From: Gemmatimonadales bacterium
Lineage (GTDB): Bacteria > Gemmatimonadota > Gemmatimonadetes > Gemmatimonadales > GWC2-71-9
Length of the DNA: 64,000 nucleotides
Direction: 5' to 3'
Assembly: GCA_044869265.1 (NCBI GenBank)
Contig: JBIOXD010000048.1
Location: 16,002 to 80,001 of the forward strand
The notes beneath the pieces are model-generated. The model saw only the letters and a list, made by a program, of their open reading frames with translations. It ran no database searches and had not been told where the DNA came from. Below, in pieces: positions 1 through 64,000 of this stretch (the first letter of the stretch is position 1; every line of letters begins with the position of its first letter). A program made the translations under genes and the position numbers.

Positions 1-676
1 AGCGGAAACGCACCAGCTCTTCGGTGATGTCGACCCGGTCGGCGAGCAGCGCGATCTCGAGCGCGAGCCGCTGCTCGTCCACGGCTGCCCGTGCGGTCAG
101 CTCGGCCACCGCCTGCTTCAGCCGTTCATGCTCGGCCTTGAGCCGCACCGGAGCCTGCTCCTCGACGACGCGCGCGCCCGCTTCGAGCGCATCGAGCCGG
201 ATCCTGAGCTCGGCCGCGAGTGCCTCGCCTTCCCGCTCGCGCATCGCGACGACGTCCTTCGCCGCGCGCTCCACGAGCGGCTTGACGTCCGACCACTGCA
301 CGGGCTGGTCGCTATCGCGTGCCCCGTTTACCGCGGTCAGCACGTCGGGCTGGCGAGCGACGAACGCCAGATCGACCGTCCCCTTGAGCTTCAGCTTCTT
401 CTTGAGCTGCTGCGCCGCGGCCACCACCTGCTTTGCCCGCGCCAAGTCGACGGTGACCCCGGTCTCTCCTGCCGGGGTTTCCATCCATCGCGCCGTGACC
501 GCCACAGACCCACGTTCGAGCAGCTCGCGCAGCCGCTCGCGCATCTCGATCTCGATGCCGGCCAGATCGGCAGGCAACTTGAGTTGCGGGTTGAAAAACC
601 GGTGATTGACGGTGCGGATTTCGATCCGCAACCGTCCGCTCGACACCCGATCTTCGGCGGCACCGAAGCCTGTCAT
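1..676 (-). CDS. yicC: YicC family stress-induced protein; 3' end runs off the window start
   Basis: My translation of the minus strand from ATG at 676 gives MTGFGAAEDRVSSGRLRIEIRTVNHRFFNPQLKLP..., the typical YicC N-terminus (MTGFG, R(S/T)VNHRF). The frame stays open to position 1. It is missing from the ORF track because the stop is off-window. Confidence 0.75.
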   Translation of the reverse strand, partial: MTGFGAAEDRVSSGRLRIEIRTVNHRFFNPQLKLPADLAGIEIEMRERLRELLERGSVAVTARWMETPAGETGVTVDLARAKQVVAAAQQLKKKLKLKGTVDLAFVARQPDVLTAVNGARDSDQPVQWSDVKPLVERAAKDVVAMREREGEALAAELRIRLDALEAGARVVEEQAPVRLKAEHERLKQAVAELTARAAVDEQRLALEIALLADRVDITEELVRFR

Positions 677-713
677 ACTGCGCGGCACAGGGCCTGAAAT
701 GTAGTCAGAGGCC

Positions 714-2534
714 CTAGTTAGTGAAGAACCAGCGGGCCCCCCACTGCTGCGCACTCTTGGGAAAGCCCAGGCCCTCCAGGTAGCTCGAGCGCATCCGGTT
801 GATGTTGTGCACGGTCCAGAAGAGGGTCACGCCCGCCAGCTGCATCTCAATGTTCGTACCGACAAAGCTGGCCCCGTTCATCGCGCGCTCCACGGCGGCG
901 GTGCTGTCGACGGCGATCCCTCCGAGCTGCGAGCGACTCCAGGACTCGATCGCCGCTTCCGCTCGCAACGCGAAGATCCCGCTCTTGAAAACTCGCCAGA
1001 ATTTCGAATAGAACGTCGCCGAAATCCGAGAATGGTGAGGGGGCTCGAAGTCGCCGCCGCCGGTGATGGGATTGTAGTACCAGCCCGATACCCACAGCCC
1101 GGGCAGGAGCTGCAACGAGCCGTGTGCAGCGAGAAATTCGGTCGGTGCCGTCGGGCGCAGCGAATCGATGGGACCAATTCCGCCGGCGAATCCAAGTGGC
1201 ATGAACGGATCGCGGCGACCGCGGCCCACCTCGAGGGTGAGCCGCCGATGATCGAACCGCAGCCAGGCGGCGACGTTGGTCGCCTCCTGCACGGAGTCCG
1301 CACTGTCGAGAGGTGCCTGGAGATCGCGCTGCCACGCGGCTTCGGCGCGGGCCGAAAAGCCGAGCGGCAGCGTGAGCCCGGCGGAGACGAAGCCTCGGAG
1401 ACCGTCGCGTTCACCGTCATAACGCGACCGCCGGACCGCCCCCGCGACGGTGAGTGCGGAGAACGGCATCCAGCCGATGCGCGCCTCGAGCTGTTGCGGC
1501 AGGCGTCCCGCGCCGATGCGCGCCGTACCCACGATGTTTGCGCGCCGCCACGTCTGACTCGCCTCCACGCTCGCCATGGACACGATCCGCTGGCTCAGAG
1601 CGGAATCCCGATTGCTGAGGATGGTATCGCGGCTGATCGTGGTGGTCGCAAGCGTCGTGGTGATCCTGTACCCCAGGCCATCATCACGCTGCGCGACGAA
1701 GAACCGAAGCTGGCGTTCGCGACGATCCTGTCGCCAATCGTCGATCAGACCGTCACCGGAAGCGTCCCGGTGCCAGCCGGAGGTCAGGATCTGGAAGGAT
1801 GCGCCGACGCGCCCTTCCGGCGGCACGTAATCGAACTTGAGCCAGAGATCGCTCGCGCTGAACGGCGTGGTCGTGTTTGCCGCTATACCGGCGCCGATGC
1901 TACTCCAGTTTGCGATGATGGACGCGCCGAACCCCGAGCGCGTCCGTGTCGCATAGCCGCCACGGTATTCCGCGATGTCCTGATTGCCCGTCATGATTCC
2001 GACAAGCGTGCTCGTCGCGGTCGAACGCGGCCGGGCGGTGACGAGGTACACCTGCAGCGCGGCGGGTAGGAGCAAAACGTCAATGCGCTCCAGCGGCGCG
2101 AGCGGAATGCGCGCGGGATCAAGGTACACCGAGTCGCGGCCGAGGGGCAGGTACGGCACCCCGTCCCAGTAGACCTCCAGCGATGCCGGTCCACGCCCGG
2201 CGTACAAGACGATCTCCGGCTGGCCGTACCACCCGCCGCGCACGACGTACACGCCGGGTATGTGGCTCAACAGGTCGCTGAGCGTGCGCGCGCTGGTGAA
2301 GAGGAGTGAATCGACGGTGAAGGTATAGCGCATGCCGCGCGGCAACGGCCCCGGCGCGATGCTGGGTGCGAAGACGGGCAGGAGCCGCGGCAGCGTATCC
2401 TTTTCGGTCGAGTCGCGGACGGCCGCCGTGTCCGTGACTGTCGTCGTGTCGCGCCGGGTGGTATCGGCCTGAGCGGCTAATACACCCGCTGCTCCCACGG
2501 ATAGCCCGAAGGTGAGCAGGCCTGCTCGAATCAA
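714..2534 (-). CDS. TonB-dependent-receptor-like outer membrane protein (plug domain plus beta-barrel)
   Basis: ORF 714..2795. Plug-like segment LSDLLSHIPGVYVVRGGWYGQPEIVLYAGRG...VYWDGVPYLPLG, Gly/aromatic-rich barrel-like remainder, C-terminal ARWFFTN. Signal-like [23 protein letters not shown] follows a TTG at 2534 that overlaps the pepA stop (TTGA). The upstream part of the ORF overlaps pepA and is Arg-rich, so I shortened the start. Confidence 0.6.
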   Translation of the reverse strand: MIRAGLLTFGLSVGAAGVLAAQADTTRRDTTTVTDTAAVRDSTEKDTLPRLLPVFAPSIAPGPLPRGMRYTFTVDSLLFTSARTLSDLLSHIPGVYVVRGGWYGQPEIVLYAGRGPASLEVYWDGVPYLPLGRDSVYLDPARIPLAPLERIDVLLLPAALQVYLVTARPRSTATSTLVGIMTGNQDIAEYRGGYATRTRSGFGASIIANWSSIGAGIAANTTTPFSASDLWLKFDYVPPEGRVGASFQILTSGWHRDASGDGLIDDWRQDRRERQLRFFVAQRDDGLGYRITTTLATTTISRDTILSNRDSALSQRIVSMASVEASQTWRRANIVGTARIGAGRLPQQLEARIGWMPFSALTVAGAVRRSRYDGERDGLRGFVSAGLTLPLGFSARAEAAWQRDLQAPLDSADSVQEATNVAAWLRFDHRRLTLEVGRGRRDPFMPLGFAGGIGPIDSLRPTAPTEFLAAHGSLQLLPGLWVSGWYYNPITGGGDFEPPHHSRISATFYSKFWRVFKSGIFALRAEAAIESWSRSQLGGIAVDSTAAVERAMNGASFVGTNIEMQLAGVTLFWTVHNINRMRSSYLEGLGFPKSAQQWGARWFFTN

Positions 2535-3994
2535 GCGCCCGCGCGTTTGAGCAGGAACTCTGTGAAGAGGCGCACGCCGATCGCGGTAGGCCCCTTCGCG
2601 TGGCTCGCGCCTTCGCCCTCGAGATATGCAGTGCCGGCGATGTCGAGGTGCACCCACGGGAAGCCATCGACGAATTCCCGCAGGAACCAGGCGCCGGCGA
2701 TCGTGCCGGCGGCCCGGCCGCCGGAGTTCTTGACATCGGCGACGTCCGATTTCAGCAGGTCGCGGTAATCGTCCCACAGCGGCAGGGGCCAGCAACGCTC
2801 GCCGGCGCGCTCACCGGCGTCGCGCACTTCCGCGAGGAGCGCCTCGTCGTTGCCGAGCATCCCGATCGCGTGATGGCCCAGGGCAATGACCACCGCACCG
2901 GTGAGCGTGGCGGCGTCGATTGCGGCGGCCGGCTTATAGCGGCGCGCGTACGACAGCGCGTCACAGAGGATCAGCCGGCCCTCGGCGTCCGTATTGATGA
3001 TCTCGATCGTCTTGCCCATGTGACTCTTCACGACATCGCCAGGCTTGATCGCGGTGCCGGACGGGAGATTCTCGGTCGCGGGGATCAGGCCCACGACGTT
3101 GAGCTTCGGTTTCAGCCGCCCCAGGACCTCGAACGTGCCGAGGACGGCCGTCGCTCCCGACTTGTCGAACTTCATGTCTTCCATATTCTGGGCCGGCTTG
3201 ATCGAGATGCCGCCCGAATCGAAGGTGACGCCCTTGCCCACCAACACGACCGGCGCACCGGTACCTCCATGGTACTCCAGCACGATGAAGCGGGGTTCCT
3301 CCGCACTGCCCTGTGCCACGGCGAGGAGCGCGCCCATCCCTTCCTTAGTTATCTGCGCTTTATCGAGGATCGTGACTTCGAACCCATGGGTTGTTGCCAG
3401 CTTGCGGGCCTGCTCGGCGAGATAAGTGGGTGTGCACAAATTGCCCGGCTGCATCTGGAGATTTCGAGTGAAGAGGTATCCCTCGGCCATCGCGTCCCCG
3501 ATGCGCCGTCCCGCTTCCGCTTGACTCTTGTCGCGCTGGTCGACGACGAGCTCGACTGACTCGAGATCAGGCTTGGGATCCTCGGGCTGCTTCTTCAGCT
3601 CGGTGAATTGCCAGCCGCCCTGGGCCGCGCCTTCGATGGCGACCTGCGCCAACTCGGCGGCGCCGAGGCCGCCGCGGGCTTCCGCCGTAACGACCAACGA
3701 AAACGACTTGGTGCCCAGCGCTCGGGCGCGCTTGGCCGCGACGGCGCTCGCCCGCCGGATCGAGCTGCGCGTGATCTCGCCCGGCTTCCCTACCCCCACC
3801 AGGAGGATACGCTCGGGCCCCTGCTCCGACCCGTACACGAGCAGTGTCTCGTCCTTCTTTCCTTTGTAGTCACCCGACGCCACCGCGCGTTCGAGAGTCG
3901 CGTCCTGCAACGGCGCGAATCCTTGTGTCACGACGACTGCGAGAAGTGGGGTGGCGACGCTGAGGGGGGCCTTGGTCGAGATCGCCGACTTCAT
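2531..3994 (-). CDS. pepA: Leucyl aminopeptidase (M17 family)
   Basis: 487 aa. M17 signature [28 protein letters not shown], typical length. 4-nt overlap with icd upstream. Confidence 0.93.
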
Positions 3995-5232
3995 GCCAAA
4001 TGCTCGATGATCGCCTCGGCGAACGCGGACGTGGATACTTCGGTGGCTCCGGGCAGCTGACGCGCGAGATCGTACGTCACGCGCTGTGCCGAGATGGCGC
4101 CTTCGAGCCCGTGTACGATCGCGCGCGCCACGTCGTCCCAGCCGATTTCTTCGAACATCATGACACCCGACAGGATCACGCTGCTCGGATTGACCTTGTC
4201 CTGGCCGGCGTACTTGGGCGCGGTGCCGTGCGTGGCCTCGTATACCGCGTAGCCATCGCCGACGTTCCCGCCGGGAGCCAGCCCGAGGCCGCCGACCTGC
4301 GCCGCGGCCGCATCGGAGAGGTAATCGCCATTCAAGTTGGGAGCGGCGATGACGGAGTATTCATCGGGGCGCAGCACGAGCTGCTGGAACATGGCGTCGG
4401 CAATGCGGTCCTTAATCAACAGCTTCCCGACGTCCTCTTTGCGCTTCCCCCCATCGGCCTCCGTGACGGTCTGCTCGCTGAAGCGCTCTTTGGCGACTTC
4501 ATAGCCCCAGTCGCGGAAGCCACCCTCGGTGAACTTCATGATGTTCCCTTTGTGCACCAGCGTCACCGACGGTTTCTTGCGCTTGAGCGCGTACTGAATC
4601 GCTTTCACCACCAGCCGCTGCGACCCGAACTTGGACATCGGCTTGATGCCGATCGCGCTGCCGGGCCGGATCTTCGCGCTGAAGCGGCGCGAGAGAAACT
4701 CGATCACGGCTTCCGCTTCAGGACTCTCCGCCTTGTATTCGATACCGGCGTACACGTCTTCGATGTTTTCGCGGAAGATCACTACGTCGAGCTTGCGTGG
4801 CTCTTTGACGGGTGCGGGCACGCCGGTGAAGTAACGCACCGGGCGGATGCAGGCGTACAGGTCGAGGATTTGCCGCAGCGCGACGTTGAGTGAGCGGATC
4901 CCGCCGCCCACGGGAGTCGTCAGCGGGCCCTTGATCGCGACCCGATGCTCGCGAATGACGCCGAGCGTTTCCTCGGGCAGCCAGCTGCCGGTCTCCTTGA
5001 ACGATTTCTCCCCGGCGAGGACCTCGCGCCACACGACGCTGCGCCTGGCACCCGATGTTTTCGTGACGGCGGCGTCGAATACCTGGGCAGCGGCGCGCCA
5101 GATGTCGGGTCCCGTGCCGTCGCCTTCGATGAATGGGATGATGGGGTGGTCCGGAACGATCCAGTGGCCGTCGCGGAAATCGATTTTGGCGCCGACGGCT
5201 CCGCCCCGGCGACCTTCGACCTGGGTTGTCAT
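3991..5232 (-). CDS. icd: NADP-dependent isocitrate dehydrogenase
   Basis: 413 aa. N-terminal [46 protein letters not shown] are classical Icd motifs. Confidence 0.95.
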
Positions 5233-5269
5233 GGACCCATTCTACAACAAAAAGGCCCGCCTTTGTACA

Positions 5270-5342
5270 GGAGCAGGGAGCAGGGAGCGGAGAGCAGAAC
5301 CTGCTCCGTCCTCCATGCTCCCTGCCCACCGCTCCCTGCTCC
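5270..5342. repeat. Heptamer array hairpin: 4 x GGAGCAG-type units, AAC, then 6 x CTGCTCC-type units
   Basis: Read directly: GGAGCAG GGAGCAG GGAGCGG AGAGCAG aac CTGCTCC GTCCTCC ATGCTCC CTGCCCA CCGCTCC CTGCTCC. It fills the spacer between the beta-propeller gene stop (5346) and the icd start (5232). Confidence 0.9.
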
Positions 5343-5345
5343 GTC

Positions 5346-7367
5346 TTAGAGCCGATACCCTGCCAGCGTCCCCGTCGTCGTTCTCAGGAAAAGCATCCCA
5401 GCCAAGTCATCGACCGCATACACAGGCTCGCGCTCCTTCCCGAGATCGACACGCGCGCGCGGCTGGCCGCTGTCCTTGTCGATCTGGAGCAGCACATTGC
5501 CGTTCCCCTCGGGGGCGCGCGTCAGCATGAACACTGAGCTCGGCGCCGTCAGTGAAGCCTTGAAGCGTTTGCTCGCCAGCGCGGATGCTTGGCTCGAATA
5601 GCCTTGGAGCTGTGTCCCACCCTGGGTGTACGCGGTCGACAGCTGGCTGTAGACGACCTTCGCGGTTGTGTCGGTCGCAGTGCGCGCGGCCTGCGCGAAT
5701 GCGTCACCGTATGCCGACGCCGCGGCCCCGTATAACCCCGCGCGTACGGATTGAATCCGGTACAGCGCCCGAAGCAGTCCAGGGAGCTGCGGAGCCGGGT
5801 GGTAGGTCTGCTGCTTGATTTGACCATCGCGACCGAGCACGACCACGTTCTGCGGGGAGATCAGCACGATGCCGATGGGCCGCAGCTCCATGGCCGTCGG
5901 ATCCTCATTGCCCTGCAGCTTGATCTCGGGACTCAGCGCCCGAAAGCTGCCGTCCTGGCGATTGACCGCGTACAGGCGCCGATCGCGGTTCGCGAAGACG
6001 TAGAGCGTCGATCCCTCGACGGCGCGATGCAGCCGATAGCGGTCTGCCTTGTAATCGGTCGAGCTCAGCGGTTTGCCGCTCTCAATCGCGTCTTTGAACC
6101 TGGGTTGCCCGCTCGCCAGATCGATGACGTTCACTTCCGCGTTGGTCGTTGCATCTGGTCGCGAGATGTACAACAGGCCGGCCGGTGTCAGCTCCGCGTA
6201 ATCGAGCAGTCCCTTGATCTTTACGTCCTTCTGAAGCCGCAACGTGGCGGTGGCGACGTTCAGGACGTTCACATACGTCTTCGAGTCGGCATCGACCGCG
6301 AGCACGACCGCATCGCCGGAGATCATCGCGTCGACCACGTCGCCGCGCATCTTGAGCGGTTTCGGCGCGATCGTCGAGCCGTTGTAGTAGCGAGCGACGT
6401 TCAGTCCGGTTTGAACCACGCCATTGGCGCTACGAACATTGCCGGTCGCCTGATCGCGCGGCGGCCCTTCGGTCAGCATGATGATGCCGGCAGGATGCTG
6501 GACGATGTCACGAATCCAGCCGTCCACCGTCGCCGGCTTGGGCCACAGCGGCTGCCCATCGGCCAGACGATAGGCCATGAGTCTTTCGTCGTAGCTGACG
6601 TAGATGCGGTCGGGTTTTGCGACCGACTGATACAACAGCACCTTGTGCGGGAACGTACCGGACCGCGCCATTTGGAGGGTCGCCGTCCAACGGATGGCGC
6701 CGGTCTTTGCATCGAGCGCGCGCAGTCCCACGAGCGTGTAGACGACGATGACGTCGGGACCCGCCTGTAGGACTTCGAGGTTCGTGGCGCCCGCCGCCGC
6801 ACGCACGAGGCCCTGCATCAAGCCGCCCAACCCACCCTTCTTCGGCCCGCTCTGCTGAAAGAGTGATTCACTGACCCAACGCTGTGATCCGGTGCCGAGA
6901 TCGTAGAGGGCGACGAGCGGCGGGCCGGACGCGCGCTGGCCGTGAACGAGCAGCGTCCCGCTCTGCGGCAGGACGCGACGCGTCACCACCTTCGTCAGCG
7001 TCAGTTTGCGCGAGTCGAACAGCACGGTGCCCGTGACAGGATCGAAGATCATCGAGAGGCCCGGCTTTGCCGCTTCCATCAGCAACGAACCCTCGATCAT
7101 GCGCACGCTATCGACGGGCAGACCACCCAGCTCCGGCTTCTGCCACGCGATCTGCCCGCGTTCGATGTCGACGCCGGCGAGTGCCGCGTCGGTCGAGACG
7201 AGCAGCGCGCCGGCTGGAGTGATCTGTTGCCAGCGAAGGTCGCCGTTGAAGTGCAACGTCCATGAGGGCACGGAACCCACGGTTGGGTGCACTGCGGGAC
7301 GTGCGGCGGACGCTACCGGCGCGGGCGATGGAGCTTGAAGCAGCAGAAGCAGCAATGGCAGAGCCAT
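5346..7367 (-). CDS. Secreted PQQ-like/BamB-like beta-propeller repeat protein
   Basis: 673 aa. Signal-like MALPLLLLLLQAPSPAPVASA. Recurrent G-x-(I/L)-(R/A)-W motifs (GQIAWQKP, GSQRWVSE, GAIRWTAT, GQPLWPKP) typical of PQQ-like propellers. Confidence 0.6.
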   Translation of the reverse strand: MALPLLLLLLQAPSPAPVASAARPAVHPTVGSVPSWTLHFNGDLRWQQITPAGALLVSTDAALAGVDIERGQIAWQKPELGGLPVDSVRMIEGSLLMEAAKPGLSMIFDPVTGTVLFDSRKLTLTKVVTRRVLPQSGTLLVHGQRASGPPLVALYDLGTGSQRWVSESLFQQSGPKKGGLGGLMQGLVRAAAGATNLEVLQAGPDVIVVYTLVGLRALDAKTGAIRWTATLQMARSGTFPHKVLLYQSVAKPDRIYVSYDERLMAYRLADGQPLWPKPATVDGWIRDIVQHPAGIIMLTEGPPRDQATGNVRSANGVVQTGLNVARYYNGSTIAPKPLKMRGDVVDAMISGDAVVLAVDADSKTYVNVLNVATATLRLQKDVKIKGLLDYAELTPAGLLYISRPDATTNAEVNVIDLASGQPRFKDAIESGKPLSSTDYKADRYRLHRAVEGSTLYVFANRDRRLYAVNRQDGSFRALSPEIKLQGNEDPTAMELRPIGIVLISPQNVVVLGRDGQIKQQTYHPAPQLPGLLRALYRIQSVRAGLYGAAASAYGDAFAQAARTATDTTAKVVYSQLSTAYTQGGTQLQGYSSQASALASKRFKASLTAPSSVFMLTRAPEGNGNVLLQIDKDSGQPRARVDLGKEREPVYAVDDLAGMLFLRTTTGTLAGYRL

Positions 7368-7462
7368 AGGGTGGCCTCCTGAGAGGCCCCCATATCGGGC
7401 AATGGCCTACTTCGGGCGCAAGGGTCTACCTCACTCCGGTGCGGCATGGTGCTTGAAGCCAC

Positions 7463-7998
7463 ATGCTTACGGTGAGAGGATTCTCCATTCGGTCGCTCGG
7501 CGCGACGATCGTCCGCGCGCCATCGGAACCGTCGCTGCCCGACGCAGTCTTCGTCGAGGATACCGCGATCGTGCTCGATGAAGCCGCGATCATTACGCGG
7601 CCTGGCGCGCCGACGCGACGCGGCGAAACCGAATCGATAGCTCTCGTCCTGGGCGCGTACAAACCGCTGCTGCGCATCCGATCGCCGGGCACCCTCGATG
7701 GTGGCGATGTGTTGCGCGTGGGACGAAGCAACTGCTCCTGATCAACGACCGCTGGGTGGGCCGAGACTGTTTTGGCGCGATGGAGATGGTGACCGTGGCA
7801 CCCGCGGAACAGGAAGGCGCCAACGCGCTGTGGGTCAGTGGAGCGGTCATCTACCCGGCGCACTATCCGCAAACCGCCGAACGTCTCGACCGGGCGGGAG
7901 TGCGCGGAGTCGCGGTCCCGGGTGCCGAGGTGGCCAAAGCCGAAGGCGGAGTGACGTGCTGCAGTCTGGTATCTGAGGCCGCGCCCCAAGAGTCATAA
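7463..7998 (+). pseudogene. Decayed dimethylarginine dimethylaminohydrolase (amidinotransferase superfamily) gene
   Basis: Two ORF pieces (7463..7741, 7756..7998). The first has PDAVFVEDTAIV...ITRPGAPTRRGE...PGTLDGGDVLRVGR. The second has ANALWVSGAVIYPAHYPQTAERL...KAEGGVTCCSLV. The first ~55 residues and ~75 central residues of the family are missing, and the pieces are in different frames. Confidence 0.7.
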
Positions 7999-8059
7999 CA
8001 CAAAATCGCGTTGGGCGTGTACCATACCGGAGAGCATGACCTGCACCTTGGAGGATGCC

Positions 8060-8650
8060 ATGGGTCGACGCGCGCTCCTTCTCCTCGCCGCCGTTCTTGT
8101 CACAAGCGTTGCCACTGCCTGCCAGAACAGCACCGATCCCGCCGGGTCGTTCGTTGTCACGGGCCACATAGAAAACCGCACGCAAGCGTCAATTCCCGCG
8201 AACGCGCGACTCTTGGCGGTGTGGACCGTCTCGGCAGGCTCACCCGATTACAGCCTCGTTTTCGGTGAGGGCACGATCGATCGCAGCGCCGGGACGTTTC
8301 GCATCCGGTTCGATCAAGCCCCACCGTTGGCAGCGCTGAATCATGGCGAGCTCGGGGTCGCGTTTCTCATCGCCACGACGGACCAATCACTGCAGGTGGG
8401 GGACACGATCCCCAGCTCTTACCCGACGACCGAAGTCATCGGCCTCACCGGTCAGTACGCCGTGATCTTCCTACAGAATCGGGACACGCAGCAGCTGCCC
8501 AGCTGGATCGCCTCTTTCGGAGATGGATACTCGGTTGGCGTCGGTGTCAAAGTGACGAACGGGTTCGACCAGTTCGCGCCCACCAGCCGGACGAGTCCGG
8601 TGTTGATCATCGACGACCTCGCGAATATCGAGGTCGTCAACTGGACGTGA
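8060..8650 (+). CDS. Hypothetical lipoprotein
   Basis: GGAGGA precedes ATG 8060. MGRRALLLLAAVLVTSVATAC is a lipobox-type signal. Normal amino-acid composition. No family recognised. Confidence 0.55.
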   Translation: MGRRALLLLAAVLVTSVATACQNSTDPAGSFVVTGHIENRTQASIPANARLLAVWTVSAGSPDYSLVFGEGTIDRSAGTFRIRFDQAPPLAALNHGELGVAFLIATTDQSLQVGDTIPSSYPTTEVIGLTGQYAVIFLQNRDTQQLPSWIASFGDGYSVGVGVKVTNGFDQFAPTSRTSPVLIIDDLANIEVVNWT

Positions 8651-8662
8651 AGGATTTGGAGC

Positions 8663-8690
8663 GTGCGCAGTGCGCCGTGAGCGGTGCGCC
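8663..8690. repeat. 4 x 7-nt tandem array (GTGCGCN)
   Basis: Read directly: GTGCGCA GTGCGCC GTGAGCG GTGCGCC, in the 57-nt spacer between convergent genes ending at 8650 (+) and 8708 (-). Confidence 0.9.
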
Positions 8691-8707
8691 GGACTACCTT
8701 GGCCGAT

Positions 8708-9748
8708 TTACGGCGGTGGTGATTGACGGCTGAAACGCACCTCCAGCGTGCGCTGAGTGTTGACCTTGGCGCGCTTACCTCCGTAGCGATACGTGGTAAT
8801 CGCGATCAGCGAATCCTGAAGCGGAACCCCCGGCGCGATATTACGGAACCGGGTCAGAAAGGTCATCGAGCGAACATCCGTCAGTTCGGATCGCTCGGGC
8901 CGAGTGAGCGACGTTGCCGTGTAGCGGAGCTCGTAGGTAACGGGGTCGAGATAGGCCGAGCCCGCCATGTCCGCCGTGCCGATGCGCTTGGCCGGCTCGA
9001 AGTCGATGCGCACGAGCGCGTCTCCTCCGATCGTGTCGGCGCCCGCCAGCCGGAAGCAGTGATTGCTGATGAAGTTTGCGTCCCCGAGAACCTGCAGGTC
9101 GGCGCTGTGAATGACGAGCACATTCGCCGGATTCCCCCACGGTCCCCATGCTGGCTCGACAACTCGCCCGACCTGATATGGACGATCGTCGCTACTGGAG
9201 AAGCGCAGTTTCTGAACCTCCGGTTTTCCCGTGTCGCCGCGTTGATACACGGTGCGGTCGGACAGCTCGAGCGTGTACTGGAATGGATACGACTCGGCGA
9301 GCAGCTCGTAGCGGCGGGCGTTCTCCTGCAATTGACCAAAGACCGCGAGCAAGGCCGCGTCGCTAGAATCGGGTGGACCCGGGTGCGTGCAGGGCAACGC
9401 CGCGATGGTGACCGGCGGCAGCTCGATCGCGAGCCGGCGCAAAGCAACGTCAAGGGTCGTCAGGCCGTCGTTCCGGACCACAATCTGCGTGTCGAGCGGA
9501 GCGTAGCCGATTTGACGGATGCTGACGAGATACGAGCCTGCGCTCGTCCCTGCGAATGCGAACGTCCCGCGAGCATCGGTGAACTGCTTGTCCCTGTGGG
9601 GATACAGCGTGACGATCGTGTAGCCGAGGGGCTGACCGGTCTCGGCGCTCGTCACGGTCCCGCGCAGGCTGCGCTCGCTCGGACCCTGCGTGAACGCGAC
9701 CGAGGGCACCTGCAGGAGCAGCCACCAAAACGAATGTCGAGTATCCAA
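8708..9748 (-). CDS. Carboxypeptidase-regulatory-like (CarboxypepD_reg) domain protein
   Basis: 346 aa. N-terminal LRGTVTSAETGQPLGYTIVTLYPHRDKQFTDARGTFAFAGTSAGSYLVSIRQIGYAP is the typical CarboxypepD_reg beta-sandwich pattern. The annotated start is a TTG, so the start is uncertain. Confidence 0.6.
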   Translation of the reverse strand: MDTRHSFWWLLLQVPSVAFTQGPSERSLRGTVTSAETGQPLGYTIVTLYPHRDKQFTDARGTFAFAGTSAGSYLVSIRQIGYAPLDTQIVVRNDGLTTLDVALRRLAIELPPVTIAALPCTHPGPPDSSDAALLAVFGQLQENARRYELLAESYPFQYTLELSDRTVYQRGDTGKPEVQKLRFSSSDDRPYQVGRVVEPAWGPWGNPANVLVIHSADLQVLGDANFISNHCFRLAGADTIGGDALVRIDFEPAKRIGTADMAGSAYLDPVTYELRYTATSLTRPERSELTDVRSMTFLTRFRNIAPGVPLQDSLIAITTYRYGGKRAKVNTQRTLEVRFSRQSPPP

Positions 9749-9803
9749 TGTCGAACGCCGAATTTCGAAATTCTACATTCGAAATTCGACAATCGACATT
9801 CGT
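9731..9803. promoter_or_regulatory. AT-rich palindromic block at the 5' end of the 8708..9748 gene (candidate operator/promoter)
   Basis: A perfect 14-nt palindrome GAATTTCGAAATTC is flanked by the 10-nt inverted repeat CGAATGTCGA ... TCGACATTCG and repeated TTCGAAATTCGA / AATGTCGA words. It is strikingly AT-rich for this genome. Confidence 0.4.
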
Positions 9804-9845
9804 TTTTGCAATACCTGGGGCGTCAAAGGAGACAAGAGCCAGTGG

Positions 9846-10337
9846 CTAGCGGCCGATCCGCCGCAGTACATACACCGTCTCACGACCGTTGGCAGTGGCC
9901 GGATGCAGCGTCGCGGTCCACTCGTCGTTCGAGACGCGGCTGAAGGTGAACCCGCCGGTCGACGCGCCTGCCTGCCGGAAGCGCACTTGAGTCGCCGTCA
10001 CCGCGATGGCCGGAGTAGCCGTCCGGTCGCCGCGGCTGACGACGGTTCCATTTCGCAGCTCGATGCGCGACGAGTCGGTGACAGTGCGAAGCGTCGAGTC
10101 GGAGAAGGCCCGCATCAGCATCGTGGAGTCGTCCACGACGCGGTACTCCTCGAAGAAGGCGGGGTACGCTCCCCCGCTCCCGCGCCAGGTGCCGGCGAGC
10201 CACTGCAATTGCTGGAACTGCGCGACGGTCACGGTTGGGGGAGGTTGTTGTTCCCGCGAGCAACCAGGGAGGCCCAACAGCATCGCGAGTAGCGCGACCC
10301 TCACGGGCGACGATGCCGACGCGGACGCAAATAGCAT
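9846..10337 (-). CDS. Hypothetical lipoprotein
   Basis: 163 aa. Lipobox LLAMLLGLPGC. Plausible composition (W, F, Y, N present). No family recognised. Confidence 0.55.
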   Translation of the reverse strand: MLFASASASSPVRVALLAMLLGLPGCSREQQPPPTVTVAQFQQLQWLAGTWRGSGGAYPAFFEEYRVVDDSTMLMRAFSDSTLRTVTDSSRIELRNGTVVSRGDRTATPAIAVTATQVRFRQAGASTGGFTFSRVSNDEWTATLHPATANGRETVYVLRRIGR

Positions 10338-10365
10338 GATGGCCTCCGTTGTTCTCGCTCCCGTC

Positions 10366-11301
10366 TTAGCGATCCAGCGTTTGGACCCAATACCACGCGG
10401 CGAGCGCCGCGCCGACGAGGAGGAGCAAGAAAAAACTGCGGAGCGGTTTCGCCACGAACAGCCATACGTACTTCCAGGGCCAGCTCTGACGCCGGACCTC
10501 GACCCAGGCGCGGAATGTCGGGGTGATGGTGGCCTGAGCCTTGGCCAGATCGTGGGCTCGTTCGTCCCGTAGCTCTTGCGCCGCCTCCTCGCCGAGACGT
10601 GTCGCCTCCCCCAACATGCTGTTCTGCAAGCGCAGTTGCTCCTGCTGATCGCGCCGATACGCGGTGATTATGCTCTCACATTCCGCGACGAGGGCTTCAA
10701 AGTCGTTGGTGCTCACCACCCTCCCTGCGGGTTCCCCTGCATGGTCCCGTCGAATCACGCAGAACAGCTTCTCCTGGCGCGGATCGTAAGCTCTCAGGCT
10801 CGTATTCAGAAACATGCCCAGCGGGTCGGCGACGTATGGGGAAAAGGCCGTTGTGATGCGACTGCGGAGGTCCAGACGCAACAGGTCGGCAGCAAGGACG
10901 CGAGGCTGCCTCGTCGGGTCCTCTGGAGGCCAATCACTGCCCGCGCAGCCCTGGATAAGCGGTCGCAACTGCCCCGCAAAGTCTCGAAAGTCACGCTCAA
11001 ACGCTTCGAGCTCTTTGAGCCGATGCGCGGTAGTCGCAATCTGCACTCGCAGATTCGCAGCATCGAAGCGCTGCTGCATCGCGCGTAAGGCAGCTTCCGA
11101 TCCCCGCTCTGCTCGCAGCTCTTGCACGCTCTCAACCTTCACGGAGTTGAACGGAGCGTCAACGGTACCGCGACGAGAGATCAGGCGATAGTAGTGCCCG
11201 AGGAGAGAGTCGAACTCTTCAGGGGGTTGTCCCCAGGCTGGCCAACCGTTCAAGCACGCATTACTTCCGTCTTGGTTGGGTGGTCCAGTCCATTTCGACA
11301 C
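10366..11301 (-). CDS. Hypothetical protein with C-terminal membrane anchor; 5' end uncertain
   Basis: 311 aa. Coiled-coil-like Glu/Arg/Leu-rich body and C-terminal TM (FFLLLLVGAALAAWYWV). The first ~36 codons lie on the tRNA-derived repeat at 11195-11268, so the annotated N-terminus may be fortuitous. Confidence 0.5.
   Translation of the reverse strand: MSKWTGPPNQDGSNACLNGWPAWGQPPEEFDSLLGHYYRLISRRGTVDAPFNSVKVESVQELRAERGSEAALRAMQQRFDAANLRVQIATTAHRLKELEAFERDFRDFAGQLRPLIQGCAGSDWPPEDPTRQPRVLAADLLRLDLRSRITTAFSPYVADPLGMFLNTSLRAYDPRQEKLFCVIRRDHAGEPAGRVVSTNDFEALVAECESIITAYRRDQQEQLRLQNSMLGEATRLGEEAAQELRDERAHDLAKAQATITPTFRAWVEVRRQSWPWKYVWLFVAKPLRSFFLLLLVGAALAAWYWVQTLDR
11195..11268 (-). repeat. tRNA-Leu 3'-end fragment copy 1 (att-like) plus shared flank
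   Basis: TGCCCGAGGAGAGAGTCGAACTCTTCAGGGGGTTGTCCCC matches the T-arm/acceptor 3' part of the tRNA at 13214. AGGCTGGCCAACCGTTCAAGCACGCATTACTTCC follows. It lacks the 5' acceptor half. Confidence 0.85.
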
Positions 11302-11355
11302 CTAAGGAAGCTGACTCTGGCGTGGTAACCACAGTTGGTTCACCAGGAGGCACCG

Positions 11356-11874
11356 ATGCGCAGGATCATGGCGGTGGCAACGATCGTCGCGACTTTCGCG
11401 CTGGCGGGCGCGAGCGATCTGTTCGCGCAGCGTCGTGGATTCATCTTCGGATTTGGCATCGGCCCGGGCGTGACGAGTTATTCCGACCCCTTTGGGTCAG
11501 GGTCAGGCTGGGGTCTCGCGACCGATCTCAAAATCGGCGCTCAGGTTAGCAAGTCGGTGCAGGTCTATTACCTGGGCCGGACGAACTGGATCAACGCATA
11601 CTCGAACCTCGTCGCGGCGGGCATTTCGGCGCTTGGCGTCGCCTACGTCCTTCCAACCGCCCCGGTCCACATCAGTGGCGGACTGGGTCTCGCCACGTTC
11701 CTGACGGTGTGTTGCGAGAGCTCCGGCTACGAGGGGGCGGGGTTCGGCGTGACCGGCGGCGTTGGCTGGGAGTTCGCTGATCCCTGGCTCCTCGACTTCG
11801 CGCTCACATACGGCGCGCCCGGCGACATCCACGTGCTCACGGCGAGGGCGGGGCTCAGCATCCTGAGTCACTAG
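11356..11874 (+). CDS. Small secreted Gly-rich beta-barrel-like protein, paralog 1
   Basis: AGGAGG lies 7 nt upstream of ATG 11356. Signal MRRIMAVATIVATFALAGASDLFAQ. Alternating Gly/aromatic segments (GFIFGFGIGPG, GVTGGVGWEF, LDFALTYG). 172 aa. Confidence 0.75.
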   Translation: MRRIMAVATIVATFALAGASDLFAQRRGFIFGFGIGPGVTSYSDPFGSGSGWGLATDLKIGAQVSKSVQVYYLGRTNWINAYSNLVAAGISALGVAYVLPTAPVHISGGLGLATFLTVCCESSGYEGAGFGVTGGVGWEFADPWLLDFALTYGAPGDIHVLTARAGLSILSH

Positions 11875-11886
11875 CGCGGGTCGTGA

Positions 11887-11957
11887 TGCCCGAGGAGAGA
11901 GTCGAACTCTCATGGGGTGCCCCCAGGCTAGCCGACGGTTCAAGCACGCATTACTTG
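11887..11957 (-). repeat. tRNA-Leu 3'-end fragment copy 2 plus shared flank
   Basis: GCGCGGGTCGTGA-TGCCCGAGGAGAGAGTCGAACTCTCATGGGGTGCCCCC-AGGCTAGCCGACGGTTCAAGCACGCATTACTTGC. The left flank is identical in style to the flank of the real tRNA. Confidence 0.85.
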
Positions 11958-12043
11958 CAATGGATGCTTGGTAAAGTCCATTGCGACACTTAGGGAGGCT
12001 GACTCTCTCTTCGTAACCACAGGTGGTTCATCAGGAGGCACCG

Positions 12044-12562
12044 ATGCGCAAGATCATGGCGGTGGCAACGATCGTCGCCACTCTCGCGCTGGCGAGCGCG
12101 AGCGACCTGTTCGCGCAGCGCAGGGGATTCATCATCGGATTTGGCATCGGCCCGGGCGTGACGAGTGCGACCCGAGGAGGGAGTGAATGGTCAGAATGGG
12201 GTGTCGCGACCGATCTCAAGATCGGAGCTCAGGTTAGCAAGTCGGTGCAGATCTATTACCTGGGCCGGACGAACTGGGTCACGCCAACAGATCTCGTCGC
12301 CGCGGGCATTTCGGCGCTCGGCGTCACCTACGTCCTTCCAACCGCCCCGGTACACATCGGTGGCGGGTTAGGTCTCGCCACGTTCGTGCCGGTCTGTGTG
12401 TCAGATTGCTCCGAAACCGAGGCGGAAGGGTTCGGGCTGACAGGCGGCGTTGGCTGGGAGTTCGCTGATCTCTGGCTCCTCGACATGGCGGTCACCTACG
12501 GCAGGCCCGGCGGCCTCGATGTGTGGAGCGCGAGGGCGGGGCTCAGCATCCTGAGTCACTAA
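12044..12562 (+). CDS. Small secreted Gly-rich beta-barrel-like protein, paralog 2
   Basis: Same leader (AGGAGGCACCG-ATG), signal MRKIMAVATIVATLALASASDLFAQ and same framework as paralog 1. 172 aa. Confidence 0.75.
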   Translation: MRKIMAVATIVATLALASASDLFAQRRGFIIGFGIGPGVTSATRGGSEWSEWGVATDLKIGAQVSKSVQIYYLGRTNWVTPTDLVAAGISALGVTYVLPTAPVHIGGGLGLATFVPVCVSDCSETEAEGFGLTGGVGWEFADLWLLDMAVTYGRPGGLDVWSARAGLSILSH

Positions 12563-12574
12563 CGCGGGTCGTGA

Positions 12575-12648
12575 TGCCCGAGGAGAGAGTCGAACTCTCA
12601 CGGGGTTGCCCCCAGGCTAGCCAGCCGTTCCAGCACGCATTACTTCCG
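12575..12648 (-). repeat. tRNA-Leu 3'-end fragment copy 3 plus shared flank
   Basis: ACGCGGGTCGTGA-TGCCCGAGGAGAGAGTCGAACTCTCACGGGGTTGCCCCC-AGGCTAGCCAGCCGTTCCAGCACGCATTACTTCC. The leader is ~45 nt shorter than in the other cassettes. Confidence 0.85.
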
Positions 12649-12688
12649 TATTGGATGCTTGACCTAGTTGGTTCACTAGGAGGCACCG

Positions 12689-13201
12689 ATGCGCAGGATC
12701 ATGGCGGTGGCAACGATCGTCGCGACTTTCGCGCTGGCGGGCGCGAGCGATCTGTTCGCGCAGCGTCGTGGATTCATCTTCGGATTCGGCGGCGGCTCGG
12801 GCGTGACGAGTTTTTCCTACCCCGCGTGGTCAGGGTCAGGCTGGGGTATCGCGACCGATCTCAAAATCGGCGCTCAGGTTAGCAAGTCGGTGCAGGTCTA
12901 TTACCTGGGTCGGACGAACTGGGTCCTACCAGACGCTGACGTCGAATTCACCGCCGCGGGCATCTCGGCGCTCGGCGTCACCTACGTCCTTCCAGCCGCC
13001 CCAGTACACGTCAGTGGCGGGTTGGGTCTCGCCTCGTGGCTGTGTTCTGAGTGCGGGTCGGACGTAGGGTTCGGCCTGACAGGCGGCGTTGGCTGGGAGT
13101 TCGCTGATTTCTGGCTCCTCGACTTCGCGCTCACATACGGCGCGCCCGGCGACATCCACGTGTTCACGGCAAGGGCGGGGATCAGCATCCTGAGCCACTA
13201 G
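12689..13201 (+). CDS. Small secreted Gly-rich beta-barrel-like protein, paralog 3
   Basis: Signal MRRIMAVATIVATFALAGASDLFAQ, same framework. 170 aa. Ends 12 nt before the tRNA-Leu 3' end (convergent). Confidence 0.75.
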   Translation: MRRIMAVATIVATFALAGASDLFAQRRGFIFGFGGGSGVTSFSYPAWSGSGWGIATDLKIGAQVSKSVQVYYLGRTNWVLPDADVEFTAAGISALGVTYVLPAAPVHVSGGLGLASWLCSECGSDVGFGLTGGVGWEFADFWLLDFALTYGAPGDIHVFTARAGISILSH

Positions 13202-13213
13202 CGCGGGTCGTAA

Positions 13214-13296
13214 TGCCCGAGGAGAGAGTCGAACTCTCATGGGGTTGCCCCCGACGGATTTTGAGTCCGTTGCGTCTGCCATTCCGCCACTCGGGC
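13214..13296 (-). tRNA. tRNA-Leu (anticodon CAA), type II with long variable arm
   Basis: The reverse complement reads GCCCGAGTGGCGGAATGGCAGACGCAACGGACTCAAAATCCGTCGGGGGCAACCCCATGAGAGTTCGACTCTCTCCTCGGGCA. Acceptor GCCCGAG/CTCGGGC, anticodon stem ACGGA/TCCGT with loop CTCAAAA, T-arm GAGAG-TTCGACT-CTCTC. CCA is not encoded. A TATATT-like box lies ~10 nt upstream. Confidence 0.9.
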
Positions 13297-13325
13297 TAGG
13301 CGCGGAAATATAACGGTGATGTGCA

Positions 13326-13353
13326 GAAGGGGCGCAGCATGCTGCGCCCCTTC
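13326..13353. terminator. Perfect 28-nt palindromic hairpin (intrinsic terminator candidate)
   Basis: GAAGGGGCGCAGCA|TGCTGCGCCCCTTC followed by CCTCTTTTGG on the plus strand. It lies between the tRNA-Leu/cassette array and the stop of the CpxP-like gene (13400). Confidence 0.7.
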
Positions 13354-13399
13354 CCTCTTTTGGTGTCCCTCGAACTTCTCGCGGTCCCAACGCGGGTCG

Positions 13400-13921
13400 C
13401 TAGATCCCCCTGCGTCGTCCTCCGGGCCGAGGCCCGCGGTCCAGTCCGTAGCCGCCACGGTCACGCCCCCGTTGCATGCGCATCTCGGTGACGCGAGTCA
13501 TGAACCGTTCGCGCATCTGGTGGTAGCGGGCACGCTGCACCGGCGTGAGATACTTCGACATTTCCTCGTCCTGATCCTGCTCCAGTTTGAGCAGCTCGGC
13601 GCGGCCATCGCGAATACCGTCCATGAGCTTGTTCACGCTGTCGGAGTTGGCCGCAACGCCCGGCTCCATCTGATCCTCCAACGCGCGCCGACGATTCCAC
13701 TGGTCGATCATGATGGATCGGCGGCGTGTGCTGAATTTCTCCTGACTGGCCCGAAGCTTCGTGGCCTGCTCCGTCGTCAAATCGAGCTCCTGCTGTACAT
13801 AACTGGTAAACCGCCGCTCGATCTCTTGACGGAGACGGCCGACTTCCTGCGTGTCGCGCTGCTGGGCGTGCACACCCGGAACGAGCGTGACGGCCATCGC
13901 GAGTAACCATAGACGTTTCAT
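13400..13921 (-). CDS. Periplasmic Spy/CpxP-family (LTxxQ) protein
   Basis: 173 aa. Signal MKRLWLLAMAVTLVPGVHAQ. Two LTxxQ-type motifs (LTTEQATKL, LTPVQRARY) and a helical charged body. Confidence 0.7.
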   Translation of the reverse strand: MKRLWLLAMAVTLVPGVHAQQRDTQEVGRLRQEIERRFTSYVQQELDLTTEQATKLRASQEKFSTRRRSIMIDQWNRRRALEDQMEPGVAANSDSVNKLMDGIRDGRAELLKLEQDQDEEMSKYLTPVQRARYHQMRERFMTRVTEMRMQRGRDRGGYGLDRGPRPGGRRRGI

Positions 13922-13923
13922 CG

Positions 13924-14346
13924 CTACCCCTCCAATGAGCGCAGCACAGCCCGCAGCTGCTGCGCGTCGAGTTCGCGCAAATCGGTACTGTCCAACATGA
14001 GACTGGCACTGCCGACGATCTCATCGAACTGATCGAGCACATCTTTCAATTCATCGGCGCTGAGATCACCCAAATCGTCGGCGACGAGATGACTGTGCTG
14101 CGCGGTGCCGGAGCCCACTGGCACGATGCGCCGCACTGCGATCCCGCCGCCGATGAGCAGGACGATCGCGGCCGCGATCCTCAGCCAGTGCACCTCGATC
14201 CATGTTCGGCGCGATGCGGGCTGCTCGCGCAGGCCCGCAAGCACCTTGCGCGTGGTGGCCTCGACATCGAGCCGCTCGGCCGCCGATGTGCCAAGCCGCT
14301 TGGCCAGGCCTTCGAGTCTAGCGTCGCCGTTTTTAGCGTCGTTCAC
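13924..14346 (-). CDS. Putative anti-sigma factor (single-pass membrane protein)
   Basis: 140 aa. One TM (WLRIAAAIVLLIGGGIAV). 4-nt overlap with the upstream ECF sigma gene. The call rests on position only. Confidence 0.5.
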   Translation of the reverse strand: MNDAKNGDARLEGLAKRLGTSAAERLDVEATTRKVLAGLREQPASRRTWIEVHWLRIAAAIVLLIGGGIAVRRIVPVGSGTAQHSHLVADDLGDLSADELKDVLDQFDEIVGSASLMLDSTDLRELDAQQLRAVLRSLEG

Positions 14347-14891
14347 GTTAAGATCTCCTTTAATCGCCGCACCGCGTGATGGTAATGCACGCGCGCCGCT
14401 CCTGGAGTCGTCGCCAACGCGGCAGCGATCTCCTCGTATTCGAGACCCTGCTGTGCGCGAAGGAGAAATACCTCGCGCTGCAGCCTCGGCAGCGTTTTCA
14501 CGCCGGCAGCGAGCCTCGCCTCGGCTTCACTCGCAACCGCCCGCTCGTGCGGATCGCCGCTGGCGTCGCGGGCGCTTTCGTCGAGCGGCATCCATTTGCG
14601 GCGACCTGCTCGACGCCCGTAGTCCTTCAACACGTTGCCGCCGATCGTGAGGAGCCAGGTGCGGAATTGACACTGCCCGCGAAACCGATCCACAGCGCGA
14701 AACGCGCGAATGAATGTTTCCTGCACCAGGTCGTCGACCTCGGCATCGGGCGCACCCGCTCCCGACAGGTAGCGGGCGAGCGGCCGGGCGTGACGCCCGA
14801 CGAGCTCGGCCGCTGCCCGCTCATCCCCGCTCTGCCACGCGGCAATGAGCGCGGCGTCGCTGGGTGCGGTAATCAGGTGCGGTTGGGCCAT
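14343..14891 (-). CDS. ECF-type RNA polymerase sigma-70 family factor
   Basis: 182 aa. Region 2 DDLVQETFIRAFRAVDRFRGQCQFRTWLLTIGGNVLKDY. Region 4 LPRLQREVFLLRAQQGLEYEEIAAALATTPGAARVHYHHAVRRLK. Confidence 0.9.
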   Translation of the reverse strand: MAQPHLITAPSDAALIAAWQSGDERAAAELVGRHARPLARYLSGAGAPDAEVDDLVQETFIRAFRAVDRFRGQCQFRTWLLTIGGNVLKDYGRRAGRRKWMPLDESARDASGDPHERAVASEAEARLAAGVKTLPRLQREVFLLRAQQGLEYEEIAAALATTPGAARVHYHHAVRRLKEILT

Positions 14892-14985
14892 CGGGCTCCG
14901 AAGGTGGACGTGACGGAAGCTCCAATATTAAGGCGGGCGAAGGCGGACGCCCTTGCCCACCTTCGACTGCCCCGGTAGCTTCGAG

Positions 14986-15003
14986 TTCGAACAAACGTTC
15001 GAA
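14986..15003. promoter_or_regulatory. Candidate TetR operator: TTCGAAC-AAAC-GTTCGAA
   Basis: Perfect 7-nt inverted repeat with a 4-nt spacer, ending 5 nt before the tetR ATG (15008), in the divergent sigma/tetR intergenic region. Confidence 0.4.
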
Positions 15004-15007
15004 TCTC

Positions 15008-15580
15008 ATGCGACCACCGTACGACGAGCGTCTCGACCACCTCCTTGCCCGCGCGGCCCGGGTCTTTGCGGACAAGGGCTACCACCCCACCACCATGCGT
15101 GATTTGTCCGCCGCCAGCGGGATGTCGCTGGCGGGGATGTACTACTACGTCCGCGGCAAAGAGGACCTGCTCGCTCTCATCCAGGAGCGCTGTTTTACGC
15201 ACGTGCTCGAGGGCGCGCGGCAGGCCGTCGCGAAGGCAGCGGACCCCCAGCAGCGGCTTCAGGCCTTCATCAAGCATCACGTCGCGTTTTTCGCCCAGCA
15301 CATGGCGGAGATGAAGGTCCTGTCGCACGAGGCGTCGCCCAAGAGCGTCGGTGCCATCAAGCGGCGATACGTCGATCTGTTGGAGTCCATCCTGAAAGCC
15401 GCTGCGCCGGAGCAGGACGCGGTCGATCGCAGCGCGGCGACCTACATCCTGTTTGGCATGATGAACTGGATCTACAACTGGTACGACCCGGCCGGCGAAA
15501 TCGATCCGGACCGGCTGGCCGATCTCATGGCGAGCATCTTCCTCGGCGGCTTCGTCGAGACTCATTCGGAGGCTAAGTAA
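15008..15580 (+). CDS. TetR/AcrR family transcriptional regulator
   Basis: 190 aa. N-terminal HTH FADKGYHPTTMRDLSAASGMSLAGMYYYVRGKEDLL. Confidence 0.9.
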   Translation: MRPPYDERLDHLLARAARVFADKGYHPTTMRDLSAASGMSLAGMYYYVRGKEDLLALIQERCFTHVLEGARQAVAKAADPQQRLQAFIKHHVAFFAQHMAEMKVLSHEASPKSVGAIKRRYVDLLESILKAAAPEQDAVDRSAATYILFGMMNWIYNWYDPAGEIDPDRLADLMASIFLGGFVETHSEAK

Positions 15581-15583
15581 TCC

Positions 15584-16393
15584 ATGGCGACTATGACTGA
15601 ACCGCAGGTCAAGACACTGGTGCAGTATCGCACCGAGGACGGGCTCGCGATTCTCGAGCTCGACGATCCCCCGGCGAACACATACACCTACGAGATGATG
15701 CGGCAGCTCGATGACGCGATTCTGAAGGCGCGCTTCGACGACAGTGTTCACGTCATCCTGATCCGCGGCAAGGGCGAGAAGTTCTTCTCGGCGGGCGCCA
15801 ATATCGCGATGCTCAACAAGGTGACGCCGCGCTTCAAGTACTTCTTCTGCCTCCATGCGAACGAAACGTTGAGCCGCCTGGAGCAGACGCCCAAGCTCAC
15901 CATCGCGGCGCTCAACGGGCACACGGTGGGCGGCGGGCTCGAGATCGCGATGGCCTGTGACCTCCGGCTCGCCAAGGAGAATGCCGGTAAGATCGGCTTG
16001 CCCGAAGTGAATCTGGGCGTGCTGCCGGGCACAGGCGGAACGCAGCGGCTGGCGCGCCTGGTAGGCAAGTCGCTCGCGATCGAGATGATGGTGAAGGGCG
16101 AGACGTTCTCCTTCGACCGCGCCAAGGAGCTCGGGATGGTCAACGAGATCTTCGCGCCCGACAGCTTCTGGGATCAGGTGCTGCTGTACGCGCGGCAGTT
16201 CTGCCCGCCGAACAAGGCGTCCAAGGCGGTGGGCCTCATCAAGCGCTCGGTGCAGTCGGGGACCGAAGTGCCGTTCGAGTACGGCCTGGCGATCGAGCGC
16301 GAGATGCAGCAGCAGCTGTTTCAGAGCGAGGATGCCAAGGAAGGCATCGCGGCCTACAACGAGAAGCGGGTGGCGGAGTTCAAAGGGAAGTGA
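15584..16393 (+). CDS. Enoyl-CoA hydratase/isomerase (crotonase) family protein
   Basis: 269 aa. VILIRGKGEKFFSAGANI, ALNGHTVGGGLEIAMACDLR, GLPEVNLGVLPGTGGTQRL. Confidence 0.9.
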   Translation: MATMTEPQVKTLVQYRTEDGLAILELDDPPANTYTYEMMRQLDDAILKARFDDSVHVILIRGKGEKFFSAGANIAMLNKVTPRFKYFFCLHANETLSRLEQTPKLTIAALNGHTVGGGLEIAMACDLRLAKENAGKIGLPEVNLGVLPGTGGTQRLARLVGKSLAIEMMVKGETFSFDRAKELGMVNEIFAPDSFWDQVLLYARQFCPPNKASKAVGLIKRSVQSGTEVPFEYGLAIEREMQQQLFQSEDAKEGIAAYNEKRVAEFKGK

Positions 16394-17823
16394 AGACCGA
16401 CCTCTTCATTAATAACGAGTGGCGGCCGGCCACGTCCGGGAAGCGCTTTCCGGTCGAAAACCCCGCTACCGAGGAGAATCTGGCCGACGTTGCCGCCGCG
16501 GACGCGGCGGACGTCGACAATGCCGTGCGCGCTGCGCGGGCATGCTTTGAATCACAAGCGTGGCGGGAGCTGTCGGCCCGGAAGAGAGGAAGAATTCTTT
16601 TCAAGGCGGCGGATCTGCTGGAAGCCCGCCTCGACGAGATGGCCCGGCTCGAGACCGCCCAGAACGGCAAGACCCTGTTTGAATCGAAGATCGAGATCAC
16701 CATGACGATCAACACCCTGCGCTACTACGCGGGGTGGGCCGACAAGATCGTGGGCGACACGCTTCCCGTCGACGGGCTGTTCTTCGCGTACACGCTGCGC
16801 GAGCCTGTGGGTGTCGTTGGGGCGATCGTGCCGTGGAATTTTCCGCTCAACATCGCCAGCTGGAAGTTCGCCCCGGCGCTCGCCGCCGGTTGCACCGTCG
16901 TCCTGAAGCCGGCCTCGGAAACACCGCTCACTGCCCTGCTTTTCGCCGAGATCGTGCTCGAGGCCGGACTGCCGCCGGGTGCGTTCAACGTGGTGCCGGG
17001 GGGCGGGTCGACGGCGGGCGCGGCGCTCGTGCGTCATCCCGATGTCGACAAGATCTCGTTCACCGGCTCGACCGAGGTCGGCCGGCAGATCATGAAGATG
17101 GCCGCCGACACCAACAAGCGCGTGACGCTGGAGCTGGGCGGGAAGAGTCCCAACATCATTTTCGCCGACGCCGACCTGAAGGCTGCCGTGCGGGGCGCGC
17201 AGACCGGGATCTTCTACGGCAAGGGCGAGGTGTGCGCCGCCGGATCGCGGCTCCTGGTCGAGAAAGCCGTGCACCCGCAGGTGATCGAGCAGCTGGCCGA
17301 GGGGGCGAAGAAGATGACGCCCGGGGATCCGCTCGATAAGAACACGCGCTTGGGCGCGCTCGTGTCGAAGAAGCAGCAAGAGACGGTGTTGTCTTACATC
17401 AAGAAGGGCGTGGACGAAGGAGCGCGGCTCGTGGCGGGTGGGAAAGCGGCGAAACCCAACGGCAAGGGCTACTACGTCGAGGCGACGGTGTTCGACGCGG
17501 TGCAGCCGGAGATGACGATCGCGCGCGAGGAAATATTCGGCCCCGTGCTTGCGGTGCTGACGTTTGACGGCTTCGAGCAGGGAGTGAAGCTCGCCAACAA
17601 CACCATCTATGGGCTGGCGGCGGGGATTTGGACGAAGGACATCCAGAAGGCGCATCGCGCGGCGAAGGCCATTCGCGCGGGGACCGTCTGGATCAATTCG
17701 TACAACGTTTACGATTCCGGCGCTCCGTTCGGGGGCTTCAAAGCTTCCGGGTTCGGGAGAGATCTCGGCCGGGAAGCGCTGGATGGTTATCTCGAAACGA
17801 AAACTGTCTGGGTGGGCTTGTGA
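16390..17823 (+). CDS. NAD(P)-dependent aldehyde dehydrogenase
   Basis: 477 aa. FTGSTEVGRQI, catalytic LELGGKSPNII and GEVCAAGSRLLV, EEIFGPVL. Confidence 0.92.
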   Translation: MKTDLFINNEWRPATSGKRFPVENPATEENLADVAAADAADVDNAVRAARACFESQAWRELSARKRGRILFKAADLLEARLDEMARLETAQNGKTLFESKIEITMTINTLRYYAGWADKIVGDTLPVDGLFFAYTLREPVGVVGAIVPWNFPLNIASWKFAPALAAGCTVVLKPASETPLTALLFAEIVLEAGLPPGAFNVVPGGGSTAGAALVRHPDVDKISFTGSTEVGRQIMKMAADTNKRVTLELGGKSPNIIFADADLKAAVRGAQTGIFYGKGEVCAAGSRLLVEKAVHPQVIEQLAEGAKKMTPGDPLDKNTRLGALVSKKQQETVLSYIKKGVDEGARLVAGGKAAKPNGKGYYVEATVFDAVQPEMTIAREEIFGPVLAVLTFDGFEQGVKLANNTIYGLAAGIWTKDIQKAHRAAKAIRAGTVWINSYNVYDSGAPFGGFKASGFGRDLGREALDGYLETKTVWVGL

Positions 17824-17826
17824 TCC

Positions 17827-17854
17827 GGGAAGCGAGAAACGGGAAACGGGAAAC
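17827..17854 (+). repeat. 4 x 7-nt tandem array (GGGAAAC) filling an intercistronic spacer
   Basis: GGGAAGC GAGAAAC GGGAAAC GGGAAAC immediately followed by the thiolase GTG start (17855). It starts 4 nt after the ALDH stop. Confidence 0.9.
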
Positions 17855-19024
17855 GTGAACCGCGAGGCGTACATCAGCGTCGCATTGCGGACGCCCGTCG
17901 GAAGGCACGGCGGGTCGCTTGCGAACGTGCGACCTGATGATCTCGCCGCCATCCCGATCAAGGCGGTGGTCGAGCGGTCGGGAGTCGATCCCGCATCCAT
18001 CGACGACGTGATACTCGGCTGCGCCAACCAGGCGGGTGAGGACAACCGGAACGTCGCGCGCATGGCGTTGTTGCTCGCGGGATTGCCGGTGGAGGTCCCC
18101 GGTCAGACGGTGAACCGCTTGTGCGGGTCCGGTCTGCAAGCAGTGGCCAGCGCGGCGCAAGCCATCAAGGCCGGCGAAGGCGGGACGTTCATCGCGGGCG
18201 GTGTCGAGAGCATGACGCGCGCGCCCTATGTGATGCTCAAGCCAAGTGAAGCGTTCAGCCGCAAGACCCCCGAGGTCGCGGACACGACTGTGGGGTGGCG
18301 GTTCATCAATCCGAAGATGAAGAAGGACTGGACGATTTCGCTCGGTGAGACTGCCGAGGTGGTCGCCGAACGCTACAAGATCAGCCGCTTCGAACAGGAT
18401 GCGTTTGCGGTGCAGAGCCAGAACCGCGCGGAGAAAGCGCTCAAGGAATGCGTGTTCACGAATGAGCTCGTGCCGGTCACGCTGCCGGACGGCTCGACGT
18501 TTTCGAAAGATGAGTATCCGCGTCTCGGCACGACGATGGATTCGGTTGCGAAGCTCAAGCCGGCGTTCAAGAAGGACGGGTCGGTTACCGCGGCGAGCTC
18601 CAGTGGGATCAACGATGGAGCTGCCGCACTGCTCGTCTCGAAAGACAGGAAGAACGCTATCGCTAGAATCGTGACCACCGCGGTAGCCGGAGTCGATCCG
18701 AGCTGCATGGGGCTTGGGCCGATCCCAGCGACGAAAAAGGCACTCGAACGAGCCGGTCTGACGATCGATCGGATCGATATCGTCGAGCTCAACGAGGCAT
18801 TTGCGGCGCAGGCGATCGCCTGCATCCGGGATCTCAAACTCGATCCCGAGAAAGTGAACATCTACGGCGGCGGGATCTCGCTCGGTCACCCGCTCGGCTG
18901 CACGGGCGCTAAGCTGCTCACCACGCTTGTCCACGCCCTATCACGCCGTAACAAGCAGTTCGGTTTAGTGACCATGTGCATCGGCGTCGGTCAGGGCATC
19001 GCCATGATCGTGGAGCGCGTTTGA
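17855..19024 (+). CDS. Acetyl-CoA C-acyltransferase (thiolase)
   Basis: In-frame GTG at 17855 gives VNREAYISVALRTPVGRHGGSL. Active-site regions NRLCGSGLQA, NEAFAAQ, GGGISLGHPLGCTGA. The upstream part of ORF 17609.. overlaps the ALDH gene. Confidence 0.92.
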   Translation: MNREAYISVALRTPVGRHGGSLANVRPDDLAAIPIKAVVERSGVDPASIDDVILGCANQAGEDNRNVARMALLLAGLPVEVPGQTVNRLCGSGLQAVASAAQAIKAGEGGTFIAGGVESMTRAPYVMLKPSEAFSRKTPEVADTTVGWRFINPKMKKDWTISLGETAEVVAERYKISRFEQDAFAVQSQNRAEKALKECVFTNELVPVTLPDGSTFSKDEYPRLGTTMDSVAKLKPAFKKDGSVTAASSSGINDGAAALLVSKDRKNAIARIVTTAVAGVDPSCMGLGPIPATKKALERAGLTIDRIDIVELNEAFAAQAIACIRDLKLDPEKVNIYGGGISLGHPLGCTGAKLLTTLVHALSRRNKQFGLVTMCIGVGQGIAMIVERV

Positions 19025-19761
19025 TGGCCGCGTACGAGCGCGTCCTCGTCGAGATCAATGACCACATCGGGACGGTCACGCTGAACCGGCCCGACAAAGC
19101 GAATGCCTTCGATCCCGACATGTGCGACGATCTGCTCGAGGCGTTGCGGATGCTGGCGACTGCAGATCAAGTGCGCGTCATCGTGATCACCGGCGCGGGC
19201 AGGGCATTCTGCGCGGGCGCTGATCTCGGCGTGCTCGGCACGCAAGGCGAGCAGCTGGTGAAGGCCGGGAAGGACATTGCGCTCACGATCCGCGACGCGC
19301 CCAAGCCGGTGCTGGCGGCGGTGAATGGGGCTGCGGCGGGCGGCGGTGCCAACCTCGCGCTCGCCTGTGACTACCGCATCGCGTCGGATCAAGCGTCGAT
19401 CGGGCAGGTATTCCACAAGCTGGGCTTGGGCCCCGATTGGGGCGGCAGCTATTTCCTGCCACGGCTCACCGGCATCTCGAAAGCGCTCGAGCTCGTGTGG
19501 AGCGCGCGCATGGTGCCGGCAAGCGAAGCAGCGGAGCTCGGGCTGTTCGATCGAATCGTTCCCCCCCAGGCCCTAGGCCCCGAGACCCAGGCCCTAGCTG
19601 TTCGTTGGGCCGGCATGGCGCCGCTCGCAGTGCGGAAAGCGAAAGCAGCGCTGTACCGCTCGCTGCACAGCACGCTCGAAGAAATGCTCGACATCGAAAT
19701 CGCCGATCAGGAAGCGCTATTCGCTACTCCCGAAGCCCGCCAACTGATAAGGAATCGCTGA
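19024..19761 (+). CDS. Enoyl-CoA hydratase/isomerase family protein
   Basis: ATG 19024 overlaps the thiolase TGA. MAAYERVLVEINDHIGTVTLNRPDKANAF, ITGAGRAFCAGADL, AVNGAAAGGGANLALACDYR. Confidence 0.88.
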   Translation: MAAYERVLVEINDHIGTVTLNRPDKANAFDPDMCDDLLEALRMLATADQVRVIVITGAGRAFCAGADLGVLGTQGEQLVKAGKDIALTIRDAPKPVLAAVNGAAAGGGANLALACDYRIASDQASIGQVFHKLGLGPDWGGSYFLPRLTGISKALELVWSARMVPASEAAELGLFDRIVPPQALGPETQALAVRWAGMAPLAVRKAKAALYRSLHSTLEEMLDIEIADQEALFATPEARQLIRNR

Positions 19762-19762
19762 A

Positions 19763-20896
19763 ATGGTCCGCAAACTCCACAACTTCGACGACTGGATCGA
19801 CTACTTCAAATACTGGCAAGACTCGATCGGGCTGCCGCCCGGTGCGCTGCGTACCTTCGAGTTCGACGCGAAGTTCGGCGACCCGGAGGTACCGCACATC
19901 GAATTCGGGCATTACAAGGGCCAGCGTAAGTGGCCCACCGTGATGCATATCCCCGATCAGCGCATCCGCGACGCGCTCCTCAACCTCATCGTGTACCAGG
20001 GCGACACGGAATTCGCCTCGGTGGAGCAACAGCGCAATCTGCTCCACCACGCGCCATCCGATTACGACCTGCTCTCGTTGCAGCGCGTGATGACTGAGGA
20101 GATGCGGCACGGATGGCAGATGTCCTACCTGCTGTGTCAGCATTTTGGCGACGAAGGCAAGCGCGAGGCGGCGAAGCTGCTCGAGCGCCGCGCCGACGAA
20201 GGTGAACGTCTGCTTGGCTCGTTCAACGAGATCGTCGACAACTGGCTCGACTTCTTCACCTACACGCAGTTCATCGATCGCGACGGCAAGTTCCAGCTGA
20301 AGATGCTCTCCGTGTCCGCGTTCGATCCGCTGTCGCGCTCCATGGGGCCGATGCTGAAGGAGGAATCGTATCACCTGGGCACCGGCAACAATGGGCTGCT
20401 GCGGATCGTGAAAGCCGGGAAGATGCCGCCCGAGGTGATCCAGCGCTTCTTCTCTAAATGGATCCCCACGGCGTTCGACCTGTTCGGGACGGACAACTCC
20501 TCATCCGCGCATTGGGCGTATGTGTGGGGACTCAAAGGCCGCTACGACGAGCGCGAGAATCCGACGAACGGGAGCGCCGAGCCCGACAAGAGCAAGCTGA
20601 ATGAAATGGCGCGCAATCTGTATCGCCAGGAAATCGTGAAGTTGATCGAGCGGCTCAACATGTTCATTCCCGAGCGCGAGCTGCACCTCAAGGTCCCGGA
20701 CCTCAGGTTCAACCGCCGCATCGGCATGTACGCCCATCAGCACTTCACCGTGGATGGAGAGCCGATCGACGCGGCGAAGTATCCGGCGTACCTGGAATCG
20801 GTGATGCCGCGTCCCGAAGACGTGGCGCGGGTGCACGACATCGAGAAGGAGCCGGGCTGGATCGAGCCCAAAAAAGCCGACAGTCTGCAGCAGTGA
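19763..20896 (+). CDS. Ferritin-like diiron-carboxylate oxygenase, PaaA/BoxB-like (phenylacetic-acid-catabolic family)
   Basis: 377 aa. Two E-x-x-H diiron-type motifs (TEEMRHGWQM and KEESYHLGTG) at the spacing expected for the PaaA/BoxB family. Family assignment is by eye only. Confidence 0.55.
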   Translation: MVRKLHNFDDWIDYFKYWQDSIGLPPGALRTFEFDAKFGDPEVPHIEFGHYKGQRKWPTVMHIPDQRIRDALLNLIVYQGDTEFASVEQQRNLLHHAPSDYDLLSLQRVMTEEMRHGWQMSYLLCQHFGDEGKREAAKLLERRADEGERLLGSFNEIVDNWLDFFTYTQFIDRDGKFQLKMLSVSAFDPLSRSMGPMLKEESYHLGTGNNGLLRIVKAGKMPPEVIQRFFSKWIPTAFDLFGTDNSSSAHWAYVWGLKGRYDERENPTNGSAEPDKSKLNEMARNLYRQEIVKLIERLNMFIPERELHLKVPDLRFNRRIGMYAHQHFTVDGEPIDAAKYPAYLESVMPRPEDVARVHDIEKEPGWIEPKKADSLQQ

Positions 20897-21594
20897 CCGC
20901 CCCCCCGCGCCACCCGCTTGTCATCGCGCACCGGGGGGCCTCGGCGATTGAGCTGGAGAATTCCCTGGCTGCCTTTCGCGCCGCAGCCGGCCAGGGGGCG
21001 GACGCGGTCGAGTTAGACGTGCATGCGACGCTGGACGGCGAGCTGGTCGTCTTCCACGACCCGTCCATTATGGGCTTGCCTATCGCGCAGGCGCGCATCC
21101 ATGATCTGTCGCGGCTTCGGTTGCCGAACGGCGAGGCATTGCCAACCCTGGCTCAGGCGCTCGATGTCATCGGGCCCAAGCTCAAGGTGTTTGTCGAAGT
21201 CAAGGTGCTCGATCCGCGATGGGACGAGCGGCTGCTTGCGACGCTGGATCAGGGGCCCAATCCTGCCGGCTATGCAGTCCACAGCTTCGCCTTTCACGTG
21301 GTGCGGCGCCTGGGTCAGAAACGCCCTACCCTGCCGCGTGGCATTCTCTCCGAAGTGGAAACACGCTCGCCGAAACAGACGCTCGACGACGCAATGGCGC
21401 AGACGCTGTGGCAAGAGCGATCGAGCCTCGACGAGCACCTCGTGAAGACGGTGCACGACCTCGGCGCAAGCGTGATCGCCTGGACGGTGGACAATCCGAG
21501 CGATCTGGAGCGGTTCCTGCGTTGGGGAGTCGACGGTCTCTGCACGAATCATCCCGAGCGAGCTCGCCGAGTAGTCGACGCGCGAGCCGCGTGA
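20893..21594 (+). CDS. Glycerophosphodiester phosphodiesterase family protein
   Basis: 233 aa. VIAHRGAS...ENSLAAFRAA...GADAVELDVHATLDGELVVFHD, C-terminal GVDGLCTNHPE. GTGA overlap with the upstream gene. Confidence 0.85.
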   Translation: MTAPPRHPLVIAHRGASAIELENSLAAFRAAAGQGADAVELDVHATLDGELVVFHDPSIMGLPIAQARIHDLSRLRLPNGEALPTLAQALDVIGPKLKVFVEVKVLDPRWDERLLATLDQGPNPAGYAVHSFAFHVVRRLGQKRPTLPRGILSEVETRSPKQTLDDAMAQTLWQERSSLDEHLVKTVHDLGASVIAWTVDNPSDLERFLRWGVDGLCTNHPERARRVVDARAA

Positions 21595-21604
21595 AGAACC
21601 CACC

Positions 21605-22471
21605 GTGACCCGCGTTGCCGTGATCGGCGCCGGGACGATGGGGCACGGCATCGCCTACGTCGCCGCGATCGCGGGCTACGACGTGCGACTCACCGATGCC
21701 AGAACGGAATCCTTGCCGCGGGCGATGGAGAAGATCGAAGCCCTGTTCGCGGGGGGACTAAAGCGAGGTAAGCTGACAGAAGCGGACGCGTCGGCAGCGA
21801 GGGGCCGTGTCCGCACGGTCGGTGCAATCGGTGAGGCGGTTACCGAAGCCGACGTCGTCATCGAAGCGATCGTGGAAGACCTTGTCACCAAGCAACAACT
21901 ATTCGTCGAGATCGAGCGGGCCGCCCCTCCGGCAGCGCTGCTCGCCTCCAACACGTCGTCGCTTTCGATCGCCCAAATCGCGACCGCCATGCAGAAGCCT
22001 GCGCGGCTCGTTGGCATGCATTTCTTCAACCCCGTCCACGTCATGAAGCTCGTCGAGGTCATCACGCACGGGCCCGACAGCCTGGTCGAAGCGGAACGCG
22101 CGGTCGAGCTCGCTCGGCGGCTCGGCAAGGAGCCGATCGTGGTCCGCGATTCTCCCGGTTTTGCCTCGAGTCGACTCGGCGTCGTGTTGGGCCTCGAGGC
22201 GATGCGGATGCTCGAGCAGGGCGTGGCGAGTGCCGAGGACATCGATAAGGCCATGGAGCTGGGCTACAACCATCCGATGGGACCGTTGAAACTGACGGAT
22301 CAGGTCGGCCTCGATGTGCGCCTCGCCATCGCCGAGTATCTGCACGACACGCTGGGCAAGGCGCAGTACGAGCCGCCCAGGATTCTCCGCGAGAAGGTGG
22401 CTAGGGGCGAGGTCGGGCGGAAATCCGGTAAAGGATTTTATACCTGGACCTCGCCCGAACTCGACCCTTGA
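21605..22471 (+). CDS. hbd: 3-hydroxybutyryl-CoA / 3-hydroxyacyl-CoA dehydrogenase
   Basis: 288 aa. Rossmann VAVIGAGTMGHGIA, SNTSSLSI, GMHFFNPVHVMKLVEV, GFASSRL, NHPMGPLKLTDQVGLD. Confidence 0.92.
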   Translation: MTRVAVIGAGTMGHGIAYVAAIAGYDVRLTDARTESLPRAMEKIEALFAGGLKRGKLTEADASAARGRVRTVGAIGEAVTEADVVIEAIVEDLVTKQQLFVEIERAAPPAALLASNTSSLSIAQIATAMQKPARLVGMHFFNPVHVMKLVEVITHGPDSLVEAERAVELARRLGKEPIVVRDSPGFASSRLGVVLGLEAMRMLEQGVASAEDIDKAMELGYNHPMGPLKLTDQVGLDVRLAIAEYLHDTLGKAQYEPPRILREKVARGEVGRKSGKGFYTWTSPELDP

Positions 22472-22490
22472 TCGCAGGACGGTCTACCGT

Positions 22491-24164
22491 TTAGACGGTC
22501 ACGGTGTTGGTCAGGCAGTAAGTGGATGGCGTAGAACCAGACTTGACGTGGCGTACTCGCGCTTGGAACAAACCCGTCTGACCACCGAGGATGTAGAAAT
22601 ACTGCGTGACCCCAGGGGATTGAGTGGAAACCACGTTCCACACGCCGTTGTACCAGATCGACACTTCGGTCGAGGCACTAGCATCCCCGTTCGTCCACGA
22701 GACCTTCAGGTAGCCCGACGGGGGAGGGATTTTTTGGAGCGTGCAGTTCGTGGGTGGCGCGAGTGGTGAAGCATCGACGGCCGCCGCCGCCTTGACGAGC
22801 CCATGGCCGAATTGGTCATCCCGACCAACGGGACCAAGATCCTCTGCGGTGGCGAACAGCTTATCGCGCACCTGTTCATTTGACCAAGTCGGGTTCTTAG
22901 CCTTAACCAGTGCTGCCGCCCCCGCGACGTGAGGTGCGGCCATGGACGTGCCGCACCAAAGCTCGGTGGTCTCATCTTCATAGGCGTCGCCCGGAACCGT
23001 GCTCAGCGCCCAAAACGGCGCAGCGAGGTCCACATGCACACCCCAGTTCGACGCGGAGCCCCTGCACGGGCTCGTGCTCGCGAAGGACTTGTTCGGCTGC
23101 ACTCCCGAAACGCCGATCACGTCGGTGTAAAACGCGGGGTAGACCACCTGGTTCCCACCGTCGTTACCGGCTGCAGCGACGATGACAATGTTGTTATCCC
23201 ACGCTTCAGCCACGGCCTGGCTCTGGGCGAGATCGAATGGGAGCTGGAGGCTCAGGCTTAGCACGTTCGCTGTAAAAATCGCCGCGTTGATACCAGCAGT
23301 CACTTCTGTGGTCGGACACGAGCCCCCGGAGCTGCAGGCGCCGTAGACGTAGACGTCCGCCGGGTTGACTCCGGGAGCGACGCCGATTACACCGATGGAA
23401 TTATTCCGCGCCGTCCAGATTCCGAGAACATGGGTACCGTGGCTGTTGGGGTAGACGTCGTTGCAGCCACCGCTACTCCCAGCACAATTGAGATCCGGCA
23501 CCAGCGGGAGGTCTTCGTGACCTTGGTCGTGCCCCGTATCGATGATTTGGATCTTCGCGCCGGCGCCCGTGGTTACGGCGTGGGCGGAAGGGGCTCCGAG
23601 CAGCGCGATGCCCCATGGCACTGTCTGTGTCACGACGTGGACCATGTCAGATTTGGCGAATCGGCGGCGAGTACCGAGGATTGCGCCGTGTTGTCGTGGC
23701 TCGACGTAGTCAACGAGGGGGTTGGATCTCAGAGCTGCCGCAACGGTGGCATCCATGCGTACGTGAGCTGCCCCGATGGCGTCATACAAATCGAGAACCT
23801 GGGCTCCCTGTGCTTGAAGAAGTTCCAGTCCGGCCGCGACCGTTGCCGCGCTGACCGCCGCCCGCACGCCTGTTTGTAGCACACGGCTGCTCGCTGGTTC
23901 CTTAAATGCGACGACGGCGTGGCCGGACTCCGCGGCGACGGCTGCGACGAGCGCGACGTCACTCGTATCCCAGGGGCGCGGTGCTGGGGGCAGGTCCATT
24001 CGGACCTCGGGCACATCGAGTGGTCCCCCTGTGCGCGCCGCAGCAGTGAAGGTTGGCCGACGAGCTTGCCGAGAAGCCGAGTCATTCGTCGGCGATTCGG
24101 AGCAGGCCACAACACCGATGACGAGCGCAAGTAGCAGTGAGTGAGCTTTCTCTCGGTGCAGCAT
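22491..24164 (-). CDS. S8 (subtilisin) family serine peptidase, lipoprotein, C-terminal Ig/Fn3-like domain
   Basis: Catalytic triad contexts [30 protein letters not shown] precedes ATG 24164, giving MLHREKAHSLLLALVIGVVAC (lipobox). The longer ORF start at 24260 lacks an SD. Confidence 0.88.
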   Translation of the reverse strand: MLHREKAHSLLLALVIGVVACSESPTNDSASRQARRPTFTAAARTGGPLDVPEVRMDLPPAPRPWDTSDVALVAAVAAESGHAVVAFKEPASSRVLQTGVRAAVSAATVAAGLELLQAQGAQVLDLYDAIGAAHVRMDATVAAALRSNPLVDYVEPRQHGAILGTRRRFAKSDMVHVVTQTVPWGIALLGAPSAHAVTTGAGAKIQIIDTGHDQGHEDLPLVPDLNCAGSSGGCNDVYPNSHGTHVLGIWTARNNSIGVIGVAPGVNPADVYVYGACSSGGSCPTTEVTAGINAAIFTANVLSLSLQLPFDLAQSQAVAEAWDNNIVIVAAAGNDGGNQVVYPAFYTDVIGVSGVQPNKSFASTSPCRGSASNWGVHVDLAAPFWALSTVPGDAYEDETTELWCGTSMAAPHVAGAAALVKAKNPTWSNEQVRDKLFATAEDLGPVGRDDQFGHGLVKAAAAVDASPLAPPTNCTLQKIPPPSGYLKVSWTNGDASASTEVSIWYNGVWNVVSTQSPGVTQYFYILGGQTGLFQARVRHVKSGSTPSTYCLTNTVTV

Positions 24165-24488
24165 TGGATCCTCCCTTCGCTTGAGGACTCTCGAGCATGC
24201 GGAGGTTGCGTCTAACGATTTGAAAAAGGGACGAGCGCGATTGCGTGAGGTAGAGTCCAAAGACGAGTGGAGTCGTCCAAAACCGGGATTAAATCGCGGG
24301 GTGTTGTACTAACGAGTGCAGTACGCCCAATCAACGAGCGGTGAAGCAGTAGACCATCAGGGAGATAAGCGGCCGATACGAGTGGCGAGTGGTGCGATTG
24401 GATATTCGGCAACCATTTTTTGAGCCAGCGCCGGGGCGCGCACTGGTGGATCGGTCAACTCGTGATTCTCTTGCTCTGCGGCTCGGCG

Positions 24489-25586
24489 CTAGGGGCTGGA
24501 AAACCGCCACACTCCCGCTCCACCACTTCCAAGGCGAGTGCCGATCACAAGTCTGCCCTCACCGTCGATCGTGACGGCGAGCCCGCCGCCAGCCCCCGCA
24601 GGTACGGGCAAGGTGTCCCAGGTCGCTCCATCATCACAGCTCCTGTAGAGCCCTAAATCGCTCCACGGCGGCCCTTGTCCACTTGGCGGAAAGCGGAGGT
24701 TCTCCCTGGCCACCGCGTAAAGCGTGGCATTCAGTTGGGCTAACGCGAAGACCTGGCCTTCACGCCGCGGGCGCAGTCGATAGGTCCACGTCTTGCCCGC
24801 ATCGTCCGAGCGAAGCACGCCTCCCGAAAGTCCTGCCCATACGCGATTGGAATTCTCGGGGTCAATCAAGAGCGCCTGAACAGCGTTCTCAAACCTTGGC
24901 GTGGGGTCGACGAATTCCCACGAAGTGCCGCTATCAGCGCTGCGCCAGATGACGGCGGTGAAGATTGAGGTCTCGCCACCAGCCCAGACTCGGCCCTGGG
25001 CGCTGGCGGCAACCGCGATCGTCCGGATCTGACCGCCCCCAATTTGACTTTCGTCACCTTGGACGAAGGCCCAAGTGCGTCCGCCGTCTTCGGACCGTAC
25101 AATCTGATCAAAGTACCCCATGAACAGTCTGTGCGGACGGTCCGGATTCATGCCGAGTGAATATGCCCAGCCTCGGTTTCCACGCCGGGCAGCGAGGCCA
25201 CCGTCCCAGGGGAGCCAGGTTGCGCCTCGATCTTCGGTCGCGAACACGGCGGCGTCAGTTTGCTCGTCGCTGTAAGGATAAACGCCAACGAGGAGACGGT
25301 CGGTCGATCCAGGTACGAATAAGATGGAAGACACAATGGCGTGATCTAAGCCGAGTGGTTGCCAGGTACTGTCGGCGAGGTGAAAGACACCGTTGTCGTG
25401 CGTACCGGCGTACATGCCCCAGGGGGTCGCTGCAAGGGCCGTTATCCACTGGTTCTCGAGGCCCAGAAAGGTCCAAGAGCCGCTCGTGGTCTCGAGTGAG
25501 CAGCCCTGAGGCCCAGCCGACGAATCGCCGCACGCCGACAGGAACGCCGCAGTGCAGGCAATGACCCAACTACGCGCGTCGTTCAT
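24489..25586 (-). CDS. Asp-box (BNR) repeat beta-propeller lipoprotein, copy 1
   Basis: 365 aa. Lipobox AAFLSAC. Five S/T-x-D-x-G-x-(T/S)-W Asp-boxes (TEDRGATW, SEDGGRTW, SADSGTSW, SDDAGKTW, SCDDGATW). Confidence 0.75.
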   Translation of the reverse strand: MNDARSWVIACTAAFLSACGDSSAGPQGCSLETTSGSWTFLGLENQWITALAATPWGMYAGTHDNGVFHLADSTWQPLGLDHAIVSSILFVPGSTDRLLVGVYPYSDEQTDAAVFATEDRGATWLPWDGGLAARRGNRGWAYSLGMNPDRPHRLFMGYFDQIVRSEDGGRTWAFVQGDESQIGGGQIRTIAVAASAQGRVWAGGETSIFTAVIWRSADSGTSWEFVDPTPRFENAVQALLIDPENSNRVWAGLSGGVLRSDDAGKTWTYRLRPRREGQVFALAQLNATLYAVARENLRFPPSGQGPPWSDLGLYRSCDDGATWDTLPVPAGAGGGLAVTIDGEGRLVIGTRLGSGGAGVWRFSSP

Positions 25587-26403
25587 GCGAACCTCGATAC
25601 GCTGTTGCGAGCCGCTCAGTTTGAGCGTTTACAGGAAGCGCCTCCAGGACACGGGCCACGAGTGGCGACCTGCCAGCGGCGCGTCTGCCATGCCGCCTCA
25701 TGTTGGAGGGATCGTCGAAACCTGCGAGCAGGCGCGCGGTGCGAACAGGCAGGTGCTCCAAGACCACGAGCTGTTTATAGGCCAGCAGCCGGATGCACAA
25801 GATGCAGTGCTCAACTCGTGCAAAGCCGGCCGAGACGCATTGGCGCTTGACCGCAGCGAGCGACATCCGACACCGGACAGCCAAGTGGCGGGGCCGACGA
25901 ATGGACCACGGATCGAAGCAGACGGCCTCGACGAGCGATCTCAATGAACGCAAAGCGGGCTCGGCGCTCAGGACGAGATCGGCAATGCAGCTGCCACTCG
26001 GTCCGTGGACAAGGCAGAGCAGTCTGGTCACCCTTTCGTCGCCCGTCCGTCCCCGGAGAACGTGTACGCCATGCTCCGAAGCAAGTTCCAGCCAGTGGGG
26101 GCTAATGGGGCTGTCTCCTGGAATCAGGCACAATGTCGCGCGCCGAAGCAATAAGTCTAACGAGCGCACTTCCACGAACGGCAGGGGATTGGTGAGGTCC
26201 ACCACCACGAAGTCACCCGAACGCACTTCGTGGGGGGGCGGTGCAGCGGCCCAATTGCGGACGTGGACCGTAGGCCTCAGCGCCCCATACAGGTTGGCAA
26301 GTGGTCGGCCAGGGGGACTGAGAATGTGCACAGTGCCTGGCAGCACATTGGGCAATGTTGCGTGACGGACCTGGCGTCCGCGCGACGCTGACGGCTGGTG
26401 CAT
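25570..26403 (-). CDS. AraC-type HTH regulator-like protein, copy 1 (N-terminal domain of unknown type)
   Basis: The C-terminus LAVRCRMSLAAVKRQCVSAGFARVEHCILCIRLLAYKQLVVLEHLPVRTARLLAGFDDPSNMRRHGRRAAGRSP follows the AraC HTH pattern. 17-nt overlap with the downstream Asp-box gene. The start codon is uncertain. Confidence 0.5.
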   Translation of the reverse strand: MHQPSASRGRQVRHATLPNVLPGTVHILSPPGRPLANLYGALRPTVHVRNWAAAPPPHEVRSGDFVVVDLTNPLPFVEVRSLDLLLRRATLCLIPGDSPISPHWLELASEHGVHVLRGRTGDERVTRLLCLVHGPSGSCIADLVLSAEPALRSLRSLVEAVCFDPWSIRRPRHLAVRCRMSLAAVKRQCVSAGFARVEHCILCIRLLAYKQLVVLEHLPVRTARLLAGFDDPSNMRRHGRRAAGRSPLVARVLEALPVNAQTERLATAYRGSHERRA

Positions 26404-26625
26404 GAAGCCTTAGTACCGCGCAACTCGGATGGCGTGCCCGCTGCATCAGTCACCGAAACACGGGTCACGCTACCGTTGAGCGGAGGGCTGCTCGTTCTAC
26501 GTCCCTACCTCACGCTATACCCTCGCTCTCTGTCACGCGTCACCGGAATGGCGCGCTGTCGCGGTGTCGCAACAGAGGCGGCCCGCGTTGAGCGTTCGCC
26601 CGCGGCGCCGTAGCTTTCGGTGCCC

Positions 26626-26830
26626 ATGAGCCTGTCGGCCGCGCCGCCACTTCCAGCCCGCATCACCGACGTCCACATCCACATCCAGCCTGGCGCCGGA
26701 ACTCAAGCCCAAACTCCAGGAGGCGATGGCGTAAGGGAAGGAATCGCATTGGGACTTCCTCATTTCCCTGGTGGACGACCCCAACGGGCCTACTCGATGC
26801 TGATGGACAAGTCGGGCGTTGGCGGGCGCG
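26626..26830 (+). pseudogene. Amidohydrolase 5' fragment 1 (frameshifted, with stop)
   Basis: MSLSAAPPLPARITDVHIHIQP matches the start of the intact gene at 30865. Several indels and a TAA follow. Similarity also covers ~50 nt upstream and ends near 26830. Confidence 0.8.
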
Positions 26831-26866
26831 GTTGACTCGTGGATCATACCTTGGTATTACTTGAGT

Positions 26867-27133
26867 ATGACAAAACGTGGCAAGGTGGCCGTTAGCATCT
26901 CCGCGGAGGCACTCGCGGCAGCGGAGCGGCTGCGCAAGCACACGGGGGAAAGCCGCAGCGCCGTGTTCGAGCGAGCGCTTCATGGACTCATGGCGGAGGC
27001 GCAACGAACGGCGCGCAGCCGCCGCTACGTCAACGGCTACCGCCGCCGACCGGAGAGTCGGAAGGAGGTCGCAGCAGCACTCTCCGCCGCGCTGCCGGCG
27101 TTGGCGGCCGAGAGTTGGAATGAAACGCGGTGA
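26867..27133 (+). CDS. Ribbon-helix-helix (CopG-like) antitoxin
   Basis: 88 aa from ATG 26867. MTKRGKVAVSISAEALAAAERLRKHTGESRSAVFERALHGL is an RHH pattern. 14-nt overlap with the toxin gene. Confidence 0.8.
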   Translation: MTKRGKVAVSISAEALAAAERLRKHTGESRSAVFERALHGLMAEAQRTARSRRYVNGYRRRPESRKEVAAALSAALPALAAESWNETR

Positions 27134-27434
27134 GGTCTGGTGGGCCCACCTGCCCCGGCCGATCGGTCGCCGGCCGGTCGTGCTCGTCTCGCGCGACGAA
27201 GCCTATACCGTGCGCGAGCTGGTGACGGTGGTCCCGGTGACCACGCGGGTGCGCGACATCCCCGTCGAAGTGACCCTCGGCCGCACCGAGGGCCTGCCGC
27301 GAGCCTGCGTGGCCAACGCCGACACGATCACGACTATCCCCAAGCGCGCCCTGCGCGAGTACGCCGGCGTGCTGGACGGCGAGAAAGTCGCAGCGCTCGA
27401 CGCCGCGCTCCGGTTCGCGCTCAGTCTAGAGTGA
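27120..27434 (+). CDS. MazF/PemK-family type II toxin (endoribonuclease)
   Basis: 104 aa. MKRGEVWWAHLPRPIGRRPVVLVSRDEAY...VVPVTTRVRDIPVEVTL...ANADTITTIPKRAL matches the PemK/MazF pattern. Confidence 0.8.
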   Translation: MKRGEVWWAHLPRPIGRRPVVLVSRDEAYTVRELVTVVPVTTRVRDIPVEVTLGRTEGLPRACVANADTITTIPKRALREYAGVLDGEKVAALDAALRFALSLE

Positions 27435-27814
27435 ACGTCCCCCGCCGCATCACCGACGTGCACATCCACATCCAGCCGTGGCGACAACTCATGCCCAAAG
27501 TCCAGGAGGCGATGCGCAAGGGAAAAGAGGCCCATTGGGACTTCCTCATTTCCCTGATGGACGACCCCAACGCCTTACTGGAGGTGATGGATAAGTCGGG
27601 TGTGTGGCGCGTCGGCCTCGTCAACTATCCGAGCCCCGACATCATGGGGTTCGACGACTCGACCAACACCTTCGCCGCCAAGTAGGCACGGGCGAATCCG
27701 GAACGGCTGCTGCCGTACGGCGGCGTGCACGCGCGCTACAGCAAGGATCCCGCGGGCGACGTCGATCGCCTCATCGATCTTGGGATCCGGCTCCTGAAGA
27801 TCCATCCGCCCCAT
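27431..27814 (+). pseudogene. Amidohydrolase 5' fragment 2 (codons ~10-125, in-frame TAG), truncated at a duplication joint
   Basis: RRITDVHIHIQPWRQLMPKVQEAMRKGKEAHWDFL...TFAAK* then ...ERLLPYGGVHARYSKDPAGDVDRLIDLGIRLLKIHPPH. The Tyr codon TAC of the intact gene is TAG here (27683-27685). Homology stops abruptly near 27814. Confidence 0.85.
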
Positions 27815-28296
27815 CAATCGCGACCGCCATGCAGAAGCCTGCGCGGCTCGTCGGCATGCATTTCTTCAACCCCGTCAACGTCATGAAGCTCGTCGAAGTC
27901 ATCACGCACGGGCCCGACAGCCTGGTCGAGGCGGAACGCGCGGTCGAGCTCGCTCGGCGGCTCGGCAAGGAGCCGATCGTGGTCCGGGATTCTCCCGGTT
28001 TTGCCTCGAGTAGACTGGGCGTCGTGTTGGGCCTCGAGGCGATGCGGATGCTCGAGCAGGGTGTGGCGAGTGCCGAGGACATCGACAAGGCGATGGAGTT
28101 GGGCTACAACCATCCGATGGGGCCACTGAAGCTCACCGATCAGGTCGGCCTCGATGTGCGTTTGGCGATCGCGGAGTATCTGCACGCCACACTCGGCAAG
28201 TCCCACTATGAGCCGCCGAGAATCCTGCGCGAGAAAGTGAAGAAGGGGGAGCTGGGGAAGAAGTCGGGAAAGGGGTTCTATACTTGGAGCGATTGA
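27815..28296 (+). pseudogene. Duplicate of the 3' ~480 nt of hbd (no start, fused to amidohydrolase fragment)
   Basis: IATAMQKPARLVGMHFFNPVNVMKLVEV...GKGFYTWSD aligns with hbd 21975-22471. There are only a handful of substitutions in the first ~250 nt by eye, and more toward the 3' end. Confidence 0.9.
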
Positions 28297-28341
28297 ACTT
28301 GGGGGCGAAGCCAGATCAGCTCTTCGCTCCCGGTTTGATGG

Positions 28342-29442
28342 CTAGGGGCCGGAAAACCGCCACACTCCCGCTCCACCACTCCCATCGCGTGTGCCAATGA
28401 CAAGTCTTCCCTCGCCGTCGATCGTGGCGGCGTACCCGCCGCCAATCCCCTGAGGTACGGGCAAGCTGTCCCAGGTCTCTCCGTCATCACAGCTCCTGTA
28501 GAGCCCTAAGTCGCTCCACTGGCGCCCGTGTCCGCTTGGTGGAAGGCGGATGTTCTCCGTGGTCAACGCGTAAAACCTGCCATTCACTCGGGCTAACGCG
28601 AGGACATCGCGGTCAAGCCGCGGGCGCAGTGTATAAGTCCATGTCTTGCCCGCATCGTTGGAGCGCATGACGCCTCCCGTAACTCCAGCGAGTCCTGCCC
28701 AGACGCGATTGGAATTCTCGAGGTCAACCATGAGCGCCAGAACAGCGTTCTCATGCCTCGGCGTGGGATCCACGAATTCCCATGAAGTGCCGCCATCATC
28801 GCTGCGCCAGATGACGGCGGTGAAGATTGAGGTCCTGCCACCGGCCCAGACTCGGCCCTGTGCGCTGGGGGCAACCTCGATCGCTCGGATGTGACCGCCA
28901 CCAATCTGGGTTTCGTCGCCTTGGACGAAGGCCCAAGTGCGTCCGCCGTCTTCGGACCGGACAATCTGATCAAAGTATCCCATGAACAGTCTGTCCGGAC
29001 GGTCCGCATTCATGCCGAGTGAATATGCCCAGCCTCGGTTCCCACGCCGGGCAGCGAGCCCACCGTCCCAGGGGAGCCAGGTCGCGCCTCGATCTTCGGT
29101 CGCGAACACGGCGGCGTCGGTTTGGTCGTCGCTGAAAGGGTAGACGCCCACCAAGAGACGGTCGGTCGGTCCAGGCACGAATAGTATGGAAGACACATGA
29201 TGTAGCCCGAGCGGTTGCCAGGTACTGTCGGAAAGATGGAAGACACCGCTGTCGGCCGTACCGGCGTACAGGCCCCATGGGGTCATCGCGAGCGACGTTA
29301 TCCACTGGTCCTCGAGACCGAGAAACGTCCAACTGCTGGTCTCGCTCTCGAGCCGGCAACCCTGAGGTCCAGCGGAGGAATCGCCGCAGGCTCCGAGGAA
29401 CGCGGCAACGCAGGCAATCATCCAGCTACGCGCGTGGTTCAT
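28342..29442 (-). CDS. Asp-box (BNR) repeat beta-propeller lipoprotein, copy 2
   Basis: Start at ATG 29442 gives MNHARSWMIACVAAFLGAC (lipobox), collinear with copy 1. Same Asp-boxes (TEDRGATW, SEDGGRTW, SDDGGTSW, SNDAGKTW, SCDDGETW). Confidence 0.75.
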   Translation of the reverse strand: MNHARSWMIACVAAFLGACGDSSAGPQGCRLESETSSWTFLGLEDQWITSLAMTPWGLYAGTADSGVFHLSDSTWQPLGLHHVSSILFVPGPTDRLLVGVYPFSDDQTDAAVFATEDRGATWLPWDGGLAARRGNRGWAYSLGMNADRPDRLFMGYFDQIVRSEDGGRTWAFVQGDETQIGGGHIRAIEVAPSAQGRVWAGGRTSIFTAVIWRSDDGGTSWEFVDPTPRHENAVLALMVDLENSNRVWAGLAGVTGGVMRSNDAGKTWTYTLRPRLDRDVLALARVNGRFYALTTENIRLPPSGHGRQWSDLGLYRSCDDGETWDSLPVPQGIGGGYAATIDGEGRLVIGTRDGSGGAGVWRFSGP

Positions 29443-29470
29443 GCGAACTTTGATCCGATGTTGCGAGCCG

Positions 29471-30301
29471 CTAACGTTGAGCATTTGCAGGAAGCGCCTC
29501 CATTGCGCGGGCCACGAGTGGCGAGCGATCAGCTGCGCGTCTGCCATGCCGCCTCATGTTTGAGGGATCGTCGAAACCAGCCAGACCGCGCGCGGTACGA
29601 ACGGGTAAATGCTCCGTGGCTACGAGCTCGCTGTATGCCAGCAGTCGGACGCAGAGGATGAAGTGCTCAATTCGTCTGAAGCCGACCTGGGTGCACCGAC
29701 GCCTCACCGCGCCCAGCGTCATCCGAGTCCGCACCGCTCAGCCACGCGGTCGACGAATGGACCATGGATCGAGGCACACGGCCTCCACGAGCGCTTGCAC
29801 CGAACGGAGCACGGGCTCGGCGCTCAGGACGAGATCGGCAATGAAGTTGCCACTCGGTCCCTGGACAAGGCAGAGTAGTTTCGTCACCCTTTCGTCGGCC
29901 GTCCGTCCCCCGAGGACGTGTACTCCAGGCTGCGAAGCGAGGTCCAGCCAGTGGGGGCTAATGGAGCTGTCTCCTGGAATCAGGCACAGTGTCGCGCGCC
30001 GAAGCAATAAGTCTAGCGAGCGCACTTCCACGGGAGGCTGGGGATTGGTGAGGTCGACGACCACGAAGTCACCCGAACGGACTTCGTGCGCGGGTGGTGC
30101 AGCGGCCCAATTTCGGACGTGGACGGTAGGTCTCAGCGCCCCATACAGGTTGGCAAGTGGTCGGCCGGGGGACTGAGAATGTGCAGAGTGCCTGGCAGCA
30201 CATTCCGCGCTGTTGCATGACGGACCTGGCGTCCGCGCGACGCTGACGGCTGGTGCATGAAGCCTTAGTACCGCGCAACTCGGATGGTGTGCCCGCTGCA
30301 T
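29471..30301 (-). pseudogene. AraC-type regulator-like gene, copy 2, interrupted by an in-frame TGA
   Basis: ORFs 29738..30301 and 29471..29734 are in the same frame, separated by TGA at 29738-29740 (copy 1 RRPRHLAVRCRM versus copy 2 RRPRG*AVRTRM). A 1-nt indel relative to copy 1 also changes the N-terminal frame. Confidence 0.7.
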
Positions 30302-30335
30302 CAGTCACTGAAACACGGGTCACGCGACCGTCGCA

Positions 30336-30425
30336 GTATGGACCCCCGAGAATCCTGCGTGAGAGAGTGAATGAAGGGGGAGCTGGGAAAAAGTCGGGAC
30401 CGGGGTTCTACATCTGGACCGACTG
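30336..30425 (+). pseudogene. Third remnant of the hbd 3' end (~90 nt)
   Basis: CAGTATGGACCCCCGAGAATCCTGCGTGAGAGAGTGAATGAAGGGGGAGCTGGGAAAAAGTCGGGACCGGGGTTCTACATCTGGACCGACTGA parallels hbd codons ...YEPPRILREKV..G..GKKSGKGFYTW..*. Confidence 0.75.
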
Positions 30426-30474
30426 AGTCCCTGGAGCTTTGACTTCCGACAACATGCTCTGGTATGACTAACGC

Positions 30475-30810
30475 ATGACCAAACGTCGCAAAGTGGCAGT
30501 CATCATCTCGGCAGACACGCTCGCGGCGGCGGAACGGATCCGCGCGCGAACAGGCGAAAGCCGCAGCGCCGTGTTCGAACGAGCGCTGCACGGCTTGATG
30601 GCTGAGGCGCAGCGTGCCGAGCGCAGCCGCCGTTACGTCAACGGATACCGCCGCCGCCCGGAGGGCGGCGCGGAAGTCGCGGTTGCGCTTCGCGTGACGT
30701 TGCTCGGCCTGGCAGCCGAGCCGTGGGTGAAGCGTGGTGAAGTCTGGTGGGCTCATACGAAGGTCGCGGCGCTCGACAGCGCGCTCCGGTTCGTCCTCAG
30801 TCTCGAGTGA
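30475..30810 (+). CDS. RHH antitoxin fused in frame to MazF remnants (toxin core deleted)
   Basis: 111 aa. MTKRRKVAVIISADTLAAAERIRARTGESRSAVFERALHGL... continues as ...KRGEVWWAH|TKVAALDSALRFVLSLE. This is the first ~9 and last ~17 toxin residues joined, with ~79 codons missing. Confidence 0.75.
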   Translation: MTKRRKVAVIISADTLAAAERIRARTGESRSAVFERALHGLMAEAQRAERSRRYVNGYRRRPEGGAEVAVALRVTLLGLAAEPWVKRGEVWWAHTKVAALDSALRFVLSLE

Positions 30811-30864
30811 AAGTCACCCACATCCGTTGAGGGTTCTGCGGCAGCGCGCTAGCTTTGGGCGCCC

Positions 30865-31749
30865 ATGAGTCTCCCGGCCGCACCGCCACTCCCCGCCCGT
30901 ATCACCGACGTCCACATCCATATCCAGCCGTGGCGCGACCTCAAGCCCAAAGTCCAGCAGGCGATGCGCAAGGGGAAGGAAGATCATTGGGACTTCCTCA
31001 TCTGCCTGATGGACGATCCTCGCGCGCTGCTCGAGGTCATGGACCGCTCCGGCGTCTGGCGCGTAGGACTCGTGAATTATCCCAGTCCCGACATCATGGG
31101 GTTCGACGACTCCACTAACACGTTCGCCGCGAAGTACGCGCAGGCCGATTCGGAGCGGTTGCTTCCGTATGGCGGCGTGCATGCCCGCTTCACGAAAGAC
31201 CCGGCCGGCGATGTCGACCGGCTCGTCGACCTGGGGATCCGGCTGCTCAAGATCCACCCGCCCCACCAGGGCTTCCCCGCCAACGCGTACACCGACGGGC
31301 TGGAGGCGCTGGGGAAGATCTATCGGCGCTGCGAAGAGCGCGGCTTGCCGGTGATGGTCCACACCGGCACGTCGATCTTTCCCGGCGCGCGATCGAAGTG
31401 GGGCAATCCGCTCGAGCTGGATGACATCGCGATCGACTTCCCCGATTTGCCGCTCGTCATGGCGCACGGCGGCCGGCCCCTGTACATGGAGGAAGCGTTC
31501 TTCATTCTGCGACGTCACGGGCACGTCAGGCTCGACGTATCGGGCATTCCGCCCGCGAAATTGCTGGAGTACTTTCCCCGCCTGACCGAGATCGTCGATC
31601 GCGTGTTGTGGGGCACGGACTGGCCCAGCCCAGGAGTCAAGGACCTACGGCAGAACATCGATCAATTCCTGGCACTGCCGCTCGCCGATGCGCAGCGGCG
31701 CGCCATCCTCGAAACCAACGCGCTCACGCTCTTTCCCGTGGAGACTTGA
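30865..31749 (+). CDS. Amidohydrolase-2 family metal-dependent hydrolase (TIM barrel), intact copy
   Basis: 294 aa. N-terminal ITDVHIHIQPW (HxH), LLKIHPPHQGF, VMVHTG, LVMAHGG, WGTDWP. Confidence 0.8.
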   Translation: MSLPAAPPLPARITDVHIHIQPWRDLKPKVQQAMRKGKEDHWDFLICLMDDPRALLEVMDRSGVWRVGLVNYPSPDIMGFDDSTNTFAAKYAQADSERLLPYGGVHARFTKDPAGDVDRLVDLGIRLLKIHPPHQGFPANAYTDGLEALGKIYRRCEERGLPVMVHTGTSIFPGARSKWGNPLELDDIAIDFPDLPLVMAHGGRPLYMEEAFFILRRHGHVRLDVSGIPPAKLLEYFPRLTEIVDRVLWGTDWPSPGVKDLRQNIDQFLALPLADAQRRAILETNALTLFPVET

Positions 31750-33101
31750 TGCGACGATTGTTGCTGTTGATCGCGCTGATTCCCGCATCGGTATCAGGAC
31801 AGGCTGGCAAGATCGTGTTCGAGCAATTCACGCTCCCCAATGGACTCCACGTCGTCTATTCCGAGGATCACTCGACGCCGGTCGTCACGGTGGACCTCTG
31901 GTACGACGTGGGATCGCGCAATGAGCGGGCTGGTCGCTCGGGGTTCGCGCATCTGTTCGAGCACATGATGTTCCAGGGCTCGGCGCACCTGAAGAAGACG
32001 GAGCACGGCCAGCTCATCGAGCGCGCCGGCGGCACGTACAACGGCAGCACCGCCGAGGATCGTACCAACTACTACCAGACCCTGCCGTCGAACCGGCTGA
32101 ACCTCGCGCTGTGGCTCGAGGCGGACCGGATGCGCTCCCTGGCCATCACGACCGAGAACTTCGAGAACCAGCGTCAGGCGGTGAAGGAAGAGCGACGGCT
32201 GCGCGTCGACAATCAACCGTATGCGGCCGCGTTTACGGACGGCCTTACCTGGCCGTTCGACAGCGCCGGGTGCTTCCCGTACTCGCACACGGTCATCGGA
32301 TCCATGGCCGATCTGGACGCGGCGAAGCTGCCCGATGTGCAGGCGTTCTTCGACACCTATTACGCGCCCAACAACGCGACGCTGGTTGTCGTCGGGGACT
32401 TCAACCCCGTGGAGCTGCGACGCCTGGTCAACGAGTACTTCGCCGGCGTACCGAGCCATGCGGAGCCAGAAGCCCCACGCTGCGACAGGGTGACAACGGC
32501 GAAAGGTCCGGTGCGCCGGGAGGTTCGGGACGCCCAGGCAAACCTCGATCTCGTGATGCGGCTGCACCGCGTCCCCGAGCACCGGCACACCGACACGCCC
32601 GCCCTGGAGCTGCTCAACATCGTGCTGGGCCAGGGAGAGAGTTCGCGTCTGAATGTCGCCATCGTCCGGCGCGACAAGGCGGCAGTCGCGACCGGTTCGA
32701 TTCTGAATCCGTTCGGCTCTCGGAACGGTCCGGGCGTCTGGGCCACGTACGGGATCGTCAATCAAGGCGTCACGGCCGAGCGGCTGGACAGTCTGTTGCT
32801 GCGGCAGCTCGACAGCATCCGCGCCAATGGCATCTCGCCGGCCGAGCTCGAGAAGGCGAAGAACGTGCTGCGGTCCGGGTTCATCGCGAACCGCGAGACC
32901 ACATTTGGGAAGGCCGAGGAGCTGCAGCACTATCGCATGTTTCATGGGTCCATCGATGAGATCAACACCGATCTCGAGCGGCTGCTGGCCGTGACAGGCG
33001 ACGACGTGAAGCGCGTCGCGAGCGCGTATCTCGATCCGGCCAACGTGACGCTGGTGATCGTGCGGGCGGGAACGGGGCCGTCGACCGGGGGTGCGCAATG
33101 A
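31749..33101 (+). CDS. M16 (pitrilysin) family zinc peptidase, active subunit
   Basis: ATG 31749 overlaps the upstream TGA. Signal MRRLLLLIALIPASVSGQ. Inverted zinc motif GFAHLFEHMMFQGS (HxxEH). Confidence 0.88.
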   Translation: MRRLLLLIALIPASVSGQAGKIVFEQFTLPNGLHVVYSEDHSTPVVTVDLWYDVGSRNERAGRSGFAHLFEHMMFQGSAHLKKTEHGQLIERAGGTYNGSTAEDRTNYYQTLPSNRLNLALWLEADRMRSLAITTENFENQRQAVKEERRLRVDNQPYAAAFTDGLTWPFDSAGCFPYSHTVIGSMADLDAAKLPDVQAFFDTYYAPNNATLVVVGDFNPVELRRLVNEYFAGVPSHAEPEAPRCDRVTTAKGPVRREVRDAQANLDLVMRLHRVPEHRHTDTPALELLNIVLGQGESSRLNVAIVRRDKAAVATGSILNPFGSRNGPGVWATYGIVNQGVTAERLDSLLLRQLDSIRANGISPAELEKAKNVLRSGFIANRETTFGKAEELQHYRMFHGSIDEINTDLERLLAVTGDDVKRVASAYLDPANVTLVIVRAGTGPSTGGAQ

Positions 33102-35215
33102 ACCGTTGGAAGGTTGGAAGGTTGGACGGTTGGAAAGTTGGCATGTTGGCGCTGCTCTCACTGTCCAACATTCCAACAGTCCAGCTGTCGTCACAGGAGC
33201 CCTTCCCTTCCACGCCTCCGACGGCTTCGCAGCTCCGGCCACTCCAGTTTCCGCCGTTCCGAGAGCTGGCGCTCCCCAACGGCATCACGTTCATGCTGAT
33301 CGAGAATCACGAGCAGCCCACGCTGTCGGTCAGTCTGAGCTTCCGAGCCGGCTCGTACTACGATCCTTCGGGCAAGGAGGGGCTAACGGCCTTGGTCGCG
33401 GAGCTGCTGACGAAAGGGACGCCGACGCGCGACGCGGACCAGATCGCGGGGACGATCGAAGGGGTGGGCGGCAGCATCAGCGCGAGCTCGGGCGACGACT
33501 TTCTCACGATCAGCACCGATGTGCTCAGTGACCAGGCAGAGCTGGCGTTTACACTGCTCGGCGAGGTCGCGCGGCGCGCGACATTCCCCGAGCAGGAGCT
33601 GGAGCTCGCGCGGACGCGTTACCTCTCGGTCCTTGCGGTGGAGCTCTCGCAGCCGGCGAGCGTTGCCGGGCGCGCGTTCCAGCGTGAGCTCTATGGGCGT
33701 AACCCCTACGGCCGGAATACGACGGCCGAGTCGTTCAAGGCGATCAAGCGCGACGACATCGTCAGCTTCGCGAGCCGCCGCATTCGTCCGGGCGGCGCGC
33801 TGCTGGTGATCGCGGGCGACATCCGCCTGGCGCGAGCGCAAGAGCTGGCGAATCAGGCATTCGGGACCTGGAGCGGGACGGCCGGCGCGGCCCCGACAGC
33901 GCCCGCCGCTCCGGTGAAACCGAGCACCGACATTCTGCTCGTCCATCGGCCCGGCTCGGTGCAGTCGAACATCGTGATGGGCAATACGACGTTCCTGCCC
34001 ACCGACACGGGCTACTACCCTGCGCGCGTCGCCACGCACGTGCTGGGTGGCGGCTCGGATTCACGGCTGTTCTCAATCCTGCGCGAACAGAAAAGCTGGA
34101 CCTACGGCTCTTATGCCGCGCTGCGCCGCTACCGCGGACTCGGCCACTGGAACGCGACGTTTGAAGGCCGCACCGAGGTGACCGACAGCGCCCTCGTCGA
34201 GCTGTTGCACCAGATCGACCGGATCCGCACGGAGGTGATGCCGGACAGCGAGCTGAGTGCCGCGAAGGGATTCCTCGTCGGTTCGTTCCCGCTCACTATC
34301 GAGACGCCGCGCCAGGTGGCGCAGGTGGTCACGACGGCGAAGCTGCTCGGGCTCGGCACCGACTATCTGCAGCGCTATCGCGCCCGTCTGAACAACGTCA
34401 CACCGGCGCGCGCGCGGGCCGCCGCCCAACGCACCTATCGGCGCAGCGCCCTCACGATCGTCGTCGTGGGCGACGCGAAAGCACTCTACGAGAAACTCAA
34501 GAAGATCGCGCCCGTGCGGCTGGTGGACATCGAGGGCAAGGCGCTGGACCCCGCGGACCTCGATCCGAAAGGGGCGGCAGTCGCGCTCGATCGGAGCCAG
34601 ATCGTCGCTCATCGGGACAGCATGCAGGCGCTGATCCAAGGCACAGTGGCCGGGAGTCAGGTCTCGAGCATCGACCTCGCGGGCGACTCGATCGTCTACA
34701 CGGAATCGATGGCTATCCCGATGGCGGGCCTGCAGCAACGGTCCGTGGTGGTGCTCAATGCGGATTTGACGATGCGCCGCGCCGAGCAAACCAGTACGGT
34801 TCAGGGGCAAAAGACCACGACCCAGCTCGACTACACCGCCGCGCGCGTGAAGGGCACGGCGATGGCCCCGCAACCGAGCGGCACCCCGAGATCCATAACG
34901 GTCGATACGGCGCTTGCCCCGGGCACGATCGACGACAACGCGCTGTCGCTCGTGCTGCCGGCGCTGCCGCTCGTCGAGGGAAAGACGTTCAACCTCAACG
35001 TCTTTTCGTCCGGCGAGGGAATCACGAAGGTCGTGACTGTCAAGGTGGCGGGGATCGAGCAGGTGCAAGTGCCCGCCGGCACCTTCCCCGCGTTTCGGCT
35101 CGACCTCTCCGGGATGCAATTGCCCGTCGTGATGCATGTGACCGAGCAGGCGCCGCGTCGACTGATTCGGATTGCTCCTACCGGCGCGCCGGTGGTATTC
35201 GAACTCGTGAAATAG
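33098..35215 (+). CDS. M16 family peptidase-like protein (no HxxEH motif) with C-terminal extra domain
   Basis: 705 aa. M16 fold-like N- and C-lobes (LPNGITFMLIENHEQP..., no HxxEH motif) plus a ~230-aa C-terminal beta-rich extension. The start could be 33098 or ATG 33143, and the N-terminus is encoded by the octamer array. Confidence 0.75.
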   Translation: MNRWKVGRLDGWKVGMLALLSLSNIPTVQLSSQEPFPSTPPTASQLRPLQFPPFRELALPNGITFMLIENHEQPTLSVSLSFRAGSYYDPSGKEGLTALVAELLTKGTPTRDADQIAGTIEGVGGSISASSGDDFLTISTDVLSDQAELAFTLLGEVARRATFPEQELELARTRYLSVLAVELSQPASVAGRAFQRELYGRNPYGRNTTAESFKAIKRDDIVSFASRRIRPGGALLVIAGDIRLARAQELANQAFGTWSGTAGAAPTAPAAPVKPSTDILLVHRPGSVQSNIVMGNTTFLPTDTGYYPARVATHVLGGGSDSRLFSILREQKSWTYGSYAALRRYRGLGHWNATFEGRTEVTDSALVELLHQIDRIRTEVMPDSELSAAKGFLVGSFPLTIETPRQVAQVVTTAKLLGLGTDYLQRYRARLNNVTPARARAAAQRTYRRSALTIVVVGDAKALYEKLKKIAPVRLVDIEGKALDPADLDPKGAAVALDRSQIVAHRDSMQALIQGTVAGSQVSSIDLAGDSIVYTESMAIPMAGLQQRSVVVLNADLTMRRAEQTSTVQGQKTTTQLDYTAARVKGTAMAPQPSGTPRSITVDTALAPGTIDDNALSLVLPALPLVEGKTFNLNVFSSGEGITKVVTVKVAGIEQVQVPAGTFPAFRLDLSGMQLPVVMHVTEQAPRRLIRIAPTGAPVVFELVK
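33105..33152 (+). repeat. 6 x 8-nt tandem array (GTTGGAAG) at the 5' end of the second M16 gene
   Basis: GTTGGAAG GTTGGAAG GTTGGACG GTTGGAAA GTTGGCAT GTTGGCGC, starting 7 nt after the ATG (33098) that overlaps the upstream stop codon. Confidence 0.9.
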
Positions 35216-35227
35216 GAGGAACCGATA

Positions 35228-36679
35228 ATGCGGCGGTCGGCCGGTCAAGCTGAAACAGCGGCGGTCAACCTGACAAGGCGCCGGTCGGGCGCACTGGTGC
35301 TCGCGGTCCTCCTCGCGGCGGGCTGTGCGTCCGGTGGCGCCCGAACCACAGGCAGCACGACGCCCGCTCCGGCGACGCCGGCCGCCCAGGACACGAGTGG
35401 CGGCATCGGTCCCCAGTATCCGTCCACGTATCAGCGACATCCCAACCCGCCGGTGCTGATCCGGAACGCGACGATCATGACTGCGACCGGTCAGGAGATT
35501 CAAGGCGGCTCGATTCTGCTCCGCGACGGCCGGATCGTGTCCGTGGGCACCACCGTGGAAGCCCCGAGCGACGCGACGGTGGTCGACGGGACGGGCAAGT
35601 GGGTGACGCCAGGAGTGATCGATACACACTCGCACATCGGTGTGTATGCCGCGCCAGGCACGTTCGCGGAGTCGGACGGCAACGAGGCGACGAGGCCGGT
35701 GACGGCGGAGGTGTGGGCGGAGCATTCGTTCTGGCCGCAGGATCCCCAGATTCCGCTCGCCATCGCCGGCGGCGTGACGACGATTCAGGCGCTCCCCGGC
35801 TCGGCGAACCTGATCGGCGGGCGGAGCGCTGTGTTGAAGCTGATTCCGGGGCGCTCGGTTCAGGAAATGAAGTTCCCCGGCGCACACTACGGTCTGAAGA
35901 TGGCGTGTGGCGAGAACCCCAAGCGCGTCTACGGCCAGCGCGGCGGTCCCTCGACCCGCATGGGCAACATGGCGGGTTATCGTGAGGCCTTTATCCAGGC
36001 GCAGACCTATCGGCGCCGCTGGGACAAGTGGAACAAGGATCGCAGCGGTGATCCACCCGACCGCAATCTCCGCAATGAAACGCTGGCTGAAGTGCTCCGC
36101 GGCAACATCTACGTCCAGAACCACTGCTACCGCGCCGACGAGATGGTCCAGATGCTGGACCTGGCGCGCGAGTTCGGCTTCAAGATCCGCTCGTTCCACC
36201 ACGCGGTGGAGGCGTACAAGATCGCCGACGTGCTCGCGCGCGACAGCGCAGCCGCCTCGATCTGGGCCGACTGGTGGGGCTTCAAGGAAGAAGCGATGGA
36301 CGGCATCTACGAGAACGCCGCGCTGCTTCAGCAGGCGGGCGCCCGCGCGATCATCCATTCAGACGATGCGGGCGGCATCCAGCGCCTGAATCAGGAGGCG
36401 GCAAAGGCCATGTATCACGGCCGCCGCGCCGGCATCCCGGTGACGCGCGATCAGGCGCTGCGTTGGTTCACCGCGAATCCGGCCTGGGCCTTGGGTCTCG
36501 ATTCGATCGTGGGGACCCTCGAGGCCGGCAAGATGGCGGACGTCGTCGTGTGGTCTGCCGATCCCCTGTCCGTGTATGCCCGCGCGCTGCAGGTCTACAA
36601 CGACGGATGGCTCATCTACGATCGCAACGATCCGGCGCGCCAACCCAAAACCGATTTCACCTTGGGGCAGGAGCCATGA
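35228..36679 (+). CDS. Amidohydrolase family lipoprotein (imidazolonepropionase/prolidase-like)
   Basis: AGGAGGA lies 8 nt upstream of the ATG. Lipobox LLAAGCAS. GKWVTPGVIDTHSHIGV (HxH) and later HHAVEAY, IIHSDD. Confidence 0.82.
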   Translation: MRRSAGQAETAAVNLTRRRSGALVLAVLLAAGCASGGARTTGSTTPAPATPAAQDTSGGIGPQYPSTYQRHPNPPVLIRNATIMTATGQEIQGGSILLRDGRIVSVGTTVEAPSDATVVDGTGKWVTPGVIDTHSHIGVYAAPGTFAESDGNEATRPVTAEVWAEHSFWPQDPQIPLAIAGGVTTIQALPGSANLIGGRSAVLKLIPGRSVQEMKFPGAHYGLKMACGENPKRVYGQRGGPSTRMGNMAGYREAFIQAQTYRRRWDKWNKDRSGDPPDRNLRNETLAEVLRGNIYVQNHCYRADEMVQMLDLAREFGFKIRSFHHAVEAYKIADVLARDSAAASIWADWWGFKEEAMDGIYENAALLQQAGARAIIHSDDAGGIQRLNQEAAKAMYHGRRAGIPVTRDQALRWFTANPAWALGLDSIVGTLEAGKMADVVVWSADPLSVYARALQVYNDGWLIYDRNDPARQPKTDFTLGQEP

Positions 36680-37890
36680 TTGCCGTCCTGCTTGCACAGA
36701 CGATCGCGATCACGGGCGGCACGGTGTACCCGGTGTCGGGTCCAAAGATCGAGAATGCCACGGTTCTCATCCGCGAGGGTCGGATCGCCGCGGTGGGGGC
36801 CAACGTCGCGGTGCCCAGTGGCGCGACGCGCGTCGACGCATCCGGCAAGTGGGTCACTCCGGGGCTCATCAATGGCGCGGGGCAGATGGGATTGCGCGAG
36901 ATCAGCTCCGTGCAGAACACCAACGAAGCGTCGCTCCGCGGCAACGACGTCGCAGCGGCGTTCAATGTGCTGGAGGGGATCAACCCCGCGTCGACGCTGA
37001 TCGGCGTCAACCGGATCGAGGGCGTGACCACGACGCTCGCGGTCCCCAACGGAGGTCTCATCTGGGGCCAGGCGGCGTTGATCGATCTCGATGGCAAGAC
37101 GATCGAGGCGATGCGAGTGAAGTCGCCGGCGGCGATGGTTGCCAACTTGAGTGAAGGGGCGAAAGAGGCCGGGGGCGGTTCGCGCGCCGGTGTCGCGCAA
37201 CGACTGCGGCGCGTATTCAACGACGCGCTCGAGTATTCGCGGCGCGGCGCCTCGTATCAACGGGCGCAGAATGAGCCGCTCGCGGCCAGCGCGGCGGACC
37301 TCGAGGCTCTGTTGCCCGTGCTGCGCGGGCAGCTTCCGCTGATCGTGGTCGCGAACCGGCGCAGCGATATCGAAACCGCCCTGCGCATCGGACGCGAATA
37401 CAAGCTGAAGGTGATCCTCGGCGGCGCCGCTGAGGGGTGGATGATCCCGAACGAGATTGTTGCGGCGGGAGTGCCCGTCCTGGTGGAGCCACTCGCGAAT
37501 CTCCCCACCTTCGACGCGCTCGGGATTCGCTACGAAAACGCAGCGATGCTGGCAAAAGGCGGCGTCAAAGTCGCCCTACTCGAAACGGCGACGGAGAACA
37601 CGCGCAATCTGCGCCAGCAGGCGGGCAACGCGGTGGCGACTGGGATGAGCTGGGAGCAAGCGCTGCGGGCCGTGACGCTCACGCCGGCCGAGATTCTCGG
37701 CGTCGCTGATCGGTATGGGTCATTGGAGGCTGGGAAGGTCGCGAACGTCGTTGTCTGGAGCGGAGATCCATTTGAATTCTCCACTGGCGTGGAGCACGTC
37801 TATATCCGAGGCAAGGAAATACCACTCCGCAGTCGACAGACGGAGCTGCTGGAACGATACAAGACACTTCCGCCCAAGTACCAGAAATGA
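36676..37890 (+). CDS. Amidohydrolase-like protein lacking the HxH metal motif (probably non-catalytic partner)
   Basis: ATGA overlap with the upstream gene. Collinear N-terminus, but GKWVTPGLINGAGQMGL replaces ...IDTHSHIGV. 404 aa. Confidence 0.75.
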   Translation: MIAVLLAQTIAITGGTVYPVSGPKIENATVLIREGRIAAVGANVAVPSGATRVDASGKWVTPGLINGAGQMGLREISSVQNTNEASLRGNDVAAAFNVLEGINPASTLIGVNRIEGVTTTLAVPNGGLIWGQAALIDLDGKTIEAMRVKSPAAMVANLSEGAKEAGGGSRAGVAQRLRRVFNDALEYSRRGASYQRAQNEPLAASAADLEALLPVLRGQLPLIVVANRRSDIETALRIGREYKLKVILGGAAEGWMIPNEIVAAGVPVLVEPLANLPTFDALGIRYENAAMLAKGGVKVALLETATENTRNLRQQAGNAVATGMSWEQALRAVTLTPAEILGVADRYGSLEAGKVANVVVWSGDPFEFSTGVEHVYIRGKEIPLRSRQTELLERYKTLPPKYQK

Positions 37891-37893
37891 AAA

Positions 37894-37931
37894 GGGGCCG
37901 AGATTCTAGATCTCGGCCCCCTTCGTTTTTT
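37894..37931. terminator. Bidirectional intrinsic terminator
   Basis: GGGGCCGAGAT-tctag-ATCTCGGCCCC followed by CTTCGTTTTTTCC on the plus strand and CTTTTCATTTC on the minus strand. It lies between convergent genes (amidohydrolase-like gene and rpmA). Confidence 0.85.
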
Positions 37932-37938
37932 CCCGTCC

Positions 37939-38208
37939 TCAGTTCTTCGCTGCTTCGACCGGATAGACGCTGACCTGAAAACGCTGTTTACTCTTGTGCT
38001 CGAATTTCACTTTTCCGTCGATCGTCGTGAACAGAGAATCATCGGAAGCCCGCCGCACATTCCGGCCCGGATGAAACTTCGTCCCGCGCTGGCGCACGAT
38101 GATGCTGCCTGCGGTCACGAATTCCCCGCCGAAGCGCTTGACGCCGAGGTATTTCGGATTCGAGTCGCGACCGTTGCGCGAAGAGCCGACACCCTTCTTA
38201 TGAGCCAT
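37939..38208 (-). CDS. rpmA: 50S ribosomal protein L27
   Basis: [29 protein letters not shown]...[13 protein letters not shown] is the canonical L27 sequence. 89 aa. Confidence 0.97.
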
Positions 38209-38215
38209 GCGATCC

Positions 38216-38533
38216 TCAGCCGACCGTCACGTCGGCGATCTTGATTTCCGTGAAGTCCTGCCGGTGCCCCGCCTTGCGGCGATATCCGGTACGCCGTGCA
38301 AACCGGAAGATCCGGATCTTCTTGTCTTTGCCGTGCCGTACGACTTGAGCAGTCACCTTGGCGCCCTTCACCTTCGGCGCGCCGGTCTGAACGTTCGTGC
38401 CGTCGCTCGCGACGAGGACGTTGTCGAACGACACCTCGTCCCCCGGCTTCGCATCGAGCAGCGGGACCTTGATTGTGACTCCCGGCTCGGCGCGAAACTG
38501 CCGACCGCCGGTGGTGAAAATGGCGTAGGACAT
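38216..38533 (-). CDS. rplU: 50S ribosomal protein L21
   Basis: [27 protein letters not shown]...[26 protein letters not shown]. 105 aa. Immediately upstream of rpmA. Confidence 0.95.
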
Positions 38534-38560
38534 AGGGCCGGAACTCTAGTCTGGGCTTAC

Positions 38561-38646
38561 GGTTCGGTCAAGGGCGGTCGAGAGCGGTCGACGCCGGTCG
38601 ACTTCGGTCACCGCCTTCGACCGCCATTGCCTGCCTTGGACCGCCC
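38561..38646. repeat. Decamer array hairpin (NNGCGGTCGA units, then the inverted units)
   Basis: In 10-nt phase: GTTCGGTCAA GGGCGGTCGA GAGCGGTCGA CGCCGGTCGA CTTCGGTCAC then CGCCTTCGAC CGCCATTGCC TGCCTTGGAC CGCCC. It lies between the rng stop and the rplU start. Confidence 0.85.
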
Positions 38647-40269
38647 TTATGCCACCGCATACTGCTCCGTGACGTCTCTTCCAGCCGGCCTTGCCATCAT
38701 GCGGAACTCATCGAGCCGCATCATTGGATCGTCCCGCACTTCGAGCTCGAGGCCGGTCTGCTTCTCCAGTTGCCGCAGGAAGTTAGGCTCCTGTTCCACG
38801 AGGTACAGCGCGACTTCGGGATGGAGTCGGACCGACAACTGCCGTTCCTTATGATCCGCGCCCGCCCGCTTGAGCGAGCGCTCCATGCGGCGCACCACGA
38901 CCTCAGGCCGGAACACCCGGCCCGTACCGGTGCAGGTCGGGCATTCGGTCGTCATGGACTGCCACAGTGACGGCCGGACACGCTGGCGCGTCATCTCGAC
39001 CAGGCCCAGCTCCGAAACGGCGAACGCGCGGGTACGCGCGCGGTCGCGTCCGAGGTGCGTGCGCAGCTCCTGGAGCACCTTGTCACGGTTCGATTTCGTT
39101 TCCATGTCGATGAAATCGACGACGATGATGCCGCCGATGTCGCGTAGACGAATCTGGCGTGCGACTTCCCGCGCCGCCTCGATATTGGTGCGAAGGATCG
39201 TGCTTTCGGGATCCCGCTTGCCCGTATAACGACCCGTATTCACATCGATCGAGATGAGCGCCTCGGTCGGCTGGATGATCAGGTACCCGCCGGTCGGGAG
39301 CTCGACGCGCTGCTTGAACAGGTTCCGAATCTCGGCCTCGACGTCATACGCGTCGAACAGCGGAGCTTCGTCCCGGTAGAGCTTCACCTTGGGGAGCAGC
39401 TCGGGATCGATTTGTTTCAGATACTGCTCGACCTCGTTGTAGAGCAGCTTCGAGTCGACGAGGAGAAGATCGACCTTGTCGGACAACAAGTCTCGAACGA
39501 TTCCTCTGGTGAGGCTGGTCTCGCGCTGCACCAGCTGAGGGGCGCGGCCGGACGACGCTTTGCGCTTGATCTTTTTCCACAGTCCCAGCAGGTGGTCGAT
39601 CTCGCGCTTACAACTCGCCTCGGTGAGGTCGTCGGCCACCGTACGAATGATCCATCCGCCTTGATCGGCCGGCACCAGCTTCGAGACCATGTCCCGCAGC
39701 TTGGCGCGCTGGTCGCGAGCTTCGATCTTGCGGGAGACGCCGACTTTCGACGCGAACGGCATGTAGACCAGAAACCGGCCGGCGAGCGAGACCTGCGCGG
39801 TGACCCGCGGCCCCTTGGTGCCGATCGCTTCCTTGATGACTTGGACGAGCTTTGTCTGACCGCGCTTCAGCTCATCGCCGATGTTCGGGGCTGGGCGCCG
39901 GCGTGAGCCGGAGGGGCGACGGCGATTCGCCACCGCCTGCGTGGCCGCTGGAGCTCCCCCTCCGCCGTTCCCGTCACCATTACCGTTGCCGTTCTCGTCC
40001 GCGTCGTCCGCCTCGCGGTCGTCCGGATCTTCGTCTTCGTCAGACTCGATTAGATCGGAGGCATGGAGGAAGGCACTTTTTTCCGCGCCGATGTCGACGA
40101 AGGCCGCCTGGATACCGGGCAGGACGGCTTCGACCTTGCCGACGTAGATGTCACCCACCGAACGGCGGGAATCAGGACGGTCGACCAGGAGTTCAACAAG
40201 GCGGTCGTCCTCGAGAATGGCCACGCGGGTTTCCCGCGGGCTTCCGGAGATCAAAATCTCGCGCTTCAA
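38647..40269 (-). CDS. rng: Ribonuclease G/E family endoribonuclease
   Basis: 540 aa, TTG start. S1-domain N-terminus (VGDIYVGKVEAVLPGIQAAFVDIG), catalytic region (TEALISIDVNTG, DIGGIIVVDFIDM). Classical rng-rplU-rpmA context. Confidence 0.9.
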   Translation of the reverse strand: MKREILISGSPRETRVAILEDDRLVELLVDRPDSRRSVGDIYVGKVEAVLPGIQAAFVDIGAEKSAFLHASDLIESDEDEDPDDREADDADENGNGNGDGNGGGGAPAATQAVANRRRPSGSRRRPAPNIGDELKRGQTKLVQVIKEAIGTKGPRVTAQVSLAGRFLVYMPFASKVGVSRKIEARDQRAKLRDMVSKLVPADQGGWIIRTVADDLTEASCKREIDHLLGLWKKIKRKASSGRAPQLVQRETSLTRGIVRDLLSDKVDLLLVDSKLLYNEVEQYLKQIDPELLPKVKLYRDEAPLFDAYDVEAEIRNLFKQRVELPTGGYLIIQPTEALISIDVNTGRYTGKRDPESTILRTNIEAAREVARQIRLRDIGGIIVVDFIDMETKSNRDKVLQELRTHLGRDRARTRAFAVSELGLVEMTRQRVRPSLWQSMTTECPTCTGTGRVFRPEVVVRRMERSLKRAGADHKERQLSVRLHPEVALYLVEQEPNFLRQLEKQTGLELEVRDDPMMRLDEFRMMARPAGRDVTEQYAVA

Positions 40270-40447
40270 AGCAGTTACCCTCGCGACCCTCAGGGAAGCA
40301 CCCGGAGGGAAGCCTGTGGTTATCCCAGCAAAAGTCCAACGTGCCCGGTGGAACGGGCAGGGAGATGCGATTGGGTAGGCGGCTGAGAGACGCCAGAAGC
40401 CAATTCATGAGGGCAAAGCTAGGACGAGGCCGTACTTAGGTCAACAC

Positions 40448-40511
40448 GAGGGCGGTCGAGGGCGGTTGAGGGCGGGCGAAGGCGGTCAAAGCGAAGGCGG
40501 TCCGTGGCGGG
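40448..40511. repeat. Decamer tandem array GAGGGCGGTC (forward orientation)
   Basis: GAGGGCGGTC GAGGGCGGTT GAGGGCGGGC GAAGGCGGTC aaagc GAAGGCGGTC CGTGGCGGG, in the rng upstream region, ~60 nt before the four-helix-bundle gene. Confidence 0.9.
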
Positions 40512-40573
40512 AAAATGATACAGGTGGCACCAGAATGGTACGGGCTAGCGGGAAAGGCATGTGATAATAGGGA

Positions 40574-40968
40574 ATGCGCCCGTACGAGCGATTTGTCGCA
40601 TGGAAGGAGTGCCATGCCTGGCGCTACGAGTTTACAAGGCTACGGAGAGCTTTCCAAAGCACGAGTTGTACGGATTGACATCGCAGGCGCGGCGCGCTGC
40701 GGTCTCTGCGGCGGTGAACATTGTGGAGGGTTCGTCAAGAAGAGGAAGCGCCGAGTTCAGACGCTTTCTCGACATTTCGCTTGGTTCACTTTCTGAGGTC
40801 GGGTACATCCTACGACTCGCCCGGGAGTTGGCGCTTCTGACGCCAGCGCAGTGGTCCGAGCTAGACGACCATCAGCAACGGGCTCATTACCTCACCTGGA
40901 AACTCTACGAATCGATGGCGAAGCCCCGGACCGCCCTCGTCCGCCCTCGCTCGCCCTCGACCGCCTAG
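40574..40968 (+). pseudogene. Four-helix-bundle protein gene (23S rRNA intervening-sequence protein family) with an apparent 1-nt frameshift near codon 15
   Basis: ATG 40574 gives MRPYERFVAWKECHA (typical family start). The rest, LALRVYKATESFPKHELYGLTSQARRAAVSAAVNIVEGSSRRGSAEFRRFLDISLGSLSEV..., is in another frame (ORF 40561..40968). The frame switch is at ~40617-40622. Confidence 0.65.
40929..40965. repeat. Decamer tandem array GACCGCCCTC (inverted orientation of the 40448 array)
   Basis: GACCGCCCTC GTCCGCCCTC GCTCGCCCTC GACCGCC. It is the reverse complement of the GAGGGCGGTC family and forms the last ~13 codons of the four-helix-bundle ORF. Confidence 0.9.
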
Positions 40969-42191
40969 TCTATCAATCCTCCCAGCAGCTGCCGTGCAAT
41001 CACAATGCGCTGAATCTCGCTCGTTCCCTCGCCGATCTCGCAGATCTTGGCGTCCCGCATCATGCGCTCGACCGGGTATTCGGTCGTGTACCCATAGCCG
41101 CCATGCAGCTGGACGGCCTTGGTCGTGGCCCGCATGCACAGCTCCGACGCGTACAGTTTGGCCATCGCCGCTTCCTTCTTGAACGGGTGGCCTTGCTGCT
41201 TCAGCCACGCGGCGTGGTACACGAGCTGTTTGGCGGCTTCGACCTCGGTCGCCATGTCGGCGAGCGCGAAATGCACACCCTGGAAACTCGCGATCGCGCG
41301 CCCAAACTGCTTTCTCGTCGTCGTGTAGGTGAGGCACTCCTCCAACGCCCCCTCGGCGAGTCCGAGCGCGAGGGCCGCGATGCCGATCCGCCCGCCGTCG
41401 AGCGTATGCAGGAACTGCCGGAACCCGTTGTTCACGGTGCCCAGCACGTTCTCCTTGGGCACGATCGCGTCCTGAAAGATCAACTCGCGCGTATCCGAGG
41501 CCCGCCAGCCGAGCTTGTCTTCCTTCTTCCCGGAGTGGACGCCCCGATTCTTCGGTAGCTCACTGTCCGGCGCGTGGCCGATCCCGACGCGCTTCGTCTC
41601 TTCGAGGTCGCACGTATCCTTCGTGACCACGAACGCGGTGATGCCGTGAGTGCGTTTGGCGGACGGATCGGTTCGCGCGGTCACGCAGAAGATCTCGCCG
41701 ACTCCGGCGTGGGTGATGAAGATCTTGGAGCCGTTCAGGACGTAGTGATCGCCGCGGTCCACTGCGGTCGTTTTGGTGCCACCGGCGTCCGATCCGGCGC
41801 CGGGCTCCGTGAGGCCGAAGCCGCCGAGCACTTTGCCGGTCGCGAGCAACGGCACGAAGCGACGTTTCTGATCGTCTGTGCCGAAATCGATGATCGGCGA
41901 CGTGCCCAGCGTGGTGTGGGCACTCACGGTGATCGCGTGACTCGCGTCGACTTTTGCGAGCTCGTGGATGACCGTGATGTACGACAAATAGTCCATCCCT
42001 GATCCGCCCAGCTGCTCGGGCCATGGAATCCCGAACAAGCCGAGATCCGCCATTTGCTTGATGTTTTCCCAGGGGAACCGGCTTTCGAGATCGAACTGAC
42101 GGGCAGCGGGTTTGACGACGGTGCGGGCGAAATCGCGCACCATCTCGCGGACTTGCAGGTGGTGGTCTGAGAAGTAGAGCGAGTCGTGCAT
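40965..42191 (-). CDS. Acyl-CoA dehydrogenase
   Basis: 408 aa. [12 protein letters not shown], typical C-terminal YEGTSEIQ-like [19 protein letters not shown]. Confidence 0.92.
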
Positions 42192-42221
42192 GGAGAGAAT
42201 ATAGACGGTGAAGACGGTAGA

Positions 42222-43361
42222 TCAGGCGACGTCCTCCCCAAAGTACTTCAGAATCAGCTCGCGATGGGAACCGCATGCCTCCACGTACCGTCGCATCGTG
42301 GGCGCGATGTTCCCCCAGGCAAGATCCTCGGGCCGCCAGAGCACAACGCATTCAGAGGCGTTGCCATCCCGTCCAGCCCGGCCGGCCTCCTGATAGTAGG
42401 CCTCGAGGGTCGGCGGCGGTCCCCAGTGCAGCACCTGCCGCACATCGGGCTTGTCGATCCCCATTCCGAACGCGCTCGTGGCCACGATGACCGAGACATG
42501 TCCGGATAGAAACGCGCGCAGCACACGCCGGCGCACCTCCGCCGTCAAGCCCGCGTGGTATGGAGCGGACCGAACGCTCGTACGCAGCAACGCCCGGGTG
42601 ACGAGCTCGGTTAGCCGCCTGGTGGGCGTGTAGATGAGAGACGCGCCCGACCCTTCCTTGACACGCTGCCGTATGATCGCGAAGCGCTCGCGGTCGTCGC
42701 GGATGCGGCGCGTCGTAAACATCAGATTCGGCCGGTCGAACGACGTGACGACGACCTCCGCATCGGGCATCCTCAGGACCCGAAGGATGTCGGCGCGGGC
42801 CATCGGTGTCGCACTGCCGGTCAGTGCGATCGTCGGTGGACGGCCGAGGCGTGAGCGGTAGATGCCGATGTGACGGTAGAGTGGCCGAAATTCGTTGCCC
42901 CATTCGGTAATGCAGTGCGCCTCGTCGATTGCGAGTAGCGAGACTGGGGTTCGCCGGTCGCAGAGTCGGCGCGTCAGCGAGGCAAGGCGTTCCGGGGCGC
43001 AGTACAGCAGCGCGAGCCGTCCACTCGTGGCGGCTTCGAGGACCACGCGCCGCTGATCGGCGTCGAGTTGGCTGTTCACGTATGCCGCCGGTATACCGCG
43101 CCGTCGCAGCGCACCAACCTGGTCTTGCATCAGCGAGATGAGCGGCGAGACGACGATCGTGAGCCCCCCCCCGTTGCTCATGAGCGCGGGCACCTGATAG
43201 CACAGCGACTTCCCTGCCCCCGTCGGCAGCACGGCGAGCACGTTCCGGCCAGCAAGCAGGGGACCGAGCACCTTGAGCTGATGGACGCGGAAGCGCGCGT
43301 ATCCGAACCGCTCCGTGAGGACTCGTCGCGCGGCGTCGAGATGTCCGGAGAACGTCGCCAT
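42222..43361 (-). CDS. RecQ-family ATP-dependent DNA helicase, short form (helicase core only)
   Basis: 379 aa. Motif I LPTGAGKSLCYQ, motif II AIDEAHCITEWGNEFRP, later ATSAFGMGIDKPDVR and YYQEAGRAGRDG. It ends at ...ELILKYFGEDVA, before the Zn-binding/RQC/HRDC regions. Confidence 0.8.
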   Translation of the reverse strand: MATFSGHLDAARRVLTERFGYARFRVHQLKVLGPLLAGRNVLAVLPTGAGKSLCYQVPALMSNGGGLTIVVSPLISLMQDQVGALRRRGIPAAYVNSQLDADQRRVVLEAATSGRLALLYCAPERLASLTRRLCDRRTPVSLLAIDEAHCITEWGNEFRPLYRHIGIYRSRLGRPPTIALTGSATPMARADILRVLRMPDAEVVVTSFDRPNLMFTTRRIRDDRERFAIIRQRVKEGSGASLIYTPTRRLTELVTRALLRTSVRSAPYHAGLTAEVRRRVLRAFLSGHVSVIVATSAFGMGIDKPDVRQVLHWGPPPTLEAYYQEAGRAGRDGNASECVVLWRPEDLAWGNIAPTMRRYVEACGSHRELILKYFGEDVA

Positions 43362-43413
43362 GTGTCACGAAATACGATGCGCGCGCCGGGGCCCCTACCC
43401 CAAACGCGCGAGG

Positions 43414-45579
43414 ATGGTCACGTTTACGCGCATGACCTCGCTCAAGATCCTCACTCCGGTGGCTTTGCTGATGACTTCACTGCTCAATGCGCAAACGATT
43501 ACCTATCCGCAGGCTCGCCGGGGCGACGTGGTGGACGACTATCACGGCACCAAGGTCGCCGATCCCTACCGCTGGCTGGAGGATGTGGATTCGCCCGAGA
43601 CGCGGGCCTGGGTTGAGGCCGAGAACCGAGTCACCTTCGCTTACCTCGAGCAGATCCCCGAGCGGGAGCGCATCCGGGCTCGATTGACCCAGCTGTGGGA
43701 CTATCCGAAGTACGGGTCGCCGTTCAAGAAGGGCGGCCGCTACTTCTTCTTCAAGAATGCGGGCCTCCAGAATCAGGCCGTGCTCTACAGGCAGAGCTCG
43801 CTCACCGCCGAGCCCGAGGTGTTGCTCGATCCCAACACGCTGTCACCCGATGGGACGGTCGCGCTTTCGACGATCGCGTTGGCCGAGGACGGTCGCACGA
43901 TGGTGTACGGCACATCGGGGAGCGGGTCGGACTGGCAGGAATTCCGCGTCCGTGACGTCGCGACGGCGCAGGACCGCAGCGATCACCTGAAGTGGATCAA
44001 GTTCTCCGGCGCCGCCTGGACCCACGATGGCGCGGGGTTCTTCTACAGCCGCTATCCCGAGCCGGGTGCGGGAGCCGATCCGCTGCTCGACCTGAACCGC
44101 AACAACAAAGTCTATTATCACCGGCTCGGCACCGATCAGTCCGCCGATCGGCTCATCTACGAACGGCCGGATCATCCCGATTGGGGCTTTTCCGTTGAGG
44201 TGAGCGCCGATGGGCGCTACGCCGTCTACACGGTCTGGCTCGGCACGGATCGCCGGAATCGCGTCTACTACCAGGATCTGGGCGACGCGCGGCGGCCCAA
44301 GCTCGACGCGCCGGTCGTGCGTCTGCTCGACGCCTTCGATGCGGCGTACGGCTTCATCGGGAATGATGGGCCGCTCTTTTACTTCCAGACGGATCACACC
44401 GCTCCGCGCGGGCGCGTGATTGCCGTCGACACGCGCCGTCCCGACCAACCCTCGTGGCGCGAAGTCGTCGCGCAGGCTCCCGACGTGCTCGAAGGCTCGC
44501 AGATCGTGCACGACACCTTCGTGCTGCGCTATCTCCACGACGCGGCGTCGCAGCTGCGGTTGTACCGTCTCGACGGCGAGGCGCTGGGCGATGTCCCGCT
44601 CCCGACCATCGGCTCGATCGCGCAGGTCACCGGCGAGCGGCACGACGACGAGATGTTCTACGCCTTCACGTCGTTTCTCTACCCGACCACGATCTTCCGT
44701 CACGATTTCAAGTCCGGAAGGTCAACCGTGTTCAAAGCGCCGGAGATCGCTTTCGATCCGTCCGGCTACGAAACGATCCAGGTTTTCTATCGCAGCAAAG
44801 ACGGCACGCGCGCACCGCTGTTCCTCACGTACAAGAAGGGTCTTAAGAAAGATGGGTCGAATGCGACCTATCTCTACGGCTACGGCGGGTTCAACGTCAA
44901 CATGACGCCGGCATTCTCGATCGGCGTGCTGGCGTGGCTCGAGATGGGGGGCGTGTTCGCGCAGGCGGTGCTGCGTGGTGGTGCGGAATACGGGGAGGAT
45001 TGGCATCAGGCGGGGATGCTCGAGCGCAAGCAGAACGTCTTCGACGACTTCACCGCCGCTGCCGAGTACTTGATTGCGGAGCGCTACACCTCGTCGCCCA
45101 AGCTGGCCATCGGCGGCGGCTCGAACGGCGGGTTGCTCGTCGGTGCCGTGCTGAATCAGCGACCCGAGCTGTTCGGCGCGGCGTTGCCCGCCGTCGGGGT
45201 CATGGACATGCTCCGCTTTCACAAGTTCACGATCGGGTGGGCGTGGGTGACGGAGTACGGCTCAGCCGACAGCGTCGGACAGTTCCCCGCCCTCTATCGG
45301 TATTCCCCGCTGCACAACATGAAACCGGGGACTCGATATCCGCCGACGCTGATCACCACCGCCGATCATGACGACCGCGTGGTGCCGGGACATTCGTTCA
45401 AATACGCCGCTGCGCTGCAGGTGACGCAGGCGGGTCCGGCGCCGGTGCTGATACGCATCGAGACGAAGGCCGGGCATGGGGCCGGCAAGCCGACGGCGAA
45501 GATCATCGAGGAGCAAACGGACCGCTGGGCGTTTCTCGTGCACAATCTGGGAATGTCCCTGCCAACGCCGCAGCCGTAG
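43414..45579 (+). CDS. Prolyl oligopeptidase (S9A family), secreted
   Basis: [18 protein letters not shown]-terminal signature. Catalytic GGSNGGLL, later DHDDRV and GHG. The start is ATG 43414 or 43432 (signal [21 protein letters not shown]). Confidence 0.9.
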
Positions 45580-45585
45580 GAAAGC

Positions 45586-45903
45586 TTAGGCGGAATCTTT
45601 CCAGTCGATCGGATAGACGCGGCCACACTCATTGCACTTCGCGTCTTTCATGCCTTCCGGAATGATCGAGCGCGTGCAACAACCGGGACACACCAAGTGC
45701 GGTTGGCGCACGACGCTCCAGGACGTCGGGCGCTGACCGCGAATCTCGAGATCCTCTTTCGGGACGCGAATCTCGACAGCCGCCACGTCGACCACGACCC
45801 ACTCCTTCTTGGGGTCTTCGACGATGCGGTACCACGCGCCGCGACGCAGCCCTTGGCCTTCCGCCCGATTGCCGAGACTGCGCACCCAGCCGATGTCAGC
45901 CAT
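45586..45903 (-). CDS. Small zinc-ribbon protein (CPGC ... CNEC), function unknown
   Basis: 105 aa. Two Cys pairs (LVCPGCC, KCNECG). 8-nt overlap with the upstream GroES-like gene. Confidence 0.55.
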   Translation of the reverse strand: MADIGWVRSLGNRAEGQGLRRGAWYRIVEDPKKEWVVVDVAAVEIRVPKEDLEIRGQRPTSWSVVRQPHLVCPGCCTRSIIPEGMKDAKCNECGRVYPIDWKDSA

Positions 45904-46324
45904 GCTTCCCCCGCACGAGCACGAGTATGGCAGCTTGTGGCACGACGAGATACGTCTTTCCTTCGAAAGTGATTTCGACGGCGGCTTTGCGGAAGAACAA
46001 CGCGTAGTCTCCCATCTCAGCCTGCATCGGGAGGTACTTCACGTCGGGGCCATGAATTTTCCACGGCTCCTCGTCCATGCTGGCGGGCTCGGCCATCGGT
46101 GTGCCCGGACCGGTCGCGACGATGCGGCCACCTTGTACCTGGCGACCTTCGATCGCTGAGGGCGGTAGATAGAGGCCGACGTTCGTGCGCTCCTCTCCTT
46201 CTTCAGGAGAGATGAGCACACGGTCGCCGACGACAATCAACCGTTTGTGTTCATCCGACACACGGGATGATTGTGCCGTTTCGGCACTTTGCGCAAGTCG
46301 TACCATGGGCGTGACGCCCATCAC
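45896..46324 (-). CDS. GroES/Cpn10-like co-chaperonin family protein with an internal insertion
   Basis: KRLIVVGDRVLISPEEGEERTNVGLYLPPSA...GRIVATGPG...GDYALFFRKAAVEITFEGKTYLVVPQAAILVLV parallels GroES, with ~25 extra residues after the GPG turn. Confidence 0.6.
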   Translation of the reverse strand: MMGVTPMVRLAQSAETAQSSRVSDEHKRLIVVGDRVLISPEEGEERTNVGLYLPPSAIEGRQVQGGRIVATGPGTPMAEPASMDEEPWKIHGPDVKYLPMQAEMGDYALFFRKAAVEITFEGKTYLVVPQAAILVLVRGKHG

Positions 46325-46366
46325 GCCTTGTGCTCGTCACATCTATAACAATGTCCCGGCTAAAGA

Positions 46367-47620
46367 ATGTCCGGTCGGTTCCCCTCTCCGGAGCGCCTGA
46401 TGCCAGACGTCGCCAGCGCCGCGCAGACCCAGCAGTGGGCCTTCATCCTGTCGCAGTTGTTCGATTGGGTGATGGCCGGGCTCGCGTGGATTGTTCCTTT
46501 TCAAGCCCAGGTTTTCACTGGTCTTCTTCAGAGTAACTCCTTTTGGACTCTCGCCGGTGTGTCCGTCCTGCTGGTGCTGCCGGCAGGTGCGTTCATCGCC
46601 GGCGTCTGGGGCACGATGGTCTCGCTCTACACGATTCCGTTCCGCCTGGGACGCTCCGTCATACTGCTACAATCGATAGCCCTCGCGTGGTGGGATGCCC
46701 TGCGTATGGTGTGGTTCTACTGGGCGGGGCTCGTGAAGTTTCTCATCGTCCTGGTCGGCTGGGTGTTTGGACTCATGAAGCTCAGCGTGCAGCTCATCTG
46801 GGGGACACTCAAGGGCGCGATTACGTCGCCGCTGGCCATGCTCGACGCGACGTCGCGGCGTCCGGGCGTTCCCTGGGCGGCCTTCGTCCTGCTGCTCGTC
46901 TGGTCCGCGGTCGAAGCGACGATCTTCACGTTCACGCTGCGCCCCACGATGGCCGAGTTGCTCGCCGACCTGACCGGATACGAGGTCAATGCCGTCGCGC
47001 TCGTGCTGCTGCTCTGGATATTTCTGGGAATCATCATCGCGGGCAGCTTCGCGTGTATTCAGGTGCTGAACGATGCCATCCTGGCGAGACAGACCGGCAA
47101 TATCGTGTTCATGATCCTGGTCGAAATCGCGGTCGCGATGTTTGAAGTGCTCTTCCTCTATCGCGAAATGGTGGACGCGATGACGCCATGGCTCGCGCAA
47201 CAAGGTGTCACGCTGGGCGTGATCGGAACCCTCGGGCTCGCGTTCTTCGCGTGGGTCGGCGTGCGCGGCATGACGTGGTTCCTGTTCGGCCGCTTCGGCG
47301 CGCCCGCGATGATCGCGGTGATCAGCCGGCAACCATTGGGCGTCGATCCAGGCGGTCAGGGCGCGGGATCCGGCATGGCCGAGTACTGGAAAGGCCCGAT
47401 TGCCGCGCTCAAGGCCGAGCGCGATTGGTTCCGCAAGGAAGCTCGCGAGCTCTTCGAGCTGGTCTCGCTGCCCGTGCTGCAGGTCGTCGCGGCGGCGCTC
47501 AATTTCCTGTTCGTCGTATTCACGGGCCGCGGCCACTTTACCCTGCCCTTCAAGTCGATCGACGAGGTGATGGCGGCGACGCACTTCCCGGCTCGCGTCA
47601 GCGGACAGGTGACCCAATGA
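46367..47620 (+). CDS. Polytopic membrane protein, unknown family
   Basis: 417 aa. At least 8 long hydrophobic segments (for example FWTLAGVSVLLVLPAGAFIAGVWGTMV, VALVLLLWIFLGIIIAGSFA). ATGA coupling to the next gene. Confidence 0.6.
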   Translation: MSGRFPSPERLMPDVASAAQTQQWAFILSQLFDWVMAGLAWIVPFQAQVFTGLLQSNSFWTLAGVSVLLVLPAGAFIAGVWGTMVSLYTIPFRLGRSVILLQSIALAWWDALRMVWFYWAGLVKFLIVLVGWVFGLMKLSVQLIWGTLKGAITSPLAMLDATSRRPGVPWAAFVLLLVWSAVEATIFTFTLRPTMAELLADLTGYEVNAVALVLLLWIFLGIIIAGSFACIQVLNDAILARQTGNIVFMILVEIAVAMFEVLFLYREMVDAMTPWLAQQGVTLGVIGTLGLAFFAWVGVRGMTWFLFGRFGAPAMIAVISRQPLGVDPGGQGAGSGMAEYWKGPIAALKAERDWFRKEARELFELVSLPVLQVVAAALNFLFVVFTGRGHFTLPFKSIDEVMAATHFPARVSGQVTQ

Positions 47621-48369
47621 AGCGCGCCCTCGCAGGGCTGCTGGCGCTCGGGCTGATCGGCTGCAAGCCTCCGGAAAACGCGGGACCGCCGCGCTCGACG
47701 CTCGTGGTGGGACTCGACGTGAGCGGCTCGTTTCGCCAGAGCGGGCATTTCGATCGGAGCGTGGAATTCGCGGCGCTCTACATCTACGGCCATCTCAACG
47801 GCCTGGGTGGGCTACGGCAGCCGACGGACGTTTTTATCGGATCCATGGGGGGGCAACAGATCAACCAGCCGAAGGCGTTTCATCCCATCCAGGATCTCTA
47901 CGGCAAATCGATAGAGGAGATCGAGCGCGATCTCAGGTCATGGTTCCCCGAGACCGATCCGCTCACCGACTTCAACACGTTCTTTCACCGGGTGTCGGTC
48001 CACGTCAGACGGCAGAACCTGGTGCTCTCGCCGCTCAGCATCGTTATGTTCTCCGACGGCGAGCCCGATTTCCCCGGTGCCGGCCGCATCTCTTCCGAGG
48101 ATCGATATCGCCGAATCGATCTCACACCGCTCGAGTACCTCTCCCGCAGTGTGACGGTGCGGTTGCTCTACGCGACCCCGCGCGTCGCCCAGCTCTGGGA
48201 GCAGCAGGTTCCGCGCAAGCGGGTGCGCCTCTGGACCCAGGACTGGCAGGTCATGCAAGGCTGGCAACGCCACGTCGTGGCAGGCCGGCCACCCGAGCGT
48301 CAGGACTCGCTGTGGAGCTGGATGTCGGAAATCGTCGACTTCCGGGTGAGACGCGGGAAGATTCTCTAA
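47617..48369 (+). CDS. VWA-like (MIDAS DxSxS) lipoprotein
   Basis: ATG 47617 overlaps the upstream TGA. Lipobox LALGLIGC. LVVGLDVSGSFRQ (DxSxS) and later IVMFSDGEPD, typical of von Willebrand A domains. Confidence 0.6.
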   Translation: MKRALAGLLALGLIGCKPPENAGPPRSTLVVGLDVSGSFRQSGHFDRSVEFAALYIYGHLNGLGGLRQPTDVFIGSMGGQQINQPKAFHPIQDLYGKSIEEIERDLRSWFPETDPLTDFNTFFHRVSVHVRRQNLVLSPLSIVMFSDGEPDFPGAGRISSEDRYRRIDLTPLEYLSRSVTVRLLYATPRVAQLWEQQVPRKRVRLWTQDWQVMQGWQRHVVAGRPPERQDSLWSWMSEIVDFRVRRGKIL

Positions 48370-48374
48370 AAAGA

Positions 48375-48423
48375 CCTCGGGCCTCGGGCCTGGGGCCTGG
48401 TCCAGCCCCCAGGCCCCAGGCCC
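48375..48423. repeat. Heptamer array hairpin (CCTCGGG/CCTGGGG units then CCCCAGG units); perfect 15-bp stem
   Basis: CCTCGGG CCTCGGG CCTGGGG CCTGG tccagccc CCAGGCCCCAGGCCC. Arms 48386-48400 and 48409-48423 are perfectly complementary. It lies between convergent genes. There is no U-tract. Confidence 0.85.
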
Positions 48424-48425
48424 CT

Positions 48426-48860
48426 TCAACAGTATTGGTCAAACGCCGCCGTGAGATCGGCGGCGATATCGCGCGCGTGGCGACCCTCGATGTTGCGGCG
48501 CTCCAGCATGAACACGAGCCGCCCATCCTTGAAGAGGGCGATCTGGGGCGAGGATGGTTGGTAGCCTGTGAAGTAGCTCCGCGCGCGCCCCGTCGCATCG
48601 GCATCCTGTCCTGCAAATACCGTGACGAGCCGGGCCGGCCGGCGCGCATGTTGAATCGCGAGCGCAGCGGCGGGCCGGGCGTTGCGCGCGGCGCAGCCGC
48701 AGACCGAGTTGACGACGACGAGTGTCGGCGCGCGCTCGCTCGCGAGCACGGCATCCACGTCGGCGGGAGTGCGGAGCTCCTCAAAGCCCAGGCGAGTCAG
48801 CTCCTCGCGCATCGGGCGAACCAGCTCTGGATCGTACATGGGAACGTTCAAATCGCGCAT
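48426..48860 (-). CDS. Bacilliredoxin-like (YphP/YqiW, BrxA/B family) thiol-disulfide protein
   Basis: 144 aa. VVNSVCGCAA (CGC redox motif) and overall YphP/YqiW-like layout. Confidence 0.65.
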   Translation of the reverse strand: MRDLNVPMYDPELVRPMREELTRLGFEELRTPADVDAVLASERAPTLVVVNSVCGCAARNARPAAALAIQHARRPARLVTVFAGQDADATGRARSYFTGYQPSSPQIALFKDGRLVFMLERRNIEGRHARDIAADLTAAFDQYC

Positions 48861-48867
48861 GCTCTCC

Positions 48868-49626
48868 TCATTTTTTTAGAAACGCGTTCAGCGCCGTCCG
48901 GAAATCGGGCGTGCTGCGGCTCACAGCGTTGACATCGGCTCCCAGCCGTAAGCCTTCCTCGAAACCTAATCCGTCGAGCTGGTAGAACTGCTGCTTGGTG
49001 AATGCGAGCGCGGAGGGGCTCGCTTCGGCCAGCACGCGCAGCACCTCGCCAGCCTGCTCTTCGAAATCCGCGTCCTCATACACCCGCGACGCGAGCCCGG
49101 CCGCTGCGGCCTCCGTCCCATCGAGCAGGCGTCCCGTGGTCGCCAGGTCGAACGCGACCTTTTCGCCGACGGTGCGGCGCAGTATCGTCATCACGATCGC
49201 CGGCACGAAGTTGCGCTGGACCTCGGGATATCCAAACTGGGCCGATTCCGATGCGAGAATCAGGTCGCACGCCGTCGCGAGCCCGCAGCCGCCGGCCAGT
49301 GCCCGTCCCCGCACCAACGCGACGACGGGCTTGGGGAGGCGGCGCATGCGCATGAAAATCTGGGCGAAGTGCAGCGCCGCCTGCCGGTTTTGCTCGAGGG
49401 TTTGATCCGCGGACGCCAGCAGCTCGTTGAGATCCATCCCGGCGCAAAAGTCCCGGCCGGCACCGCGAACTGCAACGACCCGCACGCCGGCATCGAGATC
49501 GGCGCGCTCGAGCATGGCGAGCAGCGCGTCGATCATTGCCGTGTCGATGGCATTGCGCTTGTCCTCGCGGTTGAGCGTCGCCGTGAGAATGCCGCCGGCC
49601 ACCGCGACCAGGACGCGCTCGCTCAC
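48868..49626 (-). CDS. Enoyl-CoA hydratase/isomerase family protein
   Basis: 252 aa. LNREDKRNAI, RGAGRDFCAGMDL, VRGRALAGGCGLATACD. Confidence 0.88.
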   Translation of the reverse strand: MSERVLVAVAGGILTATLNREDKRNAIDTAMIDALLAMLERADLDAGVRVVAVRGAGRDFCAGMDLNELLASADQTLEQNRQAALHFAQIFMRMRRLPKPVVALVRGRALAGGCGLATACDLILASESAQFGYPEVQRNFVPAIVMTILRRTVGEKVAFDLATTGRLLDGTEAAAAGLASRVYEDADFEEQAGEVLRVLAEASPSALAFTKQQFYQLDGLGFEEGLRLGADVNAVSRSTPDFRTALNAFLKK

Positions 49627-50006
49627 CGGCCGACCTCGATTTCCATCCGCAGCAACGCGGTGGAAAACACTTTTCCCTGCGCATCGGTCTTCAATGACAT
49701 CGTGCCGCCGCCATCGAGCGCGCCGTGCAACAGAAAGTTCAGCGCGTTGAGATTGGGCAGCTCGAACCGCTCGACAGGACCCGTGATGATCCCCTGGAAA
49801 TGTTTAGCCACGCGTGCGGCCGTGACCTGTTTGACGAGCAGCGGGTAGTCCTCGGGTCTCAGGGCGATCAATCCGATGTTGGCAGTATCGCCCTTGTCAC
49901 CAGATCGCGCATGGGCAAGGTCGACCAGGCGTACTGTTCGCGACCGCCCCCCCCCGACCGCCGCCTTGGCTGGTTGACCGCGTGACCGCCGCCGTTGCCT
50001 CTTCAT
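49623..50006 (-). CDS. Small partner protein commonly encoded next to AtuA/DUF1446 genes
   Basis: 127 aa. [30 protein letters not shown]. 4-nt overlaps on both sides. Confidence 0.6.
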
Positions 50007-51391
50007 GCTTCCACGATCTCGATCCCTGGTTTCACCACTGTTCTGTCGATCAGCGCCGGCCAGTACGCGACGATCTCCTCGGGCTTCGGACGCCCACCGG
50101 CGAACCCGGTGACACTGGGTGGACCATTGAGAATCAACGGTGCGATTTCCCTGGTAAATCGGTCCACGGGCTTCTGGTCGGCTGCACGGACGCCGATACG
50201 CAACTGCACCTCGGGAATCTCGCTCGCCCTGTCGTCGACGTCCGCGAGCGCGAGAGCGCCGTGCGTCGCCGACGCGCCGACGAACTCCGTATGAATGGCT
50301 TCGAACTTGAGCCCCAGATCATCGAGCCGCTGGCGGAGCACACGATCCGCGGCCTGGGCCTTTTTCAGCGCGTCAGGCCAGGCGTACACGAGCGTCCCCA
50401 CGGCCTTGTAGCCATAGAAGTAGGCGATCGAGACTTTGAGTTTGTCTGTCGCAGGCTTCCCTCTGACACCTGACACCCGAACCCTATCCTTGCCCACCTG
50501 AGCCAGTTGGATAGTCGTAAAGTCCGCAATGCCATCGGGGGTGATGTACTCGCGCGGGTCTCCCATCTCATAGACGAGCTGCTCGGTTACGGCCGGCACG
50601 TCTATGCGGCCCCCCGTTCGGGGATGTTTGAGCAGCTCGAATGTGCCGTCGGCCTGTGCCTCGACAATCGGATAACCCACGTTGGCGAGGTCGGGAATAC
50701 GCTCCCAGTCGCGCAGGCAGTTTCCGCCGCTCGCCTGAGCGCCGCATTCGATGATATGCCCTGCCACCGTTCCAGCGGCGATCAGATCCCAGGCATCACG
50801 CGCCCACCCAAAGGCGTGCATCAATGGACCGAGCGTCAAGCCGGTGTCCGTGACGCGTCCCGTGATTACGACCTGTGCGCCGCGTTCCAACGCGTCCACA
50901 ACCGGCGCCGCGCCCAGATAGGCGTTTGCCGAGAGGACCCGATCGCGGACGTCGCGCAACGGCCGCCCCGTGTCCATGTTCGCGAGCTGGTGGCCCCGAG
51001 CGACGAGTCCGTCGAGCCGGTCGAGTAGATCGTCGCCTGTGACGACGCCGATCTTGAGCTTGCCGCGCAGCCCGAGCTTGCGCGCGACGTCGGCCACGGC
51101 GGCGGCGCAGGCACGGGGGTTCACACCGCCCGCGTTCGCCGTCACTCTGATCCCCCGCTCGACTACGATCGGCAGGATGCGCTCCACTTGCGTGACGAAG
51201 TCAGTGGCGTACCCCAGCGATGGGTCACGGGACTTTTGTTTCTGGAGGATGGACATCGTCACTTCGGCGAGGTAGTCGAGCATCAGGTAGTCGACCGGTC
51301 CACCCGTTACCTGACGGTAGGGTGCCTCCATCCAGTCACCCCAGAACCCCTGCCCGGCCGCGACGCGCACCGTCGCCGGTCGAGAACTCAC
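50003..51391 (-). CDS. Acyclic terpene utilisation AtuA-family protein (DUF1446)
   Basis: 462 aa. [11 protein letters not shown]...[17 protein letters not shown]-terminus is typical of AtuA/DUF1446. Confidence 0.7.
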
Positions 51392-54225
51392 CGCGGGCGT
51401 GCGGGGAGGGAGTGGGTCGACGGAGTCTCGATGCCGCTCGCGACCGTCGATCGCCGTGCCGCCACCGTCCCTGCCAGCGTCGTGACGCGCGTCTCGACCA
51501 GCGCCGCGAACCCTTCCGGTCTCTCGAACATGGGCGGGGTTGGCAGCCGCAGGACCGATCGCCCGCCTGCAACCACGGACAGCTCGCCGCCTTCGCCGAT
51601 GGGCTCATCCGGACCGAGGAACCGAACCTTGGCGGTTCCCTTCCACGAGTGTCCCGGCAGCCTGGCGAAGGCGGGGTACAGCTCGACGGTCAGCGGCGTC
51701 CCCTTCAGGTTTTCGGGCACCGATACACTCAGTCGCCCGAACGCGTAGTTCATCGGTTCGTTGCCGCCGCGCAGCTGCTGGCCCGCGGAGTCATACGCGG
51801 TAATGGAAAAGTCGGTCATCTCATCCCAGAGATCGGCGGATAGTTCGATATCGACTTCGAGCTGCTTCGCCCATCGCGGTGGCCGCACCTGAAGCGTTTC
51901 GGCCGGCTGGCCGCGGCCCTCGATCGCATACGATCGCTCGGCGCCCACGAACCGGTGGACGATCTGTCCGGTCACCGCGTTGGCTGCGCCCGTCACGACA
52001 CTCGAGGCCTCGAGAGACGGCTGCGCGGCAGCGAGCGCCACCGGCCCGAGATCGGCGCGGACGGTCACGGTGGCCCCCGTCAGCGGCGGCGCCACCACGT
52101 CGAGTTCGTAGACACCCGGCACCAGATCCTCGGCGCGCACGAGGATGGTCGCTGTTCCGTGCTGCTGTTGGCCGATTTCGATATCCTCGGGTGCCGATCG
52201 CGCCGGTTGCCCGTTCGGTTCGTACAGACGAACCGTCGCTTGCTGAGCCTGCGAATCGGGCACCGTCACAGTGGCACGCAGGGTCGCGCCGGATGGTGAA
52301 ACGCGCAGGAAGTAGCGTTGCACGGCGGCCGCTGCAATCGTCCGGCGTTCATCGAAGAGCACTTTCGTGGCCAGATCGACGGGCACAATCACCGTGTTGA
52401 CGAGCGTGAACAGTGGGCCGGCGAGCGTGTCGCGCGGATTGCGCGCCGTGACCGTGCCCACGTACATGCCCGGTGCGGCGAGCGCGCCGCGGTGGTAGAT
52501 GACGCTGATCTGTGTCGCGCGCGGGCCGGCGCTCACCGTATCATCGGTGACGAGCCACGGGACGTCGCTGCGCAGCACAAACTGTGCGGCGCGCCGGCCG
52601 GCGAGATGGCGGACCGTAAACGTCTCGACGGTATCCTGCGCGCCCGCGAGTCCATCGCGGCGGAACGCCGCTGAGGCTCCGGTGTGCGCGCGCACGCCGT
52701 AGGTCGCTCCCTGATGCCCGGCCGCAAGCCAGTCGTAGGCGGTCTGGAGGTCGGGCGACCCGGCCCCGCCGTCGATGACGCGCGCCGCGCCCAGGGGATG
52801 CGCCGACACGCGCAGCGCTTGCATGATCTCAGCCGCGCTCGCCGTGCGATTCTCCTGCGCGAGTCCGGATATCAGACAGGCGGCGAGGCCTGCCGCGTGG
52901 GGCGCTGCCATGCTCGTCCCACCCTTGATTTCGTTGCCCGTGTCCCAGCGCGGCACGGTCGAGTACGCGACGCCGGGCGTCACGAGATCGGGCTTCGCCA
53001 GCTCGCCGCCCCGCGAGCTGAACCACCCCAGCACGTCGCGGGCCGGCGGCCTGCCCTGCTGTGACGGCTGGGCGAAGACGCCCGGATAGACGGCCCCAAT
53101 CGAGAGCGCCAGGTCCGCCGAGCCGGGAAAGCCGACCGTCGAAAGGCCCGGCCCGTCGTTACCCGCGCTGATGGTGAAGACCAGGTCTGGATGCGCCAGC
53201 AAGAACGCGTCCACGATGGAATCGATGACGGCGCGTCCTTCGTGCTCGTTCCCAACGCCGAAGCTGAGGTTGAGGACCAGCGGGAGGTTGCGTTGCACCG
53301 CGTAGCGCGCGGCGTAATCCATCGCGCGCATCATGCTGCCGTGCACGGTGACACCGCCGCGCGCGTTGTTCGCGATCTTGAGGCCGATGATCTGGGCGCC
53401 GGGTGCGACGCCGTGGAATCCCGTCACGTCATACAGGTTGTAGCCCGCAGCGATGCCGGCGACGTGCGTCCCGTGTCCCGAGGTGTCGAAGTAGAGGTCG
53501 AGGATCGGGACGCCATCCGCCTCGCTGAAATTGGCCACGATGGTCAGCGGCTTCCGGCCGAGGGCGATCATCTCACGCCCCTGGCGGTAATCGTGCAGCG
53601 GCATTTCGTCCTCAAACGAGCCGTTGAGGTTCGTATCGAGAAATGCCGCCCAGCCGTCGGTCGCCTTCACCACGACGACGGGGAATTCGTCGGTATTGCG
53701 GCCGTTGCCGTTGACGTCCGCCGCCGGCGGCAGGCCCAGTGGCAGCTCCTTGAACGTGCCACGATACCACGTCGTCGCGGTGGTCAACCGCGCGATCCGT
53801 GCCGCTCCCTTCATCTCCGATTCCGTCGGGGCCGCAAACGCGGTGAGCGCAACACGCCCTTCGCCGGAGAAATCGCGCAGTTCAAGGACTTTGGGCGCGC
53901 CCGTGCTCGTCGTCACCAGTCCCGCCACGGCGGGGTCGACGCCGCTGTCCAGAATTGCGATGACCACCCCGCGCCCGTCGTACGTGGGATGCAGCCCGCG
54001 GAACACGTCGACTCCTGTGCTTTTGAGGGGCATCAGGCCGAGCATGTACGCGATCGGCGCATCGACCACGGGCTCGGACGGTCCCCCTCCGGTGCGCGTG
54101 GCGTCCGCGGGGGTCGCGGACACCGTGTTGGGCGTTGTCGGTGTGGGAAGCTCTTTGGGACCGATGGTCTTGGCGCCGCAACCGGCCGCGAGAGCGAGAA
54201 ACACAAGGGAGAATTGCTTGATCAC
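51388..54225 (-). CDS. Large S8 family serine peptidase lipoprotein (TPPII-like size)
   Basis: 945 aa, GTG start in a GTGA overlap. Lipobox FLALAAGC. Triad contexts [26 protein letters not shown]. Confidence 0.85.
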
Positions 54226-55793
54226 GTCGTACCCGGCAGAGCGAAGGCCCCGAGATGGGGGCCGGTGAATTCCGTTGACACCTCGAGGAGAAACGCGAGC
54301 GTATCGCGGGTTTCCTCGGGGGTGAGGATCGCATCGACAAAACCGCGCGCGCCGGCAAATCTGGCGTCGAGCTGGTGCTCGTAATCGGCCCGCATGGCTG
54401 CAACGGCGGCGGTGTTCTCCGGCTTGGCAGCGTCGCCGCCATATACCGCCTGGACGGCGGACTCACCTTCCATGACGCCCATCCGTCCTGTCGGCCAGGA
54501 GACGATGAAATCGGGGTCGAAGCCCTGCCCCGCCATCGCATAATAACCGGCGCCGGAAGCGTGATTGACGGTGAGCACCAGTTTTGGCACGGTCGCGGTG
54601 GCCATCGCTTCGACAAAACGCGCACCGGCCCGGATGATCCCTGAGTGTTCGGCCTCGGTCCCGACCATGAATCCCGAAACGTCTTGAATGAACAGTAGCG
54701 GCAGCCGCTCGCGGTCCGCGTTCTCGATGAAGTACGCCACCTTCTCGGCGCTCTCGGTGTAGATGATCCCGCCAATGCGCGGAGCTTCCCCCTTCTGCTT
54801 CGGCTTGATCACACCCCGCGAGTTGGCAATCACCGCGACTTGCCGTCCTTCGATGGCGCCGTGGCCACAAATCATCTCCTGCGCGATGTCCGGTTGGAAC
54901 TCGTCGAGACGGCCTCCATCGAGCAGCGCTTCCAGAACGGCCCGGACGTCGTAGCTCATGCGATGATCGACGGGGATCAAGTCGTACAGGGTCTTCGTGT
55001 CGCGCTTGGGGGCGGCGTGGGTGCGCCGTGCCCGGTGTTGGTGCGGGAGCCGACCCACGTACTCCCGAATGCGATCGAGACATTCCTGGTCGTCCTTGGC
55101 GCGATAGTGCGCGACGGCGCTCACCCCCGTATGGGTGCTCGCGCCGCCGAGTGACTCGGCGTCGACGACCTGACCGGTGGCGCCCTTGACCAGGTTGGGG
55201 CCGCCCAGCCCCATGAAGGACGTGCCGTCGACCATGAAGATCACGTCGGACAGCGCAGGCAGATACGCGCCTCCCGCGATGCAGGGTCCCATGACGGCCG
55301 CGATCTGCGGGACCTTGAGATAGCGCCGCATGATCGAGTTGTAGTAGAAGATCCTCGCCGCGCCGTATTGACCCGGGAACACACCCCCCTGATAGGGCAG
55401 ATTCACACCCGCCGAATCGACGAGATAGATAATCGGGATCCGCTGCCGCATCGCGATCTCCTGCGCGCGCAGGATTTTCTTGATCGTTTCCGGCCACCAG
55501 GAGCCGGCCTTGACGGTCGCATCGTTGGCGACGACGACGATGGGTCGGCCGGCGACGCGTCCGAGCCCGGTGATGACGCCGGCCGCCGGGGCCTGACCGT
55601 CGTACTGGTCGTGGGCGACCAGCAGGCCGATTTCCACCCACGGCGCGTCGCGATCGAGCAACGCGGCGATGCGCTCGCGCGCCGTCAGTTTCCCCTGGTC
55701 ATGCTGTCGTTTGATGCGGTCCGCGCCCCCGCCCTGTTCGAGGCGGGCGCGCAGCTTCTGGTATCCGTCGCTGAGGGACTTGAGACGACTCAA
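54222..55793 (-). CDS. Acyl-CoA carboxylase carboxyltransferase (beta) subunit, methylcrotonyl-CoA carboxylase-beta-like
   Basis: 523 aa. GKLTARERIAALLD, ANDATVKAGSWWPETIKK, VMGPCIAGGAYLPALSD. Confidence 0.85.
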   Translation of the reverse strand: MSRLKSLSDGYQKLRARLEQGGGADRIKRQHDQGKLTARERIAALLDRDAPWVEIGLLVAHDQYDGQAPAAGVITGLGRVAGRPIVVVANDATVKAGSWWPETIKKILRAQEIAMRQRIPIIYLVDSAGVNLPYQGGVFPGQYGAARIFYYNSIMRRYLKVPQIAAVMGPCIAGGAYLPALSDVIFMVDGTSFMGLGGPNLVKGATGQVVDAESLGGASTHTGVSAVAHYRAKDDQECLDRIREYVGRLPHQHRARRTHAAPKRDTKTLYDLIPVDHRMSYDVRAVLEALLDGGRLDEFQPDIAQEMICGHGAIEGRQVAVIANSRGVIKPKQKGEAPRIGGIIYTESAEKVAYFIENADRERLPLLFIQDVSGFMVGTEAEHSGIIRAGARFVEAMATATVPKLVLTVNHASGAGYYAMAGQGFDPDFIVSWPTGRMGVMEGESAVQAVYGGDAAKPENTAAVAAMRADYEHQLDARFAGARGFVDAILTPEETRDTLAFLLEVSTEFTGPHLGAFALPGTT

Positions 55794-55798
55794 CGGCG

Positions 55799-55826
55799 GT
55801 GCGTGGTGCGAGGTGCGTGGTGCGTG
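55799..55826 (-). repeat. 4 x 7-nt tandem array (GTGCGTG on the plus strand) in an intercistronic spacer
   Basis: GTGCGTG GTGCGAG GTGCGTG GTGCGTG occupies 28 of the 36 nt between the mutase small-subunit stop (55830) and the carboxyltransferase start (55793). Confidence 0.9.
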
Positions 55827-55829
55827 GGA

Positions 55830-56246
55830 TTAGACCGCGACATGATCCGCGGCCCATTCCTGGATGTACTTGATCAGATCCGCGGTCGGCGTGCCGGGTC
55901 CGAAGAGCTTGCCTGCGCCCTGGGCTTCGAGGGCCGTCATGTCTTCAGGGGGGATGATCCCGCCGCCGGTGAGGAGAACGTCCTGCCGACCTGCGGCATC
56001 GAGCAGTTTGCGCACCCGTGGGAACAGCGTCATGTGTGCGCCCGACAGGATCGAGAGGCCGACGACATCCACGTCCTCCTGAATCGCGGCCTGGGCGATC
56101 ATTTCCGGAGTCTGATGCAGGCCCGTATAGATGACTTCCATTCCGGAATCGCGCAGCGCCGCCGCCACAACCTTGGCGCCGCGATCGTGGCCGTCCAATC
56201 CCGGCTTCGCGACGAGAATCCGGATGGGACGGCGGCGCTTTCCCAT
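55830..56246 (-). CDS. Methylmalonyl-CoA-mutase-family B12-binding small subunit
   Basis: Start at ATG 56246 gives [28 protein letters not shown] (DxHxxG cobalamin motif). 138 aa. The longer ORF start overlaps the upstream gene and is Arg/Gly-rich. Confidence 0.9.
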
Positions 56247-57370
56247 CAGGCGCGGAAGCGCAGCAGCGCGGCCAGACCGTCCACGACCCGCCGGGCCTTG
56301 TCGTCGTAGAGGACGTCGACCTGTGCGCGTTGAGCCAGCGCGTCTTCCACCGCGTCGTCGATGCGCGCATCGTCGTCGTGCCCGTCGGCCAGAAGCGTGC
56401 GGACCTGTCCCCGGCTCAGCGCCTTCAGCGTCGCGTCCACGCCATTCACCGCCCATCCGCGCGGCGCGCCGTCCTTGACCGCGTCAGCGTGCGCGCGCTC
56501 CCACGCGCGCTCGCGCTCCTCGCGGAGCCCCAGCGTCGCCTCGCGGACCTCAGCGGGCGTCGCCTGCTTGGGGTTGAGCTTCACGACGCCGAATACCAGA
56601 TCGTGGACATAGGTGTGAAGGTGCGGGACGACGGCGCCGGCGTCCACACCAACGCTCCCGAGCACGATGCCGCTCAGCGGTTTCTCACGGTTCGTCTGGA
56701 AAATGCGATCGGCGATCTGCGCGTACAGCCGCTGCTTCTCGGTACGGATGCGTTGGTGGTAGTTATGCTCCCCCGCGCTGCCCGACGGCGTGCCCGCCCT
56801 GACCATCACCTGGCGCTGATGGCCGCCGTGGAACTTGCCGGCACGCGACGCATGGATGGCGGCCAGACCGGGCCGCTCGATGCAGTCGTAGGCCGTCACC
56901 TCGAAGAAGCGAGCTGCCGTGCGGTCGTACACGACCGTAAGGATCGTGCCGAACTCCTCCTCGAGGCCGAGCAGCTCGCGCACCAGCGGTTGATGGTCCA
57001 CGGCCAGGCGCGAGCGATGCACGTGCGGCAGCGGCAAGGTCTCGAACAGGCCCAGCTCGCGCGACGCGATGATCGCGAAGCCGCGGGCGCGCGGCAAATG
57101 ATTCGGCTCCTCGAGGTAGTTCAGGACCTGCCGCAGGCTGGCGGCGATGGCTTCGCGATCTTCGTGCGACAGCGATTGACGCGCGAGCTGCGCTTCCCGC
57201 TCGCGCACCCGATTCTTCATCTTGATGAGATACTTGCCACGCGTACGGTCGCGCGGCTCGAGCTTCAGATAGCAGGTGAGCACCCAATGACGGCCAGGCT
57301 CGATGGCGGCCAGGCGCGCAATCGCGGCCCGGGCGTCCTGCTCGGTAATTGCGGCGGGTAGAGCGCTCAT
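56246..57370 (-). CDS. eRF1-like (archaeo-eukaryotic release factor superfamily, bacterial baeRF-type) protein
   Basis: 374 aa. [13 protein letters not shown]...[23 protein letters not shown] parallels the eRF1 middle domain (KKHGRGGQSALRFARLR...). The C-terminus [20 protein letters not shown] resembles eRF1/Pelota domain 3. Confidence 0.6.
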
Positions 57371-57373
57371 GAT

Positions 57374-58936
57374 CTAGAAGAAAACGGGTTCGCGATATGC
57401 TCCCCAAACACGCTCCAGCGCGTGTCGGATTTCGTAGAGCGTGGCGTAGGCGCGCGCACAGTCCAGCATCGGCCCGATGACGTTCTGATCCGCCTCGGCC
57501 GCCTGGCGCAGCGCCTTGAGGCGGCGCTCGACCAGGGCGTTGTCCCGCTCGGCGCGCACACGGGCGAGACGGCGGCGCTGCTCCTCTTCGGCATCGTTGG
57601 ACACTTTCAGGATCTCGACCGGGTGATCGTCGTCGGACGGAAACTCGTTGACGCCGACGATGACCTTGTCTCCCGATTCCACCTGACGCTGGAAGGCGGC
57701 CGCGGATTGAGCAATCTGCCGCTGAAACCAGCCCATTTCGATCCCTCGGACGACGCCGCCGATCGCATTGATCTCGGCGAAGAGGGCTTCCGCTTCCCGC
57801 TCCAACTGATCGGTGAACGCCTCGATGTAATAGGAGCCGCCCAGGGGATCGATCACCTCCGCCACACCACTTTCGTGCGCCAGAATCTGTTGGGTCCGGA
57901 GCGCGACCTGCACCGACTGCTCGGTCGGCAGCGCGAGCGTTTCGTCCAGCGAGTTGGTATGCAGCGACTGCGTGCCGCCGAGGACCGCGGCCAAGGCCTG
58001 ATAGGCCACCCGGACGATGTTGTTGAGCGGCTGCTGTGCCGTCAGGGTGACACCGGCGGTCTGGCTATGGAAGCGCATCATCCACGAGCGCGGCTGTTTC
58101 GCCTTGTAGCGCTCGCGCATGTGCCGCGCCCAGATGCGCCGGGCGGCGCGCAGCTTCGCGATCTCCTCAAAAAAGTCGTTGTGAATGTCCCAAAAGAATG
58201 AAAGGCGTGCGGCAAACGTATCGATGTCGAGACCCCGGGCTATGCCACGTTCGACATACGTGAACCCGTTCGCCAGGGTGAAGGCGAGCTCCTGCGCTGC
58301 CGTCGCGCCCGCTTCGCGGATGTGATAGCCGGAGATGGAGATCGTGTTCCAGAGCGGGGTGTGCTGCGCGCCCCAGTCGAACATGTCGACTATCACCTTG
58401 AGCGCGGGCTCGACCGGATACACCCACGCGTGCTGCGCCATGTACTCCTTGAGGATGTCGTTCTGCACCGTGCCGCGCAGTTTGGCGATCGGCACGCCCT
58501 GTTTTTCCGCCGCCGCGACGTAGAAGCAGAACAGGATCGCCGCGGGCCCATTGATCGTCATCGACGTCGACACCTGGTCGAGCGGAATGCCGTCGAACAG
58601 GGTCTCCATGTCGGCGAGCGAAGAGATCGCTACACCGCACTTGCCGACCTCTCCTTCGGACCGCGGATGGTCGGAGTCGTATCCCATCAACGTCGGGAAA
58701 TCGAAGGCGACGGAGAGGCCGGTCTGGCCATGCTCGAGTAGGAATTTGTAGCGGCGGTTCGTGTCGGTCGCGCCGCCGAAGCCGGCAAACTGGCGCATCG
58801 TCCACACCCTGCCCCGATACATCGTGGGATGAATGCCGCGTGTGAACGGGTATTCGCCGGGTCGTCCGAGCTGTTTGTCGACGTCGAAACCGTTGAGGTC
58901 GGCAGGCGTGTAGACGGGCTTTTTCTCGATGGTCAT
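57374..58936 (-). CDS. Methylmalonyl-CoA-mutase-family large (substrate-binding) subunit
   Basis: 520 aa. [62 protein letters not shown]. Confidence 0.92.
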
Positions 58937-59952
58937 TTGCCGTTCCTTACCTTATTCAGGACTTCCGCAGCGACATCGTACGGGCTGCGCGTACCTGCGA
59001 CCACTTCATCCAAACGCTTGCTGACGAGATCTTCCGCGTCCGTCTCATCCCATACCCACTGCCGAATCGCTCGGTTCACGACGGCGCGGGTTCGCGCGGC
59101 CAGGCGACGCTTTCGTCGCTCGAGGAGCTTGCCGCTACGCTTCAGAAACTCGTGGTGCGTGTCGAGGGCGGCAACCAGGTCGGCGATTCCTTCCCCTTTC
59201 GATGCGACGGTCGTCAGGACCGGAGGCTCCCACATGCCGTCGCCGCCGCCTTTCCTCGCCGCCGCCGGGTTATGGTGCGGACGCACGTTGACGAACGCAT
59301 TCCCCTTCCGGATGCCCAGCATGACCTCGATCTCCTGGCGAAGCTTATCCGCTCCAGGGCGATCGCTCTTGTTGATCACGTACAGCTCGGCGATCTCCAT
59401 GACGCCGGCCTTGAGCGTCTGAATCCCATCGCCCGATTCTGGAACCAGTACCAGGACCGTCGTCTCCGCGGTTGCCGCGACGTCGAGCTCCGTCTGGCCG
59501 ACACCGACCGTTTCGATGAGGATCCGATCGAAGCCAACTGCCTCGAGGACATCCGCGACTTCCTCGGTCGTCGTCGCCAGACCGCCCTGCGCGCCACGCG
59601 TCGCCATCGACCGAATGAAGACGCCTGGGTCGAGGCTGACCGATTCCATGCGGATGCGATCGCCCAGCAGCGCGCCGCCGGTGAACGGACTGGTCGGATC
59701 CACGGCGATGACGGAGACTTTGCGGCCGCGCTCGCGATAGGCGCGCACGAGCTGCTCGGTGAGGGTGCTCTTTCCTGCCCCTGGCGGTCCCGTGATGCCG
59801 ATGCGATGCGTCGGTCGAACACCGACTTTCTTGTGCAGCTCCGCGAGCAGCTGCTCAAAGCCTTCCCGCTGATTCTCGACCATGCTGATCGCGCGGGCCA
59901 GCGCCGCCGCATCGCCGCGCTCCAGATCTGCGAGAAGGTCACTCGTCCGCAT
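58933..59952 (-). CDS. meaB: Methylmalonyl-CoA mutase-associated GTPase MeaB/ArgK
   Basis: Start at ATG 59952 ([14 protein letters not shown]). P-loop [23 protein letters not shown]. Confidence 0.9.
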
Positions 59953-60151
59953 CGTTCTCAAAGATAGCGGCCTTAAAGCAGGAGGATGGTACCCAGGCCG
60001 AGCAGCAGTCTCCTTGCGCACGACTTGCCAGGCGCGACCCTTGGGGAGCAACCCGAGCGCGACGTGCGCCGCAGGAACTCGCTCAGATTCTCCTGTCCCG
60101 CGAGCTCCTTCAGTTCATCGAGTCGTAAGTCAGGTTGATCTGCCGGATCGG

Positions 60152-61459
60152 TCACGTTCCCGTGCTCCTACCGCTCGTACTGCTCCGACCGCTGCTCTCG
60201 CCGCTTCCCCCGGTCCCACTCGACGCTCCTGCGCTGCCGGAGGCCGCTGCGCCGGTGCCGGCTGCTCCACCCAGCGCGATCGTCCGGACGGGGCCCGGCC
60301 GGACGGCGACACGCTCGACGCGGGTCGCGCTCGCCGCGAGCACATCGAACTCCAGCCCCTGATAGGAAAACCGCTCTCCCGCGCGAGGAATCCGGCCGAG
60401 TGCCTGGATCAAGAGACCACCCACCGTCTGCGGGTTGCTACCACTGGCTCGCAGACTCACACCGAGGGATTCGGCGAGGGCCATCGCCGGCGTGCTTCCC
60501 TCGACTTCCACGACACGTGTCGGAGAGGGCGCAGGCGTGCCGCTGCCTAATCCGGGCGTTTGGAACACCTCGCCCACGAGGTCCCGCAACAGATCCTCAA
60601 ACGTGATGAGCCCCGCAGTGCCGCCGAATTCGTCCAGCACCACCGCGAGATGTAAACCTCCACGCTGCATTTCGAGCATCAGGTCGGCGGAGCGTTTGCT
60701 TCCTGGAACACTGAGTGGCGGCCGCACGAGGACCGGGTCATCGGGTTGCCGTCCCAACAGATCCAACGTGTGTGCCACGCCCACGACGTCATCTAGCGAG
60801 CCCCGGTACACAGGGTAGCGGCTGTATCCGGACTGCTGGAGCACATGGGCCGCTTCGGCCGTCACCATTCCTTCGGGGAACGCGACGATCGCTGTGCGCG
60901 GAGCCATCAGCTCGCGGACGGGACGGTCGGCGAACGCCAGCACGCCCGACACGACGGCCATTTCGTCCGTTCCGGCCAAGGCGTCGGTTTCGGCTCCCGA
61001 CAGAAGAGCCGCCAAGGTAGTGCGCGTCGATGCATCTCGACGCGGAATGAACGGCGACAGGACCGTCCCCGCCCGTTCGAGCCAGGGTACCGCCCGGCTC
61101 ACGAGCGCCTCTGCCCACCGACGCCCCAGCACGCGGGGGACGAGGTAGGCCGCCCCGATGAACGTGGGGACGATGACCATCAGCGTGAAGATGCCGAGGA
61201 AGGTCGGCGTCGTCGCGGCGAGCAGCGCCGGGATTGCTCCCCCGGCCAGGAGCACGCCGAGGGTCGTCAACGTGTTCGAGGTCGCGAGCGTGCGGCCGGG
61301 GTTCTGCAGCAAGCCGGCCGTCACGCCGGAGCCGCGCAGCTTGTAGGCAACCCAGCGCGTGAGCTCGAGCTGGCTTACCGTGGCGGCCGCGACGCCGATC
61401 GCCGCCGACAGGCCGGCGAGCAGCAGTCCCACGAGCAGGACGACCAGCGCGACGCTCAT
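60152..61459 (-). CDS. CNNM/CorC/TlyC-family transporter (DUF21-CBS-CorC_HlyC) with Gly/Ser-rich tail
   Basis: 435 aa. N-terminal 4-TM DUF21-like region, CBS pair, C-terminal FEDLLRDLVGE... and F..QGLEFDVLAAS...VERV. Low-complexity tail GAAGTGAAASGSAGASSGTGGSG. Confidence 0.82.
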   Translation of the reverse strand: MSVALVVLLVGLLLAGLSAAIGVAAATVSQLELTRWVAYKLRGSGVTAGLLQNPGRTLATSNTLTTLGVLLAGGAIPALLAATTPTFLGIFTLMVIVPTFIGAAYLVPRVLGRRWAEALVSRAVPWLERAGTVLSPFIPRRDASTRTTLAALLSGAETDALAGTDEMAVVSGVLAFADRPVRELMAPRTAIVAFPEGMVTAEAAHVLQQSGYSRYPVYRGSLDDVVGVAHTLDLLGRQPDDPVLVRPPLSVPGSKRSADLMLEMQRGGLHLAVVLDEFGGTAGLITFEDLLRDLVGEVFQTPGLGSGTPAPSPTRVVEVEGSTPAMALAESLGVSLRASGSNPQTVGGLLIQALGRIPRAGERFSYQGLEFDVLAASATRVERVAVRPGPVRTIALGGAAGTGAAASGSAGASSGTGGSGESSGRSSTSGRSTGT

Positions 61460-62631
61460 CGCTTTTCGAACGACACCTGGGTCACACGCCGGCGATCCAC
61501 CCGCTCGACCACCACGCGATGCCCGTCGATCGTCAATTCATCACCCGGGCGGGGCACCCGGCCCAGCACCGAATAGACGAGCCCGCCAACGGTGGAGACC
61601 TCGGTGTGCGCGAAGGTGGCGCCGAGTGCCGCGGAGAGCTCGTCGAGACTGACGCTGCCGTCAACCCAGACCCGGGCGCCTTCATGGCGGATCGTCGGAG
61701 CGATGTCCGTGTCATGCTCGTCGCGTATCTCGCCGACGATTTCCTCGAGAATGTCTTCGCGCGTGATGAGTCCCGAGGTACCGCCAAATTCGTCCACGAC
61801 GATCGCGATATGCGCGGGTGTGGTTTGAAAGTCGCGCAACTGGTTGTCCAGGGTCTTGGTCTCCGGCACGAATGCCGCTGGGCGGATCAGCGTTTGCCAG
61901 CGAGTGCCCGGGTCGGCGAGACCCATGGCAATCGGCACGAGATCCTTGGCGAACACCACGCCCGCAACATTGTCCGGCGAGCCGTCGAGCACCGGAAGCC
62001 GGGTGTGCTGGCTTTGCCGGAATGTCTCGAGCACCTCGTCGTTGGAGGCGCTTAAATCGACGCTCGTCATGTCGAGTCGTGGCGTCATGACTTCGTCGAC
62101 GGTGGTATCGGCCAGCGTGAAGACCCCCAGCAGCATGTCGCGCTGCGCGATCCCGAGCGAGGGCTGGAGTGGCCGGGGTGTTTGGACCAGTATGTGGAGC
62201 CCGCGGTCCGCCCACGCCAGCAACCACAGGAGCGGGCCGAACGGCGCGAGGGTGCGGCGCGCGAGCGGAAGCGCGGCATCGGACAGCTCCGGGGCCAGAC
62301 GGGCCACGCTGCGCGGCAATGCATCGCCGATAACGAACAGGAGGAGGGTGCTGACCACGAGGGCGACCAACGCCGCGGCCCACGGCTGTGTCCACCACGC
62401 AACGGCAAACGCCGTCGCGACGGCGCCCAGCACGAGGAGCGCCAGACGGGCGACATGCAAGGCACGGTGCAGCGGCACGCGACGCTCGGCGGCCATGGGC
62501 GGGGCGTCGCCGAGTGTGTGGAGCGCCTCGCCGACCGCCGCTTCCTCCGCCAAGGCGAGCAGGGCGGACCAGATGGCAGCCCCCAGGGCCACCGCCAGCC
62601 CGATGAAGCGCAGCGCCGCTTCGGTGAGCAT
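61456..62631 (-). CDS. CNNM/CorC-family transporter, second paralog
   Basis: 391 aa. Same architecture (TM region, CBS pair, DEFGGTSGLITREDILEEIVGEIRDE, ...DGHRVVVERVDRRRV). 4-nt overlap with the downstream paralog. Confidence 0.82.
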   Translation of the reverse strand: MLTEAALRFIGLAVALGAAIWSALLALAEEAAVGEALHTLGDAPPMAAERRVPLHRALHVARLALLVLGAVATAFAVAWWTQPWAAALVALVVSTLLLFVIGDALPRSVARLAPELSDAALPLARRTLAPFGPLLWLLAWADRGLHILVQTPRPLQPSLGIAQRDMLLGVFTLADTTVDEVMTPRLDMTSVDLSASNDEVLETFRQSQHTRLPVLDGSPDNVAGVVFAKDLVPIAMGLADPGTRWQTLIRPAAFVPETKTLDNQLRDFQTTPAHIAIVVDEFGGTSGLITREDILEEIVGEIRDEHDTDIAPTIRHEGARVWVDGSVSLDELSAALGATFAHTEVSTVGGLVYSVLGRVPRPGDELTIDGHRVVVERVDRRRVTQVSFEKR

Positions 62632-63053
62632 TAGCGACTACGTAGCAGGCGCTGCACGTAACGCTCCTGCCGGCGCCACATCACGGACCGCGTACGACCG
62701 GGACCTTCGGGATGCTCGTAGCCGAGCACGTGCAGTGTGCCGTGAACCACGAGTCGGACCAGCTCTTCCTTGAGGCCGACTCCATTGCCCGCGACACGCG
62801 CCGCAGCCTGCGGGCAGATGTACACGTCGCCGACGAGTCGGCCGTCGGGCTGCGGCAGCGGATAGGCGATCACGTCCGTGAGGCCGCGTCGTCCCGTCGC
62901 GCGCCGATTCAGGCGACGCATGGCGACGGCGGATAGCAATGTGATGTCCACATGCGAATGCGCGGGCGCGCGTTCCCATGCCAGCACCCGTTGCGCGACA
63001 CGCTCGAGGCTAACGTGCCGCCGCCGGTTGCCAAGTCGCGCCGATGCCGCCAC
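62631..63053 (-). CDS. ybeY: rRNA maturation endoribonuclease YbeY
   Basis: 140 aa. Zinc motif HGTLHVLGYEH. The start may be an internal codon, since the annotated start overlaps the upstream gene by 44 nt. Confidence 0.88.
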   Translation of the reverse strand: MAASARLGNRRRHVSLERVAQRVLAWERAPAHSHVDITLLSAVAMRRLNRRATGRRGLTDVIAYPLPQPDGRLVGDVYICPQAAARVAGNGVGLKEELVRLVVHGTLHVLGYEHPEGPGRTRSVMWRRQERYVQRLLRSR

Positions 63054-64000
63054 TGGACTCCGGATAATCGATGCGGTTGTGGTACATCCCGCTGAGCACT
63101 ACCAGGAACGCCTGTTTCACCTGCTCGATCTGTTGCAGCGTGAGCGGTGCCTCATCGAGCTGTCCCGCGCTCACCTTGGTCCGGACGATATGATCGATCG
63201 CTTCCTCGATTTTTTGCGGCGTCAGGTCCTCGAGCACGCGCAGCGCCGCCTCGACCGAATCGGCGATCATCGCAATCGCGGTTTCCATGGACCGCGGCCT
63301 GGGCCCCGGATACATGAAATCCTCGGGTTTGCGCGGCTGTCCCCCGTCGATCTTTTTGGCCTTGTCGAGGAAGTAGGTGATCTCGGTCGTGCCATGATGC
63401 TCGGGAATGAAGGCGGCGACCGAGTCGGGCAGCTGGGCCTCCGCCGCCAGCGCGAGGCCATCGGTCACGTGCGCTTTGATGATCTGAGCCGACTGCAGCG
63501 GCTTCAACCGGTCGTGCGGGTTGTTGCCCGGAATCTGGTTTTCCACGAAGTACATCGGGTTCTTCACCTTCCCGACGTCGTGATAGTAGCAGCCGACGCG
63601 ACCGAGCAATCCATTCGCTCCGATACGGTTGCAGGCCGCTTCGACCAGATTGGCCATGGCCACGCTGTGGGCATACGTGCCGGGAGCTTCGAGTGAGAGG
63701 CGCCGGAGCAGCGGCCGGCTGGGGTCGGACAGCTCGAGCAGCGTCAGGTCGGTCGTGATGTGGGTGACCGACTCGGCGACGGGAAGCAGGAAAAAGGTGA
63801 GGCCGGCCGAGACCAGGCCATTCACGGCACCGAGCAGGCCGCGCAGCGCGATCTCTTCGATGCGCCAGCCGCCCGCGAGTCCCAGAGCGAGCGCGCCTGC
63901 GAGATACCCGGCGGCGATGATCAGCACGGGCGCGTAGAAGTTGCTGCGGCTCCGCAGGGTCCGCACGGAGAGCGCGGCCGTGACGCCGCCGACGATGCAC
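63010..64000 (-). CDS. 7TM-HD (PgpH/YqfF-like) HD-domain membrane phosphohydrolase; 5' end off window
   Basis: HD-domain motifs HSVAMANL, YYHDVGK, EHHGT. The frame stays open upstream of the listed start (..CIVGGVTAALSV..) to the window end. Classical position upstream of ybeY. Confidence 0.8.
   Translation of the reverse strand, partial: CIVGGVTAALSVRTLRSRSNFYAPVLIIAAGYLAGALALGLAGGWRIEEIALRGLLGAVNGLVSAGLTFFLLPVAESVTHITTDLTLLELSDPSRPLLRRLSLEAPGTYAHSVAMANLVEAACNRIGANGLLGRVGCYYHDVGKVKNPMYFVENQIPGNNPHDRLKPLQSAQIIKAHVTDGLALAAEAQLPDSVAAFIPEHHGTTEITYFLDKAKKIDGGQPRKPEDFMYPGPRPRSMETAIAMIADSVEAALRVLEDLTPQKIEEAIDHIVRTKVSAGQLDEAPLTLQQIEQVKQAFLVVLSGMYHNRIDYPESSGGIGATWQPAAAR

Follow-up and report, generated by a model that had tools for sequence, protein, structure and literature searches.

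A 374-aa open reading frame (hereafter X) at positions 56246..57370 on the minus strand of the window, the 64,000-nt stretch of Gemmatimonadales DNA analysed here, lies between the genes for the two subunits of a B12-dependent acyl-CoA mutase and encodes a three-domain protein of the aeRF1 superfamily that belongs to the bacterial aeRF1 (baeRF-1) clade. The analysis clearly showed its fold and family membership, as well as the conservation of its position and spacing in the operon. As to function, we consider it probable, with moderate confidence, that X is a non-hydrolytic Balon-type factor of the ribosomal A site that was captured in a catabolic operon. We infer that it binds the ribosome and silences translation, and that its co-expression with the scavenging/catabolic operon provides the right timing.

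Organization and conservation of the operon

All genes of the cluster are on the minus strand. The first gene in this tightly packed cluster is meaB (58933..60051), which encodes the G-protein chaperone of AdoCbl mutases and was matched by Pfam MeaB (298 bits) and by TIGR00750 (330 bits, above the cut-off). Its stop overlaps by 4 nt the start of the gene for the large, substrate-binding mutase subunit (57374..58936; 520 aa; Pfam MM_CoA_mutase, 747 bits), which is of the split IcmA/HcmA type and has HcmA (4r3u, E 1e-167) as its nearest solved structure. In the alignment to solved structures, we take the mutase to carry an ICM-like signature; a literature search on the specificity residues of ICM and HCM yielded nothing usable. 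The large-subunit TAG (57374-57376) is followed by the 3-nt spacer ATC (57371..57373) and then by the ATG of X at 57370. At the other end, the TGA of X (56246-56248) has one base, 56246, in common with the ATG (56244-56246) of the small, B12-binding subunit gene (55830..56246; 138 aa; Pfam B12-binding, 89.9 bits; TIGR00640, 175 bits), giving TGATG. The same subunit could be read from a longer ORF of 208 aa (55830..56456). The start at 56246 is the likely one, since both the Pfam match and the TIGR00640 match set in at residues 7-9 of the 138-aa protein, and every one of the 33 loci with both gene ends readable has the TGATG overlap. The coordinates of X, the 3-nt distance and the one-base overlap had been read correctly in the original prediction, made from the letters of the window.

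The next gene encodes the carboxyltransferase (beta) subunit of an acyl-CoA carboxylase (54222..55793; Pfam Carboxyl_trans, 438 bits) and is syntenic in every locus with enough flank. The remainder of the same-strand cluster (49623..54225), also built with 4-nt overlaps, comprises the genes for an S8 peptidase (51388-54225), AtuA (50003-51391) and an AtuA ferredoxin-like protein (49623-50006). In a search of the whole window against Rfam, a tRNA at 13214-13296 was the only match; near the operon, neither a cobalamin riboswitch nor any other regulatory RNA came up. Scanning 49500-60400 for promoter and terminator consensus sequences gave counts not above those of shuffled controls.

Intact orthologs of X are present in 111 other genomes, all of them Gemmatimonadota, and are 45-95% identical; the scans for them included a degenerate DNA motif scan (PGWGExxYHNRI) and a single-protein scan. 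All 111 orthologs with readable flanks adjoin mutase subunit genes and lie between both where both flanks are present. Whether the linkage is unique to one genome had been raised with the prediction, and the answer is clear: it is conserved across Gemmatimonadales, the position being kept in more than 100 genomes of this order. Of the 61 orthologous loci in which the spacer upstream of X could be evaluated, 59 have one of 1-4 nt, and in 48 its length is exactly 3 nt. Synteny extends over all 10 genes of the neighbourhood throughout the order. The dN/dS values of X (0.06-0.19) are similar to those of meaB, so that X is under purifying selection. Together with the intact orthologs, this led us to reject the possibility that X is a pseudogene or a chance ORF. 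Such genes are currently annotated as "hypothetical protein" or "peptide chain release factor subunit 1".

Fold, family and motifs of the encoded protein

X scores 30.8 bits against Pfam baeRF_family10, above the gathering threshold of 27.1; a deeper ortholog (L106) and MSMEG_1130 of Mycobacterium smegmatis score 53.2 and 124.6 bits, respectively. When X was used as a single sequence, a search of the PDB sequences returned nothing, and a family profile was needed for matches. This profile matched MSMEG_1130 over the full length (E 2e-30), followed by Rv2629 (9e-20), aRF1 (4af1; 1e-19), the P. urativorans Balon (2e-13) and Pelota (3j15; 2e-12), and hhalign related X to MSMEG_1130 with a probability of 99.2%. 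The AlphaFold (AF2) model of X (pLDDT 88.4, pTM 0.79) gave the ribosome-bound MSMEG_1130 (8v9j_z) as the best Foldseek match (E 1e-20, TM 0.66/0.68); next came aRF1 (E 4e-17), Balon, eRF1 and Pelota, and only proteins of the aeRF1 superfamily and L7Ae/L30-like ribosomal protein folds were returned. The prediction of an eRF1-like protein is thus borne out by the Pfam, profile and structural matches. With respect to MSMEG_1130, X is a distant relative rather than an ortholog, since it scores far below the cut-off of the MSMEG_1130-family equivalog model in NCBIfam (NF052288; 42.8 bits vs. a cut-off of 480); the score against the Rv2629-family NCBIfam model is 23.8 bits (cut-off 320), and the identity to Balon/MSMEG_1130 is only about 17-18%.

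The model displays the three-domain architecture of the superfamily. The N-terminal domain (aa 1-127; 56990..57370) carries a strongly conserved basic segment and lacks a NIKS motif; in the profile alignment, the NIKS region of aRF1 falls on aa ~60-74 of X. The middle (M) domain, RNase-H-like in this superfamily (aa 128-280; 56531..56989), is matched by Pfam baeRF_family10 and family12 and comprises a loop and a basic helix. The loop starts with R176-A-G-K-F-H181 (56828..56845), conserved family-wide, where the "RAGQ" of MSMEG_1130 aligns to R176-K179 (hhalign). It continues into GGHQ (aa 182-185; 56816..56827), part of a low-confidence stretch of variable length with pLDDT below 50 at aa 184-192. 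An invariant GE (G200-E201) and a basic helix up to aa 216 (56723..56773) follow; they form the most conserved motif of the entire family and are the counterpart of the eRF1 helix after GGQ, the helix segment corresponding to eRF1 SALRFARLRMEKRHNY. The basic helix, GE-x2-(Y/F)H-x-RIR-x-EK, and 58 other positions are common to the orthologs linked to the mutase and the paralogs in stress contexts, and 68 positions are conserved within the mutase-linked clade only. The C-terminal domain (aa 281-374; 56249..56530), L7Ae/Pelota-like in the superfamily, has the fold of eRF1/Pelota domain 3. The by-eye alignment of the middle region had therefore picked out the M-domain loop and the next helix, and the assignment of the C-terminal part to domain 3 was equally right; GGHQ lies at the position given, and the quoted peptides are all present in X.

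The C-terminal domain of X is short of about 30 aa between aa 329 and 335 (alignment columns 409-442), just 5 residues connecting the strand 323-329 to the helix 335-346 in the model. The window protein shares this deletion with its clade (identity of at least 62%). At the same site, MSMEG_1130/Balon proteins and the deeper mutase-linked orthologs bear an insert of about 30 aa, a beta-hairpin or a degenerate Zn ribbon; the authors of the Balon study describe the C-domain beta-hairpin as highly conserved and EF-Tu-binding (PMC10901736).

X thus shares with aRF1/eRF1 the three-domain fold, the helix after the loop and domain 3, and differs from them in having neither NIKS nor GGQ. We found no sign that X replaces the RF1/RF2 of its own genome, and baeRF-1 proteins never displaced RF1/RF2 (PMC6514570). 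From the missing motifs and the lack of any such sign, we conclude that X is not a termination factor; the label "peptide chain release factor subunit 1" is misleading for genes of this type.

A probable Balon-type factor and alternative roles

The known protein closest to X is Balon/MSMEG_1130 (PDB 8v9j, 8v9l). Both are three-domain bacterial aeRF1 homologs of Pfam baeRF_family10 in which NIKS and GGQ are missing and a basic helix follows the M-domain loop. MSMEG_1130 was positioned in the A site by cryo-EM and inhibits translation, and ribosome hibernation by Balon is the characterised function for the family (PMC10901736). The original prediction had regarded bacterial homologs as existing and mostly uncharacterised; the first part stands, and the second has been overtaken by the Balon work. 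Genomic context adds to the likeness through the relatives of X. Paralogs or more distant family-10 relatives adjoin genes for a CBS pair, tandem Usp, DUF302 and DUF308/HdeD, and others adjoin Hsp20, HPF/RaiA with a cold-shock domain, or DnaK/GrpE; these are the kinds of contexts reported for Balon (PMC10901736). The shared neighbourhoods include HPF/RaiA, Hsp20, CBS/Hrp1-like, HdeD-like and Usp genes.

X itself departs from Balon/MSMEG_1130 in several respects, which leave some points standing against a Balon-type reading. The stress-response neighbourhood (RaiA/HPF, Hsp20, HdeD, Hrp1-like CBS) was seen only for the paralogs and distant relatives, whereas the context of X is metabolic, a mutase plus carboxylase catabolic operon in which the gene is coupled at the level of translation to both subunit genes. 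X lacks the EF-Tu-contacting beta-hairpin insert in the C-domain; an invariant GE motif of its own and a variable loop length set it apart further. A loop Gln specific to the mutase-linked clade is not explained by this reading, and the strict retention between the subunit genes could have a functional cause beyond mere inheritance. In the literature, we found nothing relevant that mentions Balon or eRF1 together with a mutase or MeaB; the word "mutase" is absent from the Balon paper (PMC10901736) and the baeRF-1 paper (PMC6514570), and neither Gemmatimonadota nor Aquificae are named in the text supplements of the former.

An alternative, which we regard as unlikely, is that X acts as a Pelota/Dom34-like rescue or splitting factor, entering stalled ribosomes at the A site and promoting their recycling without hydrolysis. 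Pelota has the same fold, also lacks GGQ and NIKS together with the catalytic Gln, and is a non-catalytic A-site binder, as X is predicted to be; Foldseek detected Pelota/Dom34 with E values of 1e-8 to 1e-10, in addition to the profile match to 3j15. The partners of Pelota are Hbs1/aEF1alpha and ABCE1; bacterial counterparts of these are not linked to X. A role of this kind was proposed for baeRF-1 proteins by Burroughs and Aravind (PMC6514570). However, X matches Balon better than Pelota in both sequence and structure and has no counterpart of the Pelota loop A, while the other contexts of the family (HPF, Hsp20, Usp) suggest dormancy over rescue.

A similarly small chance is given to the view that the placement of X is no frozen accident: either the translational coupling would serve to set ribosome silencing by the flux of expression through the catabolic pathway, or the aeRF1 fold would have been re-used for regulating or partnering the MeaB-mutase machinery. 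The features of the clade, namely the loop Gln, the 68 clade-only positions and the loss of the hairpin in the subclade of the window protein, would then mark the new role.

A direct role in the enzyme appears a little less probable still. X would in this case be an accessory of the split mutase, whether as an assembly scaffold for its subunits, by cooperating with the MeaB GTPase, or by protecting or regulating the enzyme once its cofactor is loaded. Such a role is suggested by the invariable location next to the mutase subunit genes, by the 1-4-nt spacer and TGATG overlap, which imply co-translation and near-stoichiometric amounts, by the positions conserved in the mutase-linked clade alone, and by the loss of the EF-Tu hairpin site in the subclade of the window protein. 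It also has a parallel in glutamate mutase operons, where the accessory gene mutL/glmL likewise lies between the genes for the B12-binding (S) and catalytic (E) subunits, although its product is unrelated to X in fold and family. Against this, 18 Gemmatimonadota genomes contain orthologous meaB-mutase-carboxyltransferase operons in which the subunit genes are directly adjacent and X is missing. One X-less genome (L135) is nested among close X-bearing relatives, its large subunit being 94% identical to those of X-bearing neighbours; none of the best 80 matches to X came from this genome, although a copy with the identity of about 75-85% to be expected at such closeness would have ranked among them. 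It appears that X was lost at least 2-3 separate times, in addition to an X-less outgroup, a count that is approximate, being derived from identity-based average-linkage clustering of the large subunit. X does not therefore accompany every mutase operon, as an obligatory factor should; it is dispensable for the operon, and we rejected the idea that it is an essential mutase subunit. The same 18 operons contradict the suggestion that a translation or rescue-type factor is coupled to the assembly of the split enzyme, and they make a role in mutase assembly unlikely. Furthermore, X retains the basic helix and the residues it has in common with the stress-linked paralogs, resembles no known B12 chaperone, adenosyltransferase or reactivase (Foldseek), and belongs to a neighbourhood so widely syntenic that conserved position alone is weak evidence.

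Lower again stands the possibility that X is an active peptidyl-tRNA hydrolase, working in release or rescue through a loop Gln (Q185 in GGHQ, or the Gln of GDQ in deeper orthologs). A Gln is found 2-4 residues past the conserved FH, soon after (K/R)F(H/R)G, in 87 of the 105 mutase-linked orthologs (83%) vs. none of the 7 stress paralogs; KFHGGHQ and RFHGDQS can be aligned with eRF1 KKHGRGGQS; and Burroughs and Aravind singled out baeRF family 10 as Gln-retaining and possibly catalytic (PMC6514570). The remaining evidence speaks against hydrolysis. The exact GGHQ occurs in only one of 74 close orthologs, the window protein itself; a Gly-Gly context is found in 18 of the 74 and nowhere in the deep clade, which has GDQ instead; and the loop spans 3-23 aa among the close orthologs. 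In 17 of the 105 (13 close, 4 deep), the loop has no Gln at all, and these proteins are scattered inside the window's own cluster with the remainder of the sequence conserved. In profile alignments, the GGQ of aRF1 falls not on aa 182-185 but on G197-S198-A199, beside the helix, and the "RAGQ" of MSMEG_1130 likewise misses aa 182-185. The claim that GGHQ is the equivalent of the catalytic GGQ thus fails and was rejected. According to Burroughs and Aravind, an unconstrained loop length goes with families devoid of the catalytic glutamine and inferred to be inactive (PMC6514570). In addition, X has no NIKS-type motif for codon reading, and MSMEG_1130, characterised within family 10, acts in hibernation without hydrolysis (PMC10901736). 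The VLRF1 peptidyl-tRNA hydrolases of the Vms1/ANKZF1 type belong, like X, to the aeRF1 superfamily as variants of the release-factor fold that are bacterial or stem from bacteria, but a Pfam search of X gave no VLRF1 match, and X keeps all three classical domains and no conserved catalytic Gln loop. A function in defence was rejected, as X had no match among the anti-phage models of PADLOC.

Origin of the operon-borne factor and its implications

Returning to the Balon-type reading, we propose that X most likely mimics eRF1 and occupies the ribosomal A site but leaves peptidyl-tRNA unhydrolysed, such that ribosomes would be silenced and protected. Most probably, a stress-linked paralog in Gemmatimonadota was duplicated to give X, and the copy was then inserted between the subunit genes of the ICM/HCM-type B12 mutase early in the radiation of Gemmatimonadales. 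It would afterwards have been inherited vertically in a very stable operon of the order meaB, mutase large subunit, X, mutase small subunit, carboxyltransferase, (S8 peptidase), AtuA. With a 3-nt spacer on one side and the TGATG overlap on the other, X should be translated jointly with the two mutase subunits, so that it would be made whenever the branched-chain acyl-CoA catabolic operon is switched on.

Balon-type factors were described in 2024, and the contexts reported for them are stress operons (PMC10901736). The finding here is that a whole bacterial order has a Balon-type factor inside a cobalamin-enzyme operon, coupled to both enzyme subunits. If X silences ribosomes, it would clearly exemplify a hibernation factor whose expression accompanies one specific catabolic pathway and not general stress genes, as well as a natural variant devoid of the EF-Tu-binding hairpin, useful for working out the role of this hairpin. 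If X acts on the mutase instead, the release-factor fold would for the first time be seen in a task outside the ribosome.

Fold and family of the protein between the mutase subunits

The 374-aa minus-strand ORF 56246..57370, here called X, lies between the genes for the large (substrate-binding) and small (B12-binding) subunits of a split B12-dependent acyl-CoA mutase. The position and tight spacing given in the original prediction were reproduced: read on the minus strand, a 3-nt spacer, ATC, separates the large-subunit stop TAG (57374-57376) from the X ATG at 57370, and at the X 3′ end (...CGC GCC TGA TGG GA) base 56246 is common to the TGA and the next ATG. All the peptides quoted there were found in X, and Pfam and TIGR matches confirmed the flanking genes as those of MeaB, the G-protein chaperone of the mutase (minus strand; Pfam 298 bits, TIGR00750 330 bits), the 520-aa large subunit (57374-58936, minus; MM_CoA_mutase 747 bits) and the small subunit (minus; TIGR00640 175 bits), beyond which the carboxyltransferase gene comes next. 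The longest small-subunit ORF (55830-56456, minus, 208 aa) runs out of frame over the X 3′ end; both the domain matches and the orthologs point to the ATG at 56246 as its true start (138 aa).

The claim that X resembles eRF1 was borne out by both profile searches and structure prediction. Residues 128-280 matched Pfam baeRF_family10 with 30.8 bits (threshold 27.1) and baeRF_family12 with 27.7 bits (threshold 27.7). X alone as a query found no match among PDB sequences; a profile built from an alignment of 52 family members (A1) gave full-length matches to MSMEG_1130, a mycobacterial relative of the ribosome-hibernation factor Balon (E 2e-30), Rv2629, another such relative (9e-20), archaeal aRF1 4af1 (1e-19), Psychrobacter urativorans Balon (2e-13) and Pelota (2e-12), and hhalign matched MSMEG_1130 to A1 with a probability of 99.2%. 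The AlphaFold2 model of X obtained from A1 (mean pLDDT 88.4, pTM 0.79) had as its top PDB Foldseek match MSMEG_1130 on the M. smegmatis 70S ribosome (8v9j_z, E 1e-20, TM 0.66/0.68), followed in order by aRF1, P. urativorans Balon, eRF1 and Pelota/Dom34. X thus truly has the aeRF1 fold and belongs to the Balon type. The Pelota matches would also fit a Pelota-like rescue factor, which we regard as unlikely, Pelota standing last among these matches in both comparisons.

A Pfam scan of sequences reconstructed from alignments placed MSMEG_1130 in baeRF_family10 (124.6 bits), P. urativorans Balon in family 3 and Rv2629 in family 2. MSMEG_1130 was found in the A-site by cryo-EM and inhibited translation about 15-fold (PMC10901736), and therefore X falls into the Pfam family of a proven A-site binder and translation inhibitor. 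It is not, however, an equivalog of MSMEG_1130, since it scored far below the cut-offs of the NCBIfam hibernation-factor families (42.8 bits vs. 480 for the MSMEG_1130 family, 23.8 bits vs. 320 for the Rv2629 family).

The mutase operon with and without X

Eight genes on one strand (49623-60051, minus), with 4-nt overlaps or gaps below 40 nt, encode MeaB, the large subunit, X, the small subunit, the carboxyltransferase, a 945-aa S8 peptidase, AtuA and an AtuA ferredoxin-like protein, and look like one long operon syntenic across the order. A second gene inserted into the operon is that of the S8 peptidase (51388-54225, minus), between the carboxyltransferase and AtuA genes; AtuA comes straight after the carboxyltransferase in L131, L132, L141 and L143, outgroup loci that lack X. 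The residues of the large subunit set it apart from canonical methylmalonyl-CoA mutases (MCMs): RQFAGFG stands in place of the MCM RQYAGFS at the Tyr89 site (the 5req chain has F there), EYMAQHAW in place of the MCM EFMVRNTY at the Arg207 site, and SVAFD in place of STDFD in HcmA, the closest solved structure (4r3u, E 1e-167). Phe and Gln at these sites are what we take to be an isobutyryl-CoA-mutase-type signature, and isobutyryl-, pivalyl- or isovaleryl-CoA are candidate substrates. With an ICM/HCM-type mutase, an acyl-CoA carboxylase beta subunit, AtuA and a large secreted-type S8 peptidase, the operon looks devoted to branched-chain acyl-CoA and nutrient-scavenging catabolism. Upstream of meaB (60152-63966, minus) lie genes for two CorC/CNNM-type CBS proteins, the rRNA-maturation endoribonuclease YbeY and a 7TM-HD protein, a common cluster that in the related loci is syntenic as well. 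The only Rfam match in the window was a tRNA gene (13214-13296, minus), and Rfam detected no cobalamin riboswitch anywhere in the 64 kb.

The linkage of X to the mutase extends well beyond this genome. A scan with X of one genome per species (GTDB) gave 147 relatives; the best 80 of them, 62-95% identical and all from Gemmatimonadales MAGs, showed the order meaB, large subunit, X, small subunit, carboxyltransferase as far as the contigs reach. A DNA scan with a degenerate form of the family motif PGWGExxYHNRI added 38 loci, all in Gemmatimonadota, 31 of which also lie between the subunit genes; these deeper orthologs are 42-54% identical to X and have a C domain with a two-Cys insert of ~30 aa, and their large subunits, wherever the gene is complete, show 74-79% identity to that of the window. 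In P0127, a more divergent metagenomic locus (44%), a B12-binding subunit likewise follows the X relative. Of 61 evaluable loci, 59 have the X start 1-4 nt past the large-subunit stop, at a distance of 3 nt in 48; in 33/33 the X stop and the small-subunit ATG have one base in common. Purifying selection acts on X (dN/dS 0.06-0.19, against 0.07-0.19 for meaB and mostly 0.02-0.10 for the mutase subunits). Synteny across the order extends to the whole neighbourhood (YbeY, CorC, meaB, large subunit, X, small subunit, carboxyltransferase, S8 peptidase, AtuA, AtuA-ferredoxin), so that the conserved position of X says less about a functional tie than it seems to at first.

A search for the conserved C-terminus of the large subunit (YREPVFF) with the small-subunit motif KPGLDGHD coming within 30-60 nt after it gave 18 Gemmatimonadota loci with meaB, both subunits and the carboxyltransferase but without X. 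Clustering on large-subunit identity put one of them, L135, inside the window's own tight cluster (large subunit 94% identical to X-bearing neighbours); six (L127-129, L136, L137, L142) grouped together, nested among X-bearing clusters, L133 and L140 adjoined the deep X-bearing clade, and seven formed an outgroup. The L135 junction is clean (TAG, 4 nt, then ATGAGC...), and its genome has no X among the best 80 of the 147 relatives, although the ~75-85% identity expected would rank there, MAG incompleteness being a caveat. X thus seems to have disappeared on at least two or three occasions, or never to have been acquired in some lineages, with the operon remaining intact. Such a pattern speaks against X being obligatory for assembly of the split enzyme; a coupling to this assembly was the idea of the original prediction. 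The conserved linkage could also reflect re-use of X as a mutase or MeaB accessory protein, which the X-less operons leave quite improbable. In L135 (2760-2800), the small-subunit gene opens with ATGAGC (MS...), like the X start in the window, which suggests a deletion joining the X start region to the small-subunit gene.

The M-domain loop

The X model has a strand at 163-170, a long loop at 171-196 (pLDDT below 50 at 184-192) and a long helix at 197-229. The eRF1 alignment proposed earlier held for this helix, which corresponds to eRF1 SALRFARLRMEKRHNY, but failed for GGHQ (residues 182-185, nt 56816-56827), which is not conserved as a motif. The family invariants are R-x-G-(K/R)-F-H at the loop start and G-E-x-x-(Y/F)-H-x-R-I-R-x-E-K at its end, leading into the helix. 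The HMMER profile alignment set the aRF1 GGQ opposite the family P-G-W (G197-S198-A199 of X), and hhalign set the MSMEG_1130 'RAGQ' opposite R176-A-G-K179; neither placed a Gln of X at the catalytic position. NIKS is also absent, its aRF1 position being aligned by profile to other residues.

Measured between FH and GE, the loop spans 3-23 aa in the 74 close orthologs, with a Gln among its first four residues in 60 and no Gln in 13. The 31 deeper mutase-linked orthologs (8 aa in 30, 9 aa in one; GDQxGPGW) have such a Gln in 27 and a Gln-less loop in four, and all seven stress-context paralogs have a Gln-less loop of 9 aa (SDRxDAPGW), with Gln in the first four residues in none. G-G-x-Q occurs in 18/74 close orthologs, and GGHQ solely in the window protein among these 74. 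To judge from these alignments, the loop Gln is typical of the mutase-linked clade (87/105) but dispensable and seldom in a Gly-Gly context; as a semi-conserved residue it is specific to that clade. The loop that holds it is unconstrained in length, a feature that Burroughs and Aravind linked to baeRF-1 families without the catalytic glutamine, which they took to be catalytically inactive (PMC6514570). An active hydrolase working through the loop Gln, frequent as this residue is, is very improbable.

Relatives and putative role of X

The seven remaining motif-scan loci (32-37% identical to X) are paralogs sited elsewhere; in at least one MAG, a paralog and a mutase-linked copy occur together (L089 and L101). 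Next to these paralogs are genes for CBS-pair proteins, tandem universal stress proteins, DUF302 and a DUF308/HdeD-like membrane protein. Family-10 representatives at a greater distance from X have as neighbours Hsp20, a CBS protein, or DnaK/GrpE, ferritin and an ECF sigma factor, and one adjoins HPF/RaiA (Ribosomal_S30AE) and a cold-shock-domain gene. These stress contexts are those reported for Balon (RaiA, Hsp20, HdeD, Hrp1; PMC10901736).

Aquificae homologs (27-30%), none with a mutase nearby, show another conserved pairing of the same family, with an NYN-domain RNase gene. Their hosts (L119-L125) are Hydrogenobacter, Thermocrinis, Sulfurihydrogenibium and Aquifex; in four loci (L120, L121, L124, L125) the homolog (baeRF family 12/10, 31-aa loop) is followed at once, often with a 4-nt overlap, by a ~200-aa gene assigned by Pfam in L125 to the NYN-domain (PIN-like RNase). 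At the C-domain insert site (A1 columns 409-442), some distant members (P0233) have a full CxxC...CxxC zinc ribbon, the deep mutase-linked clade has a two-Cys remnant, and the window's clade has neither, which looks like a stepwise decay series at Balon's EF-Tu hairpin site.

The mutase-linked clade and the stress paralogs share 58 highly conserved positions (among them R119, R121, D149, R150, R154, R176, F180, G200, E201, H205, R207, R214, G321, Q322, R324 and R371), and therefore the ancestral biochemical activity was probably kept. On balance, we lean towards X being a putative non-hydrolytic A-site binder of the Balon type that would have descended from a stress-linked paralog and then been captured between the mutase subunit genes.

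Bacterial aeRF1 homologs (2019, PMC6514570) and Balon (2024, PMC10901736) were already known; neither paper refers to a mutase context, and full-text searches combining Balon or eRF1 with mutase or MeaB gave no relevant result. The novelty here is a Balon-family clade without the hairpin, built firmly into a cobalamin-enzyme operon throughout Gemmatimonadales. X is coupled in translation to both subunits and is thereby made together with them. We infer that it binds the ribosome, and that making a ribosome-silencing factor at the time of catabolic or scavenging expression would be of advantage.
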